DNA of 38,637 nucleotides from Perkinsus olseni (GCA_013115125.1 JABANN010000330.1:1-38637), one strand, 5' to 3'; counted from the first letter of the stretch, positions 1-38,637 are shown. The notes: a model not told the origin generated them from the letters alone. Translations and numbers: made by a program.

Positions 1-345
1 TACTCAATAAAGGATGTCACGGCTCTATGCGGTACAATGTACACAAGATTGGGAATGGTGTGGTATGACATGCGCACATACCAATTGTGTTACATGTCCC
101 ACCTTGTATATATGAGGGACTCGTTGTGTTTCTCATAACAAGTGAAATACTAGCGTGTTCCACTACGAGGGGCCAACTCCACTGCAGCTGCGTCCCAGCC
201 CATTGTCAATGGTCACAGCCAAGGAAGTCAACACTGCAGAGCTGTTGACCCAATAGTAACAAGGATTCGCTACTATGAAACACAAGTTATCATCCTTTCA
301 ACGTCGTAGAAATAATAGACAGAATCGCTTTTGGTAAGTACATTA

Positions 346-1302
346 TCACTTTTGCTTCCTCGGCAACGGGCAAGCCCCTCCAATATTGCAGGACATGATG
401 CACTCCTCAGCGGCTTGGTCCGTATCCTCATCCGAACTGCTACCCTTGGTCGTCGCCATCTTCTCGTCACCGGAAATCTTCCCCTTAGCGATATCACTAG
501 CCTTGCCCGCATTTTTGATCGCCATCAGCGGCTTCATCGTACTCAGTAAACTATTGAACAAACGAGGATAGTCGAACTCCTGCTCGCTCAGGAGGACCTT
601 CACTCGATGCCTCTCCTTAGGTGCCGCGAAACATGCAGGACAGTTGTCAGAGATGACAGGCAGTCTATTTTCACTGGCGAACTCAGCGAGCTGCTTCTCC
701 CTGCAGTAGACCAGCGGTCGAATGACTCTCAAGTCGCCTTGCTGGACGAAGTAGTTGGCCTTCATCGTCCTCAGCGTACCGTTGTGGAAGGCACTCATGA
801 CGAAGCTCTCAGCCAGATCATCCAAATGCTGCCCCAAAGCAAGAGAGGTATACCCGAATTCTCGCATGCATGAGTAAAGCATCCCTCGCTTCATCCGAGC
901 ACAAAAACTGCACAGACTAGGCTTCTTGGGATCGAGAGAATTCTTCGCCATTTCGATCAGCGGCTTCGACAAAAAGTGGTACTCAACGCCCAACGCCTCC
1001 ATGTACCTCTTCAACGGCTCCGGGCTGTACTCTGGCGTCTGGGGGTCGACCGTGGCAGCCCCGATCGTGAATTTAACGGGCGAGCGCTTTCGCATGGCGA
1101 GGAGTAAGTGTAGCATGGTGAGACTGTCCTTGCCGCCAGAAAGGCCGACAAGAATCTTGTCGCCCTCGCCAATCATTTGGAAATCTCGCACGGCCGTACC
1201 GATGAGGAGACGGAGCTTCTTCGACACGACTGGTGTGATGGAGACTTGAGGGAAACCACTCGGGTGCAGCTTAACATGAGGGGCTACCAACTCCGTCGAG
1301 GC
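346..1302 (-). CDS. ttcA: Terminal exon encoding the TtcA (PP-loop ATPase, two CxxC) domain
   Basis: DFQMIGEGDKILVGLSGGKDS, CSFCARMKRG, LGQHLDDLAESF, VIRPLVYCRE, NCPAC. Preceded by a polypyrimidine tract and AG acceptor at 1303-1304. The track's ORF start is a TTG, not an ATG. Confidence 0.92.
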   Translation of the reverse strand, partial: ASTELVAPHVKLHPSGFPQVSITPVVSKKLRLLIGTAVRDFQMIGEGDKILVGLSGGKDSLTMLHLLLAMRKRSPVKFTIGAATVDPQTPEYSPEPLKRYMEALGVEYHFLSKPLIEMAKNSLDPKKPSLCSFCARMKRGMLYSCMREFGYTSLALGQHLDDLAESFVMSAFHNGTLRTMKANYFVQQGDLRVIRPLVYCREKQLAEFASENRLPVISDNCPACFAAPKERHRVKVLLSEQEFDYPRLFNSLLSTMKPLMAIKNAGKASDIAKGKISGDEKMATTKGSSSDEDTDQAAEECIMSCNIGGACPLPRKQK

Positions 1303-4300
1303 CTGAGAAGCAACAGAAGGAGCAGTGAAACGCCGGGAATTGTGATGCAGTGATGATGCAGCGCGAACTAATTAATAGGGGAGCGACAACTCTCTCACAC
1401 GAAGGAAATATGAGAACTAATACAGCTATTCGCTGCAGCTAAGGAATGGGCTAAGTGAAAGGAAAGGTGGTGACTAAGTGGAAAAAGGAAATGGACGATG
1501 AACTGAAGGTTTCCCGGAGACTGCTGTGGAGGAAAGCTCGAGTTGAAATTCAAATACGCCATCCTCAACTGCAGCCGAGACGTCCCCCCTTCGTCACTTC
1601 CCCACCTCGCGCTTCTTAGATTGCCTCTCCTCCTGTTGAGTGCTGATACGTGACGTCATCATCGACTTCCGCTCCTCCTCAGTCATTGACCCGATCGATG
1701 AGTTGAACACACTCTCGCTTGCTCTGACCACAGCAAAAACAGCGTAAAACAACCGCTCCCTCCAACCACTGCGACAGTCAAAGCGGTTCAATTGCACAGT
1801 CTCTTGAGACCACACTTGAGGCTTTCACTTGTAAACCCCTTGAAGTCCCAGTTCCACTCGAGAACGGCTGCTCGGGCAGAGACAATCACCTCTTCGACGG
1901 ACTGCCGTCAGCGAAGCATCTGACCCCGACCCACCTCGCCGGGGAATCGTCCCCTTGTACTCCTCCCTTAAAGAGAGGCACGTTAGGGTCAGTACAGAGC
2001 ATCGGTTGTGGGGAGGATACACCATCTAATGACCACTTGCAATCCGTTGGCAATGCAAACCAGACCAAGTCGGCCAATTGAGGATCGAGTAAAGGGCACT
2101 TCACAGCCGAGAAGGGAACCTGATAGAGAGTCGACACATATTCACAGACAGCTTTTGATAACAACTTTATATTTAATATAATCACCTTACTCGGCATGTG
2201 TGTTCCGAGCGCAGACGTAGTAAAGTATTTCGTACAAGGGGGAAACCTCCCGCAGTTTCCATTCAAGTACGGAGCGCGAAGAGATCTTCAAATACCCAGA
2301 TTCATAATAAGCTCCCTCCCGGGAGGTTGCTGATTGTAATTTCCCAGTATTTTCTACCGAGTGAACGAACGTGCCATACTTGACCCGGCCCCTCAAGGTT
2401 CGCTCAGAGGATACCAAGAACAACGAATAAAGCAAAAAAAGTCAAAGATTCCTCGAGCTGTTCTACTCAGAATTTAGATTGAAAATATCCCGTTCTCTTC
2501 AAAACTAAATGCTCGGGAGCTATGACGATACCCAGTGTAACAACGCCACTGTAGAGAACCCGAATGAAGACACGAAGCCCGAATAAGTAAGGCCACCGAC
2601 CTGCCCAGCTGAGTAGGCATTGTCCACGATAGTATCCGCCCTCTTGATGAGGCTATCTATGCCATCATCACAAGCGGTGGTGGAGCGCATCCCGAGGTCA
2701 GCGATACTGCCAACGTCTTGGCCGAGGACTCGGGACCAGCCGAGATCGGTAGACAGCCACCTGAGGAGACAGGGGATGAGAGGAAGAGCGCCGACGCGGT
2801 GCGGAAGGCGATGATGATGACGAACTCCGGCAACCTCACTATAAGCAGCATCGTAGGCAGTGATTGAAAAACATGAGTGGCCCAGCGAATAAAGGACAGC
2901 CCCGAGTATTCTCACAGTGATTGACAGTGATAGACAGTAAGAGACGAGGTCACCACCATGGCTACGGTAAGATGGACTCCAAGATCGATTTCACCTACTG
3001 TCTCGTCCTGTCTCTTCTGTCTAATTGATGATGCCATTCTCCAGTTGAAGTACTGAAGGTGTAGGCTCCTAGTAGCTTCCAACCATTCTCAGCCACCCAT
3101 AGAATAGATCCTGAAGGGACTCCATCAGATGGGGGCACGCCCGGCCTCTCGCGGTAGGACAACGGGAAATTCTGCCGCCTAGTTAGAATACTATAAACTT
3201 CTCTGCGACTGTGATGAGCAAAGTCCAATAAGCGTACTATAATCAGCTACAAGAGCTCAACCAGAAGACTCTCAGTACTCCCATAACGATACCCGTACCC
3301 ACCTGCAAGGACGTCCAGCTCCTCCTGGGTCATAGAGTAATGAACACCAACCCGCATGAAGCCTGGACGGATCACTTCACAACCACTCGTCCCTGCGAAA
3401 GCGGATACTGCTGTGAGTGGTAGAATGCGCAAGGAAACGAACGATAGCGATAACGACTGCCATCCCCTTGTTGATGGAGATATCATTAAAAGGGTCTTTC
3501 GCTTACTCAGAGAGCTCTCGAGGCGCACGGCCATGTCGTTATCAATTCCCAGCAGACTATGTGCATAAGGGCCAGCACAAGCACAGCCACCTCGTCCCTG
3601 CACACCGAAGACATCATTTAATACGGCGCCGACGAAGTTGTAATGGAGATATCTGACAACATAACCGAGACTATGTCGACCTGCAAAGATACGCTGATAA
3701 TCTGCGTGACCACCGGCGAGTCCTACTTCCTATTGAAGCCCAGCCCATTTCTTCTCAAGATGACGGCACAAAAAGATACTAATTCACCCAAGCTCAGCTT
3801 CAACGTAAGATACTCGAAGAGCAGAGCCTTGGCGCTTGCACTAGGACATCCCGATAGACTTACAGTCCCCTCTTGGTGGCTGGATCTTCATTGTAGAGGA
3901 TATTGAACGACACGATACCCGCGCACTGACTCCGATCCTACATAGTAAGCGAGAGAGTAGCTTTTCACTTTTTTCACACCACCACCAACCTGAGGCCCTA
4001 GTATGTGAATCTTGCTGCATTTGGAGAGCCTTTCGACCAGCTGAGTCGCCATCCGTCTCTCCGTTTTAGCGATCATATCATGGTCCAGCATGCTGTGGAG
4101 GTGGTATACCGCACCCGCCCGAATGCAACCCAGAATATCAGGGGTACCTATAAGAGTTACGGAAGGTGTGGTATGAACTCGAGAACATAATTCCCTACCA
4201 GCCTCTTCTCTCTCCTCATGATTTTGAATGTAACTGTGAGCAACTGGACTGACGTAGAACACAACGCCTCCGCCACAGACCGCAGGGACGGCATTTGTCT

Positions 4301-7069
4301 GATGCTTCTTCTTGCAAAGCAACAGTCCACTACTACCGGGGCCGCCCAGTAACTTATGAGGCGATACAAACGCGAAGTCGATGTACCCTTGAGGATGGGA
4401 TACAGGGTTCATATCAACCTGACAATACGAAAATACGTAAACACGAATCGCTTCGCTCCGCCTACTTTGATTTTGCTACTGGCTGCAGCGAGGTCCCAAC
4501 AGGCAATACCGTTATAGGAATGGACCACGGTAGACAAAGTTGGTATCTGGCAGTATCGTTTTCTGACACCTCCAGCTGATAAATAATGATCCCGCCTACA
4601 TCAAGCATGGCCCCTGTAACATTGCTGCACGCCGATAATACCACTACCGCTACGGCAGTCGTATCAGTAGCCGTTGATTCATTGAAGTGTGCAATCTGCA
4701 ACGTGAAAAAAGGTGAAACGTGCAAAGCTTCGCTCCGCTAAGACTACCTCCTTCAATACCTCCTTCAAGGCGTTGACATCGGCCGTCCCTGTGGTATGGT
4801 CGAGGGGGAGCTCCTGAAGGGCACCGATGATCCTCGACAGTATTCGAACGGCCGACTCAAGTTGATGATGAAATTCCAGTGCGAGATCCATCAGCAAAGG
4901 GGCCACTTCCTCTCCCTATAAAGTATCGCAACGGCATTTATATAAAATCCGTGGGACGATGGGACGATTGCAATACTGCTGATGATGCCTTTCGACGTTG
5001 AACGGGCCCAGAGGACCGGGCGAGGGTGTTCAACTCTCAATTCCATCGGTGGTTGAAAGAGTGGGTTCATTAATTTTTTGGGCTCTGTGAAACGATACGC
5101 CCGTGCGTCTTGTGGCATAGATGACGTAGTTCCCACTAGTAGTACCACTAACTCCGTCTCAAAGACGTTGTCCACGCTGCTGTCCACCGTGCCCGACAAC
5201 TTGTAGTGTGATCCGGGAACTGAGACTGGAAGATACGGCTAGGCTAGAGTGTCGCTGCTTTCATGAGATGAGCCAGCTTGGATACCGCTGCGTAACCCTA
5301 TCATAGTACCCGAAGGAGAGCCTCCTTTGACTATGGGAAAGTGTGAGAGTATCTCACGGAAGGGCAATGTTGAACTATGGTGATTCACAGGATCCAGTAC
5401 CAATACCTACACAGAGGGCAGCGAGAGTACGGACAGGAAACACTATCATTACCAGCAACATATTCGACGCACGAAGACCAAGGAGAGTTTACTGACGATT
5501 AGAAGCTACAGTACGGTGTCATCATATTTTCTGACACCTCTAGCTACCAGAATCAATGATGTACCACCCCCCTGGGAACTCTGTACACTCACCGCTCGTC
5601 TCCTCGTCCTCTTTTTCTGTGTAGTTTTGGACTTGCCCAACTTCTCGGCATGCATGACAGTTTTGACGTGAGATCGATACACGGACTCATTCTTCAGACG
5701 AACGTCGCATAATGTACACTCGCAACCACCCCATCTAGCGGCAGACAACACCGTCACTGCGCCACAAAATTCGAGGCTCCTAACACTACCGGTCCTCTCT
5801 GAAGAACTTCCTTTCATCGTCTTGTCGGTCACCCTGTTGATCGAAGCCCCTACTCTTCCAGAGCATCTCCAGGAACTTATTCGAAGCACCAGTGGCACCG
5901 GCACCGCAGAATATAACTAAAAAAACGAAAGACGGTCGTCTTGAAACTGCCGCCGTACTCAGCAGGTGTCCCAAGGCTAAGTTCGGGAGCAGGTCTGAGT
6001 CCTAATGGCTTTGTAACTCCGAGCTACGACCTAGCGGATGGCCACGGAATCGCTCTTGAAAGGTGCTAAGTCACTCGTCAGCTCTCTTGAGTGAATGCTG
6101 TATCGCTGAGGATGCCAGTGGGAAAGCAGCTCAAGAGTATAGCTCCTGTACACGAGTACAGTAGGGTGAGTTCAGTGTGAAGAACAGGCCTGTTGTAAGG
6201 CTTTCCCCAGGTTGATACCGAAGAGACCCTCCCGCCATATTAACGTGAAATACGATCTCAAACCGTGTGATGATACTGCAATCGCGATGACAACGAGAAC
6301 GTATCATTCCCACAGTAAAATCTGCGCTCAATGGTGGGACCGAATACGACCCGAATTCTTACCAGAATCTTCATGGTTAGCATTGAAATAAGCTCGGACC
6401 TTCTCTCGGGCCTCCGAACGATAAAACGTAGTCTGGCGTGCTGTGGCTGATGCTATTGAATGTGTGTTGCCGTACCTTGAACAGGGTCTATCATGGTCCA
6501 CTGGTACTTCAAGCACGACCTACGTTGGAAGGACTCTGTGGGTGATGAAATCCTCTATGCATTGGAGACCTCTCCCCGAGGCCGTATAGTCGGCGTACCT
6601 AGGAATAGAAAATGAACGACCGAGGGTGATTCTTTTGAAGGCGCCTCCGATTCGCCGGAAAGCTCTGGAAACTGCCAGACACGGCGAAGCAGCAAAATTT
6701 GGCAACACGAATGGTATTAGTCGCGAGATATAGTTGACGGCCTTTGAATAATGAATCGAGGGCAAATGGCGGGACCGCTTCCTTTATTACACCATTCTCC
6801 TGGTAGAATCATCGTAAGGTATTGTTATCCGCTGGTCTTTCCCAATGATCTGTCCTCGGAGATAGTCCACTACTTTATCATAATGCTCAGAGAGGGATCT
6901 ACCCTGACCAGCGAGGGGCTCAGAGGGAGCTATTGGCTGCTCGTCCAAGTTGCCGTATCGTAACATTAATAAGGAAGAACAAGAGAAACTGAGTCTGGGG
7001 TGTACCGCGTGGACCGACAAGTTTTCTGGCGTGTATGGAAGACACTTCTGGTGCACAGTGTAACAACAT
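346..7069 (-). CDS. Multi-exon fusion gene: class-V aminotransferase/cysteine desulfurase-like domain (with internal C2H2 zinc finger) + TtcA-like tRNA-cytidine(32) 2-sulfurtransferase
   Basis: Desulfurase motifs occur in order across exons: YADYTASGR, YGNTHS, IFCGAGATG, NHHSSTLPFRE, CSNVTG, WDLAA, SPHKLLGGPG (PLP Lys), EEAGTP, RGGCACAGPY, PGFMRV. The last exon (1302-346) has TtcA motifs SGGKDS, CSFC, GQHLDDLAES, IRPL, CPAC. Phase-compatible GT-AG exons link the two parts. The ATG at 7069 is tentative but phase-compatible with exon 2. Confidence 0.82.
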
Positions 7070-7170
7070 TATGCCTGACAGTTGCTATAAACTCGCACTA
7101 TCATTAGCTGGTAGTGAACCAGACACCGGAGTCTGTGAACGACTTCGAACCCGATCCGGCTCGCGCGCGG

Positions 7171-7215
7171 ACAACCGAAAGGTCCCGGGTTCTACCCCAG
7201 GATGAAGAGTCTTTT
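7171..7215 (+). pseudogene. tRNA-like 3' half (Asn-like), degenerate
   Basis: AACCGAAAGGTCCCGGGTTCTACCCCAGGATGAAGAG followed by TTTT resembles anticodon-arm 3' side, variable loop, T arm (one mismatch) and acceptor strand. No convincing 5' half. Confidence 0.45.
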
Positions 7216-7237
7216 CGCGGAAGGCGAGCGCGCAATT

Positions 7238-7305
7238 CATACCACTCCATTCGCAGCTACTTGTGGATTGTACCATATAGCACTGTAACAATCATCATCT
7301 GGTAA
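7238..7305 (+). promoter_or_regulatory. Candidate upstream promoter element of SRP RNA copy 1
   Basis: CATACCACTCCATTC starts 68 nt upstream of both SRP copies. ATTGTACCA and GCACTGTA blocks are also shared. Confidence 0.5.
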
Positions 7306-7590
7306 GTCGGGTGTGTAGCGAGCACCTGTATCCCATGCGGGGGCGAGATCTGAGTGAATGGCGTGTCGTGCCGAGAGTCGGTCGGAGATCAGCAGCCCAT
7401 CCCAAGGGGCCACTAAGTTCGGGTGGGTAGGCGGAAGTCATCACATCCGAACATCCGAAGTCGCGGGCACTGGCTAAGGCTGGGAACAGAGCAGGCAATA
7501 CCGCGCGGTGGAACCGGTGAGGGCGGATAACGGCTGAGAGACCGGCACTCTAGGCAGTAACAACGACATGCCAAACACAAAGATCGTTTT
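7306..7590 (+). ncRNA. SRP (7SL) RNA, copy 1
   Basis: Alu-like 5' domain GTCGGGTGTGTAGCGAGCACCTGTATCCCATGCGGG. Helix-8 motif AGG-CTG-GGAA-CAG-AGCAG. Long helix 5 (GATCTGAGTGAATGGCGTGTCGT pairs with ACGACATGCCAAACACAAAGATC). Ends in TTTT; 285 nt. Confidence 0.88.
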
Positions 7591-8396
7591 GTCAACTGTC
7601 GGGTTCGCGGAGGACTTATAAGTGACGTCCTATAAGGAGCTGAATAGGTTGAGTAGAGAATTATCTCCGCCGTCGAGCGCGCAGAGACGGCTACTAAGGA
7701 GTCTTGGAAGGCATGGACGGCATCCAGCTCGTCCATCCCCGTGGCATCGAAGCTCGATCATCGAGCGCATTACTATCAGATCCAGCCGATCAGCCTATAC
7801 TCCAGCCGACGGTTCTTAAAGACCAGAAATGGATGAAGGCCTCGTCTTAGGTTGCTGTAGTATCGCTGTAAAGCAAGCCTGGTGCTTGAATTCCTGACGC
7901 CACTACAACGTAGACGTAGATCTCTGGCGCTCGTCAAAGAGCTACGGAATCTGTCAGTTTGAGCTTTGGGTCACTGATGCGCTCGACGACACTTTCCTCA
8001 CTGTTTTTGAGCTTCCACCACCATAGCCAGTCTGACATACTTGTTTGTAACGCTCTAGTCCATGTCAAGACAGTGCACGAAGTCCGGTGGGTAGTGAAAT
8101 GTGGCAAAGTTTCTTAGTCCTTCCTTAGTCCGCTGAGCGAGTACAGGAACATTCCCGACTCGAGTCTCGGGAATCCCAAGGAGGGTGCTGCGGTACGTAG
8201 TTGAGAGTCTCACCTCAATGAACGACAATTGCTTGAATGTGGCTTTCTTCAATTTCGTAAACTACGCGATTATGGCGGCTTTGCCAGATCTAGGAACTAA
8301 TATCGTCACACCAACTCGCTAGATGAGCGGACGCCCGAGTCGATGCTCCCGCTCTAGTAAGCCATCATTTTCTTCCTCTGTTAGTACTTGTTCGGA

Positions 8397-9182
8397 ATGT
8401 CGCGCTACCTAGTGTGGTGTGGTATTGCTTTTGTTCACCTGGTTGATGCGGAGGAAAAGTACTACTGCTACTTCAAGGCGGATCTATTGGCCCATTGCAT
8501 TGGTAGATCTAGCAGTGGTCCAGTAAAAACTATTTCACAACACGGAGCCTTGCAGGATCCTCAGAAACCAGACGAGCTAGTATTCACCACTGACACTTGC
8601 AGTGTTCAGGACCAACGCCCTGGACAAGGAGTAGGAGGTGCCTTATACGTGGACGCTGTCGTTCCCTGTGACATCGAGGGACTGCAAGCGATGGTCATTC
8701 CCTACCGCGAGACGGAAGGGAGTAGAATCCACCGCAGGCCCACACGCTATCACTTGACCTATCCCCCATCAACCGGGGAGACTCAGTTCGATAAGCTGCA
8801 GCCGATCGCCGTGGGTGACCTCAAGCTCGGTCGGGCTCAGAAGAGCGATGGTATTCTGTCCACCTTCGAAAGCCACAGTCCAATTCACTTGAAAGCCGTG
8901 TTAACAGAAATAAATCTCCCTAATTCTCGCCCGGTAGTGAAGACAACCTTCAAGATGCTAACAGACGCCGGGACCCAGAGGGAGCTATTCCCGTTGAGCT
9001 CAAAAGACGGTGTGATGAGGCTCACTACTACGGAACATCACCCACCACGGGTGGAAGGCTTCTTCTTCAAATTGCCGTCTAGAAGGGATAACTGCTACGG
9101 ACTCATGATCACTTTCAATGATGAGCCTATCATGCTGTTCAATACGAGCATGCGGCCCGGTTATTCCGAGACACATGGGTGA
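8397..9182 (+). CDS. Putative secreted protein, lineage-specific family A, paralog 1 (long first exon; probably continues downstream)
   Basis: Long ORF with ATG at 8397 and hydrophobic signal-like N-terminus. Aligns with 10097-10934 (KYYCYF, KTISQHGA, CDIEGL, YHLTYP, FDKLQPIA, TFESH, DGVMRL, FFFKLPS). Confidence 0.75.
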   Translation: MSRYLVWCGIAFVHLVDAEEKYYCYFKADLLAHCIGRSSSGPVKTISQHGALQDPQKPDELVFTTDTCSVQDQRPGQGVGGALYVDAVVPCDIEGLQAMVIPYRETEGSRIHRRPTRYHLTYPPSTGETQFDKLQPIAVGDLKLGRAQKSDGILSTFESHSPIHLKAVLTEINLPNSRPVVKTTFKMLTDAGTQRELFPLSSKDGVMRLTTTEHHPPRVEGFFFKLPSRRDNCYGLMITFNDEPIMLFNTSMRPGYSETHG

Positions 9183-10096
9183 GCGATGAGGGAGGCCAAT
9201 GGTGTGGAGGGTGAAGTACCTCAGATACCGCCGTACTGAACGATATCCCGGACGGAATGAGGCTACTGCGATTGAGTTGTAAGTTGCATGAAGACTGGAA
9301 CTGCCGGCAGCCGTCTGAAGTCGAGGGAGCTATCCATCGCATGCCGCGCTCGTACATCAAAGGAAATACGTTGAAACTACTTGGCACGATTGGTTTCCGC
9401 TTCATTATCGGTGAGGCTAATTTCTCAGGCCCCCTGCTTCATATCCAGCCGCCGAGCTCCGACCTGACGGACCCCCGTCGTAAGCTAAACAGGATACTAT
9501 ACTCCTCCTGGGACTTCCTCCAGATACGAAGAGAGCGAACGCTTAAGAGCCGCAGCCTCTGCTACCACAGAACAAGTTCATGATCCAGAAGATGCTCCAC
9601 CAAGTTACGAGGAGAGTGAGGAAGCCCAGCGCGGAACCCGAACTGAAGGTCAGTTGCGAAGGGGTGCCGATCTTTCGGAACGAGTTCGCTTCGTATGCCG
9701 GCTGAGAGCCTGTTCGCCTTCATACTGTAGGCCGCCGACTAAGGGTGACCGATTACGATATCACGACCACCACGGTCATCGCCTGCCGGACGTGCGTTCG
9801 AGCTCGTTTGGAGGGATGAAGAAGTTATCTTCGTTTAAATTCCCATCTCCTCTACATACCGTCTTATCAAGAGAAGTCACCTCATGTTACGCTGTTGATG
9901 TTGTGGTTGCGTCAGGCTCTTGTGTTGGTCACGGCCCCCATTGCTTTTCTCGCTAGCTCTCGTCGTCCTGTTGACTATCGCTGTGCGACTTTCGGTAAGC
10001 TCAGTCTCTCTGGGCGCGGTGCCCGGCCAGTAGCCTCTGTACCAGTCGACACGGTTTCCGTGGGGCTTAGCTGCAGGCGACGTGAGCCGAGGGCAG

Positions 10097-10934
10097 ATGC
10101 TACGGTGAGTCCGATCAGTTGCACCGGTATTTCCTGTTTCAAGCGAAGAGTTCCCGTCTTGTGATTGGTGTGGCTCTGTTTCTGCTGGTCAAAGCGAAAT
10201 ATAAGTATTTCTGTTACTTTGAAGACCATTCGTCCGCCCGATGTCTTGGTAAGTCGAACATGGATCTAATTAAGACGATCTCGCAGCACGGCGCTATAGA
10301 CGATCCAGACCGACCGAACCATAGACAGTACGTTAACAACGTCTGCCGCATCACAAGGGCAACCCAGAGATCATCGGGTGGCTCACTTCACGTGCCGAGT
10401 AATGGAGTGTGTGATATCGATGGATTGCGAGGGGCAACCGTTGAGTACACTATGGAGTGGGGCGATAGGCTGCGCGGCAAATCTACATCATACACTTTGT
10501 CGTATCCCGGGTCGACTAGGAAGTACCGATTCGACAAGCTGAAGCCCATCGCGATTAGCAAACTTGACCTATCGCAAAGTTCACCTGGGGCGCAAACTTG
10601 GGCGACCTTCGAGAGCCACAGACCTCGCTATTGGAGGGCCGTCCTGACCAGCCATCCGGTCACGCGGGTGAAGGCCACCTTCACCTATGGCGGACGTGCG
10701 GGGTTGCAAGGCAGCCGCGACCTGATAGATGCTGATGTCTTGGAGACAAGAGATGGCATCATGAGGCTACAGTACAACCGGTCTGATGGCAGCTCAGCGA
10801 ATGGGGAAGCATTTTTCTTTGCACTACCGTCTTCGCGACAGGCTTTGTACGGAGTGATGGTCACCTTCCACAATGAGCCCGAAATGTTATTCGATACGAG
10901 GCTGGCTTCCCCCGTCCATGAAGGGCATGGGTGA
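10097..10934 (+). CDS. Putative secreted protein, family A, paralog 2
   Basis: ORF 10119-10934 is homologous to paralog 1. ATG 10097 plus a possible intron 10105-10150 gives MLRSRLVIGVALFLLVKAKYKYFCYF. The start is tentative. Confidence 0.72.
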
Positions 10935-11902
10935 GCTTCAAGTACGCGTGGGGTGGTGTGAACAGAACATTCGCTTAGGCACCACCAAAATTCACGATAT
11001 CGGAGCCAGAATCGAGAAAGGCCAGTCCAGCGGTGAGTCAGTGTTGTACACTCGAGGGAAGCGACACGGGGCGTCGATTCATTCGCTCTTTCGCGTAGTC
11101 TGTCGTAATAGGAGACTGAATGTCTCGGCCGTTCCCTTTCGCGGCTTGTTTCGCCCGACTACCACCGGTGTGACGTTTCGCTCTTTGAATCCAATAAATC
11201 ATTGTTCTTGCAGAGATACAGCTGGGGAACTCCAACAACGAGAAGCTGGTTGGGACGCCGCCCCACCCAGGTACCACGGCTTCTCCGATGAGAGCTTTTC
11301 ATGAGAAGTTATCATCATGGACGTATTCACCAGCTCAACTTTAGTTACGCGGACTTAGTTCGTGATGGATATATTCAAGTACCCTCGCCTGATGCACAGC
11401 GAGGACAAGAGAATTGGAACCGCCATCCACCCGAGTAGAATAACTCTCCATTAAGGGTTTGCGTTATCGCCACTGCATGGATCTCAGTTACGTGAATCCA
11501 GTCAGCCATGGTTCCATTGGGTTATCGCAAGGGTCTGGCACATAAATCAGGCACCGAGGACCTCGTCGTCGACGATTCGTCGCTCAAACTGATCCCGCGT
11601 CGCCAACTGTCAACATCAGTACTGAGACGGAGTCCTCCTTTGACGTCGGTCATTCGTCTCTCCCGCTATTTTCTTGACAACGGGTTGCACGTTCATGAAC
11701 GCTGTGTCTCATGGTACGCTGTTGATGTAGGATATATGGCTTCGTCTTGTGTTGGGAAAGCCTGCCGATACATACACAAAGGCTTGAAACTGCGTGGAAA
11801 CAATTCCCTTTGATTGAATCCTCGCAGGCGAATGATGAAAAGGACACAGCGTGAAAGTCTATACGAGGTGGGACATGTAACACAAATCGTATGTGTGCAG
11901 GC

Positions 11903-11970
11903 CATACCACTCCATTCTCAACTGCCTGTGAATTGTACCAAATGGCACTGTAGCAGTCTATATTTAGCAA
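11903..11970 (+). promoter_or_regulatory. Candidate upstream promoter element of SRP RNA copy 2
   Basis: Same CATACCACTCCATTC at -68; TATATTTA lies just upstream of the start. Confidence 0.5.
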
Positions 11971-12255
11971 GCCGGGTGTGTAGCGAGCACCTGTAACCCA
12001 TGCGGGAGCGATATCTGAGTGAATGGCGTGTCGTGCCGAGAGTCGGTCGGAGATCAGCAGCCCATCCCAAGGGGCCGCTAAGTTCGGGTGGGTAGGCGGA
12101 AGTCATCACATCCGAACATCCGAAGTCGCGGGCACTGGCTAAGGCTGGGAACAGAGCAGGCAATACCGCGCGGTGGAACCGGTGAGGGTGGATAACGGCT
12201 GAGAGATCGACACTCTAGGCAATAACATCGACATGCCAAACACAAAGATCGTTTT
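11971..12255 (+). ncRNA. SRP (7SL) RNA, copy 2
   Basis: GCCGGGTGTGTAGCGAGCACCTGTAACCCATGCGGG has the canonical UGUNR motif. Same helix 8 and helix 5 as copy 1, TTTT terminator, 285 nt. Confidence 0.9.
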
Positions 12256-12427
12256 GTCATTTGCATCTGGCATGACGTGACGTTTAGATCGACGTGGTTT
12301 GATAATCAATCTTTGATTCTCCGGGCACTGCGGATCTGGCGCAGCAGCAACACGGTTCAAGCGAATGGTCACATTTTCACTCCGATTTTGGCTTCGAAGC
12401 AACGAATATTAAAGTGCTCCATTTTTG

Positions 12428-12982
12428 ATGCTTTCGCCAAACGCCAACTCGATCGCTAACTCTGAAGATCGCGTGCTCCGAGCAGTGGAGAACTACTATA
12501 AGGTTAGTGGTTCCAGCAAACCAGAGGCTTACAAAATTCGCTCTGAAGAGGATGGTCTGAACGGTGGAGCTTTGGATGAGCCCGCCATTATGGCGGCCAA
12601 CGAACGAGGGACCTCGCTACCCGTGACCTCCGAAGACGTCGACACGCTCTCATCAAACAATGCGGAGTTGAACGTGTTAGGGCAACAGCTACTCCCACGA
12701 TTGCTGAGGATGCAGAAAGGATTATTAGGGGACCTCGACAGGCACAAGCGGATGGGCGGGGGGCTGAGGTGGAGATTACGTGCGTTAGAAGCTCGGCTCA
12801 AGGAAAAAGATTCCCTGATAAAAGAGCTTAGTGATTATGTCAAGGAACTGAGTGATGGGCGAGATTCGGTTGTTATGAGAATGAGGAAGGAAGTAGTCCG
12901 CCTTCAACAAGAGGTAGAGAGTAGGCGAGGAGCACAGAGGGTGGGTCTGGTCCACGATCCGGTTGTGGCCTCCGCCGATTGA
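12428..12982 (+). CDS. Hypothetical coiled-coil protein (boundaries uncertain, may be spliced)
   Basis: 185-codon ORF with heptad-like charged segment LRALEARLKEKDSLIKELSDYVKELSDGRDSVVMRMRKEVVRLQQEVE. Confidence 0.5.
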   Translation: MLSPNANSIANSEDRVLRAVENYYKVSGSSKPEAYKIRSEEDGLNGGALDEPAIMAANERGTSLPVTSEDVDTLSSNNAELNVLGQQLLPRLLRMQKGLLGDLDRHKRMGGGLRWRLRALEARLKEKDSLIKELSDYVKELSDGRDSVVMRMRKEVVRLQQEVESRRGAQRVGLVHDPVVASAD

Positions 12983-13876
12983 ACTAGTGCGCGCCTCAGC
13001 TGAATGCTCTCAGGGCCCATCAATGGAGAGGAATGCCGTCCAACTGTGCCTCAACATTACAGAAGAGTGGGTCTGGTCCCTTTCTTATCGCCTGTCATCA
13101 TTCAGCTCCTGCCAGTCCTTCTGAGCTCAGCCGTGTCGGGTTCACCCCGAGTTTATCTTTTCTAGGTTGCAGAACCTCGCGTCCACTCCCGAGGAAGAGT
13201 TTACGAATTCGACCCTCGCGGATATCCGGAATGCCGCAAGAGCACTGGACCGTCAATTACGGTAACCCACCATCGCAAGGGTTTTCTCAACCAGCGGCGG
13301 CCTCCCACTTTGGGGCACCGGCACTGTACCAGCTGCATACCGTGAGTTCGTGCGTGCACCCCTACTATGGAATATGCGTCCGTGATCGCGGCTGTAACTG
13401 CCCAATGTGAATCCGGTCGACTCCCCGTCTTCTCATCTCAGCTGGCCACCACAAGCTACGTGTGACTATGTCATGGCTTCCTTTCAGGACCTTCGCACCC
13501 CAAGCATCGCCATAGAGGAAATTGTGACACTTCGCACCCCTCCATGCTCAGTGTTAAGTATCCATCTAGAATTGCGGTTTGAGTACCAACAGTCGGAATT
13601 TCGACTCTTCAAAGCGGCGCCTTACGATGAATGGAAACTACCGTTTGCCACTTTCATCGTATGTGTTGGCTGTTTCTGGCACCTACACCTAGTTGGCTCA
13701 CCGAGCGGCGGTTGAGGCGATGCGAACGCGGCGGTCATGGTTGTCTTTTCGCGTTGTATCCCCGTTAAACCCTCGGAGGAACTAGGGAACCAGACACCTT
13801 GTTGTTTCGTAGGCAACACACAAAGCATGCAGTACATGCAGCGACGGAGCAGCGACTTCATATCGACAACTTACAA

Positions 13877-15181
13877 TCACCGCTCGCTGCCGACTAGTGA
13901 TAGTATGTAACTGAACATTAACCACATTCTCCCATGCACAAGTGACCTCCTATGGCCCGACCGAGCAGATGCAAGCTCAGAAGGCCGCAGAGGGGCACGA
14001 AGATAGTCTTACATAAACAGCTGAATGATGTCAATGTAAAGCGACATGGCCGCAAAGCAATAGTCATCCAAAGAGAAGCTGTACTTATTGTGCTTGCCCC
14101 CAGCTATTAGCTGCGTATCGTGCACCAAATACAAGGAGAATATGAGAGCTCCGATACCTGTCACCGTAGAGTGAGGAGAGACACGAGAGTTGGACTTACC
14201 AGCGTAGACTTTATGAAGGACCGGAGTGCTTCCGAAAAAGAGGAACAGAAGCCCGAATAACGCCAATACAAGAGTCGCCACGAAGAGGTAGGGACCCATG
14301 CCTGAGACGCTATAAGGCGAACAATAGGAGATCAGTGGTTACCAGTGAAATCGTGTTTGGTTTGGAACGCGTAGGCAGTGAGCCCCATGACAACAATAGC
14401 AACAATTCCGACAGCGAGGAGAATCTGATCAACGTCGATGAGGAGCGACGAGGGACTGTCGAGTCTACGGAATTGATGTCGTAGCGGGAGGTGATGATGC
14501 CAACCATGAAGCCCTCGGCAGCAGTGAAGATAGTAAGTACTATGTAGTTGGTCGGGTATCTGACGTTCTCAACGGTAACGACACTTCGGCTGTTCAATAG
14601 AAAATCTCTGAATGCTAAAACCGCTCTCAGGACCGCCTTTCGCACGTGAAATTCAATCCTGGGAGCGCTCCTGGAATTCAGGGGAGATAGTCTATTGAAC
14701 ACCCTCACTGATACCAAATCTCGCCCTACTTCCGCATGATGGAAGGCGCGCACATGATGGCGATCATGATGCCCAGAGTGAGGAAAACGCTAAGGTAAAC
14801 CAGCGCCACTGTCTTCGGGCCGACGAATTTTTCGGGGTAGCTGAGACGAGAGAGACTCGAAGGAATAGAGGAGTATAAAGTTGTAGTTACAGCGCGAAGG
14901 GAACAGCGATGGCCGCTGTGACGATCAGTTGGACAGCCAGAATGCTGTACACCTGACGGTACGGGTTGGTCGACGCTATAAAAAAAGGGGGAAGCAAACC
15001 TTCTTTATGAAGTTGTGGCGCACGTAAGTCGGGATGCCTTCAACTATCTGGTCACTGGGGTAGAACTGGGAATCTTCGTAACCTGTGAATGACGTGGGTG
15101 AAGTGAAGATACGCCTCTTTCACCTCGGGCTGCTTCCAAGTCAACCGTCCCTCTCCCTATGCTTCCTGAATTGCGAGACAT
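13877..15181 (-). CDS. Bax inhibitor-1/LFG (TMBIM) family membrane protein, multi-exon
   Basis: Spliced product includes VRHNFIRK|VYSILAVQL, YPTNYIVLTIFT, YAFQTKHDFT|GMGPYL, YLVHDTQLI, SLDDYCFAAMSLYIDIIQLFI|YILSLVGSER*. ATG 15181, stop 13877-13879. Confidence 0.92.
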
Positions 15182-16469
15182 GTAGCAAATAAACTGTTCA
15201 AGAGAGAAAAAAGATCCTGCTGCTTTCCTTGGAGAGAGCTCAGCCTAGCCGGTTACCGAACCAGCCTCCGTCGAGCCTAGCCGAACAGTCGAATACAACC
15301 TCTTTTCGATCTGATCCTTGCCGCCCAGGGATACAAAATTGGGTCGTCCAATCGACCAATTATGATACTCAGAATCGACCTTGGAAACAAATTGCATGCC
15401 CCCAATTCTTAACCGTAAAGTCGATTCTGACTTCTAAAAGATTTACTTTAGTGAACGGGGACTGTACTTCACTGTACGTGTGTACACGTCCGTTCCTCAG
15501 TAGGCGAGCGAAATCGCTACCTGTCGATCCCGACTCTAGCATTGTAAGTGTCGGGTTCTTGGGAGCTTTCCCCTACCATAGTAGCATTTGTTACGCAGTT
15601 CCATCATCATCATAAGCACCGGTAATATGATGCAGCCTCTAGACAACAGTTCCGGGATGGAGTCCTCTCGGCAGCGGGATTGGTCGTGGAGGATGACCAA
15701 GCACCATAGTACTGAGGCACGGGCGCAGCCAGGGCGTGCTTCTGAGGGTAACTACAGCTGGGAGGTTGAGCTTTCCTGCTTCACGAAAAATTGTCACTGA
15801 CTAGGAAAGTAACAGCATGAAAAATTTTCATTTACAAAATCAGTCGCCCGATTTTACTCGGATGAGGCACTGCTGTAGCGCAGTGGAGGTTCCGCTGTAG
15901 AGGTAACCAAGCTCCACCATTAGCACGGTCGATTTACTTTCTCATTCTTCTGGGAGAGAAAGTTTGTCTCGCAATTAAGGCAAAAGCATGCATCGACTGT
16001 GGTCGCTACCAGCCCAGAAAACGTGACGCGGCGTCCGACGTGCGGAAAATGATAGAAAATTTTGTGGGGAAAATCCTGTAAATTTTTGGCTATAGTAAGT
16101 ATTCATCCACCACTTTAATCGAGGCAACACAATCCCCGGATAGAAGTTAATCTGAGTAACGTATGAACCGATCGATGGTAAATCACTCAAGCAGAAGGCA
16201 ATCTCACGAAGGCTCGCGCACCTGCGACACGTCAACAATCACTCAGTGATGATGCCTTCCCTTGTTTTCTGACCGGATGTCCCGCTCGGATCCAGGCCGT
16301 GATAGCCTAGACGGCACGACGACAGTGTTATTATCGAAGTGGCCCCTTGAGGGTCCGACTCCCGCAAGGCAGCCACTCGATGCTCGTAGTGATTTGCAGT
16401 GGGGGCGGCAGTACCCCGGCATTGTTCTCTCTTTTTAGCATGCCATTACAATACGTCCACACCTAGTGT

Positions 16470-16590
16470 CGATGACATCGAAAGTGGCGATGCTGAGACT
16501 CCGCTGCTGGGGCGAGTCGAGGCTAGGATCCCCCAGAGATACTTCCAGATGCAGGAGAGAATTGATTCGCTGATAAAGAGACTTGAGGGC
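16470..16590 (+). pseudogene. Possible syntaxin-16-like exon fragment
   Basis: DDIESGDAETPLLGRVEARIPQRYFQMQERIDSLIKRLE loosely resembles the linker/Ha-helix start of Tlg2/STX16. No SNARE or TM exons follow. Confidence 0.25.
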
Positions 16591-16734
16591 GTCTCAGTCA
16601 GCACTGCATAGTCGGTTGTGCCTCACATCTTCGAGGCAAAGACAGCGGAGTGAAGGAGGGCATGCTTGGTCCTGTGCGACCGGAAGGAAATACTATTTCG
16701 TTAAGAGAAGCGTTGTGCATGAGTAAAACTGGCT

Positions 16735-17027
16735 CAGTGTGTTGAGGAGGCGGGTGGGGGATTGAACAGTGGCAGTGGTAGCTTCCCCCCTGGTATGAGT
16801 ATTACTACTACACCTACCCGATACACGGCCCCGACCTATCGAGGATATGTAATTGGGGATGCTGTGGTAGATGGCGGCGATGTTCTCATAACATTACGAC
16901 AACCATTGGGGGAGGAGGCTTTTGAAGGTAACAGTAGTAAAGAGGGATGCCCAGCCTCACTGTAGCATACGACGCTGGGCAGCTGAGGTGCTTGGTGGAG
17001 GCACACGACTATGGAACCTTAGCTTGA
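16735..17027 (+). pseudogene. Truncated duplicate of the 5' part of the TsaA/TrmO-like gene
   Basis: Direct repeat of 23227-23524 including upstream sequence, exon 1 and intron. TGA at 17025 corresponds to CAG in the other copy, and clear similarity stops there. Confidence 0.75.
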
Positions 17028-18550
17028 CGCGAGTAGATGGCCGCATGAGTCTAAGCTGGAAAACGAGGGCATGCAGGGGCATTGGGAGCGCTGCACACAC
17101 GAATCGGCAGCTCCCTGTTGTTGATCTCAACTTAGCACCTTTCTTTCACAACCAAGCTCGTTGAACGAACGACGAATCATCGTCGCCTTTTCTGTGCAGG
17201 ATGCACAGAAAAGGCACAGGTGCACCCAGTGCCCCAGTGCAACGGTCTGACAGTGCACCGTTTGGCTTCCGACCATGGCTTCGTTTTGGCATCGGTGTCA
17301 CGCGCAGCGCAGAACGAGCCGTGTCACCACGCTCGTATGTACCACCGCTAACAGTAGCACATCGAGAGGAGCGACCTGCTATTCTCGAGAACCGAGATGC
17401 AATGCTTCTGCTTTGATATGATCACAACCCACATCTGCCAGGGGCTCTTTCGTGAGACCGCTCGGGGTTATCCAAGCGAGATAAGAGCTTGGCGAGTGTG
17501 ATTTGGCTGTGCTGTCAATTGATAGCCGCGCACAGCACAACTCGTATTAGCGAGTTAGGCATATGCCCTTCGGCTGGGTGACGCCCAATGGGTGTACCGG
17601 AGCGATTTGTGGCATTAATCCGTCATCACCCTCCCGTTGCCAGTAGCGGACGACATCCGCTACTAGGGGGCCGCTAGTAGCGGCTTTCTACGGCCGGGCT
17701 CGCAGGTGACTGAGTCACCCTAGCAGCTACCTACTGGCTGCTGAGACTCTCGCCGGCCGCCGTGCAATTTTACATCATTTTCAGTGGCAGTGGGAAATCT
17801 TGCAACACCCGATAATTATCCATGCAGCACCGCACACCGCCGAAGGATTCTCGGTACCTCTGCAACGGCGGGCGCCGGATGATTAATCTGCTGCCCAATG
17901 AATTGACCTCGATTTCTAGTACGTTGGTAAGGCCCTGTCAGGACCTGACCAGAGATTCAGGGCGTTCATGGTGAAAGCATGTGCCTACCAAGGCCGCAAG
18001 ATCTCAGATTTCACCCGCCAAGGACTTTGGGCCAAGGTGGGCACCCAAACTGCTGATGGATATGTCCGAGGTGCGATACATCTTGTGCGGCCCGTGCTTC
18101 TTGAGGGCGGCAAGTGATGCCCATGTAGGTAGCTCCCTCCTAGTGGGCCCATTTTTCCCACCCACAATAAAGCATCCAGTCCCCTCTTGGTGATTGGGGG
18201 GCGAGCTTTCTCCGAAGCTACTATTCGATCGTTCTGGCGAGCGATCAGCCGAAGGTTTGAGCGCTCTCAATTCCATCCAGGGTCATGGAACGACGAACTC
18301 CGAGGAGTTGTGAGTTGCACGCTCTCTCAACGTTTGTCGTTTCGTCGAGGAATTGTCGAGCATTATTCACGTCGTTGGATAGCAAGATTCTCCGACGGCA
18401 GTGGAGAAGGCGCCAGGCACTTGTCATAAGTAGTCTCTCATGGAGTCCTCGATACTGGTCAAACGCCATCATGTATCGTCTTTTCGAGAGCTCGTAAGCC
18501 TCATGCCTTCATAACCGTCGAGTTGAATATACTGTTGTTAGTAGATTCAC

Positions 18551-19496
18551 ATGACAGCTAATTGGACTGTCGTCATAGCGACTACAGCGGCTGCGGCCGC
18601 CTTCTTCCCTCTCACCGAGGTAAGAACTCCATCAGATGCTGCAGATGTCCTGGTGCTTCGAGTGACTACCGCTACTGACGACGACTCGTAGCGGGTAGAT
18701 TATCCAGATCGAAGCTGGTGGCCTTGGCAATATACTTGCATGCAATATGCTTTAGGCTTACCCCCCGCTGAAGGTAACGCAGTTCTCGGATGAAGGGAAG
18801 GCTGACTGTTACTATCACAATAACGGCTTCGACCAGAGTTGGCATCAATCCTTGTGGCTGAACATTCACAAGGAAAGGGGCATGCAAACACTGCGCGTGG
18901 CTTGCCCTAGTTCTGCCGGGAAAGACGCCTTCATGAACACCTAGTGAGTTGGGCCTTTTGTTGGCGTTCCTCTCACAGCTCAGTATTATCTCTACTTCAG
19001 CGCAAGTACTTCACATCGCCTCGCGCGTCACGGGGCCCGTCTACAACCCGCACAAGACCAGGTCTTTGAATTTGACCTCGATCCACCACCGCGTACTGGT
19101 CTGGATCTACTGGAAGGAGTCAACATATCTCGTATCACTAGGAACGTGCTGTTCAGAATGAGACCCTGTAACGTGCGTAACGTTCAGGGCTTCTGCGACA
19201 CTTCCTTTGCCATCGGCGAACGACCGGCAAGTGCTACGCCGGCTCTGAGCTTCATGAGAGAAAAGCTGGAAGGAATCTGTTCAGCTGCAATCGAGGCCGT
19301 GAAGGTCAAATTTGCTTCCTTTGAAGATTTCTGTCGTCACTCTGCCGTGAGCGCCAATGTGGCCATCGCAAAGGCCCGAAAGCTCGGATGGGCCTTTCTG
19401 CCCATGGGGTCCTTTACCTGTATCCGTCCTACTCAAGTCAGTTCGGATAACCACCATACATCATGCGCAGCTGGATCTGCCACCCATGAGCGATGA
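18551..19496 (+). CDS. Putative secreted Cys-containing protein, family B, paralog 1 (multi-exon; 3' end uncertain)
   Basis: MTANWTVVIATTAAAAAFFPLTE|gtaag; YPPLKV...CYY...LRVACP...AF|gtgag; GICSAAIEAVKVKFASFEDFC. Confidence 0.62.
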
Positions 19497-19885
19497 ATTT
19501 ATCATTGTCACCATAATCATGATTTGAAGGCTAATGGCTGTTGGGATTCTGTTTGTGTTCCCCAGTGGTGTCCGAATCGGGAGGAGGTATCACGATAATA
19601 CTATCATGCTATTGTACGAGCGCATATGAGAGGCCACTGTGTGACCTAGTGGAGTGGCAGGCAGCCTGTATGAAGCATATGCCAGGTGGACCGCACAACT
19701 TCCTTGAGGCTCTCGCTCGCTCGGTTGCGAGTGAACGAACGGCCTCTTCGGGCAGCATTTTGATTTTCCTCGCAATCCTCGCTCTTTGTATCCGGAAAAG
19801 GCATTCTATCGGATAACAAACAGAGACCATTATTTCCCAGAGAATGGAAGAATAGCGGACGATACCTCATAAATTGTGAGCTGCA

Positions 19886-20741
19886 GTGATTGCTCTATTC
19901 AGGGTTAATTCAACCTGGTTGAAGCCAGATCCTCAAATGGCAGCCCAACGGCTCCTAATCGCAGCTGCCACGCTGAAGAAGTCGCTGAACCCTTACAATT
20001 GGTTCGCCTCGCAACCCATCCATCATCCGGAATTCCCTCCATTAACTGCTCAGCAGCTTCTGGTAGAAAGCAACGGCGCCAGCTGCTTTTACGGCCGAGG
20101 TGAAGTCATGAGCCCCTACCGGCAATCGTTGTCGATTGAGGTTGAGCTTGACAAAGGTCTCCGAGCCCTGAAGATCGTATGCCCCAGGAATGGTACCCGG
20201 AAGGCATTCTCAAGCCAGTTGTAAGGCGAGTGAGATGATATGCTTTTTGAATGCTATTTGTTGTAGTTCCTGCTCTGGCGGGTCGAATTCTGTGAAAGAA
20301 TACAACCTGAATTACCCGTATACGTCCGTAAAGTCCACGTTCGTGTTTAAGGAAGCCCCTCTCATCGACACTGGCACAGATCCGCTCGGAGAGGTTGACG
20401 CCTTGACTTACTACAAAAAGCTTAAAAGGCTCAACACGACCGCTAGTAAATTGGCCTTGAAGAATCTCACGGATGGTCAGAAGGAATTTATGAAGAAGCA
20501 TCTGGAGGAACTCGGGCAGCATGGGAAGGACACGGCGAATGAGGTGAGGGAAGTGTGCTTGGCTGTGAGGGAGGGTTTGGTGGAGGAATTTGGGTCGTTT
20601 GACAACCTTTGCGAGAAGGTTCGTGTAAACTCAAATAAAGCTATCGAGGTTGCCCATACTGCTGGACGGCGGTTTGAAGAGAAAGATGGTCGAACGATGA
20701 TCACCCGAGACTTGAGGGGGAAGCGCAAATTTAGACACTGA
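19886..20741 (+). CDS. Family B paralog 2 (5' exon uncertain)
   Basis: FPPLTAQ...SCFY...LKIVCP...AFSSQL|gtaag; EVCLAVREGLVEEFGSFDNLCEKV. Confidence 0.68.
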
Positions 20742-20815
20742 TTGTACCTACGAGTTCTTCGCGATTGTATTATGATGTGCATGAGTGAAGCTGTGGGAAA
20801 AGATGTTGGCTGATC

Positions 20816-20845
20816 ATGATGATGATGATGATGATGATGATGATG
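20816..20845. repeat. (ATG)10 microsatellite
   Basis: Perfect 30-nt trinucleotide run. Confidence 0.95.
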
Positions 20846-21814
20846 TTAAGTTACACTTCTACTTGTCGTTTTTCCTGCCTACCAAGGTTAATCTAGATTC
20901 TTATTGAACTACAGGAACCCCTTTTTAGTTATTAAAGGGGTTTTCTGTTCTTCCCGTTAGCCTGGGATAACCTCATCCAATACACAGGAGTACTTGTATG
21001 AACTAGGAGACTCGTTTCGTTTTGAGGCTCTCTGCTATTCACTCGACCAGGGTAGCTCTTGTACACGGTGTAATCTAATAGAAACAACCATGTCGATTCT
21101 GGCTCAGTTCTATACTTGTTGACTCAACTGGTCCGAGGTTGGTGAACTCATACCGATCATCGTCATCGTCAGCACGACGTCACATCGTGTTGAAGAACGC
21201 AGTGTTCAAGGAGCACATCGTTAAAGGCTGTTACTAAGTTAGTCTACTGTGCAGTACACATTGGCAACGTGTCTCTAACGAACAATCTGTCTGTTGGGAA
21301 TGAAGATGATGGCAGGATTACATTTCTGAACTCTTCGCTCACCGAGGTTGAGAGGAGGCATTCTCAGCCGTCTTCTACCTTCTGGCGGGGGTTGGAATCC
21401 TCCCATCCACTGCAGCAAGACTGCTGCCGGAAAGGAAGCACGGCTATCTGCTTCTTGAGCATGGCAATGACCAACGTTTCTATGTCGCAACAGCGCACAC
21501 GTCGGTCATAAGGTACATGTCAGAAGGGAAAGGGATTCACTGGCACGCAGCCCACCGACAGGCGGCTGATGTAGTGACCGAGAAGTGCGTTACACAGCGG
21601 GCGTGCCGCGCCCGGCGTGGCTGCTGCAGGGGTCCCGCCTGAAGTTTCGGGGAAGAATCGCTCGCCTAAGGCGAGCGGTGATAGCACTCATTTTTCGGGC
21701 GGTATCTAAATTCCCCCCAAATTGCCCCACTTGTATTGAGCCAGAATGTAAACGAGGCACAAGCACAGGTTACGATGGTCGCCCCACAGCCCTGTGTTGG
21801 AGTTATCCCCTCTA

Positions 21815-22658
21815 ATGTCGACTAAACAGGCTGTCATCGTAGCTGCTGTTACCGCAGCCTTCGCCCCTTTCACCTACGCTCGGGTAAGTTCGTCCGTCCC
21901 TGCGGGTGTTGCTGGTTGTAATATCATCCACCATAAATATTCATGCATGCCAGAGAAAGCAGCTCAAACTGCCGCATTTTAGGGGAGGAGTGCTTCTTCT
22001 TGCACCGTTTGCTTATTTCGTTTGCTCTCAGGGCATTCCTCCACTCAAGAGAGCTTCCCTCTTACTCGCCGAGCACGATGCTATTTGTTCTTACTCGAAT
22101 CATCAATACTTCCTGGCTGACGACCGACGCTTGGAGGTCGTGGTCAGACAGACAGGTGCACTGGAAGGATGGGACATTCGTTGTCCCGGAGCTGCTCACA
22201 GGGATGGCTTCAAAAGCAAATTGTGAGGACCCGGCGTCAGATACCATCTTCCTCATTTCCGGCGTTGTTGCTATTACTCTCTTTAATGTAGTTCCTGGCC
22301 TCCGAACATCGAATTCAACCAGCAGATTTACAAGGAACAACTGGCTGATCTCAACGCCGCCGCCGTGAAGTTGAACTATGTCCCGTTCGAGGGGGAGGTG
22401 CTGGTGGACTGGGAGAAGTTAGAGGCCAAGGGGGACAACGGGAAAAATACGCGTATAAAGTTGGCCGCAGTGTGCTCGGCTGTGAGCCAGGCTATAGAGC
22501 ACAAGTTCGACGCCTTCGAGTCTCTGTGTGATTCCGTTCACCACGAGGGCATGGGGACAATCAAAAAATTGGAAACTAAAGATGAGTTTATAGCCTCAAT
22601 GTTATCACTGCTGGCGAGGCACATGCAAGGAGAGGATCTTCCGATGGTCTATGACTAG
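21815..22658 (+). CDS. Family B paralog 3
   Basis: MSTKQAVIVAAVTAAFAPFTYAR|gtaag; IPPLKR...ICSY...WDIRCP...GFKSKL|gtgag; AVCSAVSQAIEHKFDAFESLCDSV. Confidence 0.7.
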
Positions 22659-23285
22659 TTTTGGTACGTCGTAAAAGCAGCGGTGATGATGATGACCTTT
22701 TTTTAAGAGTTGTAGATGTGAAGGTGGCATGTATCTAAACTACTTCTACGAAAAAGTTGTTATCACGATTTCCCAGGTGCTCTTCCGAATTCCTGTTCCG
22801 TTGGGTCGCCCATATTCTTTTCTTATCAACCTACTTTTCCGATATTAGTACTGTCTTACGAATGGATAACGAGGTCGTGTTCTCTTTTGATGATGTTGTG
22901 TGCGCAACGTTCCTTTTGCGTTCAAGTGGCTGCGAATCCTAGGGAGATATTAGCATCGGGTTTGTGACGTCGACGCGGCGATGACTTGATAATCCAATAG
23001 TGGTATATCGACACTGAACCGAAATTTCTTTCGTTTTGTCGCTCTCTTCATCCTTCATCGCAGTCCTCGTGGGCTGCGTCTGGAAGGATTCCTTCGACGA
23101 CTAGTATTTGAATCGCATGTTCCAACGGAAGGAATGCACGGCTAACACAGGTTTTTTCGGGGAAGGTCATGCAAGTCGGCCCCGTAAGGCTTTGAGAGTC
23201 TTTTACGGTAATTTTGTGTTGCATTACAGTGTGTTGAGGAGGCGGGTGGGGATTGAATAGTGGCAGTGGTAGCTTTCCCCCTAGT

Positions 23286-24130
23286 ATGAGTGTCACTACA
23301 ACAACTACCCGATACACGGCCCCGACTTATCGAGGATATGTAGTTGGGGATGGTGAGGTAGATGGCGTCGATGTTCTCGTAACATTACGACAACCACTGG
23401 GGGAGGAGGCTTTTGAAGGTAATGGTAGTAAAGAGGGTTGCCCAATGCCGCTGTAGCATACAACGCTGGGCAGCTGGGATGCTCTGTTGTAGTTATAGAG
23501 TCGCACGACTATGGGTCCTTAGCTCAGCTCGAAGCGAATAGACGGCTCCGTCACCGTTGGTTTAACAACCTGGAAAACGGAATCCCAGGATTCGACCGAA
23601 TATATTCCTTTCTACTTGTGCCGCCCGTTGGCACGTACGCAGCCGAGGGAAGAGCTATCCTCAGCGGTTCCTAGACCGTACGTCTGGCTCCCTTCGGACG
23701 AAAGGTCTCATCACCTGTCTTCGTTTCGTACCGCACCATTCCCGATTCCCCCGTTTCTCTACTCATCCACACAGTTGCCTTCTACTACTACCATATAGGT
23801 CTGGAAGAGTGGTCCCAAGTATGGCTGTACTACCTCCCCCAAGGCTCAGGGACCACTGTAGACTATGAGGTACTATGGGCTACCTCTGCTCACCTTGCGG
23901 ATTATTATTCGATTCTACCTCTGGGAATGGCGGTGCGCCCTCGGAAGATCATCCGGGCTGCTGCCCATGATGCTGAGGCCACCTTCCTCACCATTCAGGT
24001 CATGGATATCCTTTCCGTCAAGGGCAGAGTGCTACACTTACGGCCGATAGAGGAGGGCTCCAGTGCAGTAGTCGACGGGCTGCGCATTATTGACATAAAG
24101 CCTTACCACGCTCTTGATGCTGTTCTGTAG
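23286..24130 (+). CDS. TsaA/TrmO (YaeB/AF0241)-like beta-barrel protein, divergent, multi-exon
   Basis: C-terminal ILSVKGRVLHL...VVDGLRIIDIKPY matches the family DGTPVLDIKPY motif. N-terminal GYVVG...VTLRQPLGEEAFE is compatible. Internal exons are unresolved. Confidence 0.6.
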
Positions 24131-24406
24131 TTTCTCGCTTAAACTGTGGAATTCTACCGCGTTGTTTCCGTCGGTCAATGGGCGGGGCTGCCAGCACCGA
24201 AGCACACTACCATCAATTGCGCCGGATAGCTGCTCAAGAGAACCTCACTGGTCTAGTGTGCCCTTCACGACGCACAGGATATAGCGCCCCCTGACTGACA
24301 GCAGCCACTGTATAACCTGCCTTATCGGCATCTCGAGGGTTCGTTGACCTCGGTGTCCGTGCTGAGGGTGGCCTCAGGATGTTCTAGTAGTTGCAGAAGT
24401 TTTGGT

Positions 24407-27024
24407 ATGGGTAGCAGAGCGCCTCCTACCAAACGGTCGAGATGCAGCGTTGGTCAGCAGGGCATGCGGACCCTCGATTCTTTCTTCGCCAAAAAGGAGG
24501 TACTAGTGATAATCCTGGTGGCTGTCGGGGGTTCACTGCGGATGCCTGTCACGCTACCGAGAACTCAACGCTACACCGCTTCCGAATTAGAGGGGGTTTC
24601 TTATTATCACTGCTCACGTTACACCCTGTAGGGGTGCGGTGTCCTGGTTCAGATGCGTGAGGGTGTGCTTTTTCAGACGGCCTCCCATGCCACGAGTAAT
24701 GTTGAAGCGATCGACATCGAGGCTAGTCAGAGTAGTAGTGGTCCCGATTCGAGACGCCCGAAGGCCTCTGAGCACCCCGCAGCGGGGGAGCTGGGCAGCG
24801 GTGGTCAAACCTTGAAGTAAGTAGGGGCCTATGCTGATTCGTGGGTACAACGTCGTTTTTCAACTTCTTCTGGAGAGCGTTGCATCACCATCACAACCGC
24901 CCATTGCAGGCCTAAGATCGCCCTCCGGCCGAAGTCATCGGCGTGTCGGCCGACATCCGACAGCCGTCAAGGGGGGCCCTTAGCTCAGCGGGCGAGGCCT
25001 ACCTCCTCGATAGACCTAGTGTACGAGGCTGGCTCTGAAAGGGAGGGGACGGGGAATTCTGTCGGAGGCGTGGCCACTATAATGAGAATAGTAGTCACCT
25101 ACCACTACTCCCTTCCCTCCAGTCAGCGTGCCAGATTAACTACTATGAAGCCCTTCCTTCAATTGGAGCAGATACTGCTTCTACGATCCAGCACCAGCCG
25201 GCCGTCCCGAGTACGACTCAGTCTCTCTCCTTCCTTCACGACGCTAGCCTTAGGTATGATACTCTGGGGTCCTCCTGGCTGTGGTAAGACCACCTTAGCT
25301 CAGCTCCTGTGCCGATCGTTAACCCGATCTGGTCTGCCGTGGCGGCACACTAAACTCAGTGCTGTCAACGCGGGAGTCAACGATGTGAGCTCAGAAAGGC
25401 GTCGTGACTGGCGAGTGCGTCAGCCCTACCCACTCAGGTGAAGAAGGTCGTCGAGGAAGCCACCAACGCTAGGAGGCTCTCCGGAGGGCGTAGGGCTTCG
25501 GCGGCCGGACGATGGTGGGATTTCATTATGGCAGGTACGTTGCTCTTCCTAGATGAAATCCACCGTTTCAATAAAGCCCAGCAGGACGCGCTCCTCCCTC
25601 ACGTCGAGAACGGCACCCTCACGCTCATCGGGGCGACCACGGAAAACCCGAGCTTCCAGTGCAACAGGTGCTGTGCTCGCCTGTCGCTGGTCATACCACT
25701 CCTCCCCCAACTCGTGGTCCGTCAGAGCTCTGGTGTCGCGGTGTCAAATAATTAAGATTCCACCGCTGAGCACCGGGTCTGTGGAGAAGATAGTAGGCAG
25801 TCTGAATAGGTTGGTCGATAATAATTTCTTTTCTAGTTACGAAGAGCACTGTCCAACTACTATCCGCAAGTAGCTGTGGACGGATCGACCGGTGAACTGT
25901 TGAAGACGTTGGCCGAATTTGGGATGGGCGACGTCAGAGCATCCCTGAATGCGCTCGAGCTTGCCTGCGATCTTGCCATGATGAGCCCTGGGGATGCGTC
26001 CCCCGTCATCACACTGCGACTGGAGCATGTCAAAGAGGTCAGCTCGTCGGGGGCGTGTGGACTATGTCGGTGTGGGGAGGGTAGTTGCAGAACGAAGCAT
26101 AAGTAGACTGGGCCCACGGGATGGAGTAGGTCGAGGAAATTGGATTTCAGAAAGAAAAGCTAGTACTGTGAAGCTTGTGAGCACACTGGTTTCAGGCGAT
26201 GGAGACATCTTCCTGTGGGAGGCATCGGCTGCTCGGCTACGATAAGAACGGCGACATCCACTACGATCTTGCCAGTGCCCTACAGAAGTCGATCCGAGGC
26301 TCCGATAAGGACGCTGCAGCGTAGCGGAACGTATCTTCCCTTCAACCCGAGCTTTCATACCTTAGGTATTGGACGACCAGGATGCTGCACGGTGGTGAGC
26401 CTCCTGAGTACGTATCCCGTCGGCTGATGAGAATCGCCTCCGAGGACGTTGGCCTGGCGGATCCACAATCATTGCAAGTAGCTGCGGCAGCTCACACTGC
26501 GACGATGGCCACGGGAATGCCTGAGTGTAGCGACCGAGCTCTTGTGATGAGGTCCTCTAGCGTCAGTTTCCAGGTTCCACTGCCTTGCTGCAGGCAGCCC
26601 TTTACCTCTGCGATGCCCCTAAGAGTAATGCTGTTTATGTAGCATACAAGAACGCAACTAAAGCAATCGAGAACGCCACTACGGACTCTGAGGTGCTCTG
26701 TTTGATTGGATTAGTACCGTAATTCCAACAACTCCTAGTGAGCAGGTACCGGTGCACCTACGCAACGCCCCTACAGGGTTGATGAGGGAGCTCGGCTACG
26801 GACGGGATTATGTTTATACCAATCAACCGCGGCCAACTCGAGCGGGCGAGATGGCGCCCAAACAGTCGTAGGTGGCTGCCTTCGTGGTCTCTGTGCATAC
26901 CTTGGTCAGGTATCTGCCATCGGGTCTCCACCGAGGTGACATCTTCCCAACTGCCTTCTACGATGCACGGCCCGGTCTGCCGTCCTCTTGTCCAACTTGT
27001 GGTACGCGGCTTATCGAGAAATGA
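24407..27024 (+). CDS. WRNIP1: WRNIP1/Mgs1/RarA-family AAA+ ATPase, multi-exon
   Basis: [126 protein letters not shown]. Confidence 0.95.
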
Positions 27025-27710
27025 CGACATTGTGGCTGCTTTGTGTTCTCTAGTGTGAACGGTTTTAATACGATCCGAAAAGATACGCGCCGATAAATCT
27101 GGTCATCTTCTCAACGACGGAACCCCACGACTGGAGTCGACCTGATTGCTTCGTCCGCTTCAGAGACAACGCGGTGACGATTTACTCAGCAGCCGAGCGT
27201 CCGATTATTCTTCCCAGCATCACTGGTCGTGTATTCGTAATGGCGTACACTTAGCTCACTGCCTTCAAGCTGCAGTAGCTTAGCTATGTGGAATGATCTT
27301 ATTACAACTGATGACGATCTGTGCAGCACCGGTGAGTGGAATTCCGAGGTGGAGGACTTCGCCCTCCGACAGAAAAGCCAAACAGTTCCATGGACTACGG
27401 CAGTTCAACATAAGCTGATTTTGTGTCTTCCTCAACAGCATACGGCAAATGTATCACACAAGCCTCGCCGCGAGTAATCAAGCTCGCTTCGCTCCAGCTC
27501 GCTTGGCCAGTCGGCTGCATCTATTCATCACAGCCATATTCTCATAGTCATATTCTCATTGACACTTGAGGTGTTGGATGTTGTTGTTCTTCAACGCTGA
27601 TAGACTGCCAACTCGACAATGACATCATCATCATCACCAGCGGTTTGAATACAACAGTAATTCACAGTGCTCATGAATGAATGGGATTGGTTTTCAATCC
27701 CATGGACTTC

Positions 27711-30466
27711 CTAAGAGAGGATCAGATAAGGGTGACCCCCTGGTGATACGTCATCATCCTTACAGTCGAAGTCCGTGGTTGTAAGCCCATGATAAGGCTC
27801 GGTCAAACGCCATTCTGTTGCCAAGCTGCTGTTCTCGGACGTACTCGCATGCCTACGATGATGGTCAGCTCCGACCTGTTTCGTATCTTTCACTCATCAA
27901 CCTACTTCGAGACTTTCAAGAGAAGGGAACAGGTGCGGATACCGATGACGGTTGGCTTCGGCAAACCTGTGGGGCACCACATTAGCAACAAGAAGACTTG
28001 GCGGCGAGTCGTACCACGGTATCCACGTCTTGAAGTCAATTCTACGCGTCCGTTCAACATCAGAAGAACAACACACTCGTATCTAGAAGGAACGTAGGTC
28101 TCATCCTTGCGCAACATAGTGAGCCCACTTACTCCACAAGCTTTCCAAACGTAACCCATTGAAGGGTTCCGCGCTAAAGCTAGGGCGGTATCTTTTGAAC
28201 ACTCACGACCTTCACAGGAAGGGACACTTAATGCGACGAGGCTCACCTTTGTCATCGCGGCTCCTTGGGAGCTTCCCTCCATCGGCGAAGGACAGCTGCT
28301 TCAAAAGGTCCCCTTCAACAGGAGTCTGATGATGAAGATAATCCAACTGGAAATACTTCAACCCTGTTGTTTCTCTCCTTACGAAATAGCTCGTATGCGC
28401 TCCAATGGCAGGCTCGTCGAGAGTCCACGCTCCAGCGTACCTGACTATCACCACTGCACGAGCGTTTTGCTATCTTCCCGAGCCCAGCCGAGTTTCGGCT
28501 GGTTTTACGTCTGGAGAGTCAATTGCAGTCAATTGCACGTTGAACCAGGTAGTCCCCCTGTTCAATAAGGTACTTCTGAGACCTATCGGACGACCCCAGT
28601 GTCAGAACTGCCTTGTGGGCTTCGAGGCGAAGAACACCCTGTCCGGCATGAATCAGCCTTGGCTGCTCGCAATAGGAAACCGTACGACGAAGAGCGTCGG
28701 AGCGGAAGCAGCTCCCGACAGGCCTTACCTGACGGGTTGAAGCAAATTTGTGTGGGGGTTTGTACGCATCGCCTTCCTGTCGAATATTTCGGGGTACTCC
28801 CCCAACTCGATGTCGGTTCCTGATTTATGCATCCACTACGACCATAACGAGTCCGGCTTACTAATCCAGGCGAAATTCTGGGAGACGAACCTCGCTTGGA
28901 GGACAACAGGGAACTGGGGGTCCTTGGGAGTGCAGTACTTGAAGGCAGCCACTTGCTCAGCCGTCGGCATCTACGACGATCAGCATGCTTCGGATCAGCA
29001 TCCCTCGGCGGCCGAAGCTCGGCCTACCTCGTCCAAGTCACCATGGATGAAGAGTACGGAGTCGTCGGGCTCCCCAAAGGCCTCTACGTACTTTTCAACA
29101 AGAATGGCCCGGGCAAACATCTCGAACCCGAATCTGAAATGATCTTACGATGATTGTCCGAAGGTTAACCTTCTGCTTTCTTCTCACGCCCCCTCGCCCT
29201 CGCCTATGAGCCGCTGGTATCGAGCTTCAGCGGAGTCATCGAGAACGTTGTACGCTATTTTGTGGCGGAAGCGTTCGAACCTACAAGGCTGTCGGATTGG
29301 TCGCAGCGGCGGCGACCTCTTCATGAAGGCCACCTCGGTGAGTTCAGGACGGTCCCCAACATTAATGGTTTACTCCACTTCTTCAACGTCTTTGCCGTCT
29401 CCACAATAACGAAGACCTACGAGATTGTCTATGGGACACACGACGGAGGAGCTCCCTACGTCAACGAGAGGGTCCAACTCGTACAAGCGCATCTCGAGCA
29501 CGTCGAACTCGTAGGCGAACAGGAGGAGGTCGACAATCTTCACAGGGGAAGGTCGGTCGCCGGACATGTATCTGCATCGTATCTAAGTACGCGTGGTCAG
29601 CTATCCTCGGCCTACCGATTCGCCTCGCAGTCCCATCTGATACGCCTGTCGGGAGGTCGGACGGTTGTCAGGAGATCTGACGGCGGATCTCGGGTTAGTG
29701 CCGATCGGAGGAGGTCCATATATCGAACGGCCCAAACCTGAAGGTGACAGTCGACACGCCACAGTCAGTAGGACGCACAGTGAAGTTGGCATGGTTCCGA
29801 TCAGCCAGGGCATGCCAGTCGAATGACGTCCCGGCCCGCCTCTCCATGTCCCCGAACTCGGGATTGGGTTCCCACTCTCCTGAGCAATCATTCTCCCGCC
29901 GGTGGCCACGTGTGGCCTACCCAGCCGGCGCAAATCAACTTGAGCTTCGTTCTCGTCTACTTGCCGAGATGCCTCCTCCAGTATGCTGGCGATGATGTCG
30001 TATTCCTGCGGGCTCTCTAAACAGCACACACACTGGACCGCTGTGGGCTACGTCAACCCACCTCTCGCTGCATCACCACTCTTCGGCTGATGAATCCTCG
30101 GCTTCTCTTTTCGAGTTCCGGCTTCTCTTTTCGCGACACTGAGCAAAAGCCACTACGGTCGCTGCAGGGTGGTAGCGCGCACGACTCACGCGGCCGGGGA
30201 GGCGCTCATGTGGTACACCTCTTCGCCGTAGACCAGCACGGACAGATTCATCATCTGTAATGTACCATGAGCAAGCGGCGACCGAGGCTGCTCAGATTCA
30301 CCCGCTCTCGGAGGAAGGCACGGTTGGCCGGATTCCCTCGAATGGAGCTCCACAGCAGGGACAGAACGCAGAGGGCAAACGCCATCAGGCACAGCTTCAG
30401 TAGTAGGGCCTTCAAAAACTGACCGAAAGAGGGTATGGCCAACGGCCAACCAGAAGGTCCCACCAT
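27711..30466 (-). CDS. Glycosyltransferase family 17 (MGAT3/GnT-III-like), paralog 1, multi-exon
   Basis: N-terminal TM (LLLKLCLMAFALCVLSLLW); KIVDLLLFAYEFDVLEMRLYELDPLVD, FVIVETAKTLKKWSKP, RFERFRHKI, FIHGDLDE, LLKQLSFADGG. Gene ends are tentative. Confidence 0.85.
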
Positions 30467-31248
30467 CGTGTTGCTTCTCGGCCGCTTCTCTCCTCGACTG
30501 CAGAGCTTTTCGCTGCCCCTTGCCGGGGCATAATCAACGGACATCCTCGCTGTGGGGGAGGGCATGTGGGAGGCACAACTCCTTCTGATCGAACCATGGC
30601 CGCAGGACTTCGACTGTTGAATTTTACATGCTCGGGCCAAGCGGCTCATGATTTGGTTTTGAGCTGCCCTTGTCAACGTACACTTCTCTGTCCTCTATCG
30701 GGTGAGTAAAGTTCTTCTTTCTCTCCATTCATCTAGTCGCAGCTGTTCGTCGTATTGGTCGACAGCACGGTGCTCTACCGGCAAGTGTTCGCGTTGGTAT
30801 GACTTTCCCCAACCACTCTATGTTACAACACAACCAATACCAAAACAAACGGGAAAATCTCCGCATGGAGCATGTCAACTTCTCCGGTAGTCAACACAGG
30901 CAGGGCAGCTGCAGTGGGCATCAGTCGATCCACACCAACCGCCTGAACGCGCTCACTGATGCGCCCGAGAGCAACGGTAAACCTACCGGGGCTGCAGCAG
31001 GGCGCGGACCCCTCTGGGTTGCACTGTGCAGGCCTGAGATAGTAGAGCCATAAGAACGTCGGGGAGAGCGGCCTAACCTTCTCCCGGCCGCGTCCGTCTG
31101 CTGAGGACCGCAGCGGAGATCGGTCCGCCAGCGCCGCTGGGTTGCCTCAGCAGCAGCTCTCGGCTCGGGCGCCTGGGACTTCGGAGATGCCGCGGGGCGA
31201 GATGGCTTCCTGACGATTTGTGATGCTCTTCAGCAGCTTGAAGTTCCC

Positions 31249-34113
31249 TCACAGTCTGATGCCGTTATTATACGCCCAAGCGAGCGCCTTGTCGAATTTA
31301 AGTCTGTTGGTCTGCTGTTGCTTCCGAATGTATTCACAAGCCTGCAGGAGCAACACAGCTCACAAGGGACGAGCCGCTCGGTGTCTCACAGCCAACCTCT
31401 CTCGAGACGGGAACATGTAGGGATAACGCTGCCGGTTGGCATCGGCGAACCTGATGAGAACTGTAGGCTGGCCACGCCCGCCATCTTCAACTAACCATGG
31501 GATCCAAGTATTGAAGCTGATCTTCTCCGTACGAGCGTCGGATGCATCATCCCAACAGCAGACTCTTATCTGACCGAAACCGAATGCGATTCGAAGTCAG
31601 AAGGTGAGCTCACCCCGCAGACCCTCCAAGCGTCGGCCATGGACGGGTTCTTAGCCAGAGCAACAGCGATATCTGATCAGCAGGACCGTGTGTGGCACAG
31701 TCAGCAGACCCCCACCTCTCCGTGCTTTGGTCGTCCTCGCTCCGTTCAATAATCCCACCGTCCGAGAAGGACAGTTGCTTCAACAGGTCGCTTTCTGGCG
31801 GCATCTGCGAGGCCCGGTGACACCACGCGTGCGGCATCCTTCATTCACTCACGAAGAAGCTCATGTGCGCTCCCGTAGTCGGATAGTCCATCGCCCAGTG
31901 TCCCTTGGTCCTGCAAAACTGAGTTCCTCCATCTCCTCTAACGACGGCAGGCCCACCGTGCCGGCAAGGCGGCGCCCGTGTTCGGATGCTTCTGCATGGA
32001 GCTCTTATCGAAGATATTGGGGAAAGTCAAGTCGGGCATGTCGGCTCCTGAAAGGGAGGTGGCATGAGAGCTACTAGCCTATGCCCGAGTGCGCTCACTC
32101 CTCCAGGCGAAGTTCATTGCGAGAAATCCGGTAGGTAGGGCCGCGGGGTATCGGGTGTCTTTGGGCGTGCAGTACTTTAAAGCTGCTATTTGTTCTGCAG
32201 CCGGCATCTGATCATACAGTGAGACTTAGGGGCACTTCGGATGGGCGGATTTGGGTTGTTTTTGGTGTTGGGACGATGCTAAGTGATCCCAGTCTATTAT
32301 AGCGGCCCTATGCCGTCCACTAGCATCGCCCGATTAGTTCAGCTGGATAGAATGTCTGCCTACGGAGCAGATGGTCGTAGGTTCGAATCCTGCATCGGGT
32401 AGCTATTTAACCCATTCAATCCCCTCCCAACTTGACCTCGTCCATATCCCCGTGAATGAATAGTGTTTTGTCATTAGGCTCTCCGAAAGCCTCGGCATAC
32501 TTCTCCAGCAGATACCCCCGGGTGAAGGTCTCCAATGCGTATCTAAACTCGAGGTAGCCTTCTCGAGTGGCCGAAGCAGCCAGCGTGATGATGGTACCAC
32601 CGCCTACCTGTCTTCCTTCCCTCCATTAACCCTCCTGAACCTCGCCTCAACAGCATCGTCCAGAACACCGTACACGATCTTGTCTCGGAAGGCTTCAAAC
32701 CTGCTGTTGGTGAGGCTGCCGTTGTCAAGCACCACCGCCCGGCCACCTCCGAGACTCGAGGGCAGCTCCCAACAGCAGCGACTTCGACCACTTCTTGAAC
32801 GCTCTCGTCGACTCGACGATAACGAAGACCTGCGCGCTGACCATTCCGTGCATCCTCAATGCAGCAGACGCACATCGACAACAGAGTGAAGCTCATGCAG
32901 TCGGATCTCCAAGATGTCAAGTTCGTACGCAAAGGGGACGAGGTCGACGATCCGGACTGGCGAGGGCCGCGTGCCCGTCATATACCTGGGGCGACATAAA
33001 GGCGGTAAAATCAAAGAGGAGCGGTACGGATTCTTCTGACAGTCCCATTCGAGCTTCCGCGATTGGGGCCTGTCCAGAACTGTCGCCTCCGCTGCGGGCT
33101 CCCGGGAAAGTAAGCGTTGGAGGTGTGTGACGTACCGCCGCACCCACACCTGGGAGGGGACGTGCAGGAGGGAGCCTCCGCGTCAGCTCACTTCGTTGTT
33201 CGGATGATGGCGGTTGACCAGGGCTAGCCAGTCAAACTCAAGACCGGCGATTTCTTCCATTCGGCCGTGGTCTGGGTTGATCTCCCACTCCCCTGCCATC
33301 GGTACAGCCGTTCGACATGATCACTCGTCGCGTCATCTCACCCAGCTCATTGAGATCGACTTGTGCAGCATCTATCCACATGAGATCTCCCTTATCGAGT
33401 ATGCTCTCCGCTGTCACTACGGGAGCTTTGGTGCCTTAGGGACGTGTCCGGCAGAATCAGCGCCACGTAGCCCCGGCCAACCTCTCTTCGCACAATCAGC
33501 CTTCTCGCCTTTGAGCTCCTCAATCGTCCCCTTAGCCTCCAGTAACTCCCGTCCCCTGGCGTCCAACGCCTCCTTCAACCCGATCTAAGTCGATCGCCTA
33601 CGACTACAAACCCGAACCCGGAGCTCCCCACTACCGCTTTCTCCTCCGCTTCCTTCCCGTCTGCCTTCAATGGAGCGGAGCGAAGTTTCTTCAGCACTAG
33701 CTCCAGCCGAGACAGTATCTATTCATACCGAGATCTCGGCCGTCTAGGCCGGCACTACGACAGCTTCCCTCACATCGTCGCCGTGGGGAACAACAGCTGC
33801 CCCCTGCAGGAACGCTCCTTCCTCATTGAGCGACGAAGCCCCTCTTATTGGTACCGAGAGAACGTACAGAGCCGGGAGGAGTACACACACCAGTACTATC
33901 ATCGATCGTAGCCTCGTCCACGACCAAGCGCCCTGAAGGAGGACCACTGCCGTTCCGTACTGGAGGTGGGAGTACCGTATCCCCTCGATGACCGGTCGAA
34001 TGGCGCTGAGTGGCGACCGTCTCCGCAGCCCCCGCGGCAGCGATCCGACCTCTCGTTGCTGACGAAGAAGCAGCCGCCCTACCTCTAGAAGATGACCTCA
34101 ATCCGAGAGGCAT
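31249..34113 (-). CDS. Glycosyltransferase family 17 (MGAT3-like), paralog 2, multi-exon
   Basis: TM segment MIVLVCVLLPALYVLSV; RIVDLVPFAYELDILEIRLHELHSVVD, FIHGDMDE, LLKQLSFSDGG. Shares intron positions with paralog 1. Start is uncertain (34113 or about 33902). Confidence 0.85.
32328..32401 (+). tRNA. tRNA-Arg(ACG)
   Basis: Full cloverleaf: GCCCGAT/ATCGGGT acceptor, GTTC/GAAT D stem, TCTGC-CTACGGA-GCAGA anticodon arm, GTAGG-TTCGAAT-CCTGC T arm. Confidence 0.96.
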
Positions 34114-34253
34114 TGCGACACTACCCGTTCCAAAGTACTCATAGACATTCACAAAAGCAACAGCAACGGGTGGTCTTACTGAGACAGGCGTAGGAGGAAC
34201 GGGTGGTGAATACGTATTGGTGATACAAGGTTACAACGTGGTTGGAAATATCG

Positions 34254-38225
<3,972 letters not shown>

Positions 38226-38637
38226 CAGAGCAAAAACCACACAACACCACTGCGATTCAGAAGGTCTCAGTCGCTGTGCTGTCTACCAATCTGTTGCCAA
38301 GCATTACAAGCCTGTAGGCCCATCGCCTGGAAACGTGCAACGGCCAACTCACGTGACGAGGCAAGAGAGTGTAGACCCGACCACACTGAGTAGTGAAGTC
38401 AAGAAGGCATTCAGGAATATAGTGCGAGCCTGTATCGGCTCATTGCTGATGCAGAGTGCACCACCGCGATGATCGAGGCGAATTCAGTGATGACTGATAC
38501 TGAGAAATCATAAGTGCGCAAGATGCTCAGATATTCTGTGTCGAAATTCGTCTCCATTGTGCGCCGAATACTATGTGTGGTAAAGTGCGCACACGAAGTG
38601 TTGGGGTTCTAGTGGATGTAAATCACACACAGTAGTC

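What the first reader, a model, noticed from the sequence alone, without database searches (positions are those of the whole stretch)
346..7069. Eukaryotic desulfurase-TtcA fusion: candidate one-polypeptide tRNA 2-thiocytidine system
Seen: desulfurase exons connect to the TtcA exon by an unbroken, phase-compatible GT-AG chain: DVLA|GSILWVAENGW...TR|QWLSTD (2760-2601)|VPFSAVKC (from 2119)|GGVQGD...|ASESVF...KKRE|ASTELVAPH (from 1302). Known: bacterial TtcA is an Fe-S PP-loop enzyme that makes s2C32 on tRNA-Arg/Ser using sulfur mobilised by IscS. s2C32 is not a standard modification of eukaryotic cytosolic tRNA, and eukaryotic Ncs6/CTU1 uses the Urm1 relay. Inference: the sulfur donor and thiolase are fused, implying an uncharacterised eukaryotic s2C pathway. 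Similar fusions may already exist as automatic annotations in other eukaryotes; I cannot check this.
Basis: partly seen in the sequence, partly recalled or inferred. Interest (0 to 1): 0.88.

Follow-up and report, generated by a model that had tools for sequence, protein, structure and literature searches.

The report
Perkinsus desulfurase–TtcA fusion gene
One 20-exon gene of the mollusc parasite Perkinsus olseni encodes a sulfur-releasing enzyme joined to a tRNA-thiolating enzyme; the fusion is real, but the same design has already been described in Toxoplasma and in a sea slug.

Summary
On the minus strand, 6966-346, lies a 20-exon, all GT-AG gene for a 1088-aa protein. Single spliced RNA contigs of 3.3 kb from four runs, two of them RNA-Seq libraries, span both halves. 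They carry the Perkinsus spliced-leader end at 6990, not at 1302.

The protein has four parts:
- a SufS-like (type II) class-V PLP enzyme, with PLP lysine and active-site cysteine kept, and an inserted U1-type C2H2 finger;
- a ~90-aa linker;
- a TtcA-like PP-loop domain that keeps the E. coli Fe-S cysteines;
- a disordered Cys tail.

The PP-loop half scores as TtcA, not CTU1/NcsA.

The design is not new. Of the 120 longer homologues listed, 112 carry both domains, across alveolates, oomycetes, ciliates and Diplonema. Toxoplasma TgTtcA was named in 2022, and a 2026 preprint reports s2C32 and an "IscS-TtcA" fusion in Aplysia.

Self-supplied s2C32 synthesis is the best inference but is untested. 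Verdict: a new member of a known kind, of modest interest. Both deposited Perkinsus gene models are wrong in part.

The parts
299..6990 (-). Mature mRNA span. The 5' end is at the trans-splice acceptor AG at 6990-6989. The 3' ends of the RNA contigs lie at 299-318.
   Evidence: contigs of 3337, 3347 and 3328 nt in X4, X5 and X2 cover 306/299/318 to 6990.
6989..6990 (-). Spliced-leader acceptor AG, 22 nt upstream of the ATG.
   Evidence: a 9-letter loose end at 6990 in X5 and X2. Its reverse complement plus the genomic AG gives the last 11 nt of PmaSL1 as printed in PMC3101222.
6791..6966 (-). Exon 1 (aa 1-59). The N-terminus starts with 'M.RY', conserved in homologues, so no presequence is evident.
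6524..6598 (-). Exon 2 (aa 59-84), motif YADYTASGR of the class-V PLP domain.
6363..6475 (-). Exon 3 (aa 84-122), motif YGNTH.
5790..5916 (-). Exon 4 (aa 122-164).
   Evidence: Its joints are among the 4 not printed, so support comes from length arithmetic only.
5593..5734 (-). Exon 5 (aa 164-211), holding the inserted C2H2 finger.
5650..5718 (-). C2H2 zinc finger, C-x2-C-x12-H-x5-H (C170, C173, H186, H192). It is U1/matrin-type and is inserted inside the PLP domain.
   Evidence: zf-met 20.5 bits (cut-off 21.2) and zf-C2H2_jaz E 0.005; the family profile hits SF3A2 at E 4.6e-7; the insert is absent from bacterial standalone relatives.
5310..5406 (-). Exon 6 (aa 212-244), with HH220-221, which aligns to the SufS 'EHHAN' motif. 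This exon is missing from deposited protein P0003.
   Evidence: The RNA contig length needs this exon (arithmetic).
5146..5219 (-). Exon 7 (aa 244-268).
4748..4813 (-). Exon 8 (aa 269-290).
4600..4695 (-). Exon 9 (aa 291-322), motif SNVTG.
4466..4546 (-). Exon 10 (aa 323-349).
4199..4418 (-). Exon 11 (aa 350-423), with the PLP lysine K371 (codon 4355-4353) in SPHKLLGGPG.
   Evidence: The lysine is invariant in alignment A1 and aligns to SufS 'SGHKMLG'.
3990..4147 (-). Exon 12 (aa 423-475).
3864..3937 (-). Exon 13 (aa 476-500).
3507..3652 (-). Exon 14 (aa 500-549), with the active-site loop RGGCACAGP. C523 and C525 are encoded by codons 3585-3577.
   Evidence: C525 aligns to the catalytic Cys of SufS 'RAGHHCAQP'. 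Both Cys are invariant in the 28-row alignment A4.
3303..3392 (-). Exon 15 (aa 549-579), invariant RPGF.R.
2999..3110 (-). Exon 16 (aa 579-616), motif 'WVAENGWKLL..Y.F...GEW.H'. It is part of the ancestral ~550-aa class-V enzyme, not a linker.
2601..2760 (-). Exon 17 (aa 616-669), with invariant W617 ('WLS').
1935..2119 (-). Exon 18 (aa 670-731). 'LVWFALPTD' (2062-2048 for WFALP) matches the C-terminal 'LRWF..P.E' of bacterial standalone enzymes. The true linker starts after it.
1606..1723 (-). Exon 19 (aa 731-770), a poorly conserved linker.
346..1302 (-). Exon 20 (aa 771-1088 plus stop): the TtcA-like PP-loop domain and the C-terminal tail.
1123..1140 (-). PP-loop SGGKDS (aa 825-830), the ATP pyrophosphatase motif.
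   Evidence: (invariant), and 51 (119 of 120 homologues).
901..912 (-). First CxxC (C901, C904), which aligns with E. coli TtcA C122/C125, both Fe-S ligands.
   Evidence: and 51 (120 of 120).
631..642 (-). Second CxxC (C991, C994), which aligns with the second CxxC of E. coli TtcA. The last Cys of that motif is the third ligand, called 'Cys222' in the paper.
   Evidence: and 51 (120 of 120).
349..510 (-). C-terminal tail, acidic and then Cys-bearing (C1071, C1075, C1081; codons 402-370). It is predicted disordered.
   Evidence: residues 274-318 of the exon-20 model have pLDDT below 50; an 'AEE..C...G.C' motif appears in many but not all homologues; my loose pattern matches 46 of 120.

Best explanation
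SHOWN. Window 6990-299 (minus strand) is one spliced-leader-capped, 20-exon mRNA of Perkinsus olseni that encodes a single 1088-aa polypeptide. From the N-terminus it contains:
1. A class-V PLP enzyme of a ~550-aa subfamily whose nearest solved relatives are type II cysteine desulfurases (SufS/CsdA). It keeps the HH motif, the PLP lysine K371 and the active-site loop RGGCACAGP, in which C525 aligns to the SufS catalytic Cys.
2. A eukaryote-specific U1-type C2H2 finger inserted into that domain.
3. A poorly conserved linker of about 90 aa.
4. A TtcA-like PP-loop domain with SGGKDS and the three cysteines that bind the [4Fe-4S] cluster in E. coli TtcA.
5. A disordered Cys-bearing tail.

INFERRED. 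The enzyme acts in the cytosol or nucleus on nuclear-encoded tRNAs. The PLP domain strips sulfur from L-cysteine to form a persulfide on C525. That sulfur passes, within the polypeptide or its dimer, to the free iron site of the [4Fe-4S] cluster of the PP-loop domain. The PP-loop domain adenylates C2 of cytidine 32 with ATP and replaces the oxygen with sulfur, giving s2C32. The zinc finger probably helps hold the tRNA helix. The protein is thus a self-supplied version of the bacterial IscS + TtcA pair.
For: One gene and one mRNA:
- RNA contigs from four runs join both halves, with 15 of 19 introns printed, and carry the spliced-leader end at 6990.

TtcA type:
- NF007972 scores 224 bits, against 48 for TtuA and 38 for NcsA.
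- Identity to E. coli TtcA is 36% (84 of 236), E 7e-55. C122/C125 and the second CxxC are aligned. Those Cys are the cluster ligands, and the E. coli assay needs cysteine + IscS, ATP and DTT (passages read).
- The AF2 model of exon 20 (pLDDT 79, pTM 0.77) best matches the [4Fe-4S] tRNA thiolases NcsA (E 6.5e-13) and TtuA (E 6.9e-13, TM 0.62).
- The closest bacterial relatives, at 52-57% identity, are the only TtcA-type match in 5 of 5 genomes searched.

Desulfurase type:
- The PDB profile search is topped by SufS, at 2.2e-42.
- The HH, HK and Cys-loop motifs align residue for residue.

Selection on both halves, in the 120 longer homologues:
- PP-loop motif: 119.
- Each CxxC: 120.
- 'GC.CA': 114.
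- The PLP-Lys pattern: 96.
- Order desulfurase then TtcA: 96 of 96.

Location:
- The conserved N-terminus starts at Met.
- TgTtcA is cytosolic and nuclear.

Chemistry in a eukaryote:
- s2C32 was found in Aplysia tRNA-Lys(UUU) alongside the same fusion.
Against: - No activity, tRNA modification or protein-level data exist for Perkinsus.
- Both halves fall below curated family cut-offs: TtcA 224 against 272, and the SufS family 110-133 against 475. Neither is a certified equivalog.
- The ~550-aa class-V subfamily has no characterised member that I found (one search lists only generic names).
- Type II desulfurases normally need an acceptor protein such as SufE, SufU or CsdE (established knowledge). 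No such module is recognisable here.
- Tagged TgTtcA showed smaller bands besides the full-length one, so cleavage into two proteins is possible.
- The Aplysia link between gene and s2C is correlative.
- In Aplysia s2C32 sits on tRNA-Lys, not on the Arg/Ser tRNAs modified in E. coli, so substrate choice cannot be transferred.
Confidence: 0.6

Rival explanations
1. The PLP half is not the sulfur donor for thiolation. It either builds or repairs the enzyme's own [4Fe-4S] cluster, or carries out another PLP reaction such as selenocysteine lyase or a C-S lyase. The thiolation sulfur would then come from the general cellular pool (NFS1-derived or sulfide).
For: - The class-V subfamily is uncharacterised and scores far below the SufS cut-off (110-133 bits against 475).
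- Standalone bacterial members are not next to the TtcA-like genes: 0 hits in 80 loci within +-6 kb.
- Perkinsus also has standalone paralogues (P0251, P0243).
- E. coli TtcA can be reconstituted with IscS acting only catalytically.
Against: - The fusion order is kept in 96 of 96 homologues that show both motifs.
- The persulfide-forming Cys loop is conserved. This fits a dedicated donor better than a chance neighbour.
- Cluster building would also need a scaffold, and none is fused.
Confidence: 0.2
2. The PP-loop half thiolates something other than C32 of tRNA, such as another position, another nucleoside or another RNA. The TtcA name would then be only a family resemblance.
For: - The score lies below the TtcA equivalog cut-off.
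- The domain belongs to a separate short clade. Its bacterial members score the same 221-238 bits and, to my knowledge, are not characterised.
- E. coli TtcA sits on a very long branch in the tree.
- The nearest structures are U34 and U54 thiolases.
Against: - In 5 of 5 bacterial genomes the short type is the only TtcA-like gene, which fits an orthologue rather than a paralogue with a new job.
- The ligand Cys and the PP-loop are kept.
- s2C32 co-occurs with the fusion in Aplysia.
- Toxoplasma has separate Ncs6 and MnmA for s2U34.
Confidence: 0.12
3. The polypeptide is only a precursor. It is cleaved in the linker, and the two enzymes then work apart.
For: - TgTtcA shows smaller bands on western blots.
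- The true linker, about aa 700-790, is poorly conserved.
- The preprint raises the same possibility.
Against: - Full-length TgTtcA is seen at the expected size.
- Nothing explains why a fusion kept across most eukaryotic groups would be made only to be cut.
- No conserved cleavage motif was seen.
Confidence: 0.06
4. There are two adjacent genes, and the exon chain is a chance or assembly artefact.
For: The deposited models disagree with each other (P0002 has 880 aa, P0003 has 1056 aa). De Bruijn contigs can in principle merge overlapping transcripts.
Against: - The same spliced junctions between the halves occur in contigs of four runs.
- The spliced leader is found only at 6990, and no loose end is listed at 1302 or near 3000.
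- Of the 120 longer homologues, 112 carry both Pfam domains, including complete Trinity and MMETSP transcripts.
- Exons 16-18 are conserved coding sequence.
Confidence: 0.02

Closest known systems
Toxoplasma gondii TgTtcA (TGGT1_294380), PMC9420914, 2022 (passages read)
   Same: An alveolate protein with one PP-loop domain C-terminal to split Aminotran_5 hits, assigned by its authors to the TtcA/TtuA family for s2C32. It is cytosolic and nuclear, which fits the absence of a presequence here.
   Different: It is much longer (PP-loop at residues 1353-1528). No function test was reported in the passages I read. I did not fetch the Toxoplasma sequence, so orthology is inferred from the coccidian homologues (Besnoitia, Eimeria).
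Aplysia californica 'IscS-TtcA' (LOC101861551), bioRxiv 10.64898/2026.09.27.754811 (abstract and section 20 passages read)
   Same: - CsdA-type domain followed by a TtcA-like domain.
- PLP lysine kept.
- A Cys-x-Cys pair in the desulfurase half.
- SGGKDS.
- The 'CSFC ... CPAC' arrangement.
- A single transcript.
- It is found together with s2C32.
   Different: - It is an animal protein. I did not align its sequence.
- The authors call the donor half IscS-like and could not identify the catalytic Cys. Here the half is SufS-like (type II), and the second Cys of GGCACAG aligns to the SufS catalytic Cys.
- They treat about 405 aa as linker. Here most of that stretch is the conserved C-terminal part of the ancestral ~550-aa enzyme.
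E. coli TtcA with IscS (PMC4081106)
   Same: A PP-loop ATP-dependent thiolase with a [4Fe-4S] cluster held by three Cys, all aligned here. The sulfur comes from cysteine through a PLP desulfurase.
   Different: - Identity is only 36%, and the score is 224 bits against 514 for E. coli on the TtcA model.
- In E. coli the donor is a separate type I enzyme (IscS) encoded far away.
- E. coli TtcA has no zinc finger and no Cys tail.
Short bacterial TtcA-like proteins of sulfur-oxidising Gamma- and Betaproteobacteria (Acidithiobacillus, Thioalkalivibrio, Thiothrix and others)
   Same: - They are 52-57% identical to exon 20 in alignment A2.
- They share the CSFC, QHLDDLAESF and NCPACF motifs.
- They score the same sub-threshold 221-238 bits on the TtcA model.
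- They are the nearest neighbours of the eukaryotic clade in the tree.
   Different: They are standalone proteins of 245-270 aa. No desulfurase gene lies within 6 kb in any of 80 loci. They lack the tail.
Type II cysteine desulfurases SufS/CsdA (e.g. 8d8s, 5j8q, 1i29)
   Same: The same PLP fold family. The HH motif, Schiff-base Lys and 'R.G..CA.P' catalytic loop align.
   Different: - The score is far below the SufS family cut-off.
- There is about 150 aa of extra C-terminal extension ending in 'RWF..P'.
- There is a C2H2 insert.
- No SufE/SufU/CsdE-type acceptor is evident.
Eukaryotic CTU1/Ncs6-Urm1 pathway and archaeal NcsA/TtuA
   Same: The same PP-loop and [4Fe-4S] thiolase fold.
   Different: The sequence scores are low (38-48 bits). 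Those pathways have a different sulfur carrier logic (a thiocarboxylated ubiquitin-like protein) and a different target (U34 or U54).

Membership tests
TtcA, tRNA cytidine(32) 2-sulfurtransferase (NCBIfam NF007972 equivalog) | PP-loop motif SGGxDS | tested here: met
   SGGKDS lies at aa 825-830 (window 1140-1123). It is invariant in alignment A1.
TtcA, tRNA cytidine(32) 2-sulfurtransferase (NCBIfam NF007972 equivalog) | The three Cys that bind the [4Fe-4S] cluster (Cys122, Cys125 and 'Cys222' in Bouvier 2014) | tested here: met
   One search aligns C131/C134 of exon 20 to E. coli C122/C125, and C221/C224 to the second CxxC of E. coli. By my count of the K-12 sequence that motif is C210/C213. 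The paper's numbers for the last three Cys are 9 higher.
TtcA, tRNA cytidine(32) 2-sulfurtransferase (NCBIfam NF007972 equivalog) | Score at or above the curated cut-off (272 bits) | tested here: not met
   The score is 224.1 bits. E. coli TtcA scores 513.8, and the short bacterial clade scores 221-238. The domain is best called TtcA-like.
TtcA, tRNA cytidine(32) 2-sulfurtransferase (NCBIfam NF007972 equivalog) | TtcA is the best-scoring thiolase family, ahead of TtuA, NcsA and TilS | tested here: met
   TtcA 224 bits, TilS N-domain 65, TtuA 48, NcsA 38.
TtcA, tRNA cytidine(32) 2-sulfurtransferase (NCBIfam NF007972 equivalog) | Forms s2C at position 32 of tRNA | not testable with these tools
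   This needs LC-MS of tRNA or an enzyme assay. The only eukaryotic s2C32 report is for Aplysia.
CTU1/Ncs6/NcsA (U34 2-thiolase) | Sequence membership | tested here: not met
   NF047749 NcsA scores 37.7 bits against a cut-off of 500. The fold is shared, but the sequence family is not.
Type II cysteine desulfurase (SufS/CsdA) | Schiff-base lysine in the S-x-H-K context | tested here: met
   K371 in SPHKLLGGPG. It aligns to SufS SGHKMLG and is invariant.
Type II cysteine desulfurase (SufS/CsdA) | Catalytic, persulfide-forming Cys in the loop R-x-G-x-x-C-A-x-P | tested here: met
   In RGGCACAGP, C525 aligns to the Cys of SufS RAGHHCAQP in all three printed alignments. Both Cys are invariant in 28 rows.
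Type II cysteine desulfurase (SufS/CsdA) | Score at or above the SufS family cut-off (TIGR01979, 475 bits) | tested here: not met
   P0003 scores 109.8 bits, the Diplonema homologue 132.7, and the bacterial 561-aa relative 150.5. This is a separate subfamily.
Type II cysteine desulfurase (SufS/CsdA) | A dedicated sulfur acceptor partner (SufE, SufU or CsdE) | not tested
   No such domain appeared among the Pfam hits on the fused protein. The genome is not held, so a separate partner could not be sought.
Eukaryotic desulfurase-TtcA fusion (TgTtcA / Aplysia IscS-TtcA) | Aminotran_5 N-terminal to a PP-loop in one polypeptide | tested here: met
   The same pair occurs in 112 of the 120 listed longer homologues, and the order is kept in 96 of 96.
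Eukaryotic desulfurase-TtcA fusion (TgTtcA / Aplysia IscS-TtcA) | The motif arrangement reported for molluscs: Cys-x-Cys in the donor half, then SGGKDS, CSFC and CPAC | tested here: met
   GGCACAG, SGGKDS, CSFC and CPAC are all present. The comparison is with the preprint's text, not with its sequences.
U1/matrin-type C2H2 zinc finger (Pfam zf-met, zf-C2H2_jaz) | C-x2-C-x12-H-x5-H with a family-level score | tested here: inconclusive
   The pattern is present (C170, C173, H186, H192). zf-met scores 20.5 bits, just under its cut-off of 21.2. The family profile hits the SF3A2 finger at E 4.6e-7. RNA binding was not tested.

The most novel reading that the evidence does not exclude
The fusion is an ancient, near pan-eukaryotic, fully self-contained s2C32 synthase for cytosolic tRNAs. 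A SufS-like desulfurase works without any SufE-type acceptor. It hands its persulfide, possibly through the disordered C-terminal Cys tail acting as a swinging arm, straight to the open iron of the [4Fe-4S] cluster of the fused TtcA-like domain. A U1-type zinc finger grafted into the PLP domain docks the tRNA. If so, s2C32 would be a widespread but overlooked eukaryotic tRNA modification, lost in yeast and mammals.
Probability: 0.25. Interest if true: 0.6.

Novelty: new member of a known kind. Interest (0 to 1): 0.33.

Why it matters
s2C32 was regarded as a bacterial and archaeal modification until a 2026 preprint found it in Aplysia. This window adds a clean case from a deep-branching alveolate: a spliced-leader-capped, fully spliced mRNA for the fused enzyme.

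The analysis also refines three points in the published descriptions:
- The donor half is SufS-like, with an identifiable catalytic cysteine.
- Most of the supposed linker belongs to an ancestral ~550-aa bacterial-type PLP enzyme.
- The thiolase half comes from a distinct short TtcA-like clade.

If the enzyme is self-sufficient, it would be the simplest known cysteine-to-thionucleoside machine and a handy tool for in vitro tRNA thiolation. For annotation, it shows that both deposited Perkinsus gene models are wrong in part.

Tried and rejected
- Whole genome: none is held for this window. I therefore could not look for a separate CTU1/Ncs6, a SufE-like acceptor or the tRNA gene set.
- Threading with P0003 alone broke at exon 5, because P0003 uses another frame at the end of that exon and skips exon 6. 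I used a composite guide instead.
- Complex prediction, desulfurase half against TtcA half of the Diplonema homologue: no answer, score 0.00, controls not run. This is no evidence either way.
- Bacterial gene neighbourhood: tblastn of the desulfurase halves against 80 loci of the short TtcA-like genes gave no hit. No operon precursor of the fusion was seen within +-6 kb.
- Paper searches that gave nothing usable:
  - 'TtcA' + 'Toxoplasma' matched primer strings.
  - A six-term search was too loose.
  - '2-thiocytidine' + 'parasite' found only the 2022 Toxoplasma paper as relevant, out of 10.
  - 'IscS-TtcA' occurs in one paper only.
- I found no functional study of the fusion in any protist. 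Subscription journals are not covered.
Donor lineage and timing are therefore not claimed.
- Pfam on nine other long ORFs of the window showed only AAA-ATPase fragments, unrelated to the finding.
- I considered a plastid or mitochondrial role and rejected it as less likely. The N-terminus is conserved from the first Met, and TgTtcA is cytosolic and nuclear.

Full report
**1. What is in the sequence**

A stop-to-stop ORF scan of 1-8500 shows many short open frames on the minus strand, as expected for an intron-rich eukaryotic gene. Pfam finds a PP-loop domain in 346-1371(-) and Aminotran_5 in 3888-4475(-). NCBIfam places the first closest to TtcA, at 224 bits and E 2.2e-66. TilS-N scores 65, TtuA 48 and NcsA 38.

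A search for longer relatives of the exon-20 translation returned 968 proteins at E <= 0.001, of which 120 are listed. Of those 120, 112 carry both PF00266 and PF01171. Two of the listed proteins are Perkinsus olseni proteins, and one of them (P0002) comes from a contig of exactly the window's length. The organism is therefore P. olseni. No whole genome is held for the window.

**2. Gene model**

The two deposited P. olseni proteins disagree with each other: P0002 has 880 aa and P0003 has 1056 aa. tblastn of both against the window shows where they differ.
- P0002 skips from exon 11 to exon 15 and also skips exon 16, so it loses the catalytic-Cys region.
- P0003 lacks exon 6 and reads another frame at the end of exon 5. 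Threading with P0003 alone therefore broke there.

A composite guide gave a clean model:
- 20 exons, with 19 GT..AG introns of 47-481 nt;
- ATG at 6966 and a stop at 348-346;
- a 1088-aa product.

The '|' written before GGVQGD is not an intron.

**3. Transcript evidence**

A run search found 24 holders of this stretch. I laid four of them on 250-7150.
- Each of X4 and X5 (RNA-Seq libraries) and X2 holds one contig, of 3337, 3347 and 3328 nt. These run from 6990 down to 306, 299 and 318.
- X1 holds a 2895-nt contig.
- 15 joints are printed. All are CT..AC on the + strand, all occur in all four runs, and all lie at model introns. They include the five that link the desulfurase half to the TtcA exon: 3109/3302, 2758/2997, 2117/2599, 1723/1935 and 1301/1605.
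- Four further joints are 'not shown'. They should be introns 3-6. By my arithmetic on the printed record positions, the unlisted stretch is 870 nt, which equals exons 2-10 after the printed offsets. That count includes exon 6.

At 6990, X5 and X2 carry a 9-letter loose end. Its reverse complement plus the genomic AG gives the last 11 nt of the Perkinsus spliced leader PmaSL1 as printed in PMC3101222 (passages read). The leader is therefore added 22 nt upstream of the desulfurase ATG. No loose end is listed at 1302 or near 3000. Contigs cannot exclude rare isoforms.

**4. Anatomy and conservation**

An alignment of 22 homologues covers perkinsids, dinoflagellates, chromerids, a gregarine, Amoebophrya, Diplonema, ciliates, oomycetes and unnamed transcripts.
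- Invariant: the PLP lysine, RPGF.R, W of 'WLS', SGGKDS, and both CxxC motifs.
- Nearly invariant: the Cys-x-Cys loop and 'WFALP'.
- In a 28-row alignment both loop cysteines are invariant.

Across the 120 longer hits, many of which are partial models, my patterns count as follows:
- PP-loop: 119.
- CxxC-1: 120.
- NCP.C: 120.
- GC.CA: 114.
- Strict Cys loop: 101.
- PLP-Lys context: 96.
- C2H2 pattern: 82.
- Order desulfurase then TtcA: 96 of 96.

**5. The donor half**

A profile of the family against PDB sequences is led by type II desulfurases: SufS 8d8s at 2.2e-42, with 59 distinct sequences at E <= 1e-5. Three motifs align in the printed alignments:
- the family 'EHHS' to SufS 'EHHAN';
- 'SPHKLLGGPG' to 'SGHKMLGPTG';
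- 'RGGCACAGP' to 'RAGHHCAQP'.

The second cysteine (C525 here) therefore takes the place of the SufS catalytic Cys.

The half is not a SufS proper. TIGR01979 gives 110-133 bits against a cut-off of 475.

Its nearest standalone relatives are bacterial 'aminotransferase class V-fold' proteins of about 550-575 aa. They are 34-38% identical over 95-100% of the region (1580 hits, 120 listed). Aligning five of them shows two things:
- They run through the 'WVA..GW.LLP.Y' block and end with 'LRWF..P.E', which is the Perkinsus 'LVWFALPTD' of exon 18.
- They lack the C2H2 insert.

Exons 16-18 are therefore part of the ancestral enzyme. The real linker is only about aa 700-790.

The insert has the pattern C-x2-C-x12-H-x5-H. 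It scores just under the zf-met cut-off. As a profile it hits the SF3A2 finger at 4.6e-7. By established knowledge that is a finger class which contacts RNA helices.

**6. The thiolase half**

Against E. coli K-12 TtcA (fetched), exon 20 is 36% identical over 236 residues, E 7e-55. C122/C125 and the second CxxC are aligned. Bouvier et al. 2014 name Cys122, Cys125 and 'Cys222' as the cluster ligands. They also show that the assay needs cysteine + IscS, ATP and DTT (passages read). Their numbers for the last three Cys are 9 higher than my count of the K-12 sequence.

The AF2 model of exon 20 has mean pLDDT 79.3 and pTM 0.77, and residues 274-318 are below 50. It best matches NcsA (E 6.5e-13) and TtuA (E 6.9e-13, TM 0.62), followed by TilS.

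The closest standalone proteins are bacterial, 245-270 aa long, from sulfur-oxidising proteobacteria.
- In alignment A2 they are 52-57% identical to exon 20.
- They score 221-238 bits on the TtcA model, like the Perkinsus domain. E. coli TtcA scores 514.
- In 5 of 5 of their genomes this is the only match to the model.
- None of 80 loci has a desulfurase-like gene within 6 kb.

A maximum-likelihood tree had 31 rows: 17 eukaryotic, 13 bacterial and E. coli. One of the 18 eukaryotic rows I chose fell to my length and motif filter. The tree puts all eukaryotic domains on one side of a branch, with support 91/82 and in 90% of 200 bootstrap trees. An Acidithiobacillus sequence is next to them. The E. 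coli branch is flagged as long, and the root is at the midpoint only.

**7. How it most likely works**

Shown: one mRNA, one reading frame, and both catalytic sets intact and conserved.

Inferred:
- The PLP half makes a persulfide on C525 from cysteine.
- The PP-loop half adenylates C32 and receives the sulfur on the free iron of its cluster, as proposed for E. coli TtcA.
- The finger helps bind tRNA.
- The site of action is the cytosol or nucleus. The N-terminus is conserved from the first Met, and TgTtcA is localised there.

The weak point is that type II desulfurases usually need an acceptor protein. The disordered Cys tail is a candidate shuttle, but it is not universal: my loose pattern matches 46 of 120. 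A complex prediction of the two halves gave no answer.

**8. What is already known**

- PMC9420914 (2022; passages read) lists TGGT1_294380 with one PP-loop and two Aminotran_5 stretches and names it TgTtcA. It reports the expected full-size band plus smaller ones, and a cytosolic and nuclear signal. I saw no functional test in those passages.
- bioRxiv 10.64898/2026.09.27.754811 (abstract and section 20 passages read) reports the first eukaryotic s2C, at position 32 of Aplysia tRNA-Lys(UUU). It also reports a 1177-aa 'IscS-TtcA' protein in 28 mollusc species and, as data not shown, in birds and insects. There is no genetics or enzymology on the fusion.
- 'IscS-TtcA' occurs in that paper only. 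Searches found no functional study in protists.
- Database names such as 'ttcA [Symbiodinium]' and 'tRNA 2-thiocytidine biosynthesis protein TtcA [Diplonema papillatum]' show that the fusion is routinely auto-annotated.

**9. Verdict**

This is a new, well-documented member of a known kind.

- a corrected gene model with RNA support;
- the type II nature and the catalytic Cys of the donor half;
- the true extent of the linker;
- the inserted finger as a eukaryotic addition;
- the origin of the thiolase half in a short TtcA-like clade.

Noticed in passing
window 346-6966 (-): Both deposited P. olseni models of this gene are faulty. The window's own protein P0002 (880 aa) omits part of exon 11, exons 12-14 and exon 16, so it loses the catalytic Cys loop. 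P0003, from another isolate, omits exon 6 (HH motif) and reads a different frame at the end of exon 5. The RNA contigs fit the 20-exon, 1088-aa model.
   Followed up: yes
window 32328-32401 (+): The only tRNA gene ARAGORN finds in the window is tRNA-Arg(ACG). Its anticodon loop reads C32 U33 A C G G37 A38. In E. coli it is the tRNA-Arg species that carry s2C32, so this is a plausible but untested substrate type.
   Followed up: partly
window 5751/5772 and 4443/4463: RNA contigs in X1, X4 and X5 have long loose ends (52-255 nt) that leave the window sequence at these points, inside or beside introns 4 and 10. They may come from an allele, a paralogue or another organism in the metatranscriptomes. 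This is unexplained.
   Followed up: no
window 2204-2591, 4833-5156, 5888-6392: Run X1 also holds low-depth contigs (19-31, against 743 for the spliced contig) that cover intron sequence, with two 1-nt indels (2441, 5073). They could be unspliced precursor or DNA carry-over of a slightly different haplotype.
   Followed up: no
P0251, P0243, P0245 (other Perkinsus contigs): Perkinsus also encodes standalone paralogues of the desulfurase-like half. One is FOZ60_014518, 452 aa and 49% identical. Another is a P. marinus protein 67% identical over 62% of the region. This parallels the standalone CsdA-like gene reported in Aplysia.
   Followed up: no
window 24821-25441 (+) and 34254-34790 (-): Open frames with AAA-ATPase P-loop and AAA lid hits. 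They are probably exons of unrelated AAA+ genes.
   Followed up: no
L001 (E. coli K-12 ttcA) versus PMC4081106: The paper's numbers for the last three cysteines of E. coli TtcA (200, 219, 222) are 9 higher than a plain count of the K-12 protein (191, 210, 213). Cys122 and Cys125 agree. This is worth remembering when mapping ligands.
   Followed up: partly
P0068 (metagenome protein, 1382 aa): One homologue carries a thioredoxin domain (PF00085) in addition to the desulfurase and PP-loop domains. A built-in reductant would fit the DTT requirement of the E. coli TtcA assay.
   Followed up: no
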